Shown here one piece after another: positions 1 to 64,000 of a stretch of DNA of 64,000 bases (within the stretch, counting starts at the first letter, position 1; every line of letters starts with the position of its first letter). The notes under the pieces are model-generated. The model did not search any database and had not been told where the DNA came from. It saw only the letters and a list, made by a program, of their open reading frames with translations. A program made the translations under genes and the position numbers. The stretch covers positions 1 to 64,000 of the forward strand of contig JAHLVW010000101.1 in assembly GCA_019058275.1 (NCBI GenBank). Direction: 5' to 3'. The stretch comes from Candidatus Heimdallarchaeota archaeon. GTDB lineage: Archaea > Asgardarchaeota > Heimdallarchaeia > JABLTI01.

Positions 1-2
1 AT

Positions 3-284
3 AGAAGACTTGTAGTCAATTATGTTCCTGAAAGCGAATTAGCAGTAGCTATAAGTCCAATCAGAGAGAATTATCCTTCAGTTTATATTAAAACACATCC
101 ACACAGTTATACTGTTAGTAATGAGAGAATTATTGAAGTTGAAATTCACATAACAATGGTTAATACAGAAGAAGAGAGTAAGATTTTAGATCAAGTTGTT
201 GAGAGGATAATTGAAACAATCAAACAATTAAAGGGTGCAAAGGGAGAAAAACCAAAAATAAGAATAGTAAATGATGATAATTAA
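3..284 (+). CDS. C-terminal part of a CinA-like (competence/damage-inducible, molybdopterin-binding domain) protein, truncated by window edge
   Basis: Open frame from pos 3 reads ...VPESELAVAISPIRENYPSVYIKTHP...IVNDDN*, matching the ESxLA...YPxVYIKSHP motif of archaeal CinA-like proteins. Confidence 0.65.
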   Translation, partial: RRLVVNYVPESELAVAISPIRENYPSVYIKTHPHSYTVSNERIIEVEIHITMVNTEEESKILDQVVERIIETIKQLKGAKGEKPKIRIVNDDN

Positions 285-306
285 TTTTTTAAGAGATGAC
301 TAAAAG

Positions 307-1086
307 ATGTACACAGCGTTCATAGTTGGAACTGCAGGATCCGGTAAAAGCTTTCTAACATCGATTCTGGCTAATCGTTTGAAGATTTTTGAAATAGATG
401 TCGCAACAATGAATTTGGATCCAGGAGTTCTAAGATTACCCTATGCTCCAGATATGGATGTAAGAGAATATATTGATATCAATGAAATAATGACCGAATA
501 TGAGCTTGGTCCAAATGGTGGACTTGTTGCTGCTGTTGATTTAATTACATCTCAGTCTGCAGAGATACTTGAAGAAATTAAAGTGCGTTCTCCAGATATT
601 TTACTAATAGATACACCAGGGCAAATGGAATTGTTTGCCTTTAGACCTACAGGAGTTATTGCTGCAAATCAATTCGGAGGAGAAAAATGTGTTCTTGTAA
701 ATCTAATGGACGCTAACTTGTGCAGAAATCCTTACGGTCTGATTAATTCAATAGTTTTAGCCTTAAGTGTCCAAATGAGGTTCTTCTATCCACAATTAAA
801 CCTAATCTCAAAAAGTGACTTAATTGAAGAATCCCAATTGGAAGATCTTCAAAATTGGATTGAAGATAGCTTCGCTTTTGAGGATGCAATAAATGCTACA
901 ATAACAGGAGAAAAGAGAGAACTAGCATTAAGGTTGCATCAGACAATTGATGAATTGCAGGTATTTGCAGAAACATTTCCTGTTAGTGCAAAGACCAATT
1001 TCAATATTGATAATTTATATGGCAAGTTACAAGTCATTTGGCAAGGTGGAGAAGATTTTCAAGTCGAAGATCGAGTAATAAGATAA
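307..1086 (+). CDS. GPN-loop GTPase
   Basis: GTAGSGKS P-loop, NLDPG, LGPNGG (GPN), DTPGQME, SKSD, VSA motifs. Confidence 0.95.
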   Translation: MYTAFIVGTAGSGKSFLTSILANRLKIFEIDVATMNLDPGVLRLPYAPDMDVREYIDINEIMTEYELGPNGGLVAAVDLITSQSAEILEEIKVRSPDILLIDTPGQMELFAFRPTGVIAANQFGGEKCVLVNLMDANLCRNPYGLINSIVLALSVQMRFFYPQLNLISKSDLIEESQLEDLQNWIEDSFAFEDAINATITGEKRELALRLHQTIDELQVFAETFPVSAKTNFNIDNLYGKLQVIWQGGEDFQVEDRVIR

Positions 1087-1098
1087 TCAAGAAATTAA

Positions 1099-1947
1099 TC
1101 AATTCATAATCTCAATCTCGAGATCTTTACCAAATTCTTTCAATAGTTTTGCTACTTTAGACACATGTCCATATCCAAGAATTATAACAACAGATGTATG
1201 ATTTCGTAATACCTTCAGAATTTGCTTACTCATGTAGACATTTCGATCCTCTAATAAAATAGAATACAACATTGGAAAATTCTGATTGAAAACAGATAAA
1301 ATGGAATCTAAAGCTTCAGGATCTTTGAAAATTTCTAATACTTCGTTCAAATTAATTTCTTCATTCTCTGACATATCTTCCAAAGATTTCATAGGGTCTT
1401 TATTATTATTAGATTCTTTCCCAAAAACATCCATGGGTTGAGCAACGATTTTTCTGTCTAGTACTAATTCATCAACAAGCTCTTGGAATTTTTCTGCTTC
1501 CTCAGATGAAACTTCTTCTTCTAAAACCTTACTGATTTCGTTTATAGATCGATCAATAAGATAGATCTCAGAACCCATTTCCTTAGCTATTTTATAAGCT
1601 ATTAACATCTCTTTACCAGGATTATCAGTTTGTGCTATTCTAGCAAGTTCACTTTCAAAGAAGCCAATGTCTTCTAACACCGCAGTAAACTCTTCAGTAT
1701 ACGTTAAACTCGAGCCTTCATCATCATTAACAGAATCTTGATCATCAAACAGCTCAGTTTTATTGTTTAATTCTTCTTGAAGAAAACTGCCATTATTAAT
1801 AAACTCATTTTCCAAAAGAGTTTGTAAACGATAATCATCTAATTCTAAGCACACTGCATCAGGTTTTACTTCTTTCAGAATTCTCGAGACTTTTTCTTGA
1901 CTTTCACTATCAATATGAGTAATTCCTACTATAGCTACTTTCGTCAA
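1099..1947 (-). CDS. TraB/GumN-family protein
   Basis: IVGITHI..S, KPDAVCLELD..R, PGKEM, LIDR, ERN-like DRN, GYGH motifs. Start re-called at TTG 1947 behind a GGTGA RBS (ORF track starts at 2019). Confidence 0.8.
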   Translation of the reverse strand: MTKVAIVGITHIDSESQEKVSRILKEVKPDAVCLELDDYRLQTLLENEFINNGSFLQEELNNKTELFDDQDSVNDDEGSSLTYTEEFTAVLEDIGFFESELARIAQTDNPGKEMLIAYKIAKEMGSEIYLIDRSINEISKVLEEEVSSEEAEKFQELVDELVLDRKIVAQPMDVFGKESNNNKDPMKSLEDMSENEEINLNEVLEIFKDPEALDSILSVFNQNFPMLYSILLEDRNVYMSKQILKVLRNHTSVVIILGYGHVSKVAKLLKEFGKDLEIEIMN

Positions 1948-1982
1948 GTTTTTCTCACCGAATATCTCCTTTTGCAATTCTA

Positions 1983-3170
1983 TTATAGTACAGCTAAGAT
2001 TTTTAATTGATTTGTCCATTTTATAATGGCTTTGTAAATATGGTTTTTGTTGATTTTTTCATCGTTTGTTTTAATACGTTCTACCATCGCCATAAATAAC
2101 AACAAAGATATTTGTCTTGGAACGGAAGTTGAGAAATTAAAAACAAATTCGTCTTTGCCAAATTTGTTGATAATTATTGTTGTAATCCATTTTGAAATAT
2201 GTGATAGTAAATCTAGGCTTAAGTCAGTAAATGAAATCTTAACACCTTTATCTTCAATAATCATTGGATTAAGATTCCCAAATATCAATTTCTCGAAATC
2301 CTCCAGAACATAGCTAAGTTCATCTGTTCCAATTCTAGAAAATTCCTTTTTTGCAGCAAAGATTTCACTGTATCCAAAAATAGCTGCAACAAAAGGTCTA
2401 GAGCTGCAATTAATGTGTTTCTTGAGAGTTTCAAAATTTTCAGGTAATTGATTTTCCCATTCTGCATATGCTGTCCCGCTTAAATGATCATGAGCAGTCT
2501 GATCGAAAACAATCTTTGGTATTCGTCGCCATATTTTCTCATTATCAACTTGATATAATTCTTTCATAATTTTGATATCTATAGGTTCTAACTTGAACAT
2601 GAGAAATCTAACAATATCATAACTAACATCAATATCAGAAGAACTAATTTTATATTGGGATTGTCGACCAATAGAAATTAAACGAGAGAAAAGCAGAATA
2701 GCTGCTTTTAATTCAATTTCTAATCTCTTAATATGTTTCTGATGTAATTTTTGTTCTTCTAAAAAGGAAATTAATCGACTAACTTTTCCATCCAAATTAT
2801 TCTTTGATTTCATGTCTCCTTTTATTCTAAGTAAATCAGCCAATCTACCTACTTTTTTCTCAGTTTGCGGTAAACCTAAGCTAATTGAATTTTTAGTAAT
2901 GAAATCAGCAACAAAATCACTAGTGAGGACATATCGTAACAAAGCAAAAGCTTCCTCAACATCTGATTCCAAGATAATCTCATTGCTATTGTTTTTAGCA
3001 ATAGAAGATGAGAAGAACATAAGGACTTGTGGTAAACCTAATTGTTTAATATCATCCGCAGAATTATCTTTAGTAAAGAAAGTTAGTTGCTTTTCTAATG
3101 CTTTTCTTGCATTCTGATCATATTTCTTAGAAGCAACTTCTGCAATGTCATCAAATGTACTGCTAATCAT
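1983..3170 (-). CDS. Hypothetical all-helical protein with four MCM-lid/histone-fold-like repeats
   Basis: 395-aa ORF with a four-fold repeated S/A..IA.....I...D[VI]..A pattern and no Walker motifs. Confidence 0.6.
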   Translation of the reverse strand: MISSTFDDIAEVASKKYDQNARKALEKQLTFFTKDNSADDIKQLGLPQVLMFFSSSIAKNNSNEIILESDVEEAFALLRYVLTSDFVADFITKNSISLGLPQTEKKVGRLADLLRIKGDMKSKNNLDGKVSRLISFLEEQKLHQKHIKRLEIELKAAILLFSRLISIGRQSQYKISSSDIDVSYDIVRFLMFKLEPIDIKIMKELYQVDNEKIWRRIPKIVFDQTAHDHLSGTAYAEWENQLPENFETLKKHINCSSRPFVAAIFGYSEIFAAKKEFSRIGTDELSYVLEDFEKLIFGNLNPMIIEDKGVKISFTDLSLDLLSHISKWITTIIINKFGKDEFVFNFSTSVPRQISLLLFMAMVERIKTNDEKINKNHIYKAIIKWTNQLKILAVL

Positions 3171-3388
3171 TTTACCACTTCTTGATTTGAAATTTGGATT
3201 CTAACAGCTTTTTTTATTTTAGTACTCTTTCAGTCTTTTTTATACCTATTATTGTTTAATAAATTATTTAATTTGTTAATATCTACGAAATACTAACAAT
3301 AAACAAGCACTATCTAAAAGGTTAAAAAGTCCAAGCAATCGGTGTTTATTTAGAAAAGAAATTAACTAACAATACAGGAAGAAGAACA

Positions 3389-4045
3389 ATGGTTTATCAT
3401 TCAAAGAATGGCAACAATGTAGATAAAAAAGTCTTAGAAATTATTTTGGATCATGTACGATTAGTTTTAAGCGGATCTGAGACATTATCAAAAATCGTAG
3501 ATTGTTGGAAATCACCTGGAAGAGAAGTCTTCAACAAAGAAATAAAAGAACTCGATGCATTGGAGGCAAAAGCAAATACTTTGAAAAACTGTGCTATGAA
3601 AGAAATTTCTGATGCTGGACCTGCTTTATTATTTAGACAAGATCTTATGAGAATTGTTAGATGCATAGATCAAATAATCGATTTGGGACAAGGTGCAGCT
3701 TATTTTCTAGAACAATTGGATAAGGATTGGATGCCTCCAAAAACCTTAGTAAAGAATTTACAAGGATTAGTCGAAAAAACACTAATTGTTTCTAGATCAC
3801 TAGTCGATTTAGTTAGAGCGCTATATCAAAAATTGGATAAAGTAATAGAAATCTCAGAATCAATTGAAATTATGGAAAATAAAGCTGATGTTAACTATCG
3901 AGCATTAATTATTGAAATTGCCAAGCTCGATGCACCAAAAGGTATTTCAGTTTTAGTCAGAGAATCAATTGATCGAATTGAAGATATGGTTGATTCTACA
4001 AGAGATGTTGCTTCACACATACGTGTTTATGCAATGTCACGATGA
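3389..4045 (+). CDS. DUF47/PhoU-like phosphate transport regulator
   Basis: LEAKAN..K, FRQDL, IDQIID, E.MENKAD, IEDMVD repeated helical motifs. Confidence 0.85.
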   Translation: MVYHSKNGNNVDKKVLEIILDHVRLVLSGSETLSKIVDCWKSPGREVFNKEIKELDALEAKANTLKNCAMKEISDAGPALLFRQDLMRIVRCIDQIIDLGQGAAYFLEQLDKDWMPPKTLVKNLQGLVEKTLIVSRSLVDLVRALYQKLDKVIEISESIEIMENKADVNYRALIIEIAKLDAPKGISVLVRESIDRIEDMVDSTRDVASHIRVYAMSR

Positions 4046-4163
4046 GAAGTAATTTCCTTTACTTTTCACACCCATTTTTTATTATTATTGAGGAATTATT
4101 TTTAACTTGTTTACATTAATCACACTAGCAGTGTAGTTTAAACATTCCTAATTACCAAATAAA

Positions 4164-4739
4164 GTGATACAAATGAATCCCAGTAAAAAAGTGTTAATCA
4201 TTGCTGAATTAGTAAAAGATAGAGTAATAATCTGGGATTTTGAACAAGGATCAAAGTTATATAATTCAGGATTTTTTGGAAAACCTATAGGTATTAGAAA
4301 ACCTAAAGGAGAAAGTTTTGAACGTCCTCTTGAATTGTCACTAATAGAAGCCTGTTATTTGTTAGAGAATGGTAGAATCAAAATACTACAGAAGAAAACA
4401 AAAAATGAAATCTCTATTAGAAATTTAATTAAAAAGGGACAAAAAGTCATTCCTTTGTTTGACGAGAAAATACTAATTTACAAAGACATTAGAAATCGTG
4501 GACTTGTACCTAGACCTGGTTTGAAATTCGGAGCTGATTTCGCAGTTTATCAACAAGGACCAGGATTAGATCATTCACCATACGTGATTACAGCATTACC
4601 TAGAGGAAGTGAATTATCAGCAATTGAGTTAGTACGAGCAGGAAGATTAGCAACTTCAGTGAGAAAAAAATTCGTTATTGCTACAATTCTATCTTCAAAC
4701 AAAGTAAAATATTATGGGTTTGTTTGGAATAAACCCTGA
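4164..4739 (+). CDS. endA: tRNA-splicing endonuclease, catalytic subunit
   Basis: LELSLIEACYL, GLKFGADFAVY, GPGLDHSPY, RLATSVRKK (Tyr/His/Lys triad). Confidence 0.93.
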   Translation: MIQMNPSKKVLIIAELVKDRVIIWDFEQGSKLYNSGFFGKPIGIRKPKGESFERPLELSLIEACYLLENGRIKILQKKTKNEISIRNLIKKGQKVIPLFDEKILIYKDIRNRGLVPRPGLKFGADFAVYQQGPGLDHSPYVITALPRGSELSAIELVRAGRLATSVRKKFVIATILSSNKVKYYGFVWNKP

Positions 4740-4767
4740 GAAAATTTTGCAATCGAGACGAAAACGT

Positions 4768-5754
4768 ATGTCACTAGAGAAATCTGCTTCCTCATCTGTT
4801 ATTTATCCAGAAATAAAAGAACGATTAGCAAAGCAAGGATATCAATTGTATGGGAAACAAGTAGCTGTAAAGAAATGCTTGTGGACACACAACTATTTGA
4901 AAGAGGATAGATTTTGCTATAAATCAGCTTATGGAATACAAAGCCATAGATGCATACAAGCCACTCCTACATTACTTTGCAATCACCAATGTCTTTTTTG
5001 TTGGAGATTACAAGAAAAGGATATAGGAAAAAAACCAATTTGGAAAGTTAAGGATTCAGATTTTGACACACCAGAAGAAGTATACCAAGGGTTAATTTGG
5101 GGATGGAAAAGGTGTATTTCTGGTTATAAACCAATTGTTACACAAGAGAAATTTAGTGAAGCATCAAAACCTAAACATGTAGCTTTGAGTTTAGCTGGTG
5201 AACCAACGCTTTATCCATTTATAGTTGAATTATTATCATTATTGCATGAAAAGGGATTAACAACTTTTCTCGTATCAAATGGATCGAATCCTAATGCATT
5301 TGAAAAGATGTTTAAGTCAGGCGTCTTCCCAACTCAATTGTATATTACAATTCCAGCACCTAATAAAGATAATTACATCAAAACCTGTAAACCATTAATA
5401 AAAAATGGTTGGGATGAGATCAATAGAAGTTTAGAGCTAATGGCGAAAATGACTGGACGAACTGTTACTCGACTAACTATGGCTAAGAAAATAAACATGA
5501 TTAAACCAAAGGAGTATGTTCCATTAATTAAGAAAGCAAATCCTTCGTTTATAGAAGTCAAGGGATTTGTTCCAGTTGGATTCTCTCAATACCGAGTAAC
5601 TCGTGCTAATATGCCATACATTGAGGATATACAATCATATACAGATCAAATTAAAGAAGAATTGCCTGAGTATAAACAGGTATTTGAAATGGAAGAAAGC
5701 AAGGTTGTTATTTTATCTAACAATAAACATCCATTAAAAATTGACAATCTTTAA
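4768..5754 (+). CDS. taw1: 4-demethylwyosine synthase (radical SAM, TYW1 family)
   Basis: VKKCLWT, CYK..YGIQSHRC, CNHQCLFCWR, HVALSLAGEPTLYP. Start probably ATG 4768 (track 4714 overlaps endA). Confidence 0.93.
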   Translation: MSLEKSASSSVIYPEIKERLAKQGYQLYGKQVAVKKCLWTHNYLKEDRFCYKSAYGIQSHRCIQATPTLLCNHQCLFCWRLQEKDIGKKPIWKVKDSDFDTPEEVYQGLIWGWKRCISGYKPIVTQEKFSEASKPKHVALSLAGEPTLYPFIVELLSLLHEKGLTTFLVSNGSNPNAFEKMFKSGVFPTQLYITIPAPNKDNYIKTCKPLIKNGWDEINRSLELMAKMTGRTVTRLTMAKKINMIKPKEYVPLIKKANPSFIEVKGFVPVGFSQYRVTRANMPYIEDIQSYTDQIKEELPEYKQVFEMEESKVVILSNNKHPLKIDNL

Positions 5755-5893
5755 ATCTATATTACTCCTTTATTCTTTGTAAATTTACCCTCTTCTAGTA
5801 ATCAAAATTTAATAAATTAAGAAGGAAATAAAATATTTGTAATAAAAGAAAAGAATCATTGTCCATTGAAAGAACAATGAATTGTGCTGAGTT

Positions 5894-7519
5894 CTATTTG
5901 AGGTTCTTTTTAAGAATTTTTGAAACATTCTCAGTACCAATTGTATGAATGTAAGGACCCAATTTTGGACCACGATCTGTGTTTAATAATATTTGATACA
6001 GAAGTTTGAAGAAATCTCTTGGTTTTATATTATTATTTCTCGCTGTTTCAAAAATAGCACTTTGTATTGCATCAATTTCATCTAAACCTTTTAGTGATGT
6101 TATAAGATCTTTAATTGCAACTTTCTGTTCATCTGAAAGTTCTAGAGTAATATCTTCAACACTTTTGAAATCATTAACCCAGTTTGTAGCATAGTCGCAT
6201 CTGGTTTTAATATCACTAAGCTTTGCACCATCTCGCAAGTACCCATATTCAATTAGTCTTGTTTCCAAGAATTCCTCTCGAGATTTTTCTGGAGCAACTG
6301 CTATGAGATTTACAAGTAGATTGTAAGGTACATGTAATGATCGATTTTCTGGTGGTTTCAGATACCAGCAGTATTCATACAATCCAACCATTTTTCGTTT
6401 TCGAGCTGGATTGCTTTCTTTAATACGATTGAAGTATACATCCTCAAGATAATCAATTTCTTTCATATATACTGGAATATCATCTATTGATAATGATCTA
6501 CTACCGGTCATTCGTTTGTAGGTAAGAAGAGCAAGTGATTGTATTGAACCATATTTAAGCCAAGTTTGTGGTGTGAAAACATTTCCCGCAGATTTAGATA
6601 TTTTTGACCCACCTTTATCTAAGTACATCTCATATCGAGCGTGTGCTGGTGGTTCGTAATCGTAAATTTCCTTACAAACTTTATCATTGCAAGTGACAGA
6701 TTCAAATATATCTTTACCAAAGGCTTCAAAATCTATTTGCTGTAAATCCCATCTTGCAGCAAATTCGACTTTCCAAGTTAATTTTCCTTCTCCTTTTGAG
6801 ATATCAGACCAGCCACGATGGTTACAGCCCTCAAGCTTTCTACCTCTAATTTCGTCACCTTCACAGATATATTCAACTAATCCTTTCTTAGCATCAAAAC
6901 TGATAGCTTGAGTAGTGTATATTTTTCCACATTTCTCACAAATTGCATGATAAGGTAAAACATCAATATACTTCTTTTGACCTGTAGTTTCTTTAATTAT
7001 CTCACCAGCAAGTTTAGCTTTGGATAATAATTTCTTTACTTGTGGAGCCATTTTTCCAGTTGTATATAGCTTGTAAGCTGATTGGGGTGTAAATTCTATA
7101 CCTGCAATTTCTAGTGATTCTATAAGAAGAGAAGACATATGTTCTCCATAGCTTTTATGACATCCCCAAGGATCAGGAATAGTACTTACAGGTTTTCCTA
7201 AATGTTCTTTCAATTCAGGAGGAGTACCAGCAGGTACCTTTCTTAGACCATCCATATCATCTGCGAAAGCAATATATTCTGATTCTCTGCCCAAATCCTC
7301 AATAGCTAATTTAAACCCATAAGCTCTTGAAGCGTCTGCAAATGAACCAATATGTGGAAAGCCAGATGTACCTAGACCACTTTCAGTTCTAATGACAACT
7401 GGGTGATTACCTTTGAGATTATCTTTTCGTTCTAAAACACTGAGAGCTATTTTATCGATCCATGTTCCACGACCAATAACCTCATCAATATCTTCACCTA
7501 GGTCAAATTCTTGAGTCAA
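5894..7519 (-). CDS. lysK: Lysyl-tRNA synthetase, class I
   Basis: SGFPHIGS, DDMDGLRKVP, GKLTWKVEFAARW, KISKSAGN, GPKLG. Confidence 0.95.
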   Translation of the reverse strand: MTQEFDLGEDIDEVIGRGTWIDKIALSVLERKDNLKGNHPVVIRTESGLGTSGFPHIGSFADASRAYGFKLAIEDLGRESEYIAFADDMDGLRKVPAGTPPELKEHLGKPVSTIPDPWGCHKSYGEHMSSLLIESLEIAGIEFTPQSAYKLYTTGKMAPQVKKLLSKAKLAGEIIKETTGQKKYIDVLPYHAICEKCGKIYTTQAISFDAKKGLVEYICEGDEIRGRKLEGCNHRGWSDISKGEGKLTWKVEFAARWDLQQIDFEAFGKDIFESVTCNDKVCKEIYDYEPPAHARYEMYLDKGGSKISKSAGNVFTPQTWLKYGSIQSLALLTYKRMTGSRSLSIDDIPVYMKEIDYLEDVYFNRIKESNPARKRKMVGLYEYCWYLKPPENRSLHVPYNLLVNLIAVAPEKSREEFLETRLIEYGYLRDGAKLSDIKTRCDYATNWVNDFKSVEDITLELSDEQKVAIKDLITSLKGLDEIDAIQSAIFETARNNNIKPRDFFKLLYQILLNTDRGPKLGPYIHTIGTENVSKILKKNLK

Positions 7520-7640
7520 TTCTATTACCCCTAGTTCAAATTAATGCTTCTTGCATTAAAAAGCAAAAACTTGTCATATATATTAATTGCCCTAAACTAT
7601 GATAATTAAAAAAAGAGAATAGCTAATGCTATTCTTTAAA

Positions 7641-8678
7641 CTAATTTCTTGTCGGATCCATTGCGTCTAACAGTGCATCTCCAAGTAAATTAAATCCTAA
7701 GATGGTAATGAAAATCATTGTTGATGGCCATGTTGGCATCCACCAATAGGTAAGTAGATTATCTCTATGGTAAGCTAAGTCATCACCCCAGGTTACTGCT
7801 GTAGCATCACCCAATCCAAAAAAGGCTAGTGCTGCAATAGTTATCAAAGTATTTGCTATACCTAATGTAGTTACTACTATTACAGGTGAAAGGGTATTTG
7901 GAATGATATGTCTAAAGATGATTCTCGAATCCTTAGCTCCTAATGCTCGTTCTGCTTCAATAAATTCAGTGTTTTTTAGTGACAGAATTTTACTCCGGAC
8001 AAGTAAACTTGTTCCGCCCAAGCCAATAAGTGCGAATATCATTATTACAATCATATAGATTCCACCTGGAACTTGACCTGCTATATCTCTAAAGATGGCA
8101 ACTACAAAGATAAACAGAATAAATGGGGGCATTGCAGAAATAACTTCGTTTAAACGTTGTATTATATCATCGATTGCTCCACCATAATAACCAGATACAG
8201 CGCCGATTATCATTCCTAAAATGCTTGTTGATATCTGACCAACGAATCCTAATGTCAATGATAATGATGAACCAAAGAAAGTTCTAGAAAGAATATCATA
8301 TCCTCTTGTATCAGTTCCAAAAGGATACTGTGCACTTGGTTTCAGAATTTGATCCCCAGGTATAATATATCTTGGGTGAGCAATTAATCGAAGATACCTT
8401 TGAGTTCCAGGTATCCATAATTCAATATAGTAGTTATTTTGGTCCCATGGATCTGCTGTTGGATTATTCAACCCAAACAATGCATCATATTGCTGGATAA
8501 GAAAAGCAACGACTGCTATAGTTATAAGAAATGATACTAAATAGAATCCTATCATTCCCGTTTGACTTTTTTTCATTCGTCTCATAACGAGACCCCAAAG
8601 ATTAGAACCCTCTACTAATTTTATTTCTTCAAGGATTCTTACTTCTCTATCAATGCTTGTTTCAGTTACTGTAGCCAA
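7641..8678 (-). CDS. Peptide/nickel ABC transporter permease, DppC/OppC type
   Basis: PFGTD..G.DILSR, EFIEAERALGA..RIIFRHIIPN, FNLLGDAL.DAMDP. Confidence 0.92.
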   Translation of the reverse strand: MATVTETSIDREVRILEEIKLVEGSNLWGLVMRRMKKSQTGMIGFYLVSFLITIAVVAFLIQQYDALFGLNNPTADPWDQNNYYIELWIPGTQRYLRLIAHPRYIIPGDQILKPSAQYPFGTDTRGYDILSRTFFGSSLSLTLGFVGQISTSILGMIIGAVSGYYGGAIDDIIQRLNEVISAMPPFILFIFVVAIFRDIAGQVPGGIYMIVIMIFALIGLGGTSLLVRSKILSLKNTEFIEAERALGAKDSRIIFRHIIPNTLSPVIVVTTLGIANTLITIAALAFFGLGDATAVTWGDDLAYHRDNLLTYWWMPTWPSTMIFITILGFNLLGDALLDAMDPTRN

Positions 8679-8694
8679 TTCATAGTCATCTCCT

Positions 8695-9732
8695 TTAGTA
8701 TCTTATTCTCGGATCGACTAGAGCATAGCTCAAATCTACCAACAATCGAAAGACTAAGAATAATCCTCCAAATATGAAGTTCGTAGCCATCATCATAGGC
8801 TGGTCTCTTTGAAGAGCACTTGTTAAAAACACTGAACCAAGTCCTGGCCAGCCAAAAACTCCTTCTGTCATAACAGCTCCACCTATCAATCCTGGTAGAG
8901 CTAGTCCCACAACGGTCACAATTGGTAATAAGGCATTTCTAAAAGCATGTTTGTAAATTACTTTCCTTTCAGAAAGACCTTTTGCTCTTGCAGTAGTAAT
9001 ATAATCTTGTCTTAATATATCTAATAATTGGGACCTCGTTAACCTTGCCAAAAACACTAATCCTGTCATAACTAATGTTATTGTTGGGAGTATTAAGAAA
9101 ACATAAAATGTACCATTAAGTATAAACGGTTCCCGGAATGCCTCGCCTTGCGTTGCTCCTGTAAAGTTGAACATATAAAATGACGCCAACATTACCAGCT
9201 TAGCCAGCCAAAACGTCGGCATTGAATACCCTATTAATGAAGCAATAGTTACTCCTTTATCCCAAATTGAGTATTGTCTTGTCGCTTGAATAACTCCAAT
9301 TACTGTTGCTAGTATTGTACTAATAATAAATGCTGGTGTTGTTAAAAAGAGTGTATACCATAATCTCGAAGTAATAATGTCAGAAATGGGTTTCCCAATA
9401 TTTCCACTTTGAGTCCAATACCACGATCTTCCTAAGTCACCTTGGATAATCCCGTTACGTTCACCATGGTTATTTTTCATAAAACCTAACCATCGAAGAT
9501 AGCGAACAAATACATTGATTTGATTTCCTTCTTCATCAAGTAAACCGATATCATAACCAATTTCATTATACAATGCTTCGTAATCAGCTATATCTCCTAC
9601 CCAAAAACCCAATCTGATTTGTATTGGATCACCAGGAGAAGCTGCTATCATTGCAAAACTAATAATCGATATTCCAATTAACGTTGGAAAGATGTACAGA
9701 AAACGCTTCATCGCGTAATTCCTTATGGACAT
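8695..9732 (-). CDS. Peptide/nickel ABC transporter permease, DppB/OppB type
   Basis: PGDP, GDLGRS, DYITTARAKGL..HAFRNA, E.VFGWPGLG, DPRIRY. Start ATG 9732 follows GGTGA. Confidence 0.92.
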   Translation of the reverse strand: MSIRNYAMKRFLYIFPTLIGISIISFAMIAASPGDPIQIRLGFWVGDIADYEALYNEIGYDIGLLDEEGNQINVFVRYLRWLGFMKNNHGERNGIIQGDLGRSWYWTQSGNIGKPISDIITSRLWYTLFLTTPAFIISTILATVIGVIQATRQYSIWDKGVTIASLIGYSMPTFWLAKLVMLASFYMFNFTGATQGEAFREPFILNGTFYVFLILPTITLVMTGLVFLARLTRSQLLDILRQDYITTARAKGLSERKVIYKHAFRNALLPIVTVVGLALPGLIGGAVMTEGVFGWPGLGSVFLTSALQRDQPMMMATNFIFGGLFLVFRLLVDLSYALVDPRIRY

Positions 9733-10019
9733 TTTTATCACCTTACCGATTTTCTGCTTCATGAGAAGCTCTTTTTTTATTAATCATATCAAACAATATA
9801 TCGTATTTATTTTATATTGTCTTAACTATATATTGCTTTGGCGATATATAATATTTTGGAAAGATACAAAAATAGAAGAAATAGAAGGTGAATGTAACAA
9901 AAATTGGCTTCATACTAAGATAATATATTCGGATTATGTAGATACTACGTGTTTTAATATCGTACTTCTTCTAAAGTAAATCACTAATTGAAAGTTAGTG
10001 AGGGCAAGGTGAAATACAA

Positions 10020-10673
10020 GTGAGTCTAAAACAAATATGGATTCTACAAGAATCAGGAACATGCGTTTTTCATAGAAAATACGATAAAAGCAGCAATGAT
10101 GAGAACTTAATTAGTGGATTCTTAAGTGCTGTAAACTCATTTGTTGGATCATTTGGAGCAGAAATTAAGTGGATAGAAACAAACAAGTACAGATTCGTTT
10201 TCAACATGAGTGATCAATTGATCTTCGTTGCATGCACAGGAATAAATGACCATGCTCCATTTACTTACAAACGACTTTGTCGAATTTCAGATCACTTCAA
10301 CATGATGTTTGGTAAGGATTTATTTGAATCTGGAGATCCAATACCAATTGACATTTTCAAAAAGATTGCTCCTACAGTTAATCGTATTTTTGGCATTGCT
10401 GATGATTACAATCAAGCAATTGTTACTAAACCAGCTCCATTAGCTAAAGAGGAACTGCGATTTGATACAAAGGAAGCCAGATTAATGTCTTTCATTCGGT
10501 ATAAGAGACGAGTTTCAATTAGTGATATTGTTCACTTTCTAAGAATTCCTGACGAAGAAGCAGAGAATGCTCTAAATAAATTAGAGAATAGACGATTTAT
10601 TCAGCGAACAGAACACCATGATGGTTCTGAAAAATTCGGAATACACCCTATTGTCAGAAGTATGTTTTCTTAA
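10020..10673 (+). CDS. Longin-like domain fused to C-terminal winged helix
   Basis: N-terminal IWIL..SG.CVF.R.Y....DENLISGFLSAV.SF pattern of Asgard longin domains. C-terminal LMSFI....VSISDIV..L.I...EAENALNKLE.R.FI wHTH. Confidence 0.7.
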   Translation: MSLKQIWILQESGTCVFHRKYDKSSNDENLISGFLSAVNSFVGSFGAEIKWIETNKYRFVFNMSDQLIFVACTGINDHAPFTYKRLCRISDHFNMMFGKDLFESGDPIPIDIFKKIAPTVNRIFGIADDYNQAIVTKPAPLAKEELRFDTKEARLMSFIRYKRRVSISDIVHFLRIPDEEAENALNKLENRRFIQRTEHHDGSEKFGIHPIVRSMFS

Positions 10674-10827
10674 AAAAATAGAAATGTTACATAGGAATTT
10701 TTTCGATTCCCATGACATTTAATATCACATATCAACGTCTAACTATCACTACATCTAAGTGTACAAATTATGTACCCATTTCATTGTTGACTCTACCATT
10801 TTGTAATCAAAGAGCTATTTAAAACGT

Positions 10828-11253
10828 TCAAATAAATAACCAGATAATTAAAATTAACAGACCTACAAGAGGAATGTATCCCAGAATCATTCCGATGATA
10901 GCCATAGGACCTTTCGAACGACTATATGCTATATGACCTGTGATGACTGCTACTATGCTAGGAATTACAGGTATACATACCCAACCAAGTATCCCCATAA
11001 TTAAGGAAAGAGTAGCAAGGGAATCATCTTTTCTAGGTGCTGGAACATAAACAGTTGCAGGTTGTTGATAAACATCTGTTCCATATTGATATTGACTTTG
11101 AGGTTGTGATGGGGCAGGTTGATAAGGTTGAGGAGCATGTGCAGGGGTAGTTTCTTCAGTGCCTGTAAGAGATGCACCACAGTTTTGACAGAAAACTGAT
11201 TCTTTCTCTACAGCTGAACCACAAAATGGACAATGTTTAATTTCATTACTCAA
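10828..11253 (-). CDS. Zinc-ribbon + Pro/Gln linker + DUF4190-like membrane protein
   Basis: CPFCG...FCQNCG, P/Q-rich linker, LATLSLIMGILG...ITGHIA...AIIGMILG. Confidence 0.8.
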   Translation of the reverse strand: MSNEIKHCPFCGSAVEKESVFCQNCGASLTGTEETTPAHAPQPYQPAPSQPQSQYQYGTDVYQQPATVYVPAPRKDDSLATLSLIMGILGWVCIPVIPSIVAVITGHIAYSRSKGPMAIIGMILGYIPLVGLLILIIWLFI

Positions 11254-11424
11254 TACTTACTCCACCAAATTATTTTGCATTCTAATATGCATTTAATTAT
11301 AGTATAAGTTAGATATTAAGATTCTTAGTTTATTACTGTTAAATGTAGCAATAACTTATGGAAAAAGAAAAAAGATAATTAGCAAAGCTTGAAACTTGTT
11401 TGCTAATTCGTATGGATACAAGTA

Positions 11425-11909
11425 CTATATGTACCCAGAACCTATTATAAGAAACCATATTAGATAACCTAAACCAAATAAGAGACCAACAATTTGTATT
11501 CCCAGTTGTATCCAATTAAGTATTTTAGCGATTGTAATAAGCTGTTGATCTTCATTGTTCTCCTCTGCCTTCCTAACAAAAGTTAACCCAACTATTGGAA
11601 GCAGAAAGCAGCTAAATACAAAGCCTATAGCTCCCAAGATTATTGCTATTGTTGCATTATCTTTTGGAGTTTCAACAGTAGTACCAACATAGCTTTGACT
11701 TGGAGCAGACCCATATGCATAATCTTGTTGTGCAACAGGACTTTGAGAGGTTGCTTCAGGTAAAGGCGTTTCTCTAATGATTTTTACACCAGTGTCTTCT
11801 GATGATTTTGAGGTATCCAATGAGGCTCTCCACATGAAGAACAGAATTTTTGTCCTTTTTCTTGTGGTGAACCACAATAAGGGCAGAAGACTGAATTATT
11901 GCTACTCAA
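11425..11909 (-). pseudogene. Frameshifted paralog of the zinc-ribbon/DUF4190-like gene
   Basis: TTG 11909 (GGTGA RBS) gives MSSNNSVFCPYCGSPQEKGQKFCSSCG. An extra GA (TGT GGA GA GCC TCA TTG, ~11826-11830) then shifts away from the ASLDT... frame that encodes the TM helices. Confidence 0.75.
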
Positions 11910-12020
11910 CTTTCTTATCTCACCTTAATTTCTGAATTTATTTTATTCAATCAACTATAAAAACAGTAAGGAATTAATTGGCAACAAGTAGAAGAAGAAT
12001 TCTGACATTGAAAATAGCAA

Positions 12021-12950
12021 TTATGTCAATAAAATGATGTTTAATTCGGTATATATTTCTCCAAGTTGGAATAAAGCATCAAATTCATGTTTAGTAATTA
12101 ATCTATAAGCATTTGATAGGATTCGTTCAAGTTCATCTTCATCAAAACTCATATTGGATCTAATGAACGGTATCCAGATTGAGTTTAGTTTATCGTTGAC
12201 AATTGTTTTATAATTCGGTCTCTTACCACTGAAGCTGCTTATTAACTTCAATGTTTGTAATTCAGTAAATAACTCATAAGCAACTGCTCGAACTCCTCTT
12301 TTATCTTGCCTTACCCATGACCCAATTGGTTTTGAATAATTCAACAATTTAACAACTTCATGTAAAAATAAAGAGTCATCTTCCAATGTCAATTTCGATG
12401 ATTCAATATATGCAATATCAGAGAATTTCAGTTTATGTGACAAACGACCATCTAATGGATATACCAAACAAATTATTGGTTCTTTCCTTTTCCAAGAGAT
12501 GCCTGGCAATTTCTCAGATTCTTCTTTCAGTTTATCCCACATTTTGGAATATTTCTTCTTGATATCATTCCTAGTATTCTCAAGGTCTTTTCTTCTCTCT
12601 TTTGTTAAAACATTATTTTTGTAATAATTATAAATCTCTTGAACTATATCTTCTAATTTTACTAACTCCTCAAGCCATTTTTCTGCAAATTTACCTTTCG
12701 AAGGATTTCTTTTAATAAACAAAGCTAATTTCTTTGGTGATTCAATTTCATATTTTACTGCAAAATTCCTTGCCCAGGGTAAAAATTGCTTGAATCGTGA
12801 GAATTTAATTTCACGAATTAATTTGTATAATCTTCTAGCATCCTTATCTTGTTCAACCCATCCGATTTTTTTTCTTAGTGGTCCATGAAATTCAAAATAA
12901 TATAATGCATCTACTAAGTCAGAATGGTAAAATTTTATCAGATTATTCAA
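12021..12950 (-). CDS. Hypothetical basic protein, possibly degenerate zincin-like fold
   Basis: 309-aa ORF with GGTGA RBS. FLHEVVK resembles HExxH with the second His lost. Confidence 0.6.
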   Translation of the reverse strand: MNNLIKFYHSDLVDALYYFEFHGPLRKKIGWVEQDKDARRLYKLIREIKFSRFKQFLPWARNFAVKYEIESPKKLALFIKRNPSKGKFAEKWLEELVKLEDIVQEIYNYYKNNVLTKERRKDLENTRNDIKKKYSKMWDKLKEESEKLPGISWKRKEPIICLVYPLDGRLSHKLKFSDIAYIESSKLTLEDDSLFLHEVVKLLNYSKPIGSWVRQDKRGVRAVAYELFTELQTLKLISSFSGKRPNYKTIVNDKLNSIWIPFIRSNMSFDEDELERILSNAYRLITKHEFDALFQLGEIYTELNIILLT

Positions 12951-13099
12951 TCATATCACCAACAAATCATTCTGATATTCTCAATGCTATTTTTACCTTT
13001 TGTTCATTAATTGATATGATTACGATTATTTGTTGCCAAAATGGACAAAGATATCGGAAGAAAATTAAAGATAATAAAATTTACTGGATGATGATTACC

Positions 13100-13594
13100 A
13101 TGGGTGTGTTAAAAAGAACAAATGCTTTCTTGATACAAGTTGACAGTACAAGAAAGAACTATGTTGCAAGAAATTTCATTAACATCCCAGGCAATCCCAT
13201 CTTTGCAGAAGATGTTTTACTCCACAATCGATTTAATTTGGATGATGAATCGATAAAACATAACCCTGATTTTAAGCTTATCAAAAACAAAGATTACATT
13301 ATCGTTTATTGTAATTCTTTAGTTCCTCATTCTCCAAATCAAATCAAATTTATTTTTGAAGTTTTAAGCAAATTGGGTAATCAAATAGTCCTTAAACTTT
13401 TTACAAAATTAAATCGTGGTTATCCACTAGATCATATAAGATCATTAGTGGAAGAAGGAAAGCTTTCTAGTAAAATGATGAAATGTGGTACCAAAGGATT
13501 CAAAACTGGAAAAATCGATTTTTCTGATCTTGAACTATTGATTAATTTTGACCCAATTGTAAGAACATATCATTCCACAAGTTGGAAAACATAA
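13100..13594 (+). CDS. Hypothetical protein
   Basis: Open frame divergent from the previous gene. Start re-called near ATG 13100 because the track start overlaps the minus-strand gene. Confidence 0.55.
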   Translation: MGVLKRTNAFLIQVDSTRKNYVARNFINIPGNPIFAEDVLLHNRFNLDDESIKHNPDFKLIKNKDYIIVYCNSLVPHSPNQIKFIFEVLSKLGNQIVLKLFTKLNRGYPLDHIRSLVEEGKLSSKMMKCGTKGFKTGKIDFSDLELLINFDPIVRTYHSTSWKT

Positions 13595-14725
13595 TTAAAC
13601 TACACCAAAGAATTCTTCAGCACTAATACCTAAAAAGATTATTTTAATTTCACTATCTGATTTATCTTTATGCTCTTTTCTATATGCAATTATTTTATGT
13701 AAACACTCTGGACATAGCTCTCTATCTTGCATGATTTTCATAGCACGAGCTAATTCCATTTCTTCTCGAGAGACTTCTTCTTCAAGTACTTTTATTGGTT
13801 TGTGAGTTGTTAAACAGCAGATACAATCATTATCATCTGAAAAAACAGTATTTGCACAATTTTCTGATCCTGTTTTCAATATTTCAGTATCAATTTGTAT
13901 TCTTTCAATAATATCACCCAAATCAAGAACTTTTACTGGTATAGGTTCTCCTTCATCGGTATTTAAGCAAAAGGTTTCTCCACTACTTTCTATTAGTAAC
14001 TTTGGGCAACCATGCCACAATTTTGTTTTCCCTCGACTTAGAGTGGTGGAAAATACCCAGGTAAAGCTAATTGCAAAGATTATCACAAACAATGCTGATG
14101 GTTGTATAGTATCTTTAAATATAAACTGAAAAAGGAAAATTGAAACAAATGCCCCACCAAAACCTACTCCAAAACCGATGGCAAAAATATTCATTCTTTT
14201 TCGCAAATCCGGAAATGAGTGAGTTCTTCTTGCTATTATACTTAGCTCAACTGTTAATAGGGCTATTATAAGGAACATAATCAAAGAGCTATAAACTGTG
14301 AAAGGTTTTCTTAAGAAATTATTAGTCCCATAAGGAGTTTCAACTAATGTGATAATATTTTGATCTATAAATAACCAAAGGGTTAAACTCAATGCAGGTA
14401 AAAACACAAAGAAATGAAGGTATCTAGGAATTCCCTTGTATTTTGCCCTCCAAAAGAAAATCGAAAAGCTAAGGGCAGGAATCGTCATAAGAAATAACGA
14501 TAGATAAACAAATTTAGCTAATAAAATGGATGGTTTTAGATTATTTATATCATAAAAGTGTTCTTTAAGCATATCAAACATAACAGCTTGTACTCCGCTT
14601 AAAAAGGCAATAATTCCCATCAGAATATTGGCAATGTTGTGACGGTTCTTGGAAATAATCATAATGGTTGCGATAGAACCAAGAGGAATGGCTATAGCAT
14701 CAATTATAATCTTTACATTTACCAA
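13595..14725 (-). CDS. 7-TM membrane protein (HisKA_7TM-like sensor) with Cys-rich cytoplasmic domain
   Basis: Seven hydrophobic segments in the first ~225 aa, then CPKL..FCL / CANT..CICCL / CPEC. Confidence 0.7.
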   Translation of the reverse strand: MVNVKIIIDAIAIPLGSIATIMIISKNRHNIANILMGIIAFLSGVQAVMFDMLKEHFYDINNLKPSILLAKFVYLSLFLMTIPALSFSIFFWRAKYKGIPRYLHFFVFLPALSLTLWLFIDQNIITLVETPYGTNNFLRKPFTVYSSLIMFLIIALLTVELSIIARRTHSFPDLRKRMNIFAIGFGVGFGGAFVSIFLFQFIFKDTIQPSALFVIIFAISFTWVFSTTLSRGKTKLWHGCPKLLIESSGETFCLNTDEGEPIPVKVLDLGDIIERIQIDTEILKTGSENCANTVFSDDNDCICCLTTHKPIKVLEEEVSREEMELARAMKIMQDRELCPECLHKIIAYRKEHKDKSDSEIKIIFLGISAEEFFGVV

Positions 14726-14867
14726 GTTTTATCAGGTCCAAGTTTCGGTTTAATTGTTATGATAAATGGAAATAATGCAGTTCCTTAAAACGTACATACA
14801 TTTAGATAACACTTAAAAAATTATTGTATGATTAACCTACTCGAGTATTTACAAGGAATAATCTGTT

Positions 14868-15257
14868 TTAAAGCTCCTCTAAACCGATTATTCCTATCAA
14901 ATCATTTACACTTTTTGAGTAATTTCTAATCAATCTACCGGGACCAAATTTTATTCCTCCATAAAATCTTGTGACAATAACCAGTAAATTCGTAAGGTTT
15001 TGCTTGCGTAAAAGATCTATAATTGGTTTACCTGCACAACCTTTTACTTATCCATCATCCGAGCTTTCTTCCCACAGTATTGAGGTTCTAACTCTATAAG
15101 CATAAGCATTATGTGTAGCATTCCTAAATTCTGTTTTAACTTTAGCTAAAAACTGTACAGCTTCTTCTTTATTGCTGACCTTATAGATAGTACAAATGAA
15201 TATTGATTTCTTTACTATTAGCTTTTGACTGCGTCCTGATTCATTTACAGATTTCAT
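14868..15257 (-). pseudogene. yigZ: YigZ/IMPACT-family gene with in-frame nonsense codon
   Basis: KKS.FI..ATHNAYAY..SDDG*VKGCAGKPI..VTRFYGGIKFG.G.LIR. TAA at 15048-15050 replaces the conserved Glu (GAA) of DDGE. Confidence 0.85.
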
Positions 15258-15373
15258 TTAATAAAACAACTCAAATACTGCAATACCTATACAAATTAAA
15301 TAAATATGAATTTGTAAATATTAAAACTAGATTATTAAACACAAGTTAAAAAATTTCTCGACGTGATGAGCAT

Positions 15374-16132
15374 TTGTTAAAATCTTGCTTTAATTGTGCA
15401 TCGGAAATTAGCAGCAAGGACCACATTTGTCCAAATTGCTATGCTGTTCAAAGAAAGATATTCACTCGAGATGATTTATTTGATATTCTAGAAAAGGAAT
15501 TTCCAACAAAACCAACAGACAAAGAACGATTTGTATCAACTAAAATACGTATAAAACCTAAAGGTTACAGAAGATGGCTTACTTTTGGGATTTTTACCCT
15601 TGGTATTGCATATTATTACTATTTGCTAATGGTTTTCAAAAATTTATCCGATCACTGGTATTATCCTCATGGCAAGTATGAGAATTCAACTAAAATCGAT
15701 ATGCTTGTTGTAACCTTGATCTTAGTTTTCACTAATTTCTTAGGAATACCATTTATTCAATATGTTAAATACGAAAAACTCAGAAGACATCTACAAAATG
15801 ACCCTCAAGCAAGTGAGTATAAGATACCTGTTGCTGGAAAAACTGTTTTTTGGATTTATTCACTCTTCAATGTTTTGTTTATGGGAACAGTCTCAATGCT
15901 ATTTTTTGGCATTAGCTCAATAGTCGCTGGAAAGTATTTTGAATTTGAAACAATAATGATTACTATTGTTTTCTTTGTAATAGCAGGAACAATATTTGCC
16001 TTAGCTATGTTTCTAGCTATTCAATTATCTCTCTTTGAGAGAAATTGGCAAAAACAATTCAATCAACACATAAATTGGCATTATAAGAGTATAAGAAGAA
16101 GCAAGAAACAGAGAAGCAGAAGAAAATCATGA
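15374..16132 (+). CDS. Zinc-ribbon + DUF4234-like membrane protein
   Basis: CFNC..CPNC, FTLGIAYYYY, several TM helices, WQKQFNQH. Confidence 0.7.
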   Translation: MLKSCFNCASEISSKDHICPNCYAVQRKIFTRDDLFDILEKEFPTKPTDKERFVSTKIRIKPKGYRRWLTFGIFTLGIAYYYYLLMVFKNLSDHWYYPHGKYENSTKIDMLVVTLILVFTNFLGIPFIQYVKYEKLRRHLQNDPQASEYKIPVAGKTVFWIYSLFNVLFMGTVSMLFFGISSIVAGKYFEFETIMITIVFFVIAGTIFALAMFLAIQLSLFERNWQKQFNQHINWHYKSIRRSKKQRSRRKS

Positions 16133-16210
16133 TTAATCTCATTTAAGAAAATTAATATGCTGAGTTTATGTCATAACAGCATTTTGTAGAAGACGTTAGT
16201 ATTGGAAGAT

Positions 16211-17212
16211 TTACTTTTTATGATTTTTCCAATAATATGATGAAACAAATTGAACTAAAAAGTTTGCAGCATTTATTGCAGTTGTATCCGCTGTATCATA
16301 AAGTGGATTCAATTCTACAATGTCCATACCAATGATTTTCGTTTGTTGTGTTATTTCATGAATTACTTTTAGTATTTGATATGGTGACAAACCATCAGGA
16401 GTAGGAGCACTTACACCAGGAGCATAAATTTGATCTAAGCTGTCCATATCAATGGAAATATACGTTAAATCAGTTCCTTTAGTGATTTTTTCAATTGTAT
16501 TTTTTATGACTTGATTTAAACCAATTTCACGGATATTATCTATTGTAAAAAATTCTCCACCTTCATCTTCGACATATTTTCGATAAATTTTAGCATTTGC
16601 GAAATTCCTTATACCAATCTCAACAAAATTTCGACCATCAACTAATCCATTTTCTAAAATTCTACGAAAAGGTGTACCACTAGTTATTCTCCCGTCAATA
16701 ACCTCGCTAACATCTAAATGAGCATCAATGTTAACTAATCCAATCTTCTTTGGATTATAGGCTTCTTTTAATCCTTTAACTATGGGATAGCCTATAGAGT
16801 GATCCCCACCTAAGGTTATTGTAGTAAAACCTCGAGAAGCGATTTTGTTAATAACTTCGCTTATGATCTCATGAGATTCAACTACTGAGTCAGCTTCCAA
16901 GATAATATCACCAAAATCATAGATTTTTCGATCTCCAAACCAAAAATCCTTGGACCAATCATAAGCTTTGAAGTATCTAACAGAATCCCTAATTTTCTTT
17001 GGACCACCTTTTGCTCCTTTTCTTCCTATAACAGCGGAATCAAAAGGTATACCCACCAATCCAACTGCGGGACCAGATTCACCAGTCCAACATTCAAGAA
17101 TATCTGACATTCTTGTTTCATTTGGATCATAGCCTTTTTTCTGATGAGGTTCCCAACTTCTTATACATTCTGAAATAGATACAAGTTTTTCTAACTGATT
17201 TCTTTCTGACAT
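16211..17212 (-). CDS. hutG: Formimidoylglutamase / arginase-family ureohydrolase
   Basis: GIPFD..GRKGAKGGP, LGGDHS, NIDAHLD, SGTPFR, SIDMD...APGVSAP, VELNP. Confidence 0.8.
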   Translation of the reverse strand: MSERNQLEKLVSISECIRSWEPHQKKGYDPNETRMSDILECWTGESGPAVGLVGIPFDSAVIGRKGAKGGPKKIRDSVRYFKAYDWSKDFWFGDRKIYDFGDIILEADSVVESHEIISEVINKIASRGFTTITLGGDHSIGYPIVKGLKEAYNPKKIGLVNIDAHLDVSEVIDGRITSGTPFRRILENGLVDGRNFVEIGIRNFANAKIYRKYVEDEGGEFFTIDNIREIGLNQVIKNTIEKITKGTDLTYISIDMDSLDQIYAPGVSAPTPDGLSPYQILKVIHEITQQTKIIGMDIVELNPLYDTADTTAINAANFLVQFVSSYYWKNHKK

Positions 17213-17321
17213 TGCATCATCCCTTAAGTTTACTATTTTGTGATTTGTATGTATTATTTACCGTTTAAAAACTATAGAACATAGCTATATTAGAATTAGA
17301 AAATACGAAAATAAAGGATAG

Positions 17322-17345
17322 TTTTCAGATCGAATGATCTGAAAA
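17322..17345 (-). terminator. Hairpin + U-rich tract downstream of rps3ae
   Basis: TTTTCAGATC-GAAT-GATCTGAAAA inverted repeat just after the stop. Confidence 0.5.
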
Positions 17346-17362
17346 AATCAAAATTACAATAA

Positions 17363-18091
17363 TTAGGATTTAGCTGCTTCAGCAGGTTTTTCTTCAGCTT
17401 TAGGTTTACTTTCAGCTTCAGGTTTTGCTTCTGCTGGTTTTGGTGCTGCTGGTGGAGCTTTAACAGGTAACGTAATTGTTGGTAAGTTAATTACCCTTGA
17501 TTTCCAAACATCTACATTTTGAATTGGATGAATTTTTCGTGCTTTCTTGTAAATGGCAGTAGCTATTTTCCCAGCTACAAGGTCTTTAACAAATGGTTCG
17601 TATGGAGTTCTAGCTGCTCTTTTTGTTATAGATTCATCCATGATCTTTCTTATTGCTCGTTCATGACTTGTTTTACATCTAAATGGAGTAAGTGCAATAA
17701 CACTTGCACGAATCTTTGCACCATCTTTTGTTATAACGTTGAAGATACCATCAATTCGAGTTCTTCTTCTTCTAATCATTGATCTTAAATAATCTCTTGT
17801 ATATTCATGTCCATGAAATTCTGAATAAGCATTGTCACCTTTTACTTTACTAACTTTAAAGGTGATTTTTACATGCATTTTCTTATAATCACCAGTAAGT
17901 TCCATTAGGGTAGTATTTAATGTTCTACCAATTACATACTCAGGTTCTGCAGAAGGAGTTTCTGCTATCTCCTCTCCACCAAACATTTTTGGAGTGAGAA
18001 TTTTATACCAAGTTTTCAAAGTGAACTTATCAACAACTCTTCTGCTTTCTCTTACTTTTCTTTTTTTTCCTCTACTTGATTTACTACTCAT
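17363..18091 (-). CDS. rps3ae: 30S ribosomal protein S3Ae (eS1)
   Basis: DKF..K.WY, GRT..TL.ELTGD, RDYLRSMIRRR.TRID, KIHPI. Confidence 0.95.
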   Translation of the reverse strand: MSSKSSRGKKRKVRESRRVVDKFTLKTWYKILTPKMFGGEEIAETPSAEPEYVIGRTLNTTLMELTGDYKKMHVKITFKVSKVKGDNAYSEFHGHEYTRDYLRSMIRRRRTRIDGIFNVITKDGAKIRASVIALTPFRCKTSHERAIRKIMDESITKRAARTPYEPFVKDLVAGKIATAIYKKARKIHPIQNVDVWKSRVINLPTITLPVKAPPAAPKPAEAKPEAESKPKAEEKPAEAAKS

Positions 18092-18236
18092 TTTTTAATC
18101 TCCGTAATGTTGTTAACAACAATTACATTCATATGCTTACTTTTGCAATATCTTTTCAGATATATCCGAGACAAAAGAGTCACTATTAAAATATTTTGCT
18201 TACAGTTGAGAATAAAGAAAGCTGCTAATCTAGCAT

Positions 18237-18509
18237 TCATTCCTTTATACTTGTGATTGTTTTATAGGATAAGTCTATTTTCTCGAAATAATCTTCCAGT
18301 GTTGAAAACAAGTAATTTAACGAATTTTCTGATGTAATAGTTATTTGCAAATTACTACCATCAAGTTTGGATTGTGCTGTAACACCTTTTGGTGTCTCTT
18401 GATTCTCAGGTTCAGTAGATTTAGTTATTGCTTGTGCAACATCATCATTTTCAAAAACCAGTTGTACTGTTATTTCAGAATATATTTGATCCCTCTTTTC
18501 AGATAACAA
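18237..18509 (-). CDS. pcc1: KEOPS complex subunit Pcc1
   Basis: A.AI.KS.EPEN motif, 90 aa, conserved position between RecJ-like gene and rps3ae. Confidence 0.8.
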   Translation of the reverse strand: MLSEKRDQIYSEITVQLVFENDDVAQAITKSTEPENQETPKGVTAQSKLDGSNLQITITSENSLNYLFSTLEDYFEKIDLSYKTITSIKE

Positions 18510-18530
18510 TGAATATTCCTCACTTAATTA

Positions 18531-20111
18531 TTACGTTTTTGGTTTAGTTTTACTTTTTGTAGCTTTAGATGTTAATTTACTTTTAGCTGATGTACTTTTC
18601 GTTGTTTTAGGTTTAGGTTTCTTTGCAGGTTCCTTAGCATCTTTAGCATGTAATTGCTTTTCCAATGCAGCGTTTAGACTTTCAATTAGCAATTTCTCTG
18701 TTCCTTTAGGAATCCTTGCTCCTGCAGCTATATTGTGACCTCCACCTTCAGCTTCAGAACCAATTGATGAGACTGCTTCTCTTAATGCTAAACCAAGATC
18801 CAAGCCTTGTGATACTAAAGCTCCAGTACCTCTACTACTAATTTTAACCGTACCATCTTCAGAATTAGCCATACTAACTAAAGGTTTATTCTTTTCAATG
18901 AATTTCCTAGTTGAAATAGCTATTGAAGTAACAGTACCAATCATAGTGTCATCAATAAGATCTCTACCATCAAAAACAATTACGTTAGAATATTCCTTAA
19001 GATGTTCACTATCTTGATTGAAGATTTCAATAAATTTGGAGATTTTTCTACGATAGTCTCTCATTATATCTTCTGCTTCTTGTAAGAGAAACTTACGTTC
19101 TCCCATACAAATACCAATAGCTATACCTGTAGCATTAAGCCGTCCACATGAGTTTAGCAATGAACCAAATTCACGTGCATCTCTTAGCAAAGTTCCTGGA
19201 GTTTCTTTTGTTAATGTATAAACCATACCAAGAATGCTTTGAGATTCTTCTGCTGTCATTCCCATTGATAATCCATATGTAATCAAGTTATCAACTAACA
19301 TTATTCGTTCTTCTTGCGATAAGTCCTGAATGGTTCTCCAATCATTACCTTTTTGTTGGGGTATACCTGTGTCTCTCATAAACCTAATACACATATCTCC
19401 ATCGCCAGTTAAACCTGGGAGAAACGGATCAGTTGTATATTCCAATGCTCGATAAATTGGTCTTGTTTCACGACCGAATAATCTAATATCTAGTTTTTCT
19501 TCTAGAATTCCAGCTTTAACCCCATCATCAACAATTATTTTGTTGAGTTCAGTCAGAGAATTTTTCTCACCTTTATCTTGTCTATCTGCGAGTGCACCTA
19601 CAATTGCTATGCTTGCAGAATCAACATTTTTTGGATCCAGCTGATTTGCAAAGAAGTAACTTAATCCAGCACCTGATACTTGATTTGCTCCATCATAATT
19701 GTATTCAAATGGATTGACATGAATAATGGACTCAGATTTAGGTGGTGTGAGTGATGGATGGTGATCAAGAATAATGATATTCCTATTACTAAGATACATG
19801 TTAATTCCCTCAAGTTGTCCACTACCAAAATCTGTAAATATTATTGTTTCAACTTCCTTCATCATTGATAATTCACTGATTATTGGTAGTTCCAATTGTC
19901 TTACACAGCGTATGTGATAGGGGATATATGCTCGGTGAAGTGCTTTGCCAACAATTCCTGCGGAAGTTAAACCATCAGCATCAAGGTGACTTACACAAAG
20001 TATGGTATTTTTGGAATCTTTTACCACATCAATCGTTTCAGCGATTTTTGATATGATTCCCTTGAAATTTCCTTTTGGTTTCTTAGCAGTAGACAAATAC
20101 TTACACCACAC
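18531..20111 (-). CDS. RecJ-like DHH phosphoesterase with Lys-rich tail
   Basis: SHLDADGL, FTDFGSG, ILDHH, VGALADRQD, LLNSCGR, GGGH.IAAGA; conserved uS15 operon position. Confidence 0.92.
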   Translation of the reverse strand: MWCKYLSTAKKPKGNFKGIISKIAETIDVVKDSKNTILCVSHLDADGLTSAGIVGKALHRAYIPYHIRCVRQLELPIISELSMMKEVETIIFTDFGSGQLEGINMYLSNRNIIILDHHPSLTPPKSESIIHVNPFEYNYDGANQVSGAGLSYFFANQLDPKNVDSASIAIVGALADRQDKGEKNSLTELNKIIVDDGVKAGILEEKLDIRLFGRETRPIYRALEYTTDPFLPGLTGDGDMCIRFMRDTGIPQQKGNDWRTIQDLSQEERIMLVDNLITYGLSMGMTAEESQSILGMVYTLTKETPGTLLRDAREFGSLLNSCGRLNATGIAIGICMGERKFLLQEAEDIMRDYRRKISKFIEIFNQDSEHLKEYSNVIVFDGRDLIDDTMIGTVTSIAISTRKFIEKNKPLVSMANSEDGTVKISSRGTGALVSQGLDLGLALREAVSSIGSEAEGGGHNIAAGARIPKGTEKLLIESLNAALEKQLHAKDAKEPAKKPKPKTTKSTSAKSKLTSKATKSKTKPKT

Positions 20112-20202
20112 AAGAGTTAGAGATGTGTTATTTAATTACATTTTGTGTATTTTTACTTAAAAACTAGCTAATAATCTGTATAAAAGAAAAAGATAAAAGA
20201 GG

Positions 20203-20224
20203 GTAAATCTGCAAGCAGATTTAC
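20203..20224 (-). terminator. Hairpin + U-tract after rps15
   Basis: GTAAATCTGC-AA-GCAGATTTAC followed on the minus strand by CTCTTTTATCTTTTTCTTTT. Confidence 0.55.
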
Positions 20225-20246
20225 ATTTATCAAATAAGAAAATGAA

Positions 20247-20702
20247 TTATCTGATAATTGTTGCTGCTGTGGCAGGATTATACTTGAATGATTTCGGAAT
20301 TATGCCCTTCTTTTGATAATATCTCTGAAGACGTCTTATCTTTGCTTCAATTTTTTGTAAACCATATCTAGAATGTAAATCCTTAGGATGACCATCTAAA
20401 TGTCGTCTTAAAGACATTGCTCTTCGCACTAGATTTCTAAAATCTTCTGGATATTCAGGATAAACTCCTTCTCTTTGCATAACTTCAGTTATTTTCTTTC
20501 TAATAACTAATTTAGAATATGGAATACCATAAGTATCTCTTAATGTAGTACCAATCATAGCTGAAGTCAAACCTTGTTTTGCAAGGTCAACAATTTTCTG
20601 TTCAATTTCCTCAGGTGTTTGGTTGATCCACTCAGGAATAGTTGCATGAGGTGGTCTTTTAGAACCTGATTTTCCTTTACGTCTTGTATGCATTCTTGCC
20701 AT
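20247..20702 (-). CDS. rps15: 30S ribosomal protein S15 (uS15)
   Basis: MARMHTRRKGKSGSKRP, IG..LRD.YGIP, PED..NL, KDLHSR.GL...EAKIRRL..YY. True start ATG 20702 with GGTGAA RBS. Confidence 0.96.
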   Translation of the reverse strand: MARMHTRRKGKSGSKRPPHATIPEWINQTPEEIEQKIVDLAKQGLTSAMIGTTLRDTYGIPYSKLVIRKKITEVMQREGVYPEYPEDFRNLVRRAMSLRRHLDGHPKDLHSRYGLQKIEAKIRRLQRYYQKKGIIPKSFKYNPATAATIIR

Positions 20703-20716
20703 ATTATTCACCAGTT

Positions 20717-20809
20717 TGTTCTGATGTTTCGTATCTGAGCACCATTCCTTTTCCATACAGATGGATTTGGCAAATCCTTGGGAAAAAGTGGCCCGATTAC
20801 GAACAGACA
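20717..20809 (-). ncRNA. Putative structured 5' leader (r-leader) of the uS15 operon
   Basis: GC-enriched leader folding into UUCGUA/UACGAA, AUCGGGC/GCUCAGAU and UUUUCC/GGAAAA stems enclosing a GGAUUU/AAAUCC hairpin. Confidence 0.6.
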
Positions 20810-20921
20810 GCATCTCAGCCATCTTACCATTTATTCAAAAGAATAATGATACTAATTCAGATTCAAAAATTTTACATTATTAAATATTGTTATTGAATGC
20901 CAAATATATGAGAACAAAACA

Positions 20922-21824
20922 TTATTTCAGAAGATCTTCATTCAATTCAAATTTGAAAATAACTCTAGCTTTTCCGCCTATTTTTACTGATTTTATTCCA
21001 TCATTTGTTGCCTTAATTTTAACCTCTATTTTACCAGATCGTTCCATTGATTCACCTTGTTCAATGATTAACGTGCCAGGTTGGGCAAAACCCTTGCTGA
21101 CAAGATAAGCACCAAGAGCTCCATTTGCCATTCCGGAAACAGCAGTTTCAGGTGCACCCCTGATAGGTTCAAATTGTCTTGAGTAACAAGTGGAACCATC
21201 TAAATAAGTGTCAAATGTGTAAAGGTGCAAACCAGTTACTTTTAATCTACGACATAGCCTTTCTACTTCATCAAATTTCGGAACTAGTGCATCAGTCATT
21301 TCTTTACTCGAGATTAATACCAATAATTTTGGACTTCCAGTATCAGCTATAATTAAAGGCAATTTATCATTTGTTTCAATCTTATCTGTCCTTATACCCA
21401 AAATATCAGCTAGTTTCTGTTTGTTAATCTCAACTTCTCGAAACTTAGGTTTCTTTTGAGTCATGTAGACTTTATCTACGGAGTTATTTTTCCATTTGAT
21501 TTCAACAGGAAATATTCCTTGTTTTGTTTCAATCTTCATAGAGGTCTTACTATTTTCAGGAACAATTTTGCCAAGCTCAGCTAGTAACCAAAGACAAGCA
21601 ATTGTTGCATGTCCACTTATAGGAACTTCTTTCTTTGGAGTGAAAAATTCAATCTTTAGATCAGCCTTCAGACTTTTTGAAATAAATGCAGTTATTGGCA
21701 GATTCATTTCTCGAGTAATAGATTCTCTTTGTTCAATTGAAAACTGTTCTTCAAAATCAATAGCAACAGCTGTAGGATTTCCAAGAAAGGGTTTATCAGT
21801 GAAAGCGTCAACTTGATAAAGCAA
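20922..21824 (-). CDS. PhzF-family isomerase
   Basis: YQVDAFT..PFLGNP, EMNL..TAF, FFTP..EVP..GHAT, IEQGE.M.R.G. Confidence 0.9.
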   Translation of the reverse strand: MLYQVDAFTDKPFLGNPTAVAIDFEEQFSIEQRESITREMNLPITAFISKSLKADLKIEFFTPKKEVPISGHATIACLWLLAELGKIVPENSKTSMKIETKQGIFPVEIKWKNNSVDKVYMTQKKPKFREVEINKQKLADILGIRTDKIETNDKLPLIIADTGSPKLLVLISSKEMTDALVPKFDEVERLCRRLKVTGLHLYTFDTYLDGSTCYSRQFEPIRGAPETAVSGMANGALGAYLVSKGFAQPGTLIIEQGESMERSGKIEVKIKATNDGIKSVKIGGKARVIFKFELNEDLLK

Positions 21825-22042
21825 AACTTTTTTTATCTCCTGTAAATAGTCTTGTTATAATTTAAATTGTAAATTCTTCATTCTGTAAGAATATAAAAAT
21901 TTTTCTTAGAAAGTAGGAAAACAAGCAAATCAATTGATTGAATATGGATTCAATTTGAAAAAATTTTAGTATGGAAAAAGGCATTACCAAATAGATAATA
22001 AGTGTCAAACCATAATTGCTGTAAATACTTGAGGTTAAAATA

Positions 22043-22909
22043 GTGCCAAAGAAGAAGAAAAAGAACAATGCTGATTCTGAACAGCAAGTTGAGAAAGAGG
22101 AACCAAAAAAGAAAAAGAAACGAGAAAGGAAAAAAAGAAACGAGAAACTACCAAAGAAAATTAAGCTAAGTGAAAAAGATCTCAAGAAGAAAGCTGAAAT
22201 AGAAAATAATGTTTACAATTTGCTATTTGATGATATTAATTTGTTTTTGAATGAAATACCTCATATGAGTATGAAATCCTTAAGACAAAAACTGGTTCTA
22301 ATTGATGGGAAACTACTATGGGTAGAGAAACATACTGAGATGGAATTTACAGAAGAGGAAGGATCAGAGGATATTATAGATCTAGAAATGCAAATGCTAG
22401 AAATGGGTGTAGAATTAGAAACTGCAGAAGAAATGAAAATGGCTTTTACTTCAGACTCCCCAGGGTTTGATTTAGAAGCATTCAAAGATGAAATTGAAGA
22501 AACAAAAACATTTGGTGATAATATCAAAGATATACTGAAGGATTTCGAGGATGATGATATTGAAAAACCAATTGATGATTTAATGTCAAAATTCATTCTT
22601 TATGATTTAAGGGCATCAATCGAGAGAGCAATTAATGAAGTTTTTAGATTAGAAGGGAAAATAAAGAAACTGAAAAAACAAGAAGGACAAGAGAAGAAAG
22701 TTCAGGAATTAGAGAGTGAACAGAAAAAGGTTACAAGAAGTAATTTGAAAGACATGATTACGAAATTGAAGAAAGAAAAGCTAAAATTAATTTTACCTGA
22801 AGAAAAAATAGCTGAATTTAAAAAATTAACAAAGAACCAAATAGTAGCAATGAAAGCAAAAGAAGAGAAAGCATTGGAAGAAATGGTCGGAAATTTGTTG
22901 AAGGAATAA
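22043..22909 (+). CDS. Hypothetical highly charged coiled-coil protein
   Basis: 288-aa ORF with poly-Lys N-terminus, acidic centre and GAGG RBS. Confidence 0.65.
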   Translation: MPKKKKKNNADSEQQVEKEEPKKKKKRERKKRNEKLPKKIKLSEKDLKKKAEIENNVYNLLFDDINLFLNEIPHMSMKSLRQKLVLIDGKLLWVEKHTEMEFTEEEGSEDIIDLEMQMLEMGVELETAEEMKMAFTSDSPGFDLEAFKDEIEETKTFGDNIKDILKDFEDDDIEKPIDDLMSKFILYDLRASIERAINEVFRLEGKIKKLKKQEGQEKKVQELESEQKKVTRSNLKDMITKLKKEKLKLILPEEKIAEFKKLTKNQIVAMKAKEEKALEEMVGNLLKE

Positions 22910-22924
22910 AATAATAGAGGTGAA

Positions 22925-23194
22925 ATGATTGTAAATAATGGTGATTATATGGAAGAGCAAGAAATTTTTGGAGTAGTATCAAAGAGAAACAATGTGTACA
23001 TTCTTGCAACAGAAGATGGTAAAGAGTACAAGTTATTTGCAATTAGTCCCTGGGAATCAGTTCCTCCAGAGTTTGATACTACCAAGTTTGCTGAATTTGT
23101 GAGTAAAAAAGTAAAAGCATCTGGTAGAGTTACAGAAGGAGAAATTTGGAATGCATTAGTGCACTGTCCCGATGAATCATACAAAAGCACCTAA
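22925..23194 (+). CDS. Small hypothetical beta-barrel (OB-like) protein
   Basis: GAGGTGA RBS; IFGVV...YIL.TEDGKEYKL...KVKASG. Confidence 0.65.
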   Translation: MIVNNGDYMEEQEIFGVVSKRNNVYILATEDGKEYKLFAISPWESVPPEFDTTKFAEFVSKKVKASGRVTEGEIWNALVHCPDESYKST

Positions 23195-23259
23195 ATTTGA
23201 TGATTTGATTATGAAAGAAGAATAAAGAAAGAAATGATGGATTGATTTCTCATTCCATC

Positions 23260-24444
23260 TTATTGTTCTCTTTTACGACCATATTTTGTAGTATCGAAGA
23301 AAGGATATTTGACTACTTTTGCAGGATAGGGTCTATCTCTAATATTGATGATCAGTTCAGTATCAAGTTCAGTATATTCCAATGGTAAAATAGCCATAGC
23401 AATACCTTTACCTGTTAATGGTGATATAGAACCACTAGTAACTTCTCCAATCATCTTGCCATCCTTTTCAATATCATAACCATGTCTTGGTATACCCTTT
23501 TTGAGAAGTTCTAACCCAACTCTCTTCTGAGTCATTTCTTTTAATGTAAGTTTACCTTCTTCATTTACTGTAGGGTATTTCTTCTCGAGTGCGTCCTGAC
23601 CAATAAAGAAAACTTTAGTCATATCAATGAAGATACCTTGAATTCCTAAATCCATTTCAAAAGGATCGTAATCAGTTGTAAAGTCTTGACCTGATAGTGG
23701 TAAACCACCACCTAATCTTAAAGTATCTCGAGCACCAAGACCACAGGGAAGCAAACCAAAAGGTTTACCTGCGTCAAGAATTGCTTCCCAGAGTTTTATT
23801 GCAATTGAAGCAATGGTCTCTTTGGTTGCTATAACAGTTATTTCAAATCCATCTTCGCCTGTATAACCAGTTCTAGATGCTTTAACATCTATGCCAGCTA
23901 ATTTAGTTTCAAAATAACCCCAACTTCTGGGAATTTCATCTTCAGTCATTGACTCTAGAATTTTTATTGCTTTAGAACCTTGTAAAGCGAACATAGCTGA
24001 ATCTAAAGTAAAATCATAATAATTAATATCTAAATCTGATTTCCTTTGTTTTTCGTTATCAATGAATTTAATCATATGATTCCAGTCATTAACTCTTGGT
24101 CCTGCATTGCAAACAAAAATAACATAGTCCTCTCTTTTTCTCATGGTTACACAATCGTCAAGCATTCCTCCATTTTCATCTAATAAATAGCTATACCCAC
24201 ATCGACCATCTGCGAGTTTCATTAGATTCCTTGGAAGGATTTTATTGAGAATTGGGAAGACATCCTTCCCAGTAAAGCGAAATCGTCCCATATGGCTAAC
24301 GTCAAAAATACCTGCATTATCACGAACTGCCATATGCTCCTCTCTTATTGAAGAAAATTGCATAGGTAATGACCATCCACCAAAAGAAGCCATATCCCCA
24401 TGTTCTTTATGCCAATCATAAATTGGAGTTTTCATATCAGTCAT
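23260..24444 (-). CDS. gcvT: Glycine cleavage system aminomethyltransferase T
   Basis: F.GW.LP.QF, EH.AVR..AGIFDVSHMG, SRTGYTGEDGFE, GLGARDTLRL, GEVTSG. Confidence 0.95.
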   Translation of the reverse strand: MTDMKTPIYDWHKEHGDMASFGGWSLPMQFSSIREEHMAVRDNAGIFDVSHMGRFRFTGKDVFPILNKILPRNLMKLADGRCGYSYLLDENGGMLDDCVTMRKREDYVIFVCNAGPRVNDWNHMIKFIDNEKQRKSDLDINYYDFTLDSAMFALQGSKAIKILESMTEDEIPRSWGYFETKLAGIDVKASRTGYTGEDGFEITVIATKETIASIAIKLWEAILDAGKPFGLLPCGLGARDTLRLGGGLPLSGQDFTTDYDPFEMDLGIQGIFIDMTKVFFIGQDALEKKYPTVNEEGKLTLKEMTQKRVGLELLKKGIPRHGYDIEKDGKMIGEVTSGSISPLTGKGIAMAILPLEYTELDTELIINIRDRPYPAKVVKYPFFDTTKYGRKREQ

Positions 24445-24600
24445 TGTTAAACCTCGTTATTTTAAATAACAATAATTGTGATCTTTCTATTTAATCACAA
24501 ATAATTTCTTCTTTAAAAATTTTAAGGGAATATCTAGAATGGTAAATAAGTAAAAATAATTCAAATTCTTTGTTTTCATACAATTTTTGTGAGCTGAATT

Positions 24601-26082
24601 TTGTTGACACTTTCTAAAAAAGCAGTTATGATAGCTTTTATTCTATTTTGTTCATCATTTATACAACTTTTAATTTATCCTACTTTGGTTTTTGTTAATA
24701 GCGATCCGGTTATTGAAAACGAAGATCCATTTATAGTAGGTTTTTCAGAGGATATACTAATTTCCACAAATGATGGTGATTATGTTCATCATGTTGAACC
24801 AACATTGGCAATAGATTCAGATGGTAAGATTTTCGCTGGTTGGAAAAATGCTGATGGTCATAATACAAGAGGTGTAAGAGTAAGTTTTTCTAGATCAGAT
24901 GATAATGGAAAAACCTGGACAACACCTTATAATATGCCAATGTTTGAAGGTATTTTTACTGGGCAATCTGATCCTTGGTTTGCACTATATCAAGATATTA
25001 TCTATTACGCGTATCTAGAATATTCAAGAGCAATTACTTCTGATTTGTCACAGATAACTGTAGCCAAAAGTGATGATTATGGCTACTCTTGGTCAACAGT
25101 GAGTGCTACAAATGGTGATGATTTCGCTGATAAAGAAACAATGACGATAGATAGTTTGGGAAATATCTACGTTGCTTATGATGATATTTTGACTAATGGA
25201 ACTGTAATTGTAAGGATAACCCGTTCAATTAATGAAGGCGAAAGTTTTCAAGAAAGAGGGATAATTGCTGATAGTAGAATACATCCAATTGATCATGTTG
25301 GACCATATGTTACAACCAATAGTGAGAATGATGTATTTGTAACTTGGACTTGGATTACTACTGATTATTGGGGAGACATTTACATTACAAATTCAACTGA
25401 TCAAGGTGCAACATTTGAAACTAGACTAGATATCAATCCAACAAGTGAGAATGGAACTTTCACTATTGATCTGGCTGGACGACCAAAAGAAGTGACATTA
25501 CCAGTTATTAAGTTTGATAGTAATGATAGGTTATACATTCTTTGGTCTGAATTGATCGATCCGGATGGTTCTTGGGGTATCTTCTTACGATACTCAGATG
25601 ATAATGGTTTGACTTGGAGTTCTAGATATACAATTAATCAAATAGTAAATGGCAATCAATGGCAACCAGATATGGACATAGATTCGCAAGGTAGATTACA
25701 TATCTCTTATTATGACCAGCAAGGGAATAGCTATGGACCGTACTATCGTATAGCATATTTTTCAAGCTATTCGAGTACTGAACTAATAATAACAGATGCA
25801 ATACCAATAGCTAGTGATAATACTTCTACTGTTTATACAAGGCCAGGAGATTATTTCACTATAAGAGTAGACTCAGATGATATACCACATGTTGTTTGGA
25901 CAGATGGTAGAAATGAAGAGATGGATATATTCTATAGTCATGGAATAACTGCTGGGTTGTCATCTTTGCAGAAAGGATTAGCAATTGGAATACCAATTAG
26001 TGTCATTGTAATTGGAGTGTCATTATCTATTGTGATAATTACAAAAGAAAGAAAATACAAAAATAAAAGAAAGAGTGGATAA
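24601..26082 (+). CDS. Secreted, membrane-anchored sialidase-like (Asp-box beta-propeller) protein
   Basis: N-terminal signal, repeated SDD.G.TW Asp boxes, GDY..WTDGR, C-terminal TM + basic tail. Confidence 0.8.
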   Translation: MLTLSKKAVMIAFILFCSSFIQLLIYPTLVFVNSDPVIENEDPFIVGFSEDILISTNDGDYVHHVEPTLAIDSDGKIFAGWKNADGHNTRGVRVSFSRSDDNGKTWTTPYNMPMFEGIFTGQSDPWFALYQDIIYYAYLEYSRAITSDLSQITVAKSDDYGYSWSTVSATNGDDFADKETMTIDSLGNIYVAYDDILTNGTVIVRITRSINEGESFQERGIIADSRIHPIDHVGPYVTTNSENDVFVTWTWITTDYWGDIYITNSTDQGATFETRLDINPTSENGTFTIDLAGRPKEVTLPVIKFDSNDRLYILWSELIDPDGSWGIFLRYSDDNGLTWSSRYTINQIVNGNQWQPDMDIDSQGRLHISYYDQQGNSYGPYYRIAYFSSYSSTELIITDAIPIASDNTSTVYTRPGDYFTIRVDSDDIPHVVWTDGRNEEMDIFYSHGITAGLSSLQKGLAIGIPISVIVIGVSLSIVIITKERKYKNKRKSG

Positions 26083-26126
26083 ATTATCTCAGTTCTTCAG
26101 TTAGTTTCTTCACATTAGTAACTGTT

Positions 26127-27017
26127 TCATTTGAAAATCCACTCTTTATCCCATGTACCAATATATGAGAAAGCTAACGAATTAGGACCTGTATGAATAC
26201 CTACCAAAGGATTTGCTTCAAAAAAGTTGATTGTTATACTACCAGTATTCTCGTTCTCTATTGCTTCTAATATTCCTTGAGCCATAGATGAATTCCTTGT
26301 ATGCCAAAAGAATACCTCATTGAATTCTGTGTTCTCAAGAATCTTTTTGCCAAATTTCTTCAGCTGTGGAACTATTTTCTTTTTCTGTAAAACACCTGCT
26401 CCTTGAATTACTCCTTCATTCATGTATAGAACAGGATTTAGACCGAATGTCGTTGCTAATAATTTTTTAGCTCGGCCGATATGACCTGATAAGTATAAGT
26501 AGTTTAAATTCTGAAAAACAAAAACTGTTCTTATTTTCTTGTAGCTTGACTCTAAAGATTTTAAAATCTGATCCTTTGACTTGTTTTCATAAGCCATTTT
26601 AGAAGCGAAGAGTGCTAAAATTCCAACACCTGTGGTTATTTGCTTAGAATCAAAGATTGTTATGTCTTTATCTGGAAAATTGTCAGTAACAAATATTCTT
26701 GCATAGTCATTGATATTTGACATTTCACCAGAGAGGAATATAGCAATAACTGATTTACCTTTAGTCAATGCTTCATTAAAACCAGTCATTAATTCATTGG
26801 GTGTAGGAATAGATGTATTTGGGAGATTTTCTTTATTACATGCTGCTAACTTTTTATAAAACTCATCTCGAGTAATTTCATTTCTATCCACACCCCAACA
26901 ACGATATACTGCATCTTCAAATGTAATTCGATAGGGCAAAACAGTAATATTGTATTTTTCGATCATCTCATTTGTGAGATTGCCCACCCCATCGGTAACT
27001 ATCGCTACCTCTTTCAT
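26127..27017 (-). CDS. degV: DegV/FakB fatty-acid-binding protein
   Basis: VAIVTD, P.TS.P, LSGEMS, FDSK, L.YL..SG.IG, VGIHTGP. Start likely ATG 27017 (track 27029). Confidence 0.88.
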   Translation of the reverse strand: MKEVAIVTDGVGNLTNEMIEKYNITVLPYRITFEDAVYRCWGVDRNEITRDEFYKKLAACNKENLPNTSIPTPNELMTGFNEALTKGKSVIAIFLSGEMSNINDYARIFVTDNFPDKDITIFDSKQITTGVGILALFASKMAYENKSKDQILKSLESSYKKIRTVFVFQNLNYLYLSGHIGRAKKLLATTFGLNPVLYMNEGVIQGAGVLQKKKIVPQLKKFGKKILENTEFNEVFFWHTRNSSMAQGILEAIENENTGSITINFFEANPLVGIHTGPNSLAFSYIGTWDKEWIFK

Positions 27018-27194
27018 AGTTGAGATCACTTCAATAGGTTGTTAAAGCCTAAGCTTCGATAGATAGTAATTACTAAACATTTGATTCTAGATATAAAAAG
27101 TTTAATCTGAAAATTAGTTTTTAATTATGTCATTATAAGCTTCGAATATTATTACCAATAATCTAATTTTTGGAATATTAGTCATAAAAGAAAT

Positions 27195-27273
27195 TGGTAG
27201 CGCGGGGTGGATTCGAACCACCGATCCCAGGGTTATGAGCCCTGTGGGCACAACCTAGCTACCCCACCGCGCT
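27195..27273 (-). tRNA. Initiator tRNA-Met (CAT), CCA encoded, no intron
   Basis: AGCGCGG...CAGGG-CTCATAA-CCCTG...GGTTCGAATCC...CCGCGCT-ACCA. A1-U72 pair and three G-C pairs in the anticodon stem. Confidence 0.96.
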
Positions 27274-27403
27274 CTATTTAAGTCTCTATACTTTTTTTAA
27301 AAAATCAAGATTTATAAGGTTTAGCTTCGTTTTTTATCGACATTAGAAAATAAATTTCTATACTAATTCATACTTTCATACTAAAATTAATTATCTTCAG
27401 ACT

Positions 27404-28228
27404 TTATTTCTCAGAAATCAATTTTGTTATATACTTTGCTGGTACAAAATCGAAATAGACATTTAATGGTGAGAGATTCTTGATTTTTTCTTTATAAATT
27501 TCTTGAGGAGGTTTATGTTTGATTAGAATTTTATGTACTTTTGAAGACATACTAGATATTTTATTTGATGATGCTGCTACAATAAATGATTTCTTGTAGA
27601 AATTTGCTGTGAGAGCTAACAAAAAGGATCCCACTTTGTTTATTACAGAGCCATCAGAAAAGATAGTATCAGCACCTATTGCAAATGCTTCCACTTCCTC
27701 TCCAAAATATCCTGTTGCTGCATCAACAATAATATGAACTTCATAACCAAGATTTGCAAGTTCTTTTGCTAATATTTGTCCTTCTAAAATGGGTCTTGAT
27801 TCCAATACAAAAATTCGCTTATTTCTTCTTTCATCTGGTATTTCTCTTAGTGCATTTAGAATCGTTGAACTTGCAGAGATAGTCATAATTGATTTGTATT
27901 TTAAGAGATAATTACTCATATTGCTGATAGTTCGTATTTCTCTATCTAAAACAATTCTCGCTTCTTCATCTATTCTTCGTATAATAATTTCCTTTTGCTT
28001 TGCTATCAGATTTTCTCTTATTTTAATTAAGGAATTTTTAATTGAAGCCATTTCTGGATGAACTTTCATTAATTCCTCTATTGTGAATTTAAGATCATTT
28101 TCAATATTTTCTGAAAGCTGAAGTTCTTCTTTTAATACTCTAAGTACTTCTAAAGTTAAGAATACAGCACCGTGTGAAGAATCGCTATGTAATTTTTTTG
28201 ATTCTGATTGGAAATTCAAGGATGGCAT
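27404..28228 (-). CDS. eIF-2B alpha/beta/delta-like protein
   Basis: HGA, HPEMA, MTISAS, LESRP..EG, GAD.I..DG.VINKVGS, NVYFDFVP. Confidence 0.85.
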   Translation of the reverse strand: MPSLNFQSESKKLHSDSSHGAVFLTLEVLRVLKEELQLSENIENDLKFTIEELMKVHPEMASIKNSLIKIRENLIAKQKEIIIRRIDEEARIVLDREIRTISNMSNYLLKYKSIMTISASSTILNALREIPDERRNKRIFVLESRPILEGQILAKELANLGYEVHIIVDAATGYFGEEVEAFAIGADTIFSDGSVINKVGSFLLALTANFYKKSFIVAASSNKISSMSSKVHKILIKHKPPQEIYKEKIKNLSPLNVYFDFVPAKYITKLISEK

Positions 28229-28244
28229 AATCTAACTACTCACT

Positions 28245-28823
28245 TTATTTAATTTTAAGCACCATTTGATATGCTTCTTCTAACCATTCCTCTCTTTGCT
28301 TCTTTGAAACGAAATTCACCTTAAATTTAGCAAAATTTTGCCAATCTTCAACTCCACAATATTTCCAAACATAATAAACTGATTTGTAAGTTATATCTCC
28401 AAAAAACTCCTTTTCTAATTGCTCCTCTACATCAAATGTTTGAACAAGAATACCTTTTTTGTCTGTTAAGAGTGGAACAGGATGATCAACCTCATAATTG
28501 AATGCAAATCCTTCAGTTAGAACTCTATCAAAATATCCTTTGAGAATGGCTGGAACACCATACCACCAAGCAGGATGAATGATGATTATCACGTTAGCCC
28601 ATTTGATATCGTGTTGATATTTGACAATCGTCTTATAACCAGATAATGATTTTGTCTCACCCCTTAATTCTTCCTTAGATAATAGAGGATTGAATTTAGA
28701 GTAATATAAGTCATGAATGCGAACAGTATTTTTGTTGGCTTTTAACCCTTTTACAATCATTTCCTTAATAGCATTACAAAAACTGTTCTCTTTTGGGTGT
28801 GCATAGATGATTAAGATATTCAT
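28245..28823 (-). CDS. NAD(P)H:quinone oxidoreductase (flavodoxin-like, MdaB/KefF type)
   Basis: IYAHP..SF, DLY..FNP, P.WWYGVPAILKGYFDRV..GFAF. Confidence 0.9.
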   Translation of the reverse strand: MNILIIYAHPKENSFCNAIKEMIVKGLKANKNTVRIHDLYYSKFNPLLSKEELRGETKSLSGYKTIVKYQHDIKWANVIIIIHPAWWYGVPAILKGYFDRVLTEGFAFNYEVDHPVPLLTDKKGILVQTFDVEEQLEKEFFGDITYKSVYYVWKYCGVEDWQNFAKFKVNFVSKKQREEWLEEAYQMVLKIK

Positions 28824-28929
28824 AGTAAACCTAATGTGATTTGTAAATAAAATTCTATTGTCAAGACATGTGATACAGCAATTTTACATAAAAAAATTGA
28901 CTGATAGAAAAAAATAGAAAGAACACCTA

Positions 28930-30243
28930 CTATAGCTTATAGGCATCCAAATCTTTCATTAGAAATGACAATACTATTCCAATTACAAATAATCCTGTCA
29001 TTATGTATATGCTAATATTCATTAAACCAGGATTAAATTTATCAGTGAGTATCATTCCACCAAGCAAAATAACTCCACAAACTTGACCTATCCACATCAT
29101 AAATCCATTTGATGTTTCTTCTGGTACTGGATGTGTTATTTCAGCAGCAAATGTAAGTCCTACTGGTAATGCAGATACTAGGAGTAACCCATAGAAAAAT
29201 GAAACAATGTACCTAAAAACATCAATTGCAATTTGCTGAGTAAACATGAGATCAGCAAATATCAATAGTGGTGTAAAAATAGCTCCACCAAACATTGCCA
29301 GGATGATGAAAATCTTTCTCTTTTGATATTTATCTGACAAAGTTGAAAATACTATTGCTCCAATGATTCCTCCTACGATCATTACTCCTGCGATATAAGA
29401 AGGCGTATCAACACCTTGGGGATATTCAAAAATTAAATCTAGTGCAGAAGATATCGCATTGAATACTCCAAGACCAATGAAAAGAATTAGAAATAGTAAT
29501 GTAAAATCGCGGTTCTTAAATAATGAAAAAGTTCCTTGAGTTGCTAAAACTTTGCTTTTATCACTATAAGCATTTGCTGGAGTAGGTGGTTTATTTTTAA
29601 CAAATATCAGATAAAGAACCATAGATAATAACATTAGACCACCAAAAATGTAGAGTGTCAAATTCATGCGATATGTACTTGGATCAGGATTATTAGGATC
29701 AGCACCTAGAAGCATTGGAGCAGTTAAGAAAGTAATAATTACTCCCAATAGCATTGCCATTGTACCTAAGCCAGTAGCAAGGGTTTTCTCTTTTTCAGGA
29801 AACCATGTTGCTGCAAGTTTTGTAAATGAATTTAAGATAAATGGTTGACCGATTGCAGTCATTATTGTACAAAATAGTAACCAACCATAGTTTCCTGGTA
29901 TTACTGGTCGCAAAAATCCAAATACGCCCATGATGATTACTCCAATACCTGTTCCCCATTTTAAGCCAAATCTATCAATGGCCCAACAAGCAAGAAAATT
30001 GAAAGGTATATATGCAAGCATAAACATCAATGAAAGAAGTAAAATTAGACCATTACTTACACCATAAAAACCGGCTGATTCATCTGTAATGCCAGCAAAA
30101 GTTATCCATATGACTTGAGACATTGCACCAACAAACATGAAGATGCCTAGAACTACCCATCTATACGGATAAGTTTTATATTCAGTTTTATCTAATCTAT
30201 CAACTTCAATATTTTCAGTAGAATTATTTTCCAAAGAGTCCAA
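28930..30243 (-). CDS. MFS transporter, FLVCR/SLC49-like
   Basis: YKTYPYRWVVL, WITFA, IGQPFILN...KLAATWFP.KE...ATG, FAAEITHPVPE.TS.G. Confidence 0.85.
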   Translation of the reverse strand: MDSLENNSTENIEVDRLDKTEYKTYPYRWVVLGIFMFVGAMSQVIWITFAGITDESAGFYGVSNGLILLLSLMFMLAYIPFNFLACWAIDRFGLKWGTGIGVIIMGVFGFLRPVIPGNYGWLLFCTIMTAIGQPFILNSFTKLAATWFPEKEKTLATGLGTMAMLLGVIITFLTAPMLLGADPNNPDPSTYRMNLTLYIFGGLMLLSMVLYLIFVKNKPPTPANAYSDKSKVLATQGTFSLFKNRDFTLLFLILFIGLGVFNAISSALDLIFEYPQGVDTPSYIAGVMIVGGIIGAIVFSTLSDKYQKRKIFIILAMFGGAIFTPLLIFADLMFTQQIAIDVFRYIVSFFYGLLLVSALPVGLTFAAEITHPVPEETSNGFMMWIGQVCGVILLGGMILTDKFNPGLMNISIYIMTGLFVIGIVLSFLMKDLDAYKL

Positions 30244-30647
30244 ATCTCCTGTTTAGAATGCAAAATCTTTTGTAATAATATTTAGAGTGTTAAAAAAGAT
30301 TCCTCAGAAAATACAGAATAAACAATGAAATTCATCTATTTTTCTCACAATAAAAGTAAATTAGCGAATCTGGAAACAATCCAATTATCAACAAAAAAGC
30401 CAGTTTTTGGCATTGATAATTGGACTGCTCACAGACATATCAAAATGACTTCAGATTGATAACTACTACTTTCAAGCGTGAAGATGTCTAACTGATTTCT
30501 TCTCAAGCTGTCCTTTGTTCCTGCGATAGAGATTTCTATTAGTCATTATAATGTAAGTATGATTTCTGAGCTACTCTTTTTTTCTCTCATGATCCAATCC
30601 TTTGACTATCTACCTCTTATATTCTTTAAGGTAAATCCTAATTTTTC

Positions 30648-30740
30648 CTTATATAAATTGTCCCGCGACGCTAAATTGAGTAATGTTAGTGGTGCCTAAT
30701 TATTTCGTATAATCCTTTATGAGTTTTTTGTCTCGGGACA
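30648..30740 (+). promoter_or_regulatory. TATA box followed by two TGTCYCGRGACA-type palindromes
   Basis: CTTATATAAA (30648-30657), TGTCCCGCGACG (30659-30670), TGTCTCGGGACA (30729-30740). Confidence 0.65.
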
Positions 30741-30802
30741 AAATGTATATTCTATCGACAGAATTAAACCTTAACCACATTTTAGTGGAGGGTAGACTTA
30801 TA

Positions 30803-31382
30803 TTGAAGAAATTTACAAAAGTTCTATTCATAATTATTGCTCTAATCGGAGTAACTTCAATTGCTGATGTTCAAGCAGAACAACCATATAAGCATCTAAC
30901 TTACAGCGACGTCACTTCTTCATTTCAAGCATTTTTGACTGGTGGTTATATTGTAAATTCACTAGACAATATGGTGGCAGCACCTGAGAAGTAAAAGCAG
31001 GAAGAATAAGTCCTTGGTTTCCAATGGATTACTGTGTTATGGCTACACATGTAATATGCTTTTACACTATTTTTAACACTGAAGATCATGAATTAGCTCT
31101 AGAATTTTACAAAATGGAGACAACTGGCTTACTTAAATCTATGTTCATTCTTAATGGTGTACAATTAGACATAAAATTAACAGCAATGAAACGACATCTT
31201 GGTTATCTTGAATATCCTCAATATGGTTGGTAGTACGGAGTAGGCGCTTTATTTAAACTTGAAGAACTTCCTGTGGGTACATATGATTTAGAAACTCAAA
31301 TTGATGTCTGGATAGATGGCATCGGATGGTTTACAGCTTTCTATTGGACAACATATTAAATATTGTTGAATGCTGGCACTAA
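30803..31382 (+). pseudogene. Decayed gene for a secreted protein
   Basis: Signal peptide MKKFTKVLFIIIALIG...VQA; frameshift at CCTGAGAAG (~30985-30990); in-frame TAG 31231 followed by YGVGALFKLEELPVGTYDLET...; probable further shift near 31357. Confidence 0.7.
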
Positions 31383-31492
31383 ACCAGCTTCTCTTTCTTT
31401 TTTACACATTATATAATAATGAAGTCAAATACTACTTTTTCATATCAACAAGATATTTAACTAACCATTCTTAAAATAATCTGTAAGCGAAG

Positions 31493-31515
31493 TTTTAAAT
31501 AATTGTCCCGAGACA
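31493..31515 (+). promoter_or_regulatory. TATA box + palindromic operator of the AT-hook/bZIP-like gene
   Basis: TTTTAAATA (31493-31501), then TGTCCCGAGACA (31504-31515), the exact reverse complement of the 30729 site. Confidence 0.7.
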
Positions 31516-31539
31516 GTAAATAACAATAAGTGATCAATT

Positions 31540-32142
31540 ATGTCCCAAGAGAAAAGACCACGAGGAAGACCAAGGAAATATGAAACAAACGCAGAGAGGA
31601 AAAAAGCATACAGAGAGAGAAAAAAAGCTGAACGAATAGAGCTAGAAAAACGAGTGGTAAAGCTGGAAAAGCAATTAGAGAAAACAGACCATGAGGTTGC
31701 TTCTAAGAAAATAACAAGCGATCCAATATTATCACTTACTTTTAACGAAATAATGAAAACTGATACAGAGATACTCCAAACATATGTCACCTCATTGAAA
31801 AAAGAATTGGGAGATAGTTTAAGCCTATATAGCCCATTAAGTATAATCATTGAAAATATAATCGGTTCTTTGGAACCTATTGTTTCTACTAGAAGTTTAA
31901 AAATAAGCCCTAATCAGATAATTTCATTACAAGTGGACAAGCAAATAGATGAGTTCGAAGAATCACTTAAGCAGCTTACATTACTTCACATTATTGAATT
32001 AGAGCTTGGTCATAGAGAAAACGATAGTATAGAAGATTACGAATTAGAAATATTAGAACGTCGAATAGATGAGCTTGAAAAAGAAGTTGTCAAGAAGAAG
32101 GAAATAAAGGTCTCATCGAAAATTATCACAAATGAAAGATAA
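31540..32142 (+). CDS. AT-hook + basic-region/leucine-zipper-like DNA-binding protein
   Basis: RPRGRPRK AT-hook; N17-x7-R25-x9-L35-x6-L42 spacing; C-terminal coiled coil. Confidence 0.7.
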   Translation: MSQEKRPRGRPRKYETNAERKKAYRERKKAERIELEKRVVKLEKQLEKTDHEVASKKITSDPILSLTFNEIMKTDTEILQTYVTSLKKELGDSLSLYSPLSIIIENIIGSLEPIVSTRSLKISPNQIISLQVDKQIDEFEESLKQLTLLHIIELELGHRENDSIEDYELEILERRIDELEKEVVKKKEIKVSSKIITNER

Positions 32143-32171
32143 CTAACTAAAATTTCTTCGATTTTCTACGG

Positions 32172-33665
32172 TCATTGTTTGACATTGAAATCATAATAGT
32201 TTTTGATGAAATCATCCAAAGATTGTACTTGTTCTATTAATACTGAATGTTTTTCAAATATATCTTTAGCAATTCGATCTAATCCTCTCTTACCAGCTAT
32301 TTGTTGCGTCTGAGATAATAATACTCTTATTTCTTTCATATCTAATTCAGAATCTGAGAATTTTGCTTGAACCCACAAAGTAAAAAGTCGAAGGCTATAG
32401 GCTTCCATTTGAATCCAATAGACTTTTTCTTCTTTTGCATAATCAAGCAAATCATCAGTGTATATTTTGATCTCATTCAATATTTCCAAATTTCCAGATA
32501 ATTGAAAATCATGTAAAAGAAGTTCACATAAATAAATCAGTGCTTTAACTATGAAATTTACATTTGGATCACCAAAATCAATGATATCCCGTAACAATTG
32601 TTCTGCTTTTTCTCTATCAAGTGATCGTGGTGAATCTTTCAATAATAATACTTCAGACATATTTACAGCATTTTTTAAAGGAGAATCTTTGTTATTTGAT
32701 GTCAATTGTTTGATTAAGCTCAGATATTCTTTAGCTTTACTGATATTATTTACTTTATATTCCAATTCTATTAGAGCATATAAGACTATACCATACCTCA
32801 TGTGATCATTTATAGACTGATAAATGTCAAGGCTCTTAAGGAAATTCTTTCTAGCTAATTCATAATCTCCTTTTCTGAGATAAACAAATCCAGTTTGTTC
32901 CAAGTAGTATCCTCTTTTAAAGTCATTATCCATTTGGTTTATAAATGGTAAAATTTGTTCCATATATTTTATTGCCAGAGTATATTGCCCCTTATCATAA
33001 TAAATAACTCCTAAATGAAAGAGCTCAATTGATAGTTGATACTTGTTACCTATTTCTTCAAAAATAGCTATACTTTGTTTTATATATCCAATTGCTTTCT
33101 TTAAGTCACCATTTCTTTTGTGATTATAACCAATTACTTCATAGCATTTCGCAATACCATATTTATCATCAATTTTTTTTCGAATTGACAAAGATTTATT
33201 CAACAGTTCTAAACTAAGATCAACTTTCTCTAAATGAAAATAAATAGTGCCTTTTCTGAATAAGAGATTAGCTTTGCGTCTTAGGAATTTCTCTGGTTCT
33301 TCTAGTTTCAAGGAATCAAGTAGTGCCAATTCTTCATCAATTAAACTAATAGCTTCATCTATTCTACCTGTTCTTTGCAGTATTATCCCTTTTACAAAAA
33401 TTGCTAATGTATCTAGGTTAGGATTATTTGTCTTTTCAATTGTCGAAAGAATACTATTCATTAGTTGTAAGGCTTTACCTGTTTCTCCTAGTTCAAACAT
33501 AGCTAAACCTTTGAATTTATCAATTTGCAATTTTTCTTCTTTTGTTAGGGTTTTCTCCTTCTGTAGTCTAGTTATTAGGTTGTATGTTTTCTTAAAATGA
33601 CCATTTTTGAGAAGATTACCAAAATCCGGTAATTTACTTTCCTTTGAGTTTAAAACCCATCCCAT
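32172..33665 (-). CDS. Tetratricopeptide-repeat protein
   Basis: Several G.IY...G...A......SL.I repeats followed by a helical C-terminal domain. Confidence 0.88.
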   Translation of the reverse strand: MGWVLNSKESKLPDFGNLLKNGHFKKTYNLITRLQKEKTLTKEEKLQIDKFKGLAMFELGETGKALQLMNSILSTIEKTNNPNLDTLAIFVKGIILQRTGRIDEAISLIDEELALLDSLKLEEPEKFLRRKANLLFRKGTIYFHLEKVDLSLELLNKSLSIRKKIDDKYGIAKCYEVIGYNHKRNGDLKKAIGYIKQSIAIFEEIGNKYQLSIELFHLGVIYYDKGQYTLAIKYMEQILPFINQMDNDFKRGYYLEQTGFVYLRKGDYELARKNFLKSLDIYQSINDHMRYGIVLYALIELEYKVNNISKAKEYLSLIKQLTSNNKDSPLKNAVNMSEVLLLKDSPRSLDREKAEQLLRDIIDFGDPNVNFIVKALIYLCELLLHDFQLSGNLEILNEIKIYTDDLLDYAKEEKVYWIQMEAYSLRLFTLWVQAKFSDSELDMKEIRVLLSQTQQIAGKRGLDRIAKDIFEKHSVLIEQVQSLDDFIKNYYDFNVKQ

Positions 33666-33846
33666 CCATTCTTATTTTTTATTTAATTTGCATTAGGTAT
33701 TATTTGTTTATTTCTTTAATCATCTATGAATTTTACTCAGAGAAACAGGTTAGATTTATGATTAAGACATTCATTTTTTATTATGAAATAAAATAATTGA
33801 TATTTGGTAGGAAATCGGAAAGTGATTTAAAATCTGATATGGGAGT

Positions 33847-34005
33847 TTGATTATACTGACAGAAGAAAAAAAACGTCGTGGTCGTCCAAGAAAATATCAA
33901 ACTGAAGCTGAAGAACATAGAGCTTACAGGCAAAGAAAGAAAGAAAAAGTTGCATTCTTGGAAAAGAAAATCACTGAGCTAGAAAAGCAATCAGACAAAG
34001 AATAA
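33847..34005 (+). CDS. Uncalled ~50-aa AT-hook/mini-zipper paralog of 31540..32142
   Basis: (L)IILTEEKKRRGRPRKYQTEAEEHRAYRQRKKEKVAFLEKKITELEKQSDKE*. Start TTG 33847, or CTG 33856 behind GGGAG. Confidence 0.7.
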   Translation: MIILTEEKKRRGRPRKYQTEAEEHRAYRQRKKEKVAFLEKKITELEKQSDKE

Positions 34006-34109
34006 GCATAATTTCAGATTACGAAATGCTAAAATTTTATTAATTATTAAGCAATTATGATTATGTTATTATCTTCATTTAATTGTAATTGATTCATGAG
34101 GGAATATAT

Positions 34110-34508
34110 GTGACACAGAAAGTTTGTCTGAAATGTGGAAAAGTGTCTAGTTCAGCTCATGCATTTTGTAAGGAATGTGGAGTTGAATTAGTTACTAGTA
34201 CTGTTAGTGAGAAACAAGTGCAAGATACAAAGAAAATTGTTTGGTGTCCATCTTGTGGTGCTAGGAATTTGAGAACTTATAATATCTGTAGAAGCTGTGG
34301 TTATGCTCTTACTGATGTTGTTAATGGGAAAAAATCAGCTGAAGCTATTCAGCGAGAAGTAAATGGTCAACCAGCCAGAAAGAAAAGAAGAAGAGAGAAA
34401 ATAGATACTCCTTGTTTGGATTGCTGTGGAGGTTGTGCACAAGCACTATTAGGAATTTTAGAAGCATGTGCAGGGTGTGCAGAAGCATTTAGTGGTTGTT
34501 CTTGTTGA
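34110..34508 (+). CDS. Double zinc-ribbon protein with basic patch and Cys-rich C-terminal tail
   Basis: CLKC..CKEC, CPSC..CRSC, RKKRRR, CLDCCGGC...GCSC*. Start GTG 34110 after GAGGGA. Confidence 0.75.
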   Translation: MTQKVCLKCGKVSSSAHAFCKECGVELVTSTVSEKQVQDTKKIVWCPSCGARNLRTYNICRSCGYALTDVVNGKKSAEAIQREVNGQPARKKRRREKIDTPCLDCCGGCAQALLGILEACAGCAEAFSGCSC

Positions 34509-34559
34509 GGTAAGCTAAACAATAGACTTGATTTCTCATTTTCTGAAAAAATATGAATT

Positions 34560-34856
34560 AAAGATATTGAAAACCCTAAGATAATTAACATAACCTTAGG
34601 ATTAGGTCCTACTAGAAATAGAAAATGGGTCTTTAGATATAGCTATTGAGCAAGTAAATCAGCCCATAAAAAGTTCTCAAAACTGATGTCTATTGAACTA
34701 AATGATTATGGAGTAATTGTTATACCACTACATCCTGGACGCTTGAAAACTGATCTTTGTGGATATAATGCTCCACTAGATCCAAGAGAAGCAATAAGTG
34801 GAATGATTAAAGTCTTGATTCACTAAGGATGGAAAAAACAGGGAAATACCTTGGTA
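34560..34856 (+). pseudogene. 3' remnant of a CsgA/C-factor-like short-chain dehydrogenase
   Basis: NPKIINIT.GLG...YSY*ASKSA..KLMSIEL...VIPLHPGRLKTDL.G.NAPL.P.EAISGMIKV, then a frameshift to DSL...TGKYL. No N-terminus. Confidence 0.8.
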
Positions 34857-34890
34857 AGCGAAATTACTAGTAAAGCATAATTCCAATAAA

Positions 34891-35262
34891 CTAAAAATCG
34901 ATTTTATATCGACTAAACTTAGCGAACCATCCATCCTCACCATTCAGTTCCTTGTGAAGGTTTTTACTCTTGAGAACAATATCATCACCATCTACTAGTA
35001 TTTGTATATCCTTAGTTGTAACATTATTTTCTTCAAGCGCTATTAAGAAATCGTGAATAGCAGTATCCATTGTAGCTGCAACACATTTGCGAAGAAGGTC
35101 CTTCTGATCTGGTGTTAATTGCTTAAGCTCATTTTGGATGTCTTGCAATACGTTTGCTTTCCAATAACCAATCATTAATTTGTCAAAGAAATCAAAAGGT
35201 GCATCTCTTAAATTATTCATCAAAAATTGACCGAATTTAGCTAGTTTTAAGTCAGAAGTCAT
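34891..35262 (-). CDS. Conserved hypothetical protein (immunity-protein-like)
   Basis: KFGQFLM.NLRD...D.AIHDFL.ALEE...L.GEDGWFAKFS pattern recalled from small bacterial proteins. Confidence 0.6.
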   Translation of the reverse strand: MTSDLKLAKFGQFLMNNLRDAPFDFFDKLMIGYWKANVLQDIQNELKQLTPDQKDLLRKCVAATMDTAIHDFLIALEENNVTTKDIQILVDGDDIVLKSKNLHKELNGEDGWFAKFSRYKIDF

Positions 35263-35437
35263 TGTTGTTCTTGGAAAAATAGAAGTTATTGATTTTTAAG
35301 TTTTTCAAGCATATAGTAATATAATGAATTCCTAATTATTCAAAAAACAGTCTTTATTAACTATATATATAGCAGAAATGTAAGTATTTAGAGAATTGTA
35401 GTGGCAGTTGAAAATTGTATAATATCCTATTCTAGAT

Positions 35438-35555
35438 ATGATTAAACGGTCAAGTTAAACATGTGATCTATAAATCCGGCTATGGTATTAAACCAAAGAT
35501 AATGATGAGGGTTTATAGATAAACATTTAATTTGATCATAAGTCATTTTTCTTTT
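35438..35555 (+). ncRNA. Candidate rod-like structured ncRNA with U-tract
   Basis: Four stacked stems (ATGATT/AGTCAT, GGTCAAGTTAA/TTAATTTGATC, ATGT/ACAT, ATCTATAAATCC/GGGTTTATAGAT); in-stem mismatches are G-U on the + strand; followed by TTTTTCTTTT. Confidence 0.5.
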
Positions 35556-35699
35556 AAAATCTCTTACAGTAATAACACTAAAGGTAATTAAACTGACAAA
35601 ATTTAATAGCAAAAGAACTAATTAGTTTTCAAAAAACTAGTTTACTTTCCATCTATTACTAACTATTATGTTCTATAAACTAAAGTTAGTTGATACAAG

Positions 35700-36590
35700 A
35701 TGGCGCAAAAAAAGAAAAAATTGATACTCATTGCCGATTCAGCTTGTGATCTGCCAATTGAAACAATCAAAAAGTATGGTATTGTCATTCTCCCAATTTC
35801 AATTTACTTTCCTGATGAAACTAGAACTCAATATATTGATATAACAAAGGAAGAGTTCTACCATAAAATTGTCGAGGAAAATTTAGAACCAACAACTGGG
35901 GTTCCATCTCCAAGAGTTTATAAAAAAACTTTTGATGAAGCCTTAGAGAAAGCAGATGAAGCAATAATGGTTAATCTTTCAAGAGAATTAAGTGGAATCT
36001 ATGGATATGGCGTGATTTATGCAAAGCAATTTGCTGAAGACAAAATCACTGTTGTAGATAGTAGAAATGCAACACTTCCATTTGGGTTAATAGTTTTAAA
36101 AGTAGCAAAAATGATTGAAAAAGGTCTGGCTAAAGAAGAAATTTTGGAGAAATTGAAAACAGAGATTATACCAAAAACACAAATGAATGCTTTTGTTGGA
36201 TCGTTAAAATACCTAAAAAGATCAGGAAGAATTTCTACATTACAACACCTGTTAGGAGAAATGTTAAACTATAAACCATTGTTGACCTTTGTAGATGGTA
36301 AATTAGATTCTCCTATGAAAGTTCGTGGTGAAGATGCAAAAATGGATTACTTAAAGAAACTGGGAGAGAAATTGGTTGTTGATATTCCAGAACATGAAAC
36401 AATTGTTGTTATTCACTCTCGTAATTTTGAAAAAGCAGAGGAACTAATGAATCATCTGAAAAAAGTTTCAAAAAAGAAAATCGAATACCTTACATGGGAA
36501 ATCGGAACAGCCATTGGAGTTCATGCTGGCCCTGGTGCACTTGGATTAACATGGTTAGGAAAGTCAAGTGATGAGCTATTAGGGAAATAA
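35700..36590 (+). CDS. degV: DegV/FakB fatty-acid-binding protein
   Basis: ADSACDLP, PTTGVPSP, LSRELSG, VVDSR, LKYLKRSGRI, IGVHAGPG. Confidence 0.92.
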   Translation: MAQKKKKLILIADSACDLPIETIKKYGIVILPISIYFPDETRTQYIDITKEEFYHKIVEENLEPTTGVPSPRVYKKTFDEALEKADEAIMVNLSRELSGIYGYGVIYAKQFAEDKITVVDSRNATLPFGLIVLKVAKMIEKGLAKEEILEKLKTEIIPKTQMNAFVGSLKYLKRSGRISTLQHLLGEMLNYKPLLTFVDGKLDSPMKVRGEDAKMDYLKKLGEKLVVDIPEHETIVVIHSRNFEKAEELMNHLKKVSKKKIEYLTWEIGTAIGVHAGPGALGLTWLGKSSDELLGK

Positions 36591-36607
36591 GAACGAAATC
36601 CTCTTTC

Positions 36608-37582
36608 TTATGTCCCTTTCACTATTGCTTTCATAAATTGCAAACTCTTATCTATAATTTGCATTTTCTCAGACCCATATAAGAGAGTGTGGGGAGAATT
36701 AGCAGAGAAATAATCTTCTTTGATTTCACTACTTACAAGTTTGTGAATCTTCTCAGCATTATATATAGGCACTCTCGCATCTTTCCCAGCAGTAATTGTC
36801 AAAATCGGAGCTGTTACTTTTTTGATTTCTTCTTTAGCAATCTCCATTGTGTCCAATAGATGCTCTACAGCTTTAAGTGCTGATACACGATAGTTTATCA
36901 AGCTATTTTCTTCCATTACAGCAATCTCTTCTTTTCTTCGAGGGAAATATTTCAATAAATCTGATATTAAGAATAGATAATCTTGCATGAAATATTCAAC
37001 TTTTATTGGAGCGCAAAAAGTTACTATTGCATCTACAGGTTCGTTTGCAGCTAAAATGAGAGATAATGTACCACCAAGTGAGTGACCAAGTAGCACTATT
37101 TTAGTGCAAAATTGTTTTAGAAAATCATACCCTTCCTTTAGTGATTTATACCAATCAATCATATCGGTTTGCGCTAAATCACCGGGACTAGTTCCATGTC
37201 CAGCTAACAATACTGCTAAAGTTGTATAACCAAGTTGTTTGTTAATGATTTCCCCGAGTTCTTTCATCTCCTGAGCTGTAGAACAGAAACCATGTGTTAG
37301 TAATACACCCACTTCATTACCCTTATTGAAGAATGGTCCAGCTTTATCTCTTATATTTCGCTCCACCTTTTCAGGAGCAAGATTATCAATTAAAGCTAAT
37401 ATTGATTCCATAGGCAGAGAAGATGATAATGAGGAATTTGCATCTCTTCTGATATAGCTGATTGTAAAAGAATTCAACCAGGAGATCATCTCTTTGTAAG
37501 GTGAAACAAAATCACGAATAATTTGTGAGCTTTTTGTATTATCCTTTCTTGTTAAATCTAATATAGTAGTTTTTTGTGACAA
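36608..37582 (-). CDS. Alpha/beta hydrolase (carboxylesterase/monoacylglycerol lipase type) with N-terminal extension
   Basis: GVLLTHGF, LAGHGT, GHSLGG, G.D..VP, SPH. Confidence 0.88.
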   Translation of the reverse strand: MSQKTTILDLTRKDNTKSSQIIRDFVSPYKEMISWLNSFTISYIRRDANSSLSSSLPMESILALIDNLAPEKVERNIRDKAGPFFNKGNEVGVLLTHGFCSTAQEMKELGEIINKQLGYTTLAVLLAGHGTSPGDLAQTDMIDWYKSLKEGYDFLKQFCTKIVLLGHSLGGTLSLILAANEPVDAIVTFCAPIKVEYFMQDYLFLISDLLKYFPRRKEEIAVMEENSLINYRVSALKAVEHLLDTMEIAKEEIKKVTAPILTITAGKDARVPIYNAEKIHKLVSSEIKEDYFSANSPHTLLYGSEKMQIIDKSLQFMKAIVKGT

Positions 37583-37620
37583 TTATTATTCCTCTCCTAG
37601 ATTCATAATCAATCTCTCAA

Positions 37621-38190
37621 TTAACTTGTATCTTGCTCTTCTTGTTTTTTCATTTCAGCAACAGCTTTCCTAAATTTGTCAATTGGTTTCTCTTTCTTTC
37701 GACCAAATTTAGTCACTATTGGAATTAGTACACCAAAAGTCAAGAGTGCAGCAATTGGTATTATTGCCCAATCCATCCCAAGGAATCCATCATTTGGAGG
37801 AAAAACTAAGTCAATTGCTAATAGCAAGCCACTCGCTCCAACCATTAATATTGGTCCCACAATCCAAGCGATTTCTGGACGCTTGAAGATAATAAAGCTA
37901 ACAATATATGCAAAGAACATTCCTCCTATTGGCCACCAAGCCCAATCAATTCGAAGGAAGCCAGTGTTAGGTAAAGTTATAACATCAATAACTACTAGAA
38001 AAATCCCAATTAATAGAATGTTTAAAGGAGTAACCCACCACTTGTATTTTGGTATACGATCCCAAAAAGTCCTCCCTACACGAAACTTCTGATTATTTTT
38101 ATTCGGTGAAGAATTCTTTGAAGGTAAGGTAACATCCTCTGAACCTTGTTCTATCAGTTCTTCATTATTATATACAGACATAATAATCAA
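37621..38190 (-). CDS. Membrane protein with internal duplication
   Basis: Repeated ID...P..GFL..DWA..PI units, 4 TM. Confidence 0.7.
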   Translation of the reverse strand: MIIMSVYNNEELIEQGSEDVTLPSKNSSPNKNNQKFRVGRTFWDRIPKYKWWVTPLNILLIGIFLVVIDVITLPNTGFLRIDWAWWPIGGMFFAYIVSFIIFKRPEIAWIVGPILMVGASGLLLAIDLVFPPNDGFLGMDWAIIPIAALLTFGVLIPIVTKFGRKKEKPIDKFRKAVAEMKKQEEQDTS

Positions 38191-38347
38191 GAGAGATTTA
38201 GCGATTTACTATTTATTAGTTTGCAATCAAATATCAGTTTTTTAAAATAGCCTTTTATTGTTATTTTCTTTCTTTTCTTCTTATAACAAGCCAAGTAATT
38301 AAAGGAGGTAGAGTAAGAAAAAAAAGAAATGATAATGTAAAATTATG

Positions 38348-38596
38348 TTATATTTCTGATGAATGAGTTTCAAAAATTAAATATAGTTGGTTATTTTCAT
38401 ACTTGTAGAATTCTGTATCAGTAGGTATTTTTAAGTAAATACCAGGTCCCGGTCCATTTCCTGGATCATCTCCACCATCTTCAATAGGAGGTACAGCATA
38501 AATATTTGTAACAATAGTTGTTACAACTAATAATCCTAAAACTAAAACCAACCCTACCACAAGTTTTGATTTGTTTTTCATCTTCAACACAACCAC
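38348..38596 (-). CDS. Small secreted protein/peptide
   Basis: MKNKSKLVVGLVLVLGLLVV...IYA signal, then VPPIEDGGDDPGNGPGPG. Confidence 0.6.
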   Translation of the reverse strand: MVVLKMKNKSKLVVGLVLVLGLLVVTTIVTNIYAVPPIEDGGDDPGNGPGPGIYLKIPTDTEFYKYENNQLYLIFETHSSEI

Positions 38597-38754
38597 TCAT
38601 TAATTTTGTCGAAATTTCTAGTTGAATAATCATCCAAATTTACAAATTATTGATAAACTGAAACAACTATAATATTTATATTGATAAATGCATAAAACTA
38701 ATATAAAAGTTATTCTGATTTATGCAAGCAATAAATAAGGCAGGGCATTAAAAG

Positions 38755-40215
38755 GTGAGTTCTTCAAGCAAATCTAGTATGAAAATTCCACAATTAATGA
38801 AGAGAGCACCTGAAAGATATCACATTGAGGATTATGCAAAAATAACTTTACAACAATTCCAGCAATTATTACCGAAAACTGTTCCAACGGTTATTAGCGA
38901 GGATATTGCTTATTATTTTAATTATTTAAGAACAAATAGAAACAAGAAAAATCTAAATGATTGGGAAGGAGCAACTGGTTGCACAGATTCACCAAATAGC
39001 TGGAAGGTAGAAGGATATCGACCAATTTTCTCTTTCTTATACTATGATAGAATAACAGAGGGATTATTTCTTCCATTATTACTAGAAAAGATTGAATCAA
39101 CTTTTAGTAGTCAAACAAAGAAGATGTCCATAGAAGAATTCAACAAACTCTGTCGTTTGAGCATTGTAGGTTTCAAGCCAAAAATTGATTCAATAGATTT
39201 GAAAATCATTCAAACGCTCTCCAAGCAACCGTCTTTAGTTACTCAAGAACTTACTGATGCAATTGCCCACTCTTATGCAACTGTTTACAATCACTTACAA
39301 AAATTGAAAGCTAAAATGGGATTAAGAGTAACTACTAGAGTTAATTGGGTAGAACTTGGAGTTCAAAGATGCTTTTTAATTTCTGATAATGAAGAAATTT
39401 TCAAAGAATTTAGTGAGTTTAAGATATTTCAAGATGGTCAAGCTTCTTTCCTATGGGGCGAGACATTTTACCTGCGATATTATTTCTTAAAGGAAGAAGC
39501 AAGACAAAAAATTATTCAACAATACAATAAAGTAAAACAAAAATCAAAAGCTAGGATAAAATACTATGAATTAACTGCTGCACCACTTTCAGGATATAAT
39601 TTTGATCTCTATAATCTTGATAATCAAAGATGGGAATTTGATTTTGCTACCACATTTATAAAACCAGAAACGATTGTAAAGAAGAGATCTGGTACCAAAG
39701 AGAGAGAATTATTCACTGACATATACCCACCTGATTCTCCTTATGAGCTTTCAGAGATGGAAATCAATATCATAAATGGGTTAGTTGGAAGTTACACCTT
39801 ATCACAAAAGGAGATTGCTAGCCAACTAGGTATACATGCACCTAATTTGTCAATCATAAAAACTAAATTACTAAATGATAGAATAATTGGCCCACAATTG
39901 ATGATTAGAACTTTTCTTCCACTAAATTGTGTTCTTTGGTGTAGTGCGAAAGATCAAGAGATAATTGACACTCTTATTTACTTAATGCAAAAAATACCAT
40001 ACTCTAGTATATCACCAGTAGAATCACTAGAAGATCCAAAGATATTACAGTTAATTTGCTTTCTTGTGTTAGACGACATACTTTATTCAAGTTTAGTTAC
40101 TTTTCTTATAGAACTACGTAAAGATAATCGTCTAGAGGATTTTCGAATGGGATTGATAATTGATCAATACTTTAGCATGGCAAATGCTGAAAATATTCTC
40201 CATAAGGAAATATGA
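38755..40215 (+). CDS. Transcriptional regulator with two Lrp/AsnC-like wHTH units
   Basis: IDSIDLKIIQ.L...ELTDAI.HSYATVYNHLQKL and LSEMEINII..L...SQKEIASQLGI. Confidence 0.8.
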   Translation: MSSSSKSSMKIPQLMKRAPERYHIEDYAKITLQQFQQLLPKTVPTVISEDIAYYFNYLRTNRNKKNLNDWEGATGCTDSPNSWKVEGYRPIFSFLYYDRITEGLFLPLLLEKIESTFSSQTKKMSIEEFNKLCRLSIVGFKPKIDSIDLKIIQTLSKQPSLVTQELTDAIAHSYATVYNHLQKLKAKMGLRVTTRVNWVELGVQRCFLISDNEEIFKEFSEFKIFQDGQASFLWGETFYLRYYFLKEEARQKIIQQYNKVKQKSKARIKYYELTAAPLSGYNFDLYNLDNQRWEFDFATTFIKPETIVKKRSGTKERELFTDIYPPDSPYELSEMEINIINGLVGSYTLSQKEIASQLGIHAPNLSIIKTKLLNDRIIGPQLMIRTFLPLNCVLWCSAKDQEIIDTLIYLMQKIPYSSISPVESLEDPKILQLICFLVLDDILYSSLVTFLIELRKDNRLEDFRMGLIIDQYFSMANAENILHKEI

Positions 40216-40246
40216 AAAATATCCTCAGAGAGGATTTTGCAGAAGA

Positions 40247-41905
40247 TTATAAATCGACTAAATAGCCCAGACCATCGTTATCTACTTTTCCATCTTTTAG
40301 TTCAATTACTCGAGTTCCATCTTTTACCAAGTTGATATCATGTGTTGAAATAAGCATAGTAGTTTTGAGTTGTTCGTGGATTTTGTATAATTGATCCATG
40401 ATTTCATTTGCTAATTCAGAATCCATATTTGCTGTGGGTTCATCCAAAATCAAGAGTCCGGGTTTTCCAAATTGTGCAATAGCAAGAGATGCTCTTTGCA
40501 GTTCTCCGCCTGATATCTCTAAAGGATAGGAATTTTTTCTTTGCTCAATATGATACATGTCAAATATACTTTCAACAGCATCTTGTGGGTATTTGCTTAA
40601 AACAATATTTTTGTTTGAAAGTATATCTCTTATAAAGAGATTCTCTTTTATAGTAATATATGGATGCAAATTTCCTTGTTGCGATACGATTCCAATATTG
40701 TTTCTTCGGAATTTAGCACATTCAGCGTCAGTAATCATATGAAGCTCATGGTCCAGAACAAAAATCTCGCCTGAAGTAGAAGATTCCATACCTGTAATAA
40801 GTTTAATCAAAGTTGTCTTTCCTGAACCACTTGGTCCAACTACAAAAGCTAATTCTCCTTTATAAAATTCAGCAGTAATTTCTGTTAAAGCATGAACTTG
40901 AGTTGTTTTAGTGCTGTAGATTTTTGATACTTCAACAAGTTTGATTTCTATTTCTTTGGTTTTGTAGTAATCTTTAGGCAAGGATTTGACTGAAAGGGTC
41001 TTTTGTTTCCTTGCTTCTTTGATTTCAATTTTCTGAGGAACAAGCCCGTTTGGATTTACTATTTCAACTTTGTAATCTTCAGATACACTAAAGTTTACAT
41101 TATCTTTAAGTTGCATCAATCTGTAAACTTCAGTTGGAATCCTTACGCTTTGTGATGAGTCAATCTGGCTTGAGAAAAGAAGAGGAAATTCCTGTTTTTC
41201 ATATGCAAAATTGTCCTCTGTATTAAATAATGAACTAACACGTCCACTATGAATTTCACATGTTCTATCTACACCGCTTATAAATCTCAAATCATGTGTA
41301 ACTACCAAAATTGTTGTACCAAAATCTCGTGATATCTGTTTTAGTAATGATTTTACTCTTTCAGTGTTCTCGGTATCTAACTGAACCGTTGGCTCATCAC
41401 ATAATAATAGATGAGCATTTTTTGCTAACATACAAGCTATAGCAGTACGAATCATTTCTCCTCCTGATAAATAACTCACACGTCGATTTTCAAGATCCAG
41501 AATATTTAGATGTTCAAGAATTTCTCGGTTTTGTTTTAATGCCGCTTGCCAATTCATTGAACAAAGACTTGAAGCAAATTTCAAGTTGTCTTTTACAGTT
41601 CCATTGAGAAATAGTGTTCGTTCAGGAAATTGATGAACAAGTCCTATAGAATTGAGTCTATACGATAGTAAATCCTTTGCCGTCATACTACCAAGTTGAT
41701 ATGAACCTACTCTAGCTTCTCCACTAGAAATTTCTTCAATACCTGCTAGAACTTTAATAAATGTTGATTTGCCAGATCCACTTGGTCCAATGATTGATAT
41801 CAATTCACCTTTCTTTATCCTTAAATCAATACCCCTTAAAGCAGCAACTCGAAGGTTTGTATATTGATTGGAATAGATTTTAATTAAATCCTTGCATTCT
41901 ATCAT
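40247..41905 (-). CDS. ABC ATPase with two LolD-like NBDs and an AbrB-like linker
   Basis: Two GPSGSGK[ST]T, [LI]SGGE, DEPT sets; linker IDSSQSVRIP. Confidence 0.9.
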   Translation of the reverse strand: MIECKDLIKIYSNQYTNLRVAALRGIDLRIKKGELISIIGPSGSGKSTFIKVLAGIEEISSGEARVGSYQLGSMTAKDLLSYRLNSIGLVHQFPERTLFLNGTVKDNLKFASSLCSMNWQAALKQNREILEHLNILDLENRRVSYLSGGEMIRTAIACMLAKNAHLLLCDEPTVQLDTENTERVKSLLKQISRDFGTTILVVTHDLRFISGVDRTCEIHSGRVSSLFNTEDNFAYEKQEFPLLFSSQIDSSQSVRIPTEVYRLMQLKDNVNFSVSEDYKVEIVNPNGLVPQKIEIKEARKQKTLSVKSLPKDYYKTKEIEIKLVEVSKIYSTKTTQVHALTEITAEFYKGELAFVVGPSGSGKTTLIKLITGMESSTSGEIFVLDHELHMITDAECAKFRRNNIGIVSQQGNLHPYITIKENLFIRDILSNKNIVLSKYPQDAVESIFDMYHIEQRKNSYPLEISGGELQRASLAIAQFGKPGLLILDEPTANMDSELANEIMDQLYKIHEQLKTTMLISTHDINLVKDGTRVIELKDGKVDNDGLGYLVDL

Positions 41906-41911
41906 TTCTCT

Positions 41912-44794
41912 TCACTCCTGCTTCACAGGTCTAAATTTGTAAATTGATGGTATTAATGCTAGCAGTAGACCAGCTACTGACAACAGCAAACCGCATAAAA
42001 GAACAACGAATATTAACCAAGCTGGAATTCCATGTTTATAAGGATAATATATCTCTTGTACACCAAAAATACTGATTGCTACATAGCTAAGCAAGGGTAA
42101 TGAAGCTAAAACTGATACTATCATAGGAATAAGATTGATCAGTAAATGTTCAAACGTAAAAGCAGCCAGAATTTGTCCTCTTACAGATCCAACTCGATAG
42201 AGTGATTCTATAATCCGACCTCTTTCTTCAAAAATGCTGATACCAGTAAAATATCCAACAAATAATAATGTAAATGCTGCAAGAATTGCAAACATAAGTA
42301 AATTGTTTCTTGGGAATGGGTCAATATTCATGTAAATGGTTTCTGATAATTCTTCTTTTGTAATCGCAATAATATTATGTTCTAGAAGTTTCTCTTGAAT
42401 ACTAGGGATAATTGTTTCATTAACTGGTTTCAGTAATTTTATATGATCAGAGTATACATCGCTTGAGAACTCAATTGCTCTTTCTATATCTCGAATTGTA
42501 TTATCATTACCAATAATAGCAAAAGCATCAATGTAATATTGGAAAAGATCCTTTTTAGGGAGAGGACAAAGTGGGAAATAATTAAAGGAGTTAACATAAC
42601 TCAATGTATCATCTTGACGCGTGAAACTAATCATAGATTGATTATCACCTGGCTTCAATCTATTTCTTGAAACATATTTTCTGTCGAATAATACGTTCGA
42701 ATCATTTTCCAATGCAAGTATATCATCAATCGTACATTTAGATCCATCAAGTATTTCTGGATCAATTATAGAAGCAAATGCTGTTGGGCTTTCCAATGCT
42801 AGCATATATGTTCTAAATGCTTTTGGAAAACGCAATTCGACATTTGAATCTTTTAGTAAATACAAAGTTACTTCTGTATAGTTAGCAATTTCAGTAATGT
42901 TATTTAGAATAATATCTTTTTCTCCTTCTGTATCTGCCCAATCTAAAACTACTAATGTTGAACCTCCCATATTGAAATTAATTTCACTATCAAGATGAAC
43001 TGGTATTGATGTTTCCATTGCCATTCCAGGAAGTATAACTAAACCAAATGTAAGCGTACCTAAAATTGCTATTTGATATATGTTTTTATTAACAACCATC
43101 TGTTTTATTGCTAATGTAAATAAGTTCAGTCTATTTGGCCACAATTTATTGCTTACAAAGAGCCAAAACATAGTTGTTATCCTAGCAATTAACAGAAATG
43201 CAAACGTAATCAGCAATGCTGCACTACAAGATACCATAAAATAGAATATAGTTAAGTAAGAAAGATTGGAAGCTAATATTCCTTCTTCTCCTGTATATTT
43301 GTAAACAAGGAAAAAGGTGATTGAAACAATTGAGAAGACTAGAGCAATAACAAATAGTCTAAATTCATTTGTTGAAAATATTGTTCTAATTTTACTCCTC
43401 TGCTTTTTAAATTCTTCAGAGGTAGTTCTGGTAGTTTTCTTAGCAATAGAATTCTGGATATAAAAGCTAAGAAGGAAGAATCCTAATGTAATTGTTATTA
43501 TAGTGATATAGAGTAAAGGTTCTTTTATAAAATCGATGTAGTAGTTTGATGGCTGACTTTCAAGATTTTTTGTAAATAGATAGCTAAAGAGAAAACCAAG
43601 CAAGGTTCCTATTACAAAACTCAGAAATGTGAAAATGAAATTCTCTAGTAAAACCATTACTCTAATATTATTATAACTTAAACCGTATAATTTCATTCTT
43701 CTAAAAGTTGACCCTAATTCTTTGGATCCTATATTGAGTGTAATAATGCTAAGTAATCCTATAATGAAAAGCAAAGGTGCATTCAATGATAGAATTTTAA
43801 CCGTTTCTACAATCCATAACTGATTGAATTGCAAATAAACTTCTTTAAGATCTGGACAAACTATAACATATTGTTCAATAAAATCAGAATAAGGTAGATC
43901 CTCATAAGTAGGTATAGCAAGAATGTAGTCACTCATTTTGTTTAATCTAATTCCTGAATTGTCATAGACAAAATCAGCGAGATAAGTAACTATTCCATTA
44001 TAAAAATTGTAATCATTTAATATTTCATTAAGCATGGAACTATTTGTAAAAAAGAAATAATTACGATAATTTCCATAGAACCATCCCTTCCCAGTTTCAA
44101 AATTCCAATCAAAAATATCAGCTGATAAGCTTTCATTTTGGAATCCTTCATGAATATTATCAACAGTACCAACAATAGTAAAATTCATGTATTCACGTTC
44201 TGGATCACGTACTTCAAAACTATAAAGTGTAACAGTATCATTTACATAAAGATCACTACTATTATTTGGGGAATAAATTAGTAATTCGGAAGCATTCTGA
44301 GGTAACTTTCCTTCAACTAAACATTTTGATAAAGCTTCATATCCTTTAGTATCAAAAGTCATTATTTCATGATTCAGCCAAGGATCTGGTGGTGGAGGAT
44401 TATAAGTATAAAGTTGTGCACTTACTGCAACAGTTGTGTTCACAATCTGGATTTCAGGAACTACATTATTAACATAAGAAGCAAAATCCTCTGTTAAACT
44501 ACCAAAGAAATTATCTGAAAATGCAAAATAACCATAATCATAACGATTGGAACTAACACTAATATGACCATCATTAAGCCAATTGATTTCCTGATTTTGA
44601 AATGTGTTGAATCGATAGGTAAATACAATCATTACAAGTCCAGTAATAGCAAGAAAAATCATTATTCCACAAAATATAGAAAGAGCAATCCTCTTTCGAC
44701 CTATTTTTAAGTATATACCAAAGAGTTGTCGCATTGAAGGTTTTATTTTATCCTCTTTAGCGACTCCAGTCATCACCGCGTCTTCTCTTTCCAT
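41912..44794 (-). CDS. FtsX/LolE-like ABC permease (duplicated)
   Basis: Two TM bundles with R.MKLYGLS / ER..I.SL..VG motifs and large extracellular domains (GKLPQN..EL); co-oriented with the ATPase. Confidence 0.82.
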   Translation of the reverse strand: MEREDAVMTGVAKEDKIKPSMRQLFGIYLKIGRKRIALSIFCGIMIFLAITGLVMIVFTYRFNTFQNQEINWLNDGHISVSSNRYDYGYFAFSDNFFGSLTEDFASYVNNVVPEIQIVNTTVAVSAQLYTYNPPPPDPWLNHEIMTFDTKGYEALSKCLVEGKLPQNASELLIYSPNNSSDLYVNDTVTLYSFEVRDPEREYMNFTIVGTVDNIHEGFQNESLSADIFDWNFETGKGWFYGNYRNYFFFTNSSMLNEILNDYNFYNGIVTYLADFVYDNSGIRLNKMSDYILAIPTYEDLPYSDFIEQYVIVCPDLKEVYLQFNQLWIVETVKILSLNAPLLFIIGLLSIITLNIGSKELGSTFRRMKLYGLSYNNIRVMVLLENFIFTFLSFVIGTLLGFLFSYLFTKNLESQPSNYYIDFIKEPLLYITIITITLGFFLLSFYIQNSIAKKTTRTTSEEFKKQRSKIRTIFSTNEFRLFVIALVFSIVSITFFLVYKYTGEEGILASNLSYLTIFYFMVSCSAALLITFAFLLIARITTMFWLFVSNKLWPNRLNLFTLAIKQMVVNKNIYQIAILGTLTFGLVILPGMAMETSIPVHLDSEINFNMGGSTLVVLDWADTEGEKDIILNNITEIANYTEVTLYLLKDSNVELRFPKAFRTYMLALESPTAFASIIDPEILDGSKCTIDDILALENDSNVLFDRKYVSRNRLKPGDNQSMISFTRQDDTLSYVNSFNYFPLCPLPKKDLFQYYIDAFAIIGNDNTIRDIERAIEFSSDVYSDHIKLLKPVNETIIPSIQEKLLEHNIIAITKEELSETIYMNIDPFPRNNLLMFAILAAFTLLFVGYFTGISIFEERGRIIESLYRVGSVRGQILAAFTFEHLLINLIPMIVSVLASLPLLSYVAISIFGVQEIYYPYKHGIPAWLIFVVLLCGLLLSVAGLLLALIPSIYKFRPVKQE

Positions 44795-45007
44795 TACAAC
44801 AAACCAAGATTAACTACGAATATCTACTTATAAGATTTCACTAAATCTAATTTGCGTAGATTTTTTAACATAAATCACATTTTGTTTAGCAAACTTAGTG
44901 CAGAGATAATAGAATGTTAAATCGAAATTAGAGGACAAAATAATTGATAGTAAAAAGAAAAAGGAGAAGATTTGTAAGATAATCTATCCTAAATCAACAT
45001 TTGGTTT

Positions 45008-45940
45008 TCAATCTTCTTCTTCATCAGATTTTTCTTGCTTCCAGAAACGTAATTGCCTTTTGTATTTAATCCAGCTTTCGTTAAATTCACCAACCCAAAC
45101 AACTCCAATAGTGCCGGGACCTAGATGTGTACCGATAACTGGGCCAATATCCCAGAGTAGAACCTCTTTTGGAGCATTTGGTCTGCTTTTCAAGTAATCA
45201 GCAATTTCCTTAGCCCTATCGGGATTTGCGCAATGTCCTATAATAACCAATTCTGACATACGGTTTCTTGCGATTTTACGTGTAACAGTTTTCATAAGTT
45301 TTAGAAGACCTTTCTCACCACGAACTCTACCAGGGGAAACTATTCTACCATCTAAAACACTAACAAGCGGTTTAAAATCTAGAACTGAACCTATTAAATA
45401 GGAAACTCCACTTAAGCGGCCTCCTTTATGCAAGTATTTTAGGGTTGGACAACCACCAAAAACCTGAGTATGTGGTATGGTCTTATTAACAAAATCCAGG
45501 ATTTCTTCTTTAGAAGCACCATTTTCTATCATTCGTGCTGCAGGTAAAATAATCAAACTTATTGTGACAGAAAGAGTATTTGTATCAATAACAGTTACTC
45601 GTTCATCATAAAACTGTTGTTTAACCATTGTGGCAGTTGAAAATGTCGCACTTAATTTATTACCAATACTAAAAACAAGAACTTCTTCATATTCTTCTAA
45701 TGCTGCATCAATAGCTACATTGAAATCTTTGGGAGATGGTGCAGCAGTTGAAGGCATTTCTCCATCTATAAGACGTTGATAAAATTCTTTATTTGTGATG
45801 TCAACGCCTTGTTTTTTAATTTCATCACCAAAAATTAGCTTTAAGGGAACTGTTCTGATATTATATTTCTTTAAGAATTCAGGATCCATATCGCATGTTG
45901 AATCAGCAACAATTCCTATTTTTTTCTTTGTCTTACTCAA
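45008..45940 (-). CDS. degV: DegV/FakB fatty-acid-binding protein
   Basis: VADSTCD, PSTAAPSP, KLSAT, VIDT, LKYLHKGGRL, IGTHLGPG. Confidence 0.92.
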   Translation of the reverse strand: MSKTKKKIGIVADSTCDMDPEFLKKYNIRTVPLKLIFGDEIKKQGVDITNKEFYQRLIDGEMPSTAAPSPKDFNVAIDAALEEYEEVLVFSIGNKLSATFSTATMVKQQFYDERVTVIDTNTLSVTISLIILPAARMIENGASKEEILDFVNKTIPHTQVFGGCPTLKYLHKGGRLSGVSYLIGSVLDFKPLVSVLDGRIVSPGRVRGEKGLLKLMKTVTRKIARNRMSELVIIGHCANPDRAKEIADYLKSRPNAPKEVLLWDIGPVIGTHLGPGTIGVVWVGEFNESWIKYKRQLRFWKQEKSDEEED

Positions 45941-46212
45941 AATATCAAACTCCTTTATGTACTAAATTTGAGGTATTAAACCAGTTATAGTTGTAATGAG
46001 TGTTTAACTCAATGGAGATTAAACGAATAGTAAGAAATGTTTGCTCTGAAATTTTGCTCATTAATATAATTTATCCTTATATTCAATACCTGAATTCATT
46101 TTTTTTTTTGTAAAACTCGTTTAGTTTAGATTGTTTAGGCAAATGCTTTAAATATGGTAAGCGAAGTAGTTTCCTTCAATCAACTTTTCGACAATATATT
46201 AAACGAGGTTGG

Positions 46213-47493
46213 GTGTATATGAAGAAAATATATACTATACTTTTAATGATCTGCATAATCACTCCTGGCTTTATTATGTTTACAAATATTACCAGTAATC
46301 AACCTACATTCTTCAATTCGCTAGAACTCTACGACATCAGTGTTGAACCTATGTTAGCAGCTGAATTACAAGATACTACTGCAGAAGATTACGGAGCATG
46401 GCCTAGTGCTTCTCCTTGGTGGTATGACTTAGTAGATAAGGAAAATGTCGCCAATGATGGAGAAGGCGTTTACGTTGCTGTTTTAGACACAGGTCTAATG
46501 GATCTTTGGCCATTTTTCTTCCCAGAAGGCGATATCGCTTGGGAACTTGGCAAAGGATTCTCACATGATATCTGGTGGGACGATGCTTATGGAGTCGTGA
46601 TGTCTGAATTAAAGGATGATCGCGGATTCATAACAGATCTCGCTTCTGGTCATGGAACACATGTAACAAGCACAATAATCGGTTATAACTACAACGACTA
46701 CTTCTACGTTGATGGTATCGCTCCTAAAGCAACTATTATACCAGTTCTAGTTCTAGATGCTTGGAGCGTGGATTCACCATATGGTTTATTAAATTACTCA
46801 GGTGGAACTGATGTAATGATATCAGCAGGTATTTACTATATCGCTGATTTAGCAGATGAACTAGATGGTCCAGTGATTATCAACATGAGTCTTGGTGGTC
46901 CAAGTCCAACAGTAATGATTGAGGAAGCAATAGATTATGCTATTGCAAAAGGTGTCATTGTTGTTGTAGCTGCTGGAAATGGAGGAGAAGCAGGTATGGA
47001 TTATCCAGGAGCCTACGATCAAGTGATTTCCGCTGCTGCGTGTGGCTGGACTGAGGCATTATACCACTCATTATGGACTGGCGAAGGCTGGTTGGTTGAT
47101 GTCCCAGAAGAACTAAATGTTCCAGACGTTTTTGGCAATGAATACCAAGTATACTTAGAAGATTTCAGTAGTAGACCAAATGCAACATTAGGACAAAAAC
47201 ACCATGACTTAGATGTAATGACACCTGGTGCTTGGATAGTTGGTCCTTACAAACCAAAATTCACCTATGACGTTGGATATTGGTATGTATCAGGAACAAG
47301 TATGGCTGCACCTCACGTATCTGCTATTGCTGCACTTATTCTACAAGACTATCCAGAGTTTGATCAAAAGGATATTGAACATATTCTTAAAATCGCTGCT
47401 GGTGGAGTAGGACAAAATATGCTTAGAGGATTCCTACAATGCGATGAAGCTATGTTTTATGCTGCACATTACAAAGTTGGTCATTCAAAATAA
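46213..47493 (+). CDS. Secreted subtilisin-like S8 serine protease
   Basis: Signal peptide; VAVLDTG, GHGTHV, INMSLGG, AAGN, SGTSMAAPHV. Confidence 0.94.
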   Translation: MYMKKIYTILLMICIITPGFIMFTNITSNQPTFFNSLELYDISVEPMLAAELQDTTAEDYGAWPSASPWWYDLVDKENVANDGEGVYVAVLDTGLMDLWPFFFPEGDIAWELGKGFSHDIWWDDAYGVVMSELKDDRGFITDLASGHGTHVTSTIIGYNYNDYFYVDGIAPKATIIPVLVLDAWSVDSPYGLLNYSGGTDVMISAGIYYIADLADELDGPVIINMSLGGPSPTVMIEEAIDYAIAKGVIVVVAAGNGGEAGMDYPGAYDQVISAAACGWTEALYHSLWTGEGWLVDVPEELNVPDVFGNEYQVYLEDFSSRPNATLGQKHHDLDVMTPGAWIVGPYKPKFTYDVGYWYVSGTSMAAPHVSAIAALILQDYPEFDQKDIEHILKIAAGGVGQNMLRGFLQCDEAMFYAAHYKVGHSK

Positions 47494-47511
47494 GTATCAA
47501 AAACTTTGAGA

Positions 47512-47567
47512 TTCTTCATGACTAATCTCAATATCTGATTAGTGATGAAGAACATTTATCTTTTTTT
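47512..47567 (+). terminator. Hairpin + U-tract between convergent S8 protease and rmuC
   Basis: TTCTTCATGACTAATC...GATTAGTGATGAAGAA followed by TTTTTTT. Confidence 0.5.
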
Positions 47568-47573
47568 AATCAG

Positions 47574-48413
47574 CTAAAAGTTTTCTATATCAAGTGTGTT
47601 TAGCATAGTATTTAATTTAGTCAATTCATTCTTTGCTGCTGTTATATTATTCAGACTATTTTGCAGTTGACCTGTTCCAGTTTTTATTTTTTCCAATACT
47701 TCCTCCATACCTAGGCATACTTTCATTTGTATATTTCCAAAACTGCTTGCTGCACTATTTAATTTCGTAAAGCGATACTGCATTTTGATCATGAAAATCG
47801 TACTTAGTAAACCACTAGTATTTGTTGGAATAACATTCATCTTGGCTAGGTTTTGAAATGTTTGATCTGTTAAGACACCATAAACGAAATCAGGGATATA
47901 CATTAATACAAAATCAGTTGTTTCAACGGATTGTATGTACTTGATAATTTCCTTTGCCCTTCTGATGGAATTTTTATTTAGCTTATCTATTGCTAATTTA
48001 TCCATTTGAACTTCTTCGATATTTTCGAACTCATTAGGAAGGATAAATTTACTATCAATTGGAATAAACAAATCACTGTTAGGGAGTTGTATCACAAAAT
48101 CAATTCTACCTGAGATATCTATTGGTTGGTATTGCGATTTAACAAATTTATTTGGTAAATTTGAGAGCAACATTGCAACAACATTTTCTCCAAATACTCC
48201 TTTAGTAGTTGGTTTCATTCGTAATATATCAAAGAATTTTTGCATTTCTCTTGTTGTTTGATCAACAGCATAATGCATTTGTTCTGTCAATGTACTTGTT
48301 TCTTTCCTCTTTCTACTATGTAAAATCCATTGAGATACAATTCCAACTAATGCTAATCCACAAGCAACTGATATTAATATGTAAAGCAGTACTTCTGCCA
48401 ATCTATTGTTCAC
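47574..48413 (-). CDS. rmuC: RmuC-family protein
   Basis: N-terminal TM, KGVFGE, RIDFVI.LP, IPIDSKF, TTDFVLMYIP. Confidence 0.85.
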   Translation of the reverse strand: MNNRLAEVLLYILISVACGLALVGIVSQWILHSRKRKETSTLTEQMHYAVDQTTREMQKFFDILRMKPTTKGVFGENVVAMLLSNLPNKFVKSQYQPIDISGRIDFVIQLPNSDLFIPIDSKFILPNEFENIEEVQMDKLAIDKLNKNSIRRAKEIIKYIQSVETTDFVLMYIPDFVYGVLTDQTFQNLAKMNVIPTNTSGLLSTIFMIKMQYRFTKLNSAASSFGNIQMKVCLGMEEVLEKIKTGTGQLQNSLNNITAAKNELTKLNTMLNTLDIENF

Positions 48414-48636
48414 CTCGAGATTAACCCAATATTTCCTAGATTATCATTCAAGAAATGATAGCTGATACTACTTCTTTCCTTTTAAGGAGTCGTAACATCA
48501 AATGCAGAATACATTCAATGCTATAATCACAGTATATGCCTAAGTGAACTATAAAAAATCAACAAATAATTTCTTCATTTTTTTAAATATCAGAATAATG
48601 AAGAAAGAATAAAAAGAAATGAAAAAGAGCAATGAT

Positions 48637-49272
48637 TTATTTTGAATATAATTTTTCCAACTCTTCTTTCATATTATATTTCAACAATATACCATACCAT
48701 GATGCATAATCCAATGCAAATAGAATATTCTTGCCTTCTAATTCTTCGAGTTTCTTACTAGTTTCCTTATCTGCTTTCTCGAACAGTTCAAAAATATACT
48801 CATCTCTCTCATTATCTATTTTGTCAAAGAATTTCCTGAATGCTTTGATATCACCTTTTTTATTGCCGCGAAGTTGTTTTAATATATAAAACATAGCATC
48901 GAAGATTGGTGACGTTAATTCGCCCTCTTCTTCTTTGCATAGAGCAATCTTCAGGATAAATGCATTTGCAAATCGCATGTAAAGAGTTTCACTGGATAAA
49001 TCAGATTCATCATGTGCAGTAATTCTTTTTCCAGCTTTTGCTACCAATTTGCCTTGAATCAATTTGTGCAAGTATCTATAGATGCTCTTGTCGGATTTTT
49101 CTTCACCTGTTTTCTTAAAAGCAGTCATAAGATCAGAAATTGTCATGGGACCTTGTCGAAGGAATTTCATTACTAAATTAAGATTTTCATCTTCAAACAA
49201 TTTAGCTCTTTTATCATCTTTAATGAAAACTAATTTCTGAGGTTTATAGGTTATAACATCTTGGGAAGCCAT
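48637..49272 (-). CDS. Winged-helix transcriptional regulator (tandem paralog 2)
   Basis: GPMTISDL...KSDKSIYRYLHKL...LVAKAGKR...ETLYMR. Confidence 0.82.
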   Translation of the reverse strand: MASQDVITYKPQKLVFIKDDKRAKLFEDENLNLVMKFLRQGPMTISDLMTAFKKTGEEKSDKSIYRYLHKLIQGKLVAKAGKRITAHDESDLSSETLYMRFANAFILKIALCKEEEGELTSPIFDAMFYILKQLRGNKKGDIKAFRKFFDKIDNERDEYIFELFEKADKETSKKLEELEGKNILFALDYASWYGILLKYNMKEELEKLYSK

Positions 49273-49278
49273 TTTTCA

Positions 49279-49920
49279 TCAACTCTTCATGCAATACTTT
49301 AGTTCCTTTTTTATATCGGTTTTAGTTGAGATTGCTACCCAACTTAGATAACACAACAAGTTCTCCAAGCTTTTCCAACCTAAATCATTAATTGCTTGGA
49401 TCGCATCTTCATCAGCATTCTTTATCAATTGAACTAATAGCTCATCTCTTTCTCTATCCAATTGAAATTGGAATTTTTGATAGCAGTCTGAATCCAAACT
49501 TTTTCCATCGAAAAATGGTTTTAAAAGTAATCTTGTGACATTGAAAACAGGACAGAATCCCTTTTCAAAAATTCCTTCATTGTGTTTCAAAGATTCTGGA
49601 AAAATGAAAATTTTAGCACTTCGCATATAGAGAGTCTCACTTTTCAGATCTTGCTCTGTAACTGAGACAATTCTTTTTCCAGCTTTTGCAACTAATTTAA
49701 CCTGAATTAATTTATGCAAATAACGATAAATCGTTTTATCAGATTTTACTTCTCCACTTTTCTTAAAATATTCAACAAGATCAGAAATAGTCATTGGTCC
49801 TTTCTGCAGGATTTTCAGCACAGGTTTTAGATTTTCATCCTTCAATAGATCTATTGTTTTATCTTCTTTAATAACTCTCACGACTTTTTGATTATATGTT
49901 ATCACATCTTGTGATTCCAT
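49279..49920 (-). CDS. Winged-helix transcriptional regulator (tandem paralog 1)
   Basis: GPMTISDL...KSDKTIYRYLHKL...LVAKAGKR...ETLYMR; DNA-binding half nearly identical to its neighbour's. Confidence 0.82.
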   Translation of the reverse strand: MESQDVITYNQKVVRVIKEDKTIDLLKDENLKPVLKILQKGPMTISDLVEYFKKSGEVKSDKTIYRYLHKLIQVKLVAKAGKRIVSVTEQDLKSETLYMRSAKIFIFPESLKHNEGIFEKGFCPVFNVTRLLLKPFFDGKSLDSDCYQKFQFQLDRERDELLVQLIKNADEDAIQAINDLGWKSLENLLCYLSWVAISTKTDIKKELKYCMKS

Positions 49921-50039
49921 TCCTGACCACCTTTGATTTTTTTAACATCAGTTCTAATTTTTCATTCGATTTTCGAATTAATTTTTCTGATTTTCACTCA
50001 AACTTATTTTATTTCTATATAATATACTAATTCTTACAG

Positions 50040-50114
50040 TATATAAATCTATTTCTCAATGCTATAATACGATTTTCTCGAGTGAATGAGAATATTTAAA
50101 TATTAAAATGAGAA
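50040..50114. promoter_or_regulatory. Divergent promoter pair with a symmetric four-half-site operator
   Basis: TTCTC at 50053 and 50075, GAGAA at 50088 and 50110, all symmetric about 50083.5. TATA-like boxes at 50040-50047 (-) and 50095-50102 (+). Confidence 0.65.
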
Positions 50115-50152
50115 TTGTTTCCCAGGGAACAAATAAGTTTCAGGTGGAAAAT

Positions 50153-50251
50153 TTGAAAGAAGTCAAGAAAAAGACTCAGAAAAAAAACCAGAAGGAGAAT
50201 GAAAAAATCAAAATCCTGCTTACAATGCAATACACGGATGGTTTGATATAA
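50153..50251 (+). CDS. Micro-ORF 1, 32 aa basic peptide
   Basis: AGGTGG RBS + TTG: MKEVKKKTQKKNQKENEKIKILLTMQYTDGLI*. Confidence 0.5.
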   Translation: MKEVKKKTQKKNQKENEKIKILLTMQYTDGLI

Positions 50252-50279
50252 TAACAAAAAAGGTATTCGGGGCAGTACC

Positions 50280-50363
50280 ATGAAACACAATAAAGATTCC
50301 AGAAAACAATTCAAAAAGGAACTTATTCCTGCCATAAAGATGATCACTGTTAGAAAAAATTGA
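50280..50363 (+). CDS. Micro-ORF 2, 27 aa basic peptide
   Basis: ATG preceded by a weak GGGG site: MKHNKDSRKQFKKELIPAIKMITVRKN*. Confidence 0.45.
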   Translation: MKHNKDSRKQFKKELIPAIKMITVRKN

Positions 50364-50393
50364 ATTAATGAAATAATCAAGGAGGAAAAAAAG

Positions 50394-50486
50394 TTGAAAC
50401 AGTATAATAATAAAGTTATAAAAAGAAAAATCAAACAAGATATGGAAAAGACCCGAAAACAATTCGCTTATTTCACAGGAAGGTAA
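50394..50486 (+). CDS. Micro-ORF 3, 30 aa basic peptide
   Basis: AAGGAGG RBS + TTG: MKQYNNKVIKRKIKQDMEKTRKQFAYFTGR*. Confidence 0.55.
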   Translation: MKQYNNKVIKRKIKQDMEKTRKQFAYFTGR

Positions 50487-50498
50487 AAATACTGATAA

Positions 50499-50521
50499 TA
50501 GGGAGAGCTACCATCTCCCTA
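50499..50521 (+). terminator. Hairpin after the micro-ORF array
   Basis: TAGGGAGA-GCTACCA-TCTCCCTA, 12 nt after the last stop; no clear U-tract. Confidence 0.45.
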
Positions 50522-50599
50522 ATTACATATCTTGGGTTTAGGGGTAGTATCGCAGTTTTGTATAAGAAGTTTATAATTTGAATCTTCCAAAATCATTTT

Positions 50600-51016
50600 T
50601 TAATCAATGGGAATGTAAACTTCATGAACATGTACCCATTCTACACCATTCATAGTATCTTCTTTTTTCCGAAATAAAGCTGAGCTTAGTCGAGCATTTG
50701 TCTTACCTAGGACTTCTCCCCATTCTTCATAGGTGACTAAACAAAGATTAGGTTCAATCAAACAGCATTGGATGTTCTTAACCCAGAGACGATAAGGTAT
50801 AGCATCGTTTTTACGAAAACCATAGCCATCTCTAATTTGTACTAATAGATCCTCTCGAGTAGTTACCTTCCCTGTTGGCATGATAAGCATAAATTTCTCA
50901 TTCATAACATTCTCAAATCTCGCATATGTTTCGTCATCATTCTCAATTTCTGATTTGAACCATTGCTCAAAGAATTTGTGCAAACCAATTACTTCTTTCT
51001 CACATTGTTTTTCCAA
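50600..51016 (-). CDS. DUF4440/NTF2-like protein
   Basis: EV..LH.FFE.WF, F.LI.P.G, LVTYEEW, RLSSALF, W.HVHE. Confidence 0.82.
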   Translation of the reverse strand: MEKQCEKEVIGLHKFFEQWFKSEIENDDETYARFENVMNEKFMLIMPTGKVTTREDLLVQIRDGYGFRKNDAIPYRLWVKNIQCCLIEPNLCLVTYEEWGEVLGKTNARLSSALFRKKEDTMNGVEWVHVHEVYIPID

Positions 51017-51209
51017 AATAACACTTCCACTTCTACTATCATCTTTAGATTAAATTTATATTAATTACTAATCTACTTACTTGAACTGTAATAAGAAGAT
51101 ATTTTTAAAAAGTCAACTAGCATCAATTTATAATCATTTAGTATTTTAAATATTGAATTTGAATGTAATACTTGAAGAGGAAAAAAGATATTTCATATGG
51201 GTGATTTTT

Positions 51210-52337
51210 ATGGGTAAATCAATTGCAACTCCATCATCAAAAATTAAATTACGTAAACGTGTTGGAATCCCCAAAGGTTTGATTTACTACCATTATCCAG
51301 AACTTTTCAGAATTTTTTTTGAGGAATTAGGTGCAGAAGTTATTTTCTCAAAAGATAGTAGTCATACATTACTCTTGGAAGCATTACAGTACGCCTCTGA
51401 TGAAGAGTGCTTTTCATGCAAAATTTTCCTCGGTCATATAAAGGATTTGACTGAGAAAGTAGATTATCTTTTTCTCCCTAAATTTCATGGAACACACAAA
51501 TCTGAAGTAAATTGTCCAAAATTTATTGGATTACCTGATGTTATTCGAGCAGTCTTTGAAGATTTGCCACAACTACTTGTTCCATACCATTCTCGTACCA
51601 AGAAAAAACATCGTTCACTACATCTTATTTGGTCTGCATTTACAGTTGGTTATAAAATCACCAAAAATCCGATCAAAATTACTCGAGCGATTATTCGTGC
51701 TGTTAAGGCACAGAAAAAATATGAGGAACAAATAAAATGGAATGAAGAACAACTTCATGCTTGGGAATTAGATACAAAATCTCAAAGTGGTTTAGAGAAA
51801 ATCAAAATCGTTCTTTTAGGACATGCATATGTTTTACATGATCCTATTCTATCCTTTGATATTCCCCAAAGATTAAGGGAGATGGGTGTTGAATTAATTA
51901 CTTCTGAAGAGATGCCTAGCTCAATAATAGAAAAACAACTGAAAAAACTTCACAGTTATCTTTACTTTAAGGAAGAACGTTGCATCGTAGGTTCAGCGCT
52001 ATACTTTCTTGAAAATGAAACTATCGATGGAATACTTCAGCTAATTCCTTACCCATGTGGACCAACTGCTATCTCGAGTGAAATCATTATGCGATACGCA
52101 AAAAAGAAGGAAAAAATTCCTCTCATACAATTAATGGTCGATGACAATACTGGTGAAGCAGGTTTAGTTACTAGACTAGAGGCATTTGTTAACACTATGA
52201 AACGTAAGAAGTTACTACAATTACAAGAATTGCATAAGCACAAGAATTTGGTCATTAAACAAATCCACAAGGTAGATACAGTTGAATTGATGATTGTTAA
52301 ATCAACATCTATAGAAGAGGAGGGAACTATGAAATGA
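51210..52337 (+). CDS. Acyl-CoA dehydratase activase-related (DUF2229) Fe-S subunit
   Basis: VGIPKGL.YY, FFEELGAEV, EECFSCKIFLGH, CPKFIGLPD, LLGHAY...D, CGP, GEAGLVTRLEAF. Start ATG 51210 after GGTGA. Confidence 0.88.
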   Translation: MGKSIATPSSKIKLRKRVGIPKGLIYYHYPELFRIFFEELGAEVIFSKDSSHTLLLEALQYASDEECFSCKIFLGHIKDLTEKVDYLFLPKFHGTHKSEVNCPKFIGLPDVIRAVFEDLPQLLVPYHSRTKKKHRSLHLIWSAFTVGYKITKNPIKITRAIIRAVKAQKKYEEQIKWNEEQLHAWELDTKSQSGLEKIKIVLLGHAYVLHDPILSFDIPQRLREMGVELITSEEMPSSIIEKQLKKLHSYLYFKEERCIVGSALYFLENETIDGILQLIPYPCGPTAISSEIIMRYAKKKEKIPLIQLMVDDNTGEAGLVTRLEAFVNTMKRKKLLQLQELHKHKNLVIKQIHKVDTVELMIVKSTSIEEEGTMK

Positions 52338-53419
52338 TAACATATCCTCCTTTTGGTCCTTCTGGCTATATATTCTTGGCAGGTTTAAAAGATATTGGAA
52401 GGGAAGACTTTCTACATCTCCCACGTCCAACTAAGAAGATGATATCTTTGGGAGTTGCACATAGTCCTGAAACAATTTGTACACCTTTGAAATATTGTGT
52501 TGGAGCATTGTTAACTGGTATAGAAATGGGAGCAACAGAAGTAGTCTTTCCTTCTGGAACAGGTACATGTCGATTTAGTACCTATTATGAATTGATTCGA
52601 TTGATTGCTGAGGATATCGGATATGATGATGTTACATTTCATACATTTGATTATCACTTGCCATTTGATTTGTTAAGGATGTTCAAAAGTATAAGCAATA
52701 ACAAAAGCACTTGGGAAGTCTTTACTTCTTTACTACGTGCTGGTATTCGTAACCGATTACTAGATGACGTTGATGAACAACTCAATTATTATCGAGCTCT
52801 GGAAATTGAAAAAGGATCTTCAGAAAGAGTTGCAGAAGGTTTGTACCAACAAATCATTAATACTAGAAAAAGAAGGGATTTTTCCAAGCTAAAAAATGAC
52901 ATTCCGAAAACATTCAAAGAAAAAGTTGAAATCAATCATATAAAGAATCCAGTAAGGGTCGTTGTTGTTGGTGAGATATATGCTGTTCTTGAACCTGGAA
53001 TGAATCAAGATTTGAACAAACGCATAAATGAATTAGGTGTAGTAGCAAAAACTGGTGTTTCATTAAGAAAGTACACTGATATTGGAGCGAAAATCAATCC
53101 TTTCATTAAAGAACCACATAAAGTTGCTGCTAAGGCAGCTAAAAAATACCTTCCTCATTATTGTGGTGGAGATGCACAACACACTATTGGAGATGCTGTT
53201 CTCTATAAGAAAAAGGGTTGGGATGGATTAATACACTTATACCCATACACATGCATACCAGAATTGATTGCAAAGGATATACTTCCAAAAGTACAACAAG
53301 ATATCGGTATGCCAAAATACTCACTTGTTTTTGATGAGAAAGCTGATGGAGCAGCAATTCAAACAAGACTTGAAGCTTTTATCAATATGTTAAAAAGGAA
53401 AAAATATTTGGGGAATTAA
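52334..53419 (+). CDS. 2-hydroxyacyl-CoA dehydratase/reductase-like (CoA protein activase) subunit
   Basis: SPETICTPLK, GTCRF..Y, VVGEIY.VLEP..N, PYTCIPE, DE....A.QTRLEAF. Confidence 0.88.
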   Translation: MITYPPFGPSGYIFLAGLKDIGREDFLHLPRPTKKMISLGVAHSPETICTPLKYCVGALLTGIEMGATEVVFPSGTGTCRFSTYYELIRLIAEDIGYDDVTFHTFDYHLPFDLLRMFKSISNNKSTWEVFTSLLRAGIRNRLLDDVDEQLNYYRALEIEKGSSERVAEGLYQQIINTRKRRDFSKLKNDIPKTFKEKVEINHIKNPVRVVVVGEIYAVLEPGMNQDLNKRINELGVVAKTGVSLRKYTDIGAKINPFIKEPHKVAAKAAKKYLPHYCGGDAQHTIGDAVLYKKKGWDGLIHLYPYTCIPELIAKDILPKVQQDIGMPKYSLVFDEKADGAAIQTRLEAFINMLKRKKYLGN

Positions 53420-53421
53420 AT

Positions 53422-54420
53422 ATGGCTGAAGCACAATATTACTTAGGAATAGATATTGGTTCAATCACTGGAAAGGTTGCCATTATTGACCGTGAACACA
53501 ATTTGATTGACCGTGTTTATTTACGAACAGAAGGGCAACCAATTAACTGTATTAAAAAAGCTCTCAAAATGATTCATGAACGACAAGGAGATTTACCTAT
53601 TGCTGGTGCAGCTGTAACTGGTTCTGGTAGGAAATTGCTTCAGAAAGTAGTAGGTGCTGATATTGCTCGAGATGAAATAACAGCTCATGCAGTAGCAGCA
53701 GTAGATTATTGTCCTGATGTAAAAACGGTTATTGATATTGGTGGACAGGATAGTAAATTGATCATTATTAGAGATCAACTTGTTATGGATTTTGCTATGA
53801 ATAGTATTTGCGCAGCAGGAACCGGTTCATTTCTAGACAAACTAAGCGATCAACTAGGAGTGCTAATAGAGGATTTTGGATCGTGTGCTATTTGTTCAAC
53901 TGATCCAGCTGTGATTTCAGGGAGGTGCACAGTCTTTGCAGAATCAGATATCATAACAAAAAAGAATACTGGTTATAAAAAAGAAGATATCTTGATGGGA
54001 TTGTGTAACAGGTTAGTTGAAAATTATAAAACAAATTTGGGACGAGGTAAGCACATTTTACCTCCCATTCTCTTTCAAGGTGGAGTGGCAAAGAATCAAG
54101 GTATAATTAATGCTTTTGAGGATGTGCTTAAGAAAGAATTGAATGGAACTAGTATCATTATACCTGATAATCATGATGTTTTAGGTGCAGTTGGAGCAGC
54201 TATTTTAGCACAAGAAGAAATGATGATTAGAGAACTAGAAAATAGAAGCACAACAAGCTCTTTTCTAGGTTGGAAAATACCAGACATTAATTATCAAACG
54301 AAAAGTTTCTTGTGTAAAGGCTGTGAGAATATTTGTGAAATTATAGAAATAAAACGAGAAGGAGAAGTCATTGGACGATGGGGTGGCAAGTGCTCGAAAT
54401 GGGATGTTAGTGAAAATTAA
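53422..54420 (+). CDS. HgdC/BadF-type ATP-dependent activase with C-terminal Fe-S motif
   Basis: GIDIGSIT.K, TGSGR, EITAH, IDIGGQDSK, MNSICAAGTGSFL, RCTVFAESD, GGVA.N, CKGCENIC...GGKC. Confidence 0.92.
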   Translation: MAEAQYYLGIDIGSITGKVAIIDREHNLIDRVYLRTEGQPINCIKKALKMIHERQGDLPIAGAAVTGSGRKLLQKVVGADIARDEITAHAVAAVDYCPDVKTVIDIGGQDSKLIIIRDQLVMDFAMNSICAAGTGSFLDKLSDQLGVLIEDFGSCAICSTDPAVISGRCTVFAESDIITKKNTGYKKEDILMGLCNRLVENYKTNLGRGKHILPPILFQGGVAKNQGIINAFEDVLKKELNGTSIIIPDNHDVLGAVGAAILAQEEMMIRELENRSTTSSFLGWKIPDINYQTKSFLCKGCENICEIIEIKREGEVIGRWGGKCSKWDVSEN

Positions 54421-54671
54421 AAATAAAATACAAACTTCATAGCAGTTATTTCTATGAAGCATTATAACAAAAATTCTATAATTCTTTTTCAAATTGTGAA
54501 GATGCCCTTATTTTTAAAAATTTGATTGGTGAATGCTTCTTGAGCTTGATATCTAGATTCAATCATTAGTTCCAAGTACCTTAAACCAGTTTTTGTTCAT
54601 ACAGCTAATATAAAATATGAGAAGCGCTTAACAAAATATAGTTGGGTATCTCATCATAATGGTGGATACAA

Positions 54672-55520
54672 ATGCAAAAAATCTCTGTTGCAAAAGAAGT
54701 TCAAAATTTAAAAAGTAAAGATGTCGGAGTGCGTAAGAAGGCAGCTTGGAATTTAGGAGAGTCAGGTGACAAAAGAGCTGTCAGCGCCTTAGTTTCTATT
54801 TTAAAATCTGATCCAGATAGATTTGTTCGAAAGAACACAGCTAAGGCTTTAGCTAAAATAGGCGACTCAAGAGCATTATCTTCTCTAAAATATTCTAAAC
54901 AAAAGGACAAAGATGAAAAAGTGAGAGAAGAAGCAGGATACGCAATTGTTCGTATCAAAGAATTAAACTCTAAATCGAAGAAGAATAAAGTTAAGGTGTC
55001 AAAAACAGTTGGAAGGATAAAACCGAAGACTTCGGTAAGAAGACCAGCTCAGCGACCATTATCAACAAGACCAAAAACTAAACCAGCAAAGAAACCAACT
55101 TCACAAGTAAGATCAACGAAACCAGTTAAAAGAAAACCTAGTAAAACTCTCACAAGAGCATCAAAAGTAAAAGCAAGGAGTCAGAGAGGAAAAGTACCAA
55201 CTAAAAAGAAAACTAGTGTATCAAAACATGTTAGAATACAATCAAAACCACAGATCACATCGAGTAGACCAAAAATAAAAAGTACTACCCGAAAATCGAA
55301 GCCTAAGAAAGTAGTTCCAAGACTACCTGCAAAACCTACCTCTTCAAAGAGAACTAGCAATGTTCAATACTCAACCAAGAAAACAACCCACAGCAGTTCT
55401 CTCAAACCTAAATCAGTAATGAAAAAGAGTCAAAAGCCAACTGCTAAGAAAACTTCCAAAACTAAATCAAAAAAAAATGGAAACATAAAACCAGTACCTG
55501 TTAGAAAAAAGAGAAGATAG
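54672..55520 (+). CDS. HEAT (PBS-lyase) repeat protein with long K/R/S/P/T-rich tail
   Basis: VRKKAAWNLGE.GD.RAV, VRKNTAKALAKIGD.RAL, VREEA; ~185-aa basic low-complexity tail. Confidence 0.8.
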   Translation: MQKISVAKEVQNLKSKDVGVRKKAAWNLGESGDKRAVSALVSILKSDPDRFVRKNTAKALAKIGDSRALSSLKYSKQKDKDEKVREEAGYAIVRIKELNSKSKKNKVKVSKTVGRIKPKTSVRRPAQRPLSTRPKTKPAKKPTSQVRSTKPVKRKPSKTLTRASKVKARSQRGKVPTKKKTSVSKHVRIQSKPQITSSRPKIKSTTRKSKPKKVVPRLPAKPTSSKRTSNVQYSTKKTTHSSSLKPKSVMKKSQKPTAKKTSKTKSKKNGNIKPVPVRKKRR

Positions 55521-55610
55521 CCACCAATTGTTGAGATGAGTTTCTGGATTATTCTTTTAAGTATCATTTACTTTACATTGACTAAAGGTGCAGTATAAGG
55601 AGAGAATCAT

Positions 55611-56471
55611 ATGGATGAGGATGAATTAACACTTCTATTTCCTACTATTAAATCACGAGAGAAATATCTCGTGGAAATGAGAGATGGAGTAAAAGTAGCA
55701 TTATACAAGTTTCTCCCAAATGAAGAAGAGAACTCAGAAACAAAAAGGCCCATTTTTCTTATCCCAGGATTCATAGCATACTTAGGTGTATGGAGTACAA
55801 TTATCAATAGTTTGGTAAAAGAGAGATTTCCAGTTTATGCATTTGAATCAAGGGAGAAGAGTACTTCCACTTCTAAAGTAACTGATGAGAATTTCAATGT
55901 TGAAGGTATGGTTGATGATGTAAAAGATGTACTTCAATATTTGAAACTACAACAACCATTCTTTATGGCAGGTAATTCATTAGGTACATCAATCATATTG
56001 AAGCACATAATAAAAAATGTAGATAACAAAGAATTACTACCCTCAAAAATTGCACTTATTCAAGCGGTCTATAGCTCAGCCTCATTAAGTGGACAAATTA
56101 AATTGGCAAAATATCGATTGTTCTTTAAATCATTTATAAAATTAACAATATTTTTTGCACCAATACTTTATTGGAAAAGACGTAAAACACAACCTAAGAC
56201 TTATCAGGTTTCAATCAGCAATTTAAGACATGCAGATTTAGAAAAAATGCGAGTCGGATTAATTCGTTCAGTAGATGTATTTGATGCTTTGTCGAAAGTA
56301 GAAATTCCATCTTTAGCTATTGGGTTTACAGATGATGAAATTCATCCAACAGATCAAGTATATCAAATATCTCAACTAGTTAAAAATGGACAATATTTAG
56401 AAATCGCAGAGAAAGAAACATTACACACAATTGATACTGCTAATTTAATTGCTAGTTTCTTGATGGAATAG
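55611..56471 (+). CDS. Alpha/beta hydrolase
   Basis: MRDGVKVA, FLIPGF, GNSLG, IPSL..G..DD.IH, LH. Confidence 0.8.
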   Translation: MDEDELTLLFPTIKSREKYLVEMRDGVKVALYKFLPNEEENSETKRPIFLIPGFIAYLGVWSTIINSLVKERFPVYAFESREKSTSTSKVTDENFNVEGMVDDVKDVLQYLKLQQPFFMAGNSLGTSIILKHIIKNVDNKELLPSKIALIQAVYSSASLSGQIKLAKYRLFFKSFIKLTIFFAPILYWKRRKTQPKTYQVSISNLRHADLEKMRVGLIRSVDVFDALSKVEIPSLAIGFTDDEIHPTDQVYQISQLVKNGQYLEIAEKETLHTIDTANLIASFLME

Positions 56472-56504
56472 ATTTTAGATTATTTCATCAAAGCTCTAAC
56501 TAGT

Positions 56505-57323
56505 TTACGTTTTCTTCTTGGATGCTTTTTTTATAAGCTCATTAATTCTCTTTAAAATGAAATCTTTCTCTTCAGTTATTCCTTCTCTAAGTCTAGCAAC
56601 AATAGTTACTAATTCCCATTTTTTTATTTCTTTGCGTTTCATTTTAGCCTTTTTACAATAATGGTAGAGATACAATCGAGAAGCAACTGAACGGAAAATT
56701 TTGATTTTCAATTTATCAATTCTTGATATGATTTGCATTGGTGAACCATATTTCATAATATAATAAGATCTTGCAACATCAGCAGCAGGAGCTCCTTGAA
56801 CTGAAGTTATCCAATCAATTACAACAAGACTTTTCTCTGCATAAAGGATGTTATCAGGATGAAAGTCTCGATGACAAAGAATGTTTTTAGAAGGCAAGTT
56901 ATCTAGCACCTTAATAATAAGGTTCCTTTGATTATCATCTAATTCCTTAACTCTCTTTATGTCATTTAGCAGATAGTTTTTCAAATCATTTAGTCCTGCA
57001 ACTCCACACTTATGCATTTCTACATGTAATTCAACAAAACGTTTTACTTCTTTAAAAATACTAAATGGATTCCTTGTAAATACTTCAAGCAAAGTGGGTC
57101 CTTGAATATATTCAAAAATGATACCGGTTTTATTTTGAATTCTAGTTTTTTCAAACACCTTAGGGATATTCGGATAGATATCTTGAACTATCTTGTTAAT
57201 GTGAAACTCAAAATCAATACTTTTTTCTGAGAAATTTTCATGAAATAATTTTATTACCTTATCTTCTCCCCATAAATAAATGTCAGCAGTTCTACCTCTT
57301 CCTATTAATTTACCTAAAGTCAA
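56505..57323 (-). CDS. APH/choline-kinase-family phosphotransferase
   Basis: IGRGRTADIY, VIKLF, LCHRDFHPDNI, VIDW, DVAR. Confidence 0.88.
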   Translation of the reverse strand: MTLGKLIGRGRTADIYLWGEDKVIKLFHENFSEKSIDFEFHINKIVQDIYPNIPKVFEKTRIQNKTGIIFEYIQGPTLLEVFTRNPFSIFKEVKRFVELHVEMHKCGVAGLNDLKNYLLNDIKRVKELDDNQRNLIIKVLDNLPSKNILCHRDFHPDNILYAEKSLVVIDWITSVQGAPAADVARSYYIMKYGSPMQIISRIDKLKIKIFRSVASRLYLYHYCKKAKMKRKEIKKWELVTIVARLREGITEEKDFILKRINELIKKASKKKT

Positions 57324-57487
57324 TGAGATTCATTCTTTAGTTTATTTGAGGTTTATTACAAAGATATACTAATACAAGATAAACCAATTAAGACAATTCA
57401 GAAATAAAAAGGTTATATATTTCTAATTCTTTTCAGTAAAATACTAATTCACAATTTGAAAAGAAAAATGAGAAGAAAAAGAATTAG

Positions 57488-58210
57488 CTATTGATTATTA
57501 ATTTCTAATTCTTTTAGATTTAATGAAAATTCAATACAGGAAATTATGCCAGTTATGCCAAATAATATGCTACTTATGAAGAATCTGTAGGAAAGACCAA
57601 TGACTTCTACAATGATGAAAGCGATCATTGAACCAAGAGCTGAAATAATCCAGAAAGGTAGTATAAATGGTGATATCATTAAATGGGTTGATAATCCATT
57701 TTGCTTTTTGAGATTGTAAAAGGTAATGCTTAGCAATAAGAAAATCAGTGTTAAAATTACTGCAGTAACTGCCAAACTTATAGCTGCAGTAGTAGTAAGA
57801 GCAATACCTATTGCGTCTCCTTGTGATATAACAAGATAAACTGTAATATAACTGACTAAATTTAATATTATATCAAGAATTATTTTGGCAATACCAATTA
57901 TAATGATTGCATTGAAAATCCCCTTATTCTTAAGAGGGAGATAATTCCCGAGTCTATTGAATCCCAGTATAAATATGATTAAACCAATACTTAGAAATGA
58001 TAATTCAATGGATAAGACTATTTGTACTAGTAAGCCCATTATTTCAGGTAAAGAACTTACATGAATAATAAGCATAGAGATAAGCATTCGCATTGAAAAA
58101 GCTAGAAAGCTTGCTCCGATAAAACATGCACCGATCTTTAGCAGGCGTGCTGACCAATTCAACTCGTTGGCTAAAATGACCCTACTTGACTCTTCTTGAT
58201 CTTTAAACAT
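57488..58210 (-). CDS. Hypothetical multi-pass membrane protein
   Basis: About six hydrophobic segments; GAGGG RBS. Confidence 0.65.
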   Translation of the reverse strand: MFKDQEESSRVILANELNWSARLLKIGACFIGASFLAFSMRMLISMLIIHVSSLPEIMGLLVQIVLSIELSFLSIGLIIFILGFNRLGNYLPLKNKGIFNAIIIIGIAKIILDIILNLVSYITVYLVISQGDAIGIALTTTAAISLAVTAVILTLIFLLLSITFYNLKKQNGLSTHLMISPFILPFWIISALGSMIAFIIVEVIGLSYRFFISSILFGITGIISCIEFSLNLKELEINNQ

Positions 58211-58314
58211 AGATAGAATATCCCTCTCTATTTTTTGGGGATAATCTGTTATTTAAACCTACATTTATTTTACAGTCTCAACATATATAACAACTGAAAA
58301 CATCTTCTATGTAG

Positions 58315-59280
58315 GTGATTATATTGACTAAAGTAATTCCTCTTCAAAAAATAAAAAAAGTGTTACAAAAGATCGATCCCATTAAAGAAATCGAAGAAGG
58401 ATTCATTGCCTATTCCAATGGGAAAGTTGTGGTTCCACCAGTAGGGGAATTACAGTTTGAAAAACCTCATGGAGAGGTTCATATCAAATATGGTTATATA
58501 AAAAATGACGATTATTTCGTAATCAAAATCGCTTCAGGATATTATGAGAATATAAAACTTGGATTGCCAAATTATTCAGGACTTATGCTATTGTTCTCTC
58601 AAAAAACAGGTGAGTTAATCAGTATTTTACTTGATGAAGGACATTTAACAAATATTAGAACAGCAGCTGCAGGTGCTGTTGTAGCTAAATATTTCGCACC
58701 AAAGAAAGTTAAGCGTATCGGTATATATGGCGCGGGGGTTCAAGGAAAAATGCAGTTGGAATATCTAAAACCACTTGTTGATTGTCAAGATGTAATTGTA
58801 TGGGGTCTAAATGCAAAAGAGCTTGAACTTTACAAAAAAGAAATGGAACCTTTTGGTTTTAACATTGAAACTACTGAGAATTCAGAAGATGTTACTTCTA
58901 CCAGTAATCTAATAGTTACTTGTACTCCTTCAACCAGTCCTTTAATTTACATTGATCAAATTCAAAAGGGGATACACATTACCGCTATGGGTTCAGATAC
59001 TCCAGAAAAACAGGAATTGGATTCAGCAATTCTGAAAAAAGCAGATTTAGTAATCGTTGACAGTATAAGTCAATCACTTGCTCGAGGTGAATGTTACCAA
59101 GCTATGAGCGCAGGAATGATTACAAAAGAGAATCTTGTTGAACTGGGTCATGCTATTCAACAGAAAAAATCACAAAGAACATCAGATGATCAAATAACTA
59201 TAGCTGATTTAACAGGCGTAGCTGTACAAGATATCCAAATTACTAAAGCAGTCTGGAATGCTCTATCTGTGGAAAAGTGA
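58315..59280 (+). CDS. Ornithine cyclodeaminase/mu-crystallin family imine reductase
   Basis: VVVPP, HIK.G, LTNIRTAAAGA, GAGVQG, HITAMGSD, ADLTGVAVQD. Confidence 0.9.
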   Translation: MIILTKVIPLQKIKKVLQKIDPIKEIEEGFIAYSNGKVVVPPVGELQFEKPHGEVHIKYGYIKNDDYFVIKIASGYYENIKLGLPNYSGLMLLFSQKTGELISILLDEGHLTNIRTAAAGAVVAKYFAPKKVKRIGIYGAGVQGKMQLEYLKPLVDCQDVIVWGLNAKELELYKKEMEPFGFNIETTENSEDVTSTSNLIVTCTPSTSPLIYIDQIQKGIHITAMGSDTPEKQELDSAILKKADLVIVDSISQSLARGECYQAMSAGMITKENLVELGHAIQQKKSQRTSDDQITIADLTGVAVQDIQITKAVWNALSVEK

Positions 59281-59293
59281 TATTCAACTGTTA

Positions 59294-60790
59294 TCAATCT
59301 ATATAAAAGGATTTGAGGAATTTAGGTGGATTGTGGATCTTTGTTGCTTGTTCATAGGCATATGCATATTTGAGAAGTTTTGGTTCTTGAAATGCTGAAG
59401 TAAAGAATGAGATACCAACTGGTAAGTCAAAAATATAACCTGCAGGAACCGTAATATTTGGATAACCAGCAACTGCTGCTGCAGAAGAACTTCCACCACC
59501 AAAATGGTCACCATTAGCAGGATCAACTGGCCAAGCTGGGCCACCACTTGGGGCAATAATAGCATCAAGATGATGTTCGTGGATTGTAGTATCAATTCCT
59601 TCTTCTGCTGCGATTTTCTTGCATTGTTCAAGAGCAGTTTGATACTCTCCATCAGTAAGAGGTCCCTTTTCCTCAGCTCGAATGAAATGTTCTTGTCCAA
59701 AATAAGGCATTATCTGTTCTTTGTGTTTTTCATTATAATCAATCAGATCTTTCAATGATTTATGAGGTATATCTAATCCTCGTTCTGTTAGATATTTATT
59801 CATATCATGTTTTAACTCATACAGAAGAACAGTATATTCTGGTTCTCTCAATTCTTTAACGTTTTCAACTGTGACAGGATCTATAATAACAGCTCCTAGA
59901 TCTTTCATTATTTCAATTGCTTTTTCCATTACTTTATCAACTAAATCATTAAAGCCAAAGTAATTACGAGCAACACCTATTCTTGCTCCTCTTAAACCAT
60001 TAGGATCCAAATAAACAGTGTAATCTGAAGGAATTCTATCTTTACTATTTGATGTAACTGGATCCTCAGGATCCACTCCAGCCATTACATTTAGCAATAA
60101 GGCTGCATCTCGAACAGTTCTAGCTATTGGACCAGCAATATCTTGACTATGAGCAATGGGAATGATACCAGTTCGACTGACTAGTCCCATTGTTGGTTTA
60201 ATCCCAACTATTCCATTAACATGTGCAGGACAAATAACAGAACCATCTGTTTCAGTTCCAATAGCTACTGTACAGAAATCAGCAGCTACAGCAACAGCTG
60301 AACCCGAACTGGAACCACAGGGACTACGATCGAGTATGTAAGGATTTTTAGTCTGACCACCACGACTACTCCAACCACTGCTTGAACGAGTAGATCTGAA
60401 ATTAGCCCATTCGCTAAGGTTAGTTTTTCCCAAAATGATTGCACCAGCATCTCTTAGCTTTTGAACGATGAAAGCATCTTGTAGAGCAATATGACCATCT
60501 AAAGCAAGTGACCCAGCAGTAGTCATCATTTTATCTGCTGTATCAATATTGTCTTTTAATAAAACAGGAATGCCATGAAGAGAACTTCTTGGACCTTTCT
60601 TCTTTCGTTCTTTATCAAGATTCTCAGCAATGTCCAAGACATCAGGATTGATTTCAATGATAGCATTCAATTTTGGACCATTCTTATCAATTTGTTCAAT
60701 TCTTTCAAGAAACAATTCTGTTAATTCTTTGGCAGTTATTTCTCCCAATTTCATCATTTTTTGCAAATCATCTATAGTAAATTCCATCAT
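59294..60790 (-). CDS. Amidase-signature family amidase
   Basis: LHGIPVLLKDNI, GKTNLSEWAN, GSSSGS, GTETDGS, GIKPT. Confidence 0.94.
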   Translation of the reverse strand: MMEFTIDDLQKMMKLGEITAKELTELFLERIEQIDKNGPKLNAIIEINPDVLDIAENLDKERKKKGPRSSLHGIPVLLKDNIDTADKMMTTAGSLALDGHIALQDAFIVQKLRDAGAIILGKTNLSEWANFRSTRSSSGWSSRGGQTKNPYILDRSPCGSSSGSAVAVAADFCTVAIGTETDGSVICPAHVNGIVGIKPTMGLVSRTGIIPIAHSQDIAGPIARTVRDAALLLNVMAGVDPEDPVTSNSKDRIPSDYTVYLDPNGLRGARIGVARNYFGFNDLVDKVMEKAIEIMKDLGAVIIDPVTVENVKELREPEYTVLLYELKHDMNKYLTERGLDIPHKSLKDLIDYNEKHKEQIMPYFGQEHFIRAEEKGPLTDGEYQTALEQCKKIAAEEGIDTTIHEHHLDAIIAPSGGPAWPVDPANGDHFGGGSSSAAAVAGYPNITVPAGYIFDLPVGISFFTSAFQEPKLLKYAYAYEQATKIHNPPKFLKSFYID

Positions 60791-60906
60791 TTCTGTTCCA
60801 CCAAAATATGTAACAAATAGTAATTTGTTCTTTTAAATATCTTCATTAAACATTAATGCAATTTAGGATTAACAAAAATTAAAAACCATTAATGAAGAAG
60901 TAAATT

Positions 60907-61239
60907 ATGTCATTCATAGATTTAAATACAATCGAAGGGAAAGAAGTAGTTCCTGGTTTTAATGGGAAATTTATTCATTCTGATAATATGACTCTTGCTT
61001 TTTGGACAATAAAAGCTGGTCACTCTCTACCAGAGCACAAACATCCCCATGAACAAATAGCAAATGTAATTGAAGGGAAAATTGAACTAATAGTTAGAGA
61101 AAAAAAACAAATTCTAACTAAAGGAACTTGTATAATTATTCCAGCTAATGTTCCGCATTCTGGAAAAGCAATTACTGATTGCTTTCTTATTGATGTGTTT
61201 TATCCAGTTCGTGAAGATTTAAAGAGCAAAAAGGATTAA
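60907..61239 (+). CDS. Cupin-domain protein
   Basis: PEHKHPHEQ, IPANVPH, DVFYPVRED. Confidence 0.9.
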   Translation: MSFIDLNTIEGKEVVPGFNGKFIHSDNMTLAFWTIKAGHSLPEHKHPHEQIANVIEGKIELIVREKKQILTKGTCIIIPANVPHSGKAITDCFLIDVFYPVREDLKSKKD

Positions 61240-61319
61240 GAATACTGAAATGAAGATTATGTAATTCAATTAGAATAATCAATGTGTTTTAAAAAAAGAA
61301 TGTTAAAAATGGGAGATAA

Positions 61320-62585
61320 ATGAAAGAATCAAAATTAGCTAATGATAACTCCAAATTCCCACTTATTGGTGAAATCACAGAAAATAGAGATGAATTAATC
61401 ACATGTGAAAGAACATTAGCTCTTGAAAGTGATCTCTACTTAGATCATCATCGCTTTAACAATATCCCTTTCTTACCTGGAGTTATGGGACTTGAGCTTT
61501 TTGCTGAATTAGGGAAAATTACGCATCCAGACAGGGAAATTTCTGAATTTATTGATGTAGAATTTTGTTCTGCTATCAGATTCAAAAATGATAAACCCAG
61601 ATACATTAAAGCTTCCTTGAATTTAGAATTGGATAAAGCAGATGCAATCCTTGAATTGCTAGATAAGAGAGAGGATGAAGGCACTTGTGAGTCAAGGCTT
61701 TGTTTTAAGGCGACTATTAATTTTAATCAGAGAACAACAGAAAAGAGCACTATCCCAATTCTGAAAAAAATGCCTTTCTTAAACAAACAAATTATCTACC
61801 AAGTTTTACCTCACGGTCCATTATTTCAAGTTCTTTCAGAAATAAATCATATCGATAATGAAGTAATTGCAATTGGTAACTTTAAGAAAAGGCAGCAATT
61901 CAGATGGAAACATAATAAGTTAGTTATTAATCCATTAACAATAGAAGCAGGCTTTCAAACTATTGGATTAATGGACTTTATCAAAACAGGAAAAGCTGGA
62001 CTTCCATGCAAAATTGACCGCTTAGTATTTTACAAAACTGATGGAAAACCTCACTTTGTTATTGGACAGAAAAAACCTGAGGAAAATTTTAATTTTGAAA
62101 TAATAACAAAAAAGGGCGAAGTAGTTCTTAAAGCTGAGAATTATCAAATTATCGAAACTAAAATGGGCGATACTCTCAGTGCTCTTGAGAGAATTCGATC
62201 GCATAGCATTCGTTTACAATATAAGATGCCAAAGAAGGCTTGGTTAGAAGTTGTTAGTCTTAGATTACTTAGAGATAAGATATCTCGAGAGTCTGATTTC
62301 GTAAAAACATTCCTACAACCTGATGAGCTGGTTTTGCTAGAAGGAATGGATGAAGAAAAACGAGTAGAAGTCATCTCAGAGAAATATGCATTAAAGAGAG
62401 CATTAAGAGTGGTTCTCTTCTCACCAGATATGCTACGATTTGAGATTCAAAAGGATCAAAACAATGAACCATTCTGCCAGTACAAGAGAAAAATGATTTA
62501 CCTTACTACCAAGAAGTTAGATGATTACCTTTTAGCAATGGCCAGCTATAATAGAAAGGTAGATATTGAATTACAGAATGAATGA
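61320..62585 (+). CDS. Stand-alone PKS-type dehydratase (double hot-dog) fused to degenerate phosphopantetheinyl-transferase-like domain
   Basis: DLYLDHHR...FLPGVMGLE, HGPLFQ, NPLTIEAGFQ, LP; C-terminal ..KYALKRAL....EI.KD.NNEP...LAMA....VDIEL. Confidence 0.7.
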   Translation: MKESKLANDNSKFPLIGEITENRDELITCERTLALESDLYLDHHRFNNIPFLPGVMGLELFAELGKITHPDREISEFIDVEFCSAIRFKNDKPRYIKASLNLELDKADAILELLDKREDEGTCESRLCFKATINFNQRTTEKSTIPILKKMPFLNKQIIYQVLPHGPLFQVLSEINHIDNEVIAIGNFKKRQQFRWKHNKLVINPLTIEAGFQTIGLMDFIKTGKAGLPCKIDRLVFYKTDGKPHFVIGQKKPEENFNFEIITKKGEVVLKAENYQIIETKMGDTLSALERIRSHSIRLQYKMPKKAWLEVVSLRLLRDKISRESDFVKTFLQPDELVLLEGMDEEKRVEVISEKYALKRALRVVLFSPDMLRFEIQKDQNNEPFCQYKRKMIYLTTKKLDDYLLAMASYNRKVDIELQNE

Positions 62586-62635
62586 CAAAAGTGGTAAGAT
62601 TATCTAGTGAAAATCAATGATTGATGTGAAAAAAA

Positions 62636-62944
62636 ATGACAAGTAAGATTGTGGACTCTATTACTAAAGACCTTTTAGGTCAAGTCGTGATTATTGAAGG
62701 AATAGCTTATGATGCAAAAGGTGGAGCATGTATAAAGCTAAAAGATGGAGATATTGTTTATATCAAAAATAAATTGAATTGGGAAACAGAATATCTTGAG
62801 AAGAGAATTGTTATTTCTAGCACATTAAATTTGAAGAAAATGATACCAGATCCAGAAGTCAGTGAAAATGGTGCTATAAGCACAGGTGCAATAGGCAAAC
62901 AATATGTTTTAGAGGAAATAGCAAAGATAAAGATAGTAGATTAG
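62636..62944 (+). CDS. Hypothetical small beta protein
   Basis: G.VV.IEGIA.DAKGGA motif; 102-aa ORF. Confidence 0.65.
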   Translation: MTSKIVDSITKDLLGQVVIIEGIAYDAKGGACIKLKDGDIVYIKNKLNWETEYLEKRIVISSTLNLKKMIPDPEVSENGAISTGAIGKQYVLEEIAKIKIVD

Positions 62945-63333
62945 TCAATATATGCAATAGCATCTAATTCAATTAGGCAACCAAAGTGTAGAGTTTTGAC
63001 TGGGACTATTGTACGAGCTGGTCTGTGTTTTCCAAAGAATTCAGCATAAATTTCATTCACTTTATCCCAGTAGCTTATGTCAGTGATATAGATTGTTGTT
63101 CGTAAAACCTTGTTGATATCGCTTTTTGCAGCTGATAGAATCTGACTTAGTTTATCAAGTACAATCGTTGTTTGTTCCTCAATATTATCCGCAGGTGGTT
63201 TGGAGTCTCCCTTGCGTATGGGTAACTGTCCTGAAACATAGACTGTTTTATTTTGAACAACAGCAGGGGAATAGTGAGGTTTCTTATTCTTATCATTTTC
63301 ATCTATGTATATGTATTTCATTTTCTTCACCAA
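62941..63333 (-). CDS. ridA: RidA/YjgF family protein
   Basis: HYSPAV, VYVSGQLP, VNEIYAEFF..HRPAR, IELDAIA. Confidence 0.9.
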   Translation of the reverse strand: MVKKMKYIYIDENDKNKKPHYSPAVVQNKTVYVSGQLPIRKGDSKPPADNIEEQTTIVLDKLSQILSAAKSDINKVLRTTIYITDISYWDKVNEIYAEFFGKHRPARTIVPVKTLHFGCLIELDAIAYID

Positions 63334-63568
63334 TAATGTGTATATGTAATAATTCCATATGTAATTTCCTAATATAATGTCATGTGATTTATTGAATGAA
63401 AAAAAAAGAGAATTGAGAGATTAAGTTAATCTCCAGTAAGTTCATCTATTTTATTGAATCGACCACCAATTCTCCCGGCAATTCCTCCAAGAATTACAGC
63501 CATAAACAAAACATTCTATAGAGAAAAAGCCGGAATGTGTTTTTAGTAGAAGTGAATGTTGTTTAATA

Positions 63569-64000
63569 ATGATTATAGAAGAGAATAATTGGGAACCGCT
63601 ACAACCTGAAGAGGTATCTGAACTCTTTAAATCATTAGACATCAATTGGTGGATTGCTGGGGGTTGGGCTATTGACATATTCTTGGGTAAAAAATCTAGA
63701 GAGCATTTAGATATTGATGTTTTGATTTTAAGGAAAGACCAAATAATAATTCATAAGCACCTCAATGAATGGGAGCTTTATAAAACAAACCAACCTGGAT
63801 TGAAACCATGGGAGAAAGGAGAATATCTAGAAATTGGCGTTAACAGTGTTTGGTGTAAAGAAACATCAGATTCGCCATGGGTTCTAGAGATAATGTTTCT
63901 TGATACAATTAAAGATGAATGGTTTTTTAGATGCAATCCAAAAATCCGATTAACATTAATGGAAATTGGATTGCAAACCAAATCAGGAATTTCTTTTCTA
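63569..64000 (+). CDS. ANT(2'')/LinA-like nucleotidyltransferase, truncated by window edge
   Basis: MIIEENNWEPL...WWIAGGWAIDIFLG...REHLDIDV; absent from the ORF track because there is no stop in the window. Confidence 0.85.
   Translation, partial: MIIEENNWEPLQPEEVSELFKSLDINWWIAGGWAIDIFLGKKSREHLDIDVLILRKDQIIIHKHLNEWELYKTNQPGLKPWEKGEYLEIGVNSVWCKETSDSPWVLEIMFLDTIKDEWFFRCNPKIRLTLMEIGLQTKSGISFL

Follow-up and report, generated by a model that had tools for sequence, protein, structure and literature searches.

Does an archaeal protein read DNA with a pair of bZIP-like helices and, if so, is its likeness to eukaryotic bZIP factors one of descent? This question is raised by a gene in a 64,000-nucleotide stretch of Candidatus Heimdallarchaeota DNA (hereafter the window), for which an initial annotation had proposed a dimeric transcription factor with an AT-hook and a bZIP-like region, possibly a "proto-bZIP". 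The signature of bZIP proteins is the Asn and Arg of the basic region, and bZIP and bHLH proteins share a geometry in which paired helices diverge from one dimer axis. Archaeal regulators are overwhelmingly of the helix-turn-helix type, and promoter binding as oligomers through paired basic helices has been proposed or shown for GvpE of Halobacterium and for AmzR (MA2561) of Methanosarcina, the latter a repressor (bioRxiv 10.1101/2025.05.05.652248). We conclude that the gene product is probably a homodimeric, sequence-specific DNA-binding regulator belonging to a family restricted to Heimdallarchaeia.

A family of small proteins in one Heimdall class

The open reading frame (31540..32142, + strand, stop codon included) consists of 200 codons plus stop and encodes an AT-hook, basic-helix and coiled-coil protein (P0001) whose translation begins as had been quoted; alignment and about 58 public homologues bear out the gene as originally called. 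A Shine-Dalgarno-like GTGAT (31530..31534, +), found by direct reading, precedes it and is kept as GGTGA or AGTGA in orthologues. An antisense open reading frame of 129 aa (31461-31850) was treated as a shadow frame because it overlaps the conserved coding sequence. Around the gene, the window holds ordinary chromosomal genes (MFS transporter, TPR, zinc ribbon) at uniform G+C, in a genome of 32% G+C, and the flanking MFS and other genes are syntenic with the family gene in related genomes. The listed sequencing runs that carry the stretch are sediment metagenome DNA, with no RNA among them, and the assembly was probably built from these runs.

The family comprises about 60 proteins in three subfamilies, and all named public homologues come from Heimdallarchaeota or Asgard archaea; the host itself is, as had been surmised, an Asgard (Heimdall) archaeon. 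Two further paralogues are present within the same genome as the 200-aa gene, and the family search of the Asgard sample found 1-6 copies per genome. An analysis of phylogenetic distribution, which the initial annotation had called for, did yield Asgard homologues, but in a sample of 301 Asgard genomes they were limited to three families, all within one Heimdall class, and the family was not found in the approximately 240 other Asgard genomes searched. A literature search on bZIP in Asgard archaea and leucine zippers in Heimdallarchaeota found no description of the family, an NCBIfam search of the protein returned noise only, and an ESM Atlas feature search gave no lead, its best score of 0.82 being often reached by shuffled proteins too. 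Judged from its sequences, this is a previously undescribed family of small, predicted DNA-binding, bZIP-like archaeal regulators.

On the opposite strand, at 32172..33665 (-), lies a gene for a 497-aa MalT-like TPR protein (Pfam TPR_12 and TPR_MalT), a recurrent neighbour and possible partner; homologous TPR genes adjoin family genes at loci L017, L018, L022, L029, L030, L003 and L051-L053. A 493-aa gene convergent with the L005 orthologue was considered as another TPR homologue and rejected, the two being unrelated on comparison. The open reading frame at 33847..34005 (+), recovered in the paralogue search, encodes a 52-aa mini-paralogue made up of AT-hook, basic helix and two heptads only, which is conserved in the genus, recurs as a neighbour and has a near-identical record (P0065). 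Among the neighbours of the family loci examined, none was an integrase, toxin or capsid gene. The association of a DNA-binding module with a MalT-like TPR protein recalls TPR-controlled regulators such as MalT and the RRNPP proteins (e.g. PlcR, Rgg, NprR); unlike in these, the TPR protein of the present family is encoded by a gene of its own, the DNA-binding part has no helix-turn-helix, and the partnership is putative.

An AT-hook joined to a heptad-bearing helix

Residues 5-15 (KRPRGRPRKYE; 31552..31584, +) form the AT-hook that had been claimed: Pfam AT_hook scores 18.5-18.6 bits on the N-terminal 60 aa against a cut-off of 17.4 (16.7 on the full protein), K5, G9, R10, P11 and R12 are invariant in the family alignment, and residues 1-16 have no secondary structure in the AlphaFold2 model. 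The segment thus has the core, the unstructured basic context and the N-terminal-fragment score of an AT-hook. With the HMGA-type minor-groove peptide (PF02178) it shares the invariant G-R-P-R, basic flanks and predicted disorder; whereas AT-hook proteins carry several hooks in a disordered chromatin protein, here a single hook is fused directly to a helix.

This basic helix, residues 16-34 (31585..31641, +), is a putative major-groove reader according to column counts, the AlphaFold2 model and an in-register bZIP alignment. Its invariant residues T16, R20, A23, Y24, R27 and K28 are spaced i, i+4, i+7, i+8, i+11 and i+12, that is, on a single helical face. Across 35 members, position 17 is N in 20, R in 9, D in 3, S in 2 and Q in 1, and position 25 is R in 25 and H in 10. 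The short heptad stretch that follows within the same continuous helix (residues 35-57; 31642..31710, +) shows, in the same 35 members, conserved L35 (32 L, 3 M), V39 and L42 in the register of bZIP. Both V39 and L46 had been proposed as heptad positions and both residues are present; V39 is conserved, but position 46 is only partly hydrophobic (L13, T10, I5), and with no heptad position beyond it the zipper amounts to about two heptads, as the initial annotation had cautioned. That is little for a stable coiled coil, and in the long subfamily an insertion of 3 residues follows L35.

AlphaFold2 predicts residues 17-60, basic region and heptads together, as one continuous helix (pLDDT 87-95 over residues 11-40); the lack of a continuous helix across residues 15-48 had been named as evidence against a bZIP-like protein. 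The monomer model is moderate overall (pLDDT 76.8, pTM 0.47), and with it as query Foldseek returned no PDB entry at E<=0.001, the output being long-helix noise. Complex prediction gave a homodimer score of 0.69, against 0.01 for the best control, with runs agreeing in at least 73% of contacts and a partner pLDDT of at least 68. Among proteins solved as one-chain pairs, 20 of 30 attain the score mark, as does 1 of 23 among those solved as single chains, a calibration that holds only roughly because a custom alignment was used for the dimer prediction. The confident contacts (residues 58, 64-72, 95-108 and 124-151) place the predicted symmetric interface in the central helical region, residues 58-151 (31711..31992, +); residues 35-57 are not named among them, although contact there is still possible. 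The dimer that had been claimed is predicted, with its confident contacts in the central region and none named in the zipper. The remaining sequence (31993..32139, +) is the C-terminal part of a long helix (128-199) with conserved R159, L169, I176, L179 and E180, as seen in the alignment and the AlphaFold2 model.

Comparison with bZIP and with a widespread peptide

The exact bZIP spacing that had been reported, N-x7-R-x9-L-x6-L (N17, R25, L35, L42), is present in the translation of P0001, together with V39 and L46. An N-x7-R invariant throughout the family was not found, N17 and R25 of P0001 standing at variable positions, and the equivalents of the bZIP Ala-Ala are R20 and K21. The initial annotation had held that unconserved N17, L35 and L42, with closest homologues only in bacterial mobile elements, would speak against its proposal; N17 does vary, but L35 and L42 are conserved and the named homologues are Asgard.

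Family members score 13.2-18.2 bits with Pfam bZIP_1 against a cut-off of 27.6 (best member E 5.2e-5) and 7.2-15.7 bits with bZIP_2 against a cut-off of 22.3. The bZIP_1 alignment is gapless (protein 10-52 on profile 6-48), bZIP_1 is the commonest Pfam match of the family N-termini (17/25 at E<=0.1; bZIP_2, 13/25), and P0001 is the top bZIP_1 match in its own genome and the sole one covering the basic region; bZIP_1 matches weakly in all 14 of 14 control prokaryote genomes. When aligned by hhalign to fungal HapX (87%, 31 columns), N17 is paired with the bZIP Asn and L35 with the first Leu. The profile-profile score to true bZIP was 32.0, compared with 9.4 +/- 2.1 (maximum 16.7) in 200 column shuffles, none of which reached it, and with 14.2 for the reversed profile. 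After splitting the profile, the basic part scored 16.3 and the heptad part 18.4, neither alone clearly above the shuffle maximum of 16.7. A search of the PDB returned the HapX bZIP as top match (E 0.0063), with Pap1, GCN4, ATF4 and HY5 also among the matches; these matches are marginal, and unrelated coiled coils (ABIN, designed peptides) are interleaved with the bZIPs. The likeness to the fungal Yap type that had been pointed out is recovered here, since the best matches are Yap, HapX and Pap1 in the register originally proposed. The profile comparison suggested at that time is otherwise divided: bZIP is the commonest likeness, and an order-specific one, but at scores below the Pfam cut-offs.

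Collectively, the profile comparisons indicate that the bZIP likeness of the family is real, in the sense of being order-specific and beyond chance. With bZIP proteins (PF00170/PF07716) of the Yap/Pap1/HapX type the family shares one helix running from the basic region into heptad leucines, a core A-[YF]-R-E-R-[KR] followed by ..LE..V..LE, and a compact palindrome of abutting half-sites as target, putatively so for the family. Unlike bZIP, it has an AT-hook directly before the helix and an extra central domain carrying the predicted dimer interface, and it shows about two heptads, an Asn and Arg that are not conserved, scores under the cut-offs and a distribution in a narrow archaeal clade. 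The sequences suggest a family that is bZIP-like in architecture, which does not amount to proof of bZIP family membership or of descent from or to eukaryotic bZIP.

The caution that the basic motif also occurs in bacterial and phage proteins was well founded. GRPRxYxTxAERxKAYRERK is a modular peptide that is also found in bacteria, phages and eukaryote-like proteins, with many carriers and usually no zipper. At E<=1e-3 the N-terminal profile recovers 585 representatives, and among 95 non-Asgard carriers G, R, P, A, A-Y-R and R are nearly invariant; P0001 itself has the conserved G-R-P, A, A-Y-R and R of this 25-residue motif class. A bZIP_1 match is found in 1 of these 95 carriers versus 17 of 25 family N-termini, and 9 of the 95 have a MazE-like antitoxin domain. 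PHROG families 9651, 10506 and 6334 match the protein at 1e-5 to 1e-4, and IMG/VR viral contigs contain GRPRxYxTxAERQKAYRERK in fusion with a terminase-like protein and with Dam methylase; the peptide is likewise present terminally in large proteins and as tandem repeats. A Pfam or NCBIfam model for the motif GRPRxYx[TS]xAERQ[KR]AYRxR was not found, and the phage and plasmid collections yielded nothing by tblastn with the N-terminal 60 aa, a query that the low-complexity filter may have masked. Thus, the family and this uncharacterised motif have in common a 25-residue unit of AT-hook and basic helix, but most carriers are without in-register heptads and without the central and C-terminal domains of the family, and their motif is C-terminal, tandemly repeated or joined to a MazE-like, Dam or terminase-like domain.

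A palindrome at the promoters of the family

A rare 12-bp palindrome, TGTCYCGRGACA, lies beside a TATA-like box, some 25-45 nt upstream of nearly all the family genes. At the 31540 gene, direct reading and conservation identify it as the putative operator TGTCCCGAGACA (31504..31515; consensus TGTCYCGRGACR), whose end is 24 nt before the ATG. It abuts the TATA-like box TTTTAAATAAT (31493..31503, +), and orthologous promoters have A/T boxes at the equivalent place; a second TATA-like candidate, TTAAAATAAT, was read at 31471-31480 (+). GTCYCGRGAC was found within about 260 nt upstream of 24 of 28 family loci (26 of 28 at 0-1 mismatch), usually at 31-55 nt from the start codon and directly after an A/T box, in promoters whose surrounding sequence has otherwise diverged. 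In the class-sample genomes covered by both searches, 32 of 53 exact 12-mers are found in the 170 nt preceding a family gene.

The 4.1-Mb genome contains five copies of the core palindrome, three of them inside coding regions. The two intergenic copies genome-wide (31504 and 30729) are both upstream of the 31540 gene, the second being the exact palindrome TGTCTCGGGACA (30729..30740), about 800 nt upstream and found by direct reading and genome search. Further intergenic copies were not found in this genome, so that no regulon is seen outside the locus itself. A weaker copy, TGTCCCGCGACG, was read at 30659-30670, behind TATATAAAT. The mini-paralogue and the C1 paralogue of the same genome are without an intact palindrome, and in the H25 clade it stands at about -153, away from the core promoter.

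A reading of the palindrome as an RNA hairpin was rejected: its stem would be of 4 bp only, Y5 and R8 vary as independent half-site variants (CCGA, TCGG, TCGA, CCGG) without compensating pairs, and the palindrome is probably, by prediction, at or before the transcription start. The conserved upstream palindrome points to a dimeric, sequence-specific autoregulation by the family protein.

A conserved, compact palindrome upstream of the family genes is in keeping with sequence-specific binding by a dimer. The binder could also be another factor.

Discussion

We infer that the family protein binds its own palindrome, with the following docking geometry. Each subunit would consist of a disordered AT-hook (GRPR) followed by a basic alpha-helix, whose face of T16, R20, A23, Y24, R27 and K28 would read one half of TGTCYC/GRGACA in the major groove, and the AT-hook would occupy the minor groove of the flanking A/T-rich sequence (on one side, the TATA-like box). 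The helix would run on into the short heptad stretch L35, V39 and L42, and it is chiefly the central helical domain (residues 58-151) that would hold the dimer together. Given the established geometry of bZIP and bHLH proteins, paired diverging helices are well matched to a 12-bp palindrome whose half-sites abut. Because the palindrome adjoins the TATA-like box, 24 nt before the ATG, the gene's own transcription would most likely be repressed, the bound palindrome blocking TBP, TFB and RNA polymerase. The neighbouring MalT-like TPR protein may modulate the regulator.

How such a protein came to resemble bZIP can be answered in several ways. A true, very distant homologue of eukaryotic bZIP, that is, a "proto-bZIP" surviving in the archaeal lineage nearest to eukaryotes, would explain why bZIP_1 and bZIP_2 are the commonest Pfam matches of the N-termini (17/25 and 13/25), why HapX heads the PDB matches (E 0.0063) that also include Pap1, GCN4, ATF4 and HY5, and why the hhalign alignment (87%) is in the canonical register and above all 200 shuffles; the predicted continuous helix and the Heimdallarchaeon host agree with it as well. 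However, all scores are under the Pfam cut-offs (17-18 versus 27.6 bits), bZIP_1 matches weakly in all 14 control prokaryote genomes, unrelated coiled coils score between the bZIP matches, and, taken separately, the basic region (16.3) and the zipper (18.4) stay near the shuffle maximum of 16.7. Furthermore, the residues that define bZIP are variable (N/R/D/S/Q at the Asn, R/H at the Arg), the closest likeness is with the fungal Yap/HapX type, which we take to be possibly a derived bZIP type, the family is missing from about 240 other Asgard genomes searched, and the nearest relatives of the basic motif are bacterial and phage peptides without zippers. With sub-cut-off scores, a variable Asn and Arg and a narrow distribution, the proposed ancestry was not borne out, and we regard it as improbable. 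The same low standing is given to the idea that GRPRxYxTxAERQKAYRERK was the raw material of the bZIP basic region and that the Heimdall family is an intermediate, its helix extended in register into dimerising heptads; if true, the family would be a genuine archaeal bZIP relative, closest to the Yap/Pap1/HapX type. The bZIP likeness is best read as convergence, or as possible remote kinship, with a widespread prokaryotic AT-hook and basic-helix peptide as its foundation.

The viral carriers of this peptide raise the question of whether the protein derives from a mobile element, as a repressor, an antitoxin-like or a partition-type accessory protein that a few Heimdall lineages have domesticated and whose cognate site is the palindrome. 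Its occurrence in IMG/VR contigs, at protein ends, in tandem repeats and in terminase-like and Dam fusions, the MazE-like domain in 9 of 95 non-Asgard carriers, the PHROG 9651, 10506 and 6334 matches at 1e-5 to 1e-4, the narrow distribution and the 1-6 copies per genome all favour such an origin, but the neighbours in the window are ordinary chromosomal genes at uniform G+C, synteny with MFS and other flanking genes extends to related genomes, no integrase, toxin or capsid gene adjoins the loci examined, and tblastn against the phage and plasmid collections was empty, with a query that the low-complexity filter may have masked; we consider this origin unlikely. We consider it highly improbable that the protein is a nucleoid or chromatin component binding non-specifically by its AT-hook, or a structural coiled coil, and has no defined operator. 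An AT-hook with a Lys/Arg-rich helix would indeed suit any A/T-rich DNA in a genome of 32% G+C, long helices dominate the AlphaFold2 model and no regulon is visible; yet a G+C-rich 12-bp palindrome follows the family promoters from one diverged genome to another and hardly occurs elsewhere, a single helical face carries the invariant residues, and small paralogous families beside TPR genes are unlike abundant chromatin proteins.

Taken as a sequence-specific regulator, the family has its closest mechanistic parallels in GvpE and AmzR, which likewise have paired basic helices resembling those of bZIP and bHLH proteins. The likeness is one of mechanism only: these are different protein families, an AT-hook is reported for neither, and the present family is Heimdall-specific. 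AmzR has PAS and GAF sensor domains and a disulfide-linked dimer, whereas the present family has a separate TPR neighbour and no fused sensor, P0001 having no Pfam match to PAS or GAF. Archaeal regulators with paired basic helices are rare and have been recognised only recently. The present family would be a third such case, independent of the other two, from the archaeal group nearest to eukaryotes and with an AT-hook fused to the reading helix. The family also brings a predicted operator of a precision unusual among hypothetical proteins of uncultured organisms. It draws attention to an unnamed and very widespread AT-hook and basic-helix peptide of bacteria, phages and eukaryote-like proteins, and it bears on how easily bZIP-like DNA recognition may arise, by convergence or by descent.

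The P0001 gene and its copies

The open frame at 31540-32142 (+) comprises 200 codons and a stop and encodes P0001, an AT-hook, basic-helix and coiled-coil protein. Its translation starts as quoted in the initial annotation, and the AT-hook followed by bZIP spacing described there is confirmed, with N17, R25, L35, V39, L42 and L46 all in place. We consider the frame a real gene because a word-indexed search found 58 relatives (all named ones from Heimdallarchaeota or “Asgard group” assemblies), because two further copies lie in its own genome (4.1 Mb, 118 contigs, 92.8% complete), and because an SD-like GTGAT 6-10 nt ahead of the ATG is conserved, orthologues keeping GGTGA or AGTGA. The gene is overlapped on the other strand by a frame of 129 aa (31461-31850), which was rejected as a shadow frame.

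The additional copies are a 204-aa paralogue on contig C1 (G000:C1:130246-130860; L003/L050) and a 52-aa mini-paralogue (33847-34005, +) made up of the AT-hook, the basic helix and two heptads alone. The mini-paralogue, which is kept in other genomes of the genus, carries the basic-helix substitutions N17 to E, R20 to E and K21 to H.

Distribution and conservation of the family

A six-frame search of a phylum-wide sample found the family in 33 of 301 genomes, with one to six copies per genome. All carriers fall within a single class, and there within three families (7 of 10, 22 of 29 and 3 of 21 genomes), and no member was found in the approximately 240 sampled genomes of other families. In a scan of species-representative genomes, the carriers were named Heimdallarchaeota or “Promethearchaeati”. 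Single contigs labelled Bathyarchaeia (L018) and Thorarchaeota (L029) hold full-length members with adjoining TPR genes; mis-binning or lateral transfer could explain these labels. Our literature search found no paper on the P0001 family or on the bacterial motif GRPRxYx[TS]xAERQ[KR]AYRxR.

The alignment of 35 members (A1) comprises two subfamilies, each of about 190-205 aa, and a third of 270-311 aa has the ends common to the other two plus a long insertion. Residues K5, G9, R10, P11, R12, T16, R20, A23, Y24, R27, K28, L79, R159, L179 and E180 are invariant in A1, and those of the helix, at i, i+4, i+7, i+8, i+11 and i+12, occupy a single helix face. The hydrophobic columns 35 (32 L, 3 M), 39 (30 V, 4 I, 1 L) and 42 (30 L, 3 I, 2 M) are kept. 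Column 46 is hydrophobic in part only and no regular pattern follows, which bears out the earlier caveat of a short zipper. Of the residues that the initial annotation took as diagnostic, L35 and L42 are thus conserved, whereas position 17 varies (N20, R9, D3, S2, Q1), as does the other bZIP-defining position, 25 (R25, H10).

Resemblance to bZIP proteins

Pfam bZIP_1 aligns without gaps to P0001 (protein 10-52 on profile 6-48), which by the consensus of the model is the canonical register. P0001 is the top bZIP_1 match in its own genome and the sole one spanning the basic region. Among 25 family N-termini, 17 matched bZIP_1 and 13 bZIP_2 at E<=0.1 (best 5.2e-5), with no other recurring Pfam family save AT_hook. 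The top PDB match of the family profile is the Aspergillus HapX bZIP (7aw7), at E 0.03 for the full and 0.0063 for the N-terminal profile, and Pap1, GCN4, HY5 and ATF4 are also matched; the likeness is greatest for the Yap/HapX type. Against a HapX alignment assembled from database proteins bearing PF00170, hhalign gave 87% probability over 31 columns, aligning N17 with the bZIP Asn, AYRERKK with AFRERRA and L35 with the first Leu. The local score of 32.0 compares with 9.4 +/- 2.1 (maximum 16.7) in 200 column shuffles; the reversed profile gives 14.2.

All Pfam scores nevertheless lie below the cut-offs (17-18 bits for bZIP_1 against 27.6), and weak bZIP_1 matches occur in 14 of 14 control prokaryote genomes. 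ABIN and designed coiled coils rank among the bZIP matches in the PDB list, and when the profile is split, the basic part (16.3) and the heptad part (18.4) both score near the shuffle maximum. The resemblance is real and depends on residue order, but falls short of establishing homology.

Predicted structure

The AlphaFold2 monomer built with the family alignment (mean pLDDT 76.8, pTM 0.47) leaves residues 1-16 without secondary structure and places an unbroken helix at 17-60, the continuous helix that a bZIP-like reading calls for, with pLDDT 87-95 across residues 11-40. Three short helices (68-73, 76-90, 99-108) and a long one (128-199) follow. Foldseek found no match for the model in the PDB at E<=0.001.

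A prediction with two copies of P0001 scored 0.69 against 0.01 for the best control, with contact agreement of at least 73% and partner pLDDT of at least 68 across runs. Proteins solved as one-chain pairs reach the dimer mark in 20 of 30 cases, those solved as single chains in 1 of 23; these counts apply only roughly here because we used our own alignment for P0001. The confident symmetric contacts involve residues 58, 64-72, 95-108 and 124-151, in support of a homodimer joined through its central domain; the model does not address pairing of 35-57. The reading first proposed, a dimeric and possibly proto-bZIP regulator, is partly supported: the predicted dimerization and order-specific likeness speak for it, the sub-cut-off scores and the varying Asn and Arg against it.

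The motif outside Asgard archaea

Searching 1.84 billion representatives with a profile of the N-terminal 56 residues returned 585 proteins at E<=1e-3. Matches outside Heimdall are mainly small proteins with GRPRxYx[TS]xAERQ[KR]AYRxR, as the initial annotation had cautioned for bacterial and phage proteins, and named carriers include Duganella, Xanthobacter, Vogesella, Uliginosibacterium, Synechococcus, an Anaerolineae MAG and an Oscillospiraceae MAG, alongside IMG/VR viral contigs. The motif stands at the N-terminus, at the extreme C-terminus or in two or three tandem copies; A/T-rich eukaryote-like proteins hold four or five repeats of it, and it is fused to a terminase-like protein, a Dam-type methylase and large proteins. 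Three PHROG families of unknown function also match, at about 1e-5.

Among 95 non-Asgard carriers, Pfam matched AT_hook in 16, MazE-like antitoxin in 9, bZIP_2 in 2 and bZIP_1 in only 1. Given this near-absence of bZIP matches and the many settings of the motif, the DNA-reading unit would be a modular AT-hook and basic-helix peptide that functions without a zipper. The motif alignment by itself falls on HapX in the register seen for the family (74%), scoring 24.9 where shuffles reach 20.6 at most. By its sequence, the Heimdall family is distinctive in the heptad hydrophobics that follow the motif in bZIP register.

Many small bacterial carriers (P0097, P0098, P0100, P0102, P0125, P0139, P0170 and others) combine GRPRxYxTxAERQxAYRxRLK with a tail ending ...VVRDVR...SD(I/V)IDLS, and we suspect that the nine MazE-like carriers are proteins of this set. 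The motif looks like a DNA-binding arm, so far unnamed, of proteins from mobile elements. In L043/L044 (IMG/VR contigs), L039 (Synechococcus) and L036 (Bathyarchaeota MAG), it is joined to the N-terminus of a 690-aa terminase-like protein, to that of a protein resembling an adenine methylase, and to the C-terminus of an 894-aa protein; Pfam Dam matched one carrier. The eukaryote-like P0069, P0109, P0112 and P0191, with four or five tandem xNAE[RK]QKAYRERKK or with AT-hooks and the motif before a Cys-rich region, may be transposon proteins.

An operator-like palindrome upstream of family genes

Of 28 family loci taken from different assemblies, 24 have an exact GTCYCGRGAC in the roughly 260 nt before the start codon; allowing 0-1 mismatch, 26 do. 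The palindrome usually lies 31-55 nt before the start codon, right after an A/T-rich box, in otherwise diverged surroundings. In the long subfamily, another copy stands 44-47 bp upstream of the first, and in the H25 clade the palindrome lies at about -153. In the window, TGTCYCGRGACA (31504-31515) abuts TTTTAAATAAT (31493-31503) and ends 24 nt from the ATG. The 10-mer core occurs just five times in the 4.1-Mb genome: three times within long ORFs and twice between genes (31504, 30729), both times upstream of the P0001 gene. We set a pattern search covering 83 genomes of the class against the family positions from the six-frame search. In the genomes common to both searches we counted 53 exact 12-mers, of which 32 stand upstream of a family gene at a distance of up to 170 nt; for any one random site in a 3-Mb genome, the chance of such a position is of order 1e-4. 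Judged from this recurrence upstream and the rarity in the genome, the placement is a classical phylogenetic footprint of autoregulation.

The 12-bp palindrome with its abutting 6-bp half-sites would suit two helices diverging from one dimer axis, and its A/T flanks would suit AT-hooks in the minor groove. P0001 would bind this palindrome and act as a repressor. Since the site lies between or on a TATA-like box and the probable transcription start, its occupancy should hinder TBP, TFB or the polymerase, an established mechanism of other archaeal repressors.

Two further operator-like sites lie in 30650-31360, TATATAAAT+TGTCCCGCGACG at 30659 and TGTCTCGGGACA at 30729. A small ORF (ATG 30744) follows them; its start resembles a signal peptide and its reading goes on in other frames (31024-31233, 31236-31360), so that it may be a frameshifted or decayed gene; the spacer is much shorter in the nearest relative, L006. 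Upstream of the C1 paralogue, the GACA half alone remains where orthologues carry TGTCTCGGGACA at -153. The mini-paralogue has an upstream palindrome in one genome (G190:C122) and none in the window. The perfect palindrome TGTCTCGAGACA occurs once per genome, at G000:C7:6238-6249 and matching sites in G305, G238, G277 and G271; the G000 copy, inside a 316-aa ORF, is probably conserved coding sequence rather than an operator.

Gene neighbourhood

Between the P0001 gene and the mini-paralogue, a 497-aa MalT-like TPR protein is encoded at 32172-33665 (-). Homologous TPR genes (25-28% identity) adjoin family genes in at least nine loci: the C1 paralogue, L017, L018 and L022 (co-directional, 603-611 aa), L029, L030, and three more genomes of the genus (mini-TPR-full, co-directional, in G268:C403 and G199:C13; full-TPR in G277:C60). 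Downstream of the C1 paralogue, the TPR gene seems split into ORFs of 374 and 183 aa. This adjacency suggests a two-protein module of a DNA binder and a TPR sensor or adaptor.

A DUF6547 gene (34891-35262, -) and the next gene (35700-36590, +) lie beside family members in L007, L008 and L054 at 55-70% identity, which shows local synteny within the genus.

Discussion

Taken together, we think that P0001 is probably a homodimeric DNA-binding protein, of a kind restricted to Heimdallarchaeia, that bears an AT-hook, reads TGTCYCGRGACA with a bZIP-like helix and regulates its own gene. A regulator derived from a mobile element would be in keeping with the motif's presence in viral contigs, its terminase-like and Dam-type fusions and its MazE-like partners; we judge this origin unlikely, however, as P0001 is flanked by otherwise ordinary chromosomal genes of even G+C and related genomes preserve its synteny with an MFS transporter. 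Genuine common descent with eukaryotic bZIPs appears quite unlikely: the recurrent bZIP_1 matches and a HapX score above every shuffle speak for it, but the sub-cut-off scores, the weak matches in control genomes, the interleaved ABIN and the split profile parts speak against it. That P0001 is a non-specific chromatin or structural protein is very unlikely.

Like a bZIP, the regulator proposed here has a basic helix running into a heptad stretch, and a predicted dimer and compact palindromic site. It differs from one in its sub-cut-off scores and in the varying Asn and Arg; its heptads comprise L35, V39, L42 and part of 46, and the confident predicted contacts lie at 58-151. Among archaea, regulators with paired basic helices have precedents in GvpE and in AmzR, a PAS-GAF repressor described recently from Methanosarcina (bioRxiv 10.1101/2025.05.05.652248); both belong to families different from P0001 and are without an AT-hook. 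The main interest of the family comes from its predicted operator, which makes the regulator hypothesis directly testable.

What the first reader, a model, noticed from the sequence alone, without database searches (positions are those of the whole stretch)
50153..50521. Array of three ~30-aa basic micro-ORFs divergent from tandem wHTH regulators
Seen: a region the track covers only with Phe-rich antisense shadow ORFs contains three non-overlapping, co-oriented ORFs of 32, 27 and 30 aa spaced ~28-30 nt apart. All start MK, have a Lys-rich body and a more hydrophobic end. Two have good RBSs (AGGTGG, AAGGAGG) and two share [ST]RKQF. A TATA box precedes them and a hairpin follows. Inference: a regulated micropeptide operon. 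The peptides could be ligands of the regulators' divergent C-terminal domains, nucleic-acid or ribosome binders, or toxic peptides.
Basis: partly seen in the sequence, partly recalled or inferred. Interest (0 to 1): 0.75.

Follow-up and report, generated by a model that had tools for sequence, protein, structure and literature searches.

The report
Repressor-controlled three-gene micro-protein operon
Three tiny genes for roughly 30-residue, lysine-rich proteins are real, conserved, and wired to a neighbouring DNA-binding repressor in one genus of Heimdall-group Asgard archaea, but what the small proteins do is still unknown.

Summary
Confirmed. Window 50153-50486 holds three separate genes, each with its own ribosome-binding site. 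They encode lysine-rich proteins of 32, 27 and 30 residues. They are transcribed from a TATA box that lies inside a four-half-site TTCTCA/TGAGAA operator, and the unit ends at a stem-loop.

The same ORF1-ORF2-ORF3 array is present at ten further loci in six genomes of the genus, including a paralogous array in this genome. Wherever the flank is assembled it lies divergent from a PH1932/Phr-type winged-helix repressor gene. Starts, stops, ribosome-binding sites and the hairpin are kept. pN/pS is 0.36 for ORF1 and 0.39 for ORF3, against about 1 in shifted frames, and 0.63 for ORF2. The ORFs never fuse into a larger gene.

ORF3 belongs to an undescribed family of about 29 residues, with 2-14 copies per genome. 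Among 400 Asgard genomes it occurs only in this archaeal family. ORF1 occurs only in these arrays.

The regulator and its operator are older and wider (107 of 400 genomes) and elsewhere face ordinary genes. The micro-genes are therefore most likely recruited targets of the repressor, encoding intracellular basic one-helix proteins of unknown function.

Peptide signalling of the RRNPP type is unsupported but not excluded.

The scan had already found this circuit at other loci, in this genome and in another genome.

The parts
49279..49920 (-). Proximal winged-helix regulator (213 aa), PH1932/Phr type, divergent from the micro-gene operon
   Evidence: Profile match to PDB 1ULY over the full length, E 8.8e-5. 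Foldseek match of the AF2 model (pLDDT 84.8) to 1ULY/2CWE at E 1e-9, then Phr 2P4W and PadR/VanR. Weak Pfam HTH_5 hit.
48637..49272 (-). Second, tandem regulator paralog (211 aa), 46-49% identical to the first
   Evidence: The recognition-helix region is invariant across the family.
50039..50048 (-). TATA-like box for the leftward (regulator) promoter
   Evidence: GT(A/T)TATAAAT is conserved in all 10 aligned promoter regions. Assigning it as the promoter is an inference.
50053..50114 (.). Operator: half-sites TTCTCA 50053-58, TTCTCG 50075-80, TGAGAA 50087-92 and TGAGAA 50109-14. The central pair forms the TTCTCR-N6-TGAGAA palindrome that abuts the TATA box.
   Evidence: Conserved in 10 paralogous or orthologous promoters. 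The exact TTCTCA-N6-TGAGAA occurs 11 times in this genome against 0.5 expected, and only 0-3 times at other spacings. The same palindrome lies upstream of distant regulator homologs.
50095..50102 (+). TATA box of the micro-gene operon
   Evidence: TT(A/T)A(A/T)ATA is conserved between the palindrome and the third TGAGAA half-site in all arrays.
50143..50147 (+). Shine-Dalgarno site of ORF1
   Evidence: GGTG is conserved upstream of the start in 8 of 10 arrays: 5 nt here, 7-8 nt in most relatives.
50153..50251 (+). ORF1, 32 aa, pI 9.8. Lys-rich N-terminal half and a nearly invariant 15-residue tail ending in DGLI.
   Evidence: The start is ATG, GTG or TTG at the same position in relatives. pN/pS is 0.36 against 0.80 and 1.00 in shifted frames. 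The family occurs only in genus g1, in 7 of 11 genomes including this one. Every copy examined lies inside such an array; the G009 copy sits next to a regulator gene, but its array was not examined. AF2 predicts a single helix over residues 3-28, pLDDT 80.
50280..50363 (+). ORF2, 27 aa, pI 10.7; the least constrained of the three
   Evidence: The ATG is conserved in all 10 arrays and GGAGG-type SD sites are present in relatives. pN/pS is 0.63. Its N-terminal half aligns to the ORF3 family profile (hhalign P 1.8e-4, probability 48%).
50379..50385 (+). Shine-Dalgarno site of ORF3
   Evidence: AAGGAGG lies 8 nt before the TTG start.
50394..50486 (+). ORF3, 30 aa, pI 10.5; member of a multi-copy family of about 29 residues with a conserved R-x-x-F-A-L-x-x-G tail
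   Evidence: pN/pS is 0.39 against 1.02 and 1.46 in shifted frames. There are 10 copies in this genome. The family is found only in family f1 among 400 Asgard genomes. 34 clusters of micro-proteins, most 28-32 aa and called up to 86 aa, occur among 1.84 billion representative proteins.
50500..50520 (+). Stem-loop closing the operon (7-bp stem, 7-nt loop)
   Evidence: MFE is -12.5 kcal/mol. A stem-loop follows ORF3 in all 11 arrays, with a different sequence in the window/G004 lineage than in the others, and it starts 0-15 nt after the stop codon.

Best explanation
This is a genuine tricistronic operon for three cytoplasmic, strongly basic micro-proteins. It is the local target of the divergently encoded PH1932/Phr-type winged-helix repressors.

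Shown:
- There are three separate cistrons, each with its own SD site, under protein-level selection.
- One conserved TATA promoter is flanked on both sides by TTCTCA/TGAGAA half-sites.
- A conserved terminal stem-loop closes the unit.
- At every locus where the flank is assembled, the array is linked to a regulator gene of this family.

Inferred:
- Regulator dimers occupy the palindrome that abuts the TATA box and the half-site just downstream of it. This blocks TBP/TFB/RNA polymerase at both divergent promoters, so the regulators repress themselves as well.
- A signal sensed by the variable C-terminal domain releases the repressor, and the three micro-proteins are made together.
- The micro-proteins have no hydrophobic export or membrane segment. 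They therefore act inside the cell by binding a macromolecular partner (nucleic acid, ribosome or protein), much like other repressor-controlled small basic proteins.
- The regulator and operator are ancient and the micro-genes are a genus- or family-level novelty, so the micro-genes were recruited as outputs of the circuit rather than being its obligatory ligands.
For: Coding and conservation:
- The arrays are conserved in order, spacing, start codon position, SD sites and stops at 10 other loci in 6 genomes.
- pN/pS is 0.36 for ORF1 and 0.39 for ORF3, against 0.8-1.46 in shifted frames.
- None of 5000 shuffles reproduces the three ORFs.

Wiring:
- The promoter and operator architecture is conserved in 10 promoters.
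- The palindrome is 22-fold over-represented at N6 spacing in the genome. It also precedes other genes: an SBP_bac_5 protein, beta-lactamase-family proteins, DJ-1/PfpI and a radical SAM protein.
- The regulator is homologous to PH1932 and structurally next to Phr, a known repressor that binds over the transcription start (PMC6316755).

Output rather than ligand:
- The regulator family is in 107 of 400 Asgard genomes, while the ORF3 family is in 12 and the ORF1 family in 7.
- 16 distant regulator loci show no convincing divergent Lys-rich micro-ORF array. Three isolated 23-24-aa basic ORFs at two of these loci were not followed up.
- In genus g4 the regulator, with the same palindrome at three of the loci, faces a conserved gene of about 310 aa.
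- ORF3-family copies also lie behind a different palindrome, next to bactofilin-domain and Ras-GTPase genes, in conserved synteny.

Intracellular location:
- pI is 9.8-10.7, GRAVY is -1.1 to -1.5, and no hydrophobic window is long enough for a signal peptide or membrane helix.
Against:
- Binding of the regulators to the palindrome rests on conservation and family analogy and has not been measured.
- The micro-proteins have no homolog of known function, so 'binds a macromolecular partner' is generic.
- Five of the ten ORF3-family copies in this genome, and every ORF1 copy examined, lie next to a regulator of this family. That degree of linkage would also fit a direct regulator-peptide partnership.
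- A family-5 solute-binding protein shares the operator, which fits an uptake or signalling reading.
Confidence: 0.55

Rival explanations
1. The micro-proteins are partners of the adjacent regulators. Either they are intracellular co- or anti-repressors that close a feedback loop, or they are exported and re-imported signals in the manner of Rgg/SHP or PrgX/PrgQ.
For: - Small peptide genes lie divergent from their regulator at every array and at three single-gene modules.
- Regulator paralogs keep an invariant recognition helix but diverge in the C-terminal domain, and the linked peptides diverge with them.
- A secreted SBP_bac_5 protein carries the same operator at its promoter.
- The layout of a variable basic N-terminus and a conserved C-terminus recalls pro-peptides.
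Against: - The C-terminal domain is the PH1932/Phr helical domain; no TPR-type receptor fold or Pfam hit was found.
- The peptides have no signal peptide or hydrophobic stretch for export.
- The regulator family works elsewhere without any micro-ORF.
- Half of the ORF3-family copies sit in other regulons.
- SBP family 5 proteins also bind nickel and sugars (established knowledge).
- Co-divergence of regulator and peptide is also expected from simple segmental duplication.
Confidence: 0.2
2. The ORFs act in cis. Their translation (for example a ribosome pausing on the conserved C-terminal peptide at the stop codon, right in front of the stem-loop) controls transcript termination or stability, and the peptides themselves have no function in trans.
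For: - The ORF3 family has a strikingly fixed length (about 29 aa, which fits inside the ribosomal tunnel). Conservation is concentrated in the last ~12 residues, directly before the stop.
- A stem-loop begins 0-15 nt after the stop in all arrays.
- Two family members lie 25-30 nt upstream of larger co-oriented genes.
Against: - Nothing lies downstream of the array to be controlled. The next gene is convergent and differs between genomes: an S6PP_C-like gene here, and an unrelated ~307-aa gene (DegV-like by eye, not scanned) in G002, G003 and G005.
- The same peptide family occurs in at least five unrelated contexts.
- ORF1 and ORF2 have no such geometry.
Confidence: 0.08
3. The peptides are toxic or growth-arresting and are kept silent by the repressors, as an addiction or stress module.
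For: - The peptides are small, cationic and tightly repressed, and they are multi-copy and lineage-restricted.
- The flanking genes differ between genomes.
Against: - There is no membrane-spanning segment as in type I toxins.
- The arrangement is divergent rather than a co-transcribed toxin-antitoxin pair.
- Other family members sit in stable syntenic chromosomal positions across the genus.
- No mobile-element genes lie nearby.
Confidence: 0.07
4. The region is a non-coding RNA or plain A-rich spacer, and the ORFs are accidental.
For: The AT skew is very strong (0.36-0.40) in an AT-rich genome, which by itself yields Lys-rich frames.
Against: - Frame-specific purifying selection.
- Start codons switch among ATG, GTG and TTG at a fixed position.
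- SD sites are conserved.
- No Rfam match better than E 8.
- None of 5000 shuffles reproduces the pattern.
- Gene callers independently report members of the ORF3 family in many metagenomes.
Confidence: 0.03

Closest known systems
Phr (PF1790, PDB 2P4W) heat-shock repressor of Pyrococcus furiosus and its relative PH1932 (PDB 1ULY/2CWE)
   Same: The adjacent regulators share the fold and length: an N-terminal ArsR-like winged helix plus a C-terminal helical domain. Like Phr they appear to sit on a palindromic site at the TATA/start region and to control their own gene plus a small regulon (PMC6316755).
   Different: Sequence identity is only about 21-22%. The half-site (TTCTCA) differs from the Phr site. 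The target here is a micro-protein operon, which is not described for Phr or PH1932. The signal is unknown, and nothing points to heat shock.
Rgg/SHP, PrgX/PrgQ and other RRNPP peptide-sensing systems of Firmicutes (established knowledge)
   Same: A very short peptide gene is divergently transcribed from its regulator, with overlapping promoters. The peptide has a basic N-terminus and a conserved C-terminal part. An Opp-type (family 5) binding protein is in the same regulon elsewhere in the genome.
   Different: The receptor has no TPR domain. The peptides lack any hydrophobic export segment. There are three cistrons, not one. The organisms are archaea. The regulator family exists widely without peptides.
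Fur-regulated basic proteins FbpA/B/C of Bacillus subtilis
   Same: They are small (29-59 aa), strongly basic proteins whose genes are direct targets of a repressor. They are thought to act inside the cell on RNA.
   Different: There is no sequence relationship, as far as the generic Pfam, NCBIfam and PDB scans of the peptides can show; no direct comparison with Fbp sequences was run. The regulator family and the domain of life differ. Here three peptides form one operon that is physically tied to the regulator gene.
Small proteomes of Haloferax volcanii and Methanosarcina mazei found by Ribo-seq (PMC10117724, PMC11456600; titles and abstracts only)
   Same: They show that archaea translate many unannotated ORFs of 70 aa or fewer. 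This operon is of that general kind.
   Different: I did not read the catalogues of these papers; the Pfam, NCBIfam, PDB and Atlas scans found no known relative of the peptides. Those studies provide translation evidence, which is lacking here.

Membership tests
PH1932/Phr-type archaeal ArsR-like regulators (the neighbouring genes) | N-terminal winged helix-turn-helix of the ArsR/SmtB type | tested here: met
   Pfam HTH_5 at E 2.6e-4, just under the cutoff. The AF2 model has helices 31-72 and a long beta wing at 76-105. Foldseek matches SmtB/CzrA/PadR at probability 1.0.
PH1932/Phr-type archaeal ArsR-like regulators (the neighbouring genes) | Full-length similarity, including the C-terminal helical domain of about 100 residues | tested here: met
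   The profile of 20 family members matches 1ULY over residues 12-192 of 211, E 8.8e-5. Foldseek gives 1ULY at E 1.1e-9 over 204 columns, TM 0.51-0.56.
PH1932/Phr-type archaeal ArsR-like regulators (the neighbouring genes) | Binds a palindromic operator at the promoter and represses | not testable with these tools
   This is inferred only, from the palindrome conserved in 10 promoters and its enrichment in the genome.
RRNPP peptide-receptor systems | Receptor with a TPR-type peptide-binding domain | tested here: not met
   No TPR hit in Pfam. The structural matches are PH1932, Phr and PadR, with no RRNPP receptor in the top 50.
RRNPP peptide-receptor systems | Pro-peptide with a signal sequence or hydrophobic segment for export | tested here: not met
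   The maximum 9-residue Kyte-Doolittle mean is 1.0, 1.7 and -0.8 for the three peptides. The N-terminal halves are highly charged.
RRNPP peptide-receptor systems | Import of the mature peptide by an oligopeptide permease | tested here: inconclusive
   A secreted SBP_bac_5 protein shares the operator on contig C55. No permease genes were seen next to it, and its ligand is unknown.
ORF3 micro-protein family (undescribed; defined by alignment A1) | About 29 residues, a Lys-rich N-terminal half, an invariant Arg and a near-invariant Gly in an R-x-x-F-A-L-x-x-G tail two residues from the stop | tested here: met
   ORF3 scores 55.8 bits, E 2.6e-14 per genome, against the family profile (ORF3 is itself one of the 13 sequences in A1, so this score is partly circular). 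The alignment is and metagenomic members are.
Type I toxins and other small membrane peptides | A hydrophobic helix long enough to span or insert into a membrane | tested here: not met
   GRAVY is -1.1 to -1.5, and the longest hydrophobic run is 4-6 residues.
Leader or arrest peptides of attenuators | A co-oriented downstream gene whose expression depends on the leader | tested here: not met
   A stem-loop and then a convergent gene follow the array, here and in relatives.
MicroProteins derived from a domain of their target (miP concept, PMC6003976) | Sequence relationship to part of the larger partner protein | tested here: not met
   hhalign of the ORF1 and ORF3 profiles against the regulator profile gives probability 0.5% or less.

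The most novel reading that the evidence does not exclude
The arrays encode peptide signals or intracellular peptide ligands. These would be sensed by the paralogous PH1932-like repressors (with the co-regulated family-5 binding protein as the uptake route). That would be a peptide-responsive transcription circuit, functionally analogous to RRNPP quorum sensing but built from unrelated parts, and would be the first such system in Archaea and in the lineage closest to eukaryotes.
Probability: 0.08. Interest if true: 0.85.

Novelty: new variant of a known kind. Interest (0 to 1): 0.55.

Why it matters
Genes this short are invisible to standard annotation, and almost nothing is known about small proteins in Asgard archaea. 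This locus gives three micro-protein genes with unusually good comparative support and a defined promoter and operator. It also gives a tractable regulator with a solved structural relative.

The circuit can be rebuilt in vitro using recombinant regulator, a 62-bp operator and synthetic peptides, without needing a cultured host. It also shows how an old repressor-operator pair acquired lineage-specific micro-genes as new outputs.

If the peptides turned out to bind the regulators, it would be the first peptide-responsive transcription switch in Archaea.

Tried and rejected
- Complex prediction of two regulator copies with ORF3 returned 'no answer'. It is not used as evidence either way.
- The word-index protein search refuses queries under 40 aa, and the contig look-up refuses proteins under 30 aa.
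- Rfam gave only chance-level hits, E 8 or worse.
- Pfam, NCBIfam, PDB sequence profiles and the ESM Atlas found nothing for the three peptides.
- One decayed larger gene: rejected, because all arrays keep three separate SD-led ORFs.
- Stop-codon read-through joining ORF2 and ORF3: rejected. They share a frame with only a TGA between them in this window, but in the 92%-identical G004 locus the two ORFs are in different frames.
- The 47-aa ATG-extended ORF1: rejected, because that ATG lies in the operator half-site.
- Micro-proteins as fragments of the regulator: rejected.
- A PIP-box-like reading of the ORF1 tail was considered.
- Small ORFs downstream of the other operator sites in the genome: none resembles these families.
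- Literature searches found no description of the regulator-peptide pairing or of the peptide families.

Full report
**What is in the window.**
The 680-nt gap between the start of a minus-strand winged-helix gene (49279-49920) and the end of a convergent S6PP_C/DUF4440-like gene (50600-51016) carries three plus-strand ORFs exactly as reported:
- ORF1, 50153-50251 (TTG start, 32 aa).
- ORF2, 50280-50363 (ATG, 27 aa).
- ORF3, 50394-50486 (TTG, 30 aa).

The stretch has an extreme A-over-T skew of 0.36-0.40. It is single-copy at the DNA level in the 4.1-Mb assembly. Rfam gives nothing better than E 8. None of 5000 shuffles of the 334 nt yields three non-overlapping ORFs of 27 aa or more.

**Conservation.**
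A DNA search of 40 relatives found the gap in five genomes of the same genus: G004 at 92% identity, and G002, G003, G005 and G007 at 65-72%. At four of these loci it lies beside one or two homologs of the winged-helix gene. The G004 contig ends inside the array, so that flank is unknown.

Alignment shows all three ORFs in the same order in every one of them. Each has a start codon at the same position, switching among ATG, GTG and TTG. Each keeps its stop and its own SD site: GGTG before ORF1 and GGAGG/GAGGT before ORF2.

HMMs of the three peptides, run against every stop-to-stop frame of this genome, found a second, paralogous full array on contig C55 (178714-179033). It is again divergent from a regulator paralog. 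G003, G004, G005 and G007 also carry two arrays each.

Nei-Gojobori counts over nine arrays give pN/pS of 0.36 for ORF1, 0.39 for ORF3 and 0.63 for ORF2. The same alignments read in the two shifted frames give 0.80 and 1.00 for ORF1 and 1.02 and 1.46 for ORF3. ORF1 and ORF3 are therefore under protein-level purifying selection, and ORF2 is under weaker constraint.

The 112-aa and 80-aa antisense ORFs are shadows of the Lys codons: the same gap has no ORF of 60 aa or more in G002, G003 or G005.

**Corrections to the description.**
- The 47-aa ATG-initiated form of ORF1 is an artefact. Its ATG (50108) is part of a conserved TGAGAA half-site, and in relatives it opens a different frame.
- The word [ST]RKQF shared by ORF2 and ORF3 is private to this window and G004.
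- What is conserved is the ORF1 tail (15 nearly invariant residues ending DGLI), the ORF3 tail (R-x-x-F-A-L-x-x-G-R), and a K-x-x-I-K-K word in the N-terminal halves of ORF2 and ORF3.
- The ORF2 and ORF3 profiles align weakly over that N-terminal word (hhalign P 1.8e-4, probability 48%). ORF2 may be a truncated relative of ORF3.

**Promoter, operator and terminator.**
Ten array promoters align into one architecture: TTCTCA-N6-TGAGAA, then one to two bases, then the TATA box, then a third TGAGAA, then a conserved TTTCC region, then the GGTG SD site and the start.

The window coordinates are:
- Half-sites at 50053, 50075, 50087 and 50109.
- Rightward TATA box at 50095-50102.
- Leftward TATA-like box at 50039-50048.

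This agrees with the separate first-reader note on the operator (e1-5538514).

The exact palindrome with N6 spacing occurs 11 times in the genome against 0.5 expected, and 0-3 times at other spacings. Those sites lie at the promoters of other regulator paralogs and of several other genes:
- a secreted SBP_bac_5 protein,
- two beta-lactamase-family proteins,
- a DJ-1/PfpI protein,
- a radical SAM protein,
- an LVIVD-repeat protein.

A stem-loop follows ORF3 in all 11 arrays, starting 0-15 nt after the stop. The window/G004 lineage uses a different sequence from the others, so it is the position that is conserved.

**The regulators.**
The two tandem genes are 46-49% identical, and the family has seven close paralogs in this genome. 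Databases list only hypothetical proteins of Heimdallarchaeota MAGs for this family.

A family profile matches PH1932 of Pyrococcus horikoshii (PDB 1ULY) over the full length at E 8.8e-5. The AF2 model (pLDDT 84.8) hits 1ULY/2CWE at E 1e-9. The next matches are the Pyrococcus heat-shock repressor Phr (2P4W) and two-domain PadR/VanR regulators. Phr is a repressor that binds a palindromic site over the transcription start (PMC6316755).

No TPR or other peptide-receptor fold appears.

**The micro-proteins.**
All three are strongly basic (pI 9.8-10.7) and hydrophilic (GRAVY -1.1 to -1.5). None has a segment that could serve as a signal peptide or membrane helix. AF2 models ORF1 as one helix, residues 3-28, at pLDDT 80. 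None has a match in Pfam, NCBIfam, PDB or the ESM Atlas. None is related to the regulator.

ORF3 belongs to a family with 10 copies in this genome. Among 400 Asgard genomes the family is found only in family f1: all 10 genomes of the genus plus one sister genus, at 1-14 copies each (2-14 within the genus). Among 1.84 billion representative proteins it forms 34 clusters, mostly of exactly 29 residues, none of them named.

Half of the copies here lie divergent from regulators of this family. These are the two arrays, one extra copy on C55, and two single-gene modules on C55 and C1. The remaining copies are:
- one just upstream of a bactofilin-domain gene,
- one just upstream of a coiled-coil protein with a C-terminal winged helix,
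- a tandem pair after a HEAT-Ras GTPase gene, syntenic across the genus,
- a tandem pair after Gar1-SRP19.

The bactofilin-linked and Ras-linked copies carry a different upstream palindrome (GTCACAA-N-TTGTGAC), so they belong to another regulon.

The ORF1 family is confined to the genus. It is in 7 of 11 genomes including this one, and every copy examined lies inside such an array.

**Which came first.**
The regulator family is present in 107 of 400 Asgard genomes across many families. I fetched 16 loci from other genera. Their upstream gaps are mostly 100-400 nt. Three of the genus g4 loci carry the same TTCTCA-N6-TGAGAA palindrome, and none has a convincing divergent Lys-rich micro-ORF array. 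In genus g4 the divergent partner is a conserved gene of about 310 aa.

The repressor-operator pair is therefore old, and the micro-genes are a recent addition in one lineage. This makes 'recruited output of the repressor' more parsimonious than 'cognate ligand of the repressor'. The expanded paralogs of this genus could still have evolved peptide binding.

**Mechanism, with its status.**

Shown: three translated-looking cistrons on one promoter-to-hairpin unit, an operator that brackets the TATA box, and physical linkage to the regulator genes.

Inferred, as the best-supported model (confidence 0.55 for the whole):
- The regulators repress both divergent promoters by occluding the TATA/TFB region.
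- An unknown signal relieves repression.
- The three basic one-helix proteins then act in the cytoplasm on a macromolecular partner.

The rivals are:
- regulator ligands or signalling peptides (0.2; the shared-operator SBP_bac_5 protein is the main argument for it),
- cis-acting translation-dependent control (0.08),
- toxic peptides (0.07),
- non-coding sequence (0.03).

**Relation to earlier notes of this scan.**
Follow-up reports e1-5538212, e1-5538222 and e1-5538223 describe the paralogous C55 locus of this same genome, and e1-5383131 describes a tandem pair in another genome. They reached essentially the same picture: a real family of about 29 residues, Phr/PH1932-like repressors, a shared operator, and unknown function. 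I re-derived these points independently before reading them. I then checked the solute-binding-protein lead and the second-operator lead myself.

This window adds the following:
- the orthologous conservation of the whole array in five further genomes,
- the frame-specific selection figures,
- the ORF1 family and its restriction to arrays,
- the corrected ORF1 start,
- the conserved terminal hairpin,
- the finding that distant regulator homologs lack micro-ORFs.

**Limits.**
The single complex-prediction job gave no verdict. Genomes of the genus are 64-90% complete, so absences of ORF1 in four of them are not firm.

Noticed in passing
G000 contig C55 172422-172547 (L012) versus contig C1 107468-107563 (L013): The ORF3-like gene beside the C55 171615-172250 regulator has lost its in-frame start. 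Compared with its near-identical paralog on C1, a run of seven A is six A, which shifts the frame. This could be a pseudogene, a homopolymer assembly error, or slippage on the A-run.
   Followed up: partly
L003/L028 (G002 contig C258), ORF3 ortholog: In G002 the ORF3 ortholog carries an in-frame TAA seven codons before the normal end. The conserved F-A-L-F-T-G-R tail is still encoded after it.
   Followed up: no
G000 contig C69 about 4400-4520 and contig C22 about 71430-71560 (L021, L022): ORF3-family genes that are not next to the regulator share a different perfect palindrome, GTCACAA-C-TTGTGAC, followed by a conserved block and a TATA box. This is a second operator controlling the same micro-protein family.
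   Followed up: partly
G000 contig C102 1343-1560 (L020): Directly downstream of SRP19 and Gar1 lie two tandem ORF3-family genes. The upstream one ends in C-L-L-T-G-C. Both have the same TGGAGA-type SD context as the C69 pair.
   Followed up: partly
G000 contig C55 173600-175384 (L075): This is a 594-aa secreted SBP_bac_5 protein whose promoter has the palindrome-then-TATA layout of the micro-gene promoters. It lies between two regulator/micro-gene modules, and no ABC permease genes are adjacent.
   Followed up: partly
G000 contig C55 178294-178700 versus G005 C143 (L051) and G007 C37 (L052): In relatives a second regulator gene lies between the extra ORF3-like gene and the array. In this genome that regulator is missing, but the array promoter and operator are intact.
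   Followed up: no
window 50361-50396: ORF2 and ORF3 are in the same frame here, separated only by a TGA and ten sense codons. In the 92%-identical G004 locus the two ORFs are in different frames, so this looks accidental.
   Followed up: yes
window 50600-51016 and G000 contig C98 48971-49375 (L072): The convergent neighbour is an S6PP_C/DUF4440-like protein of the NTF2-like kind. Another protein of a similar kind (Lumazine_bd_2 hit) lies downstream of one of the genomic TTCTCA-N6-TGAGAA sites.
   Followed up: no
L077-L080, L087 (genus g4 genomes G088, G025, G033, G086, G084): Distant homologs of the regulator are divergently paired with a conserved gene of about 310 aa (not scanned against Pfam). 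At three of the five loci the same TTCTCA-N6-TGAGAA palindrome lies in a gap of about 160-190 nt.
   Followed up: partly
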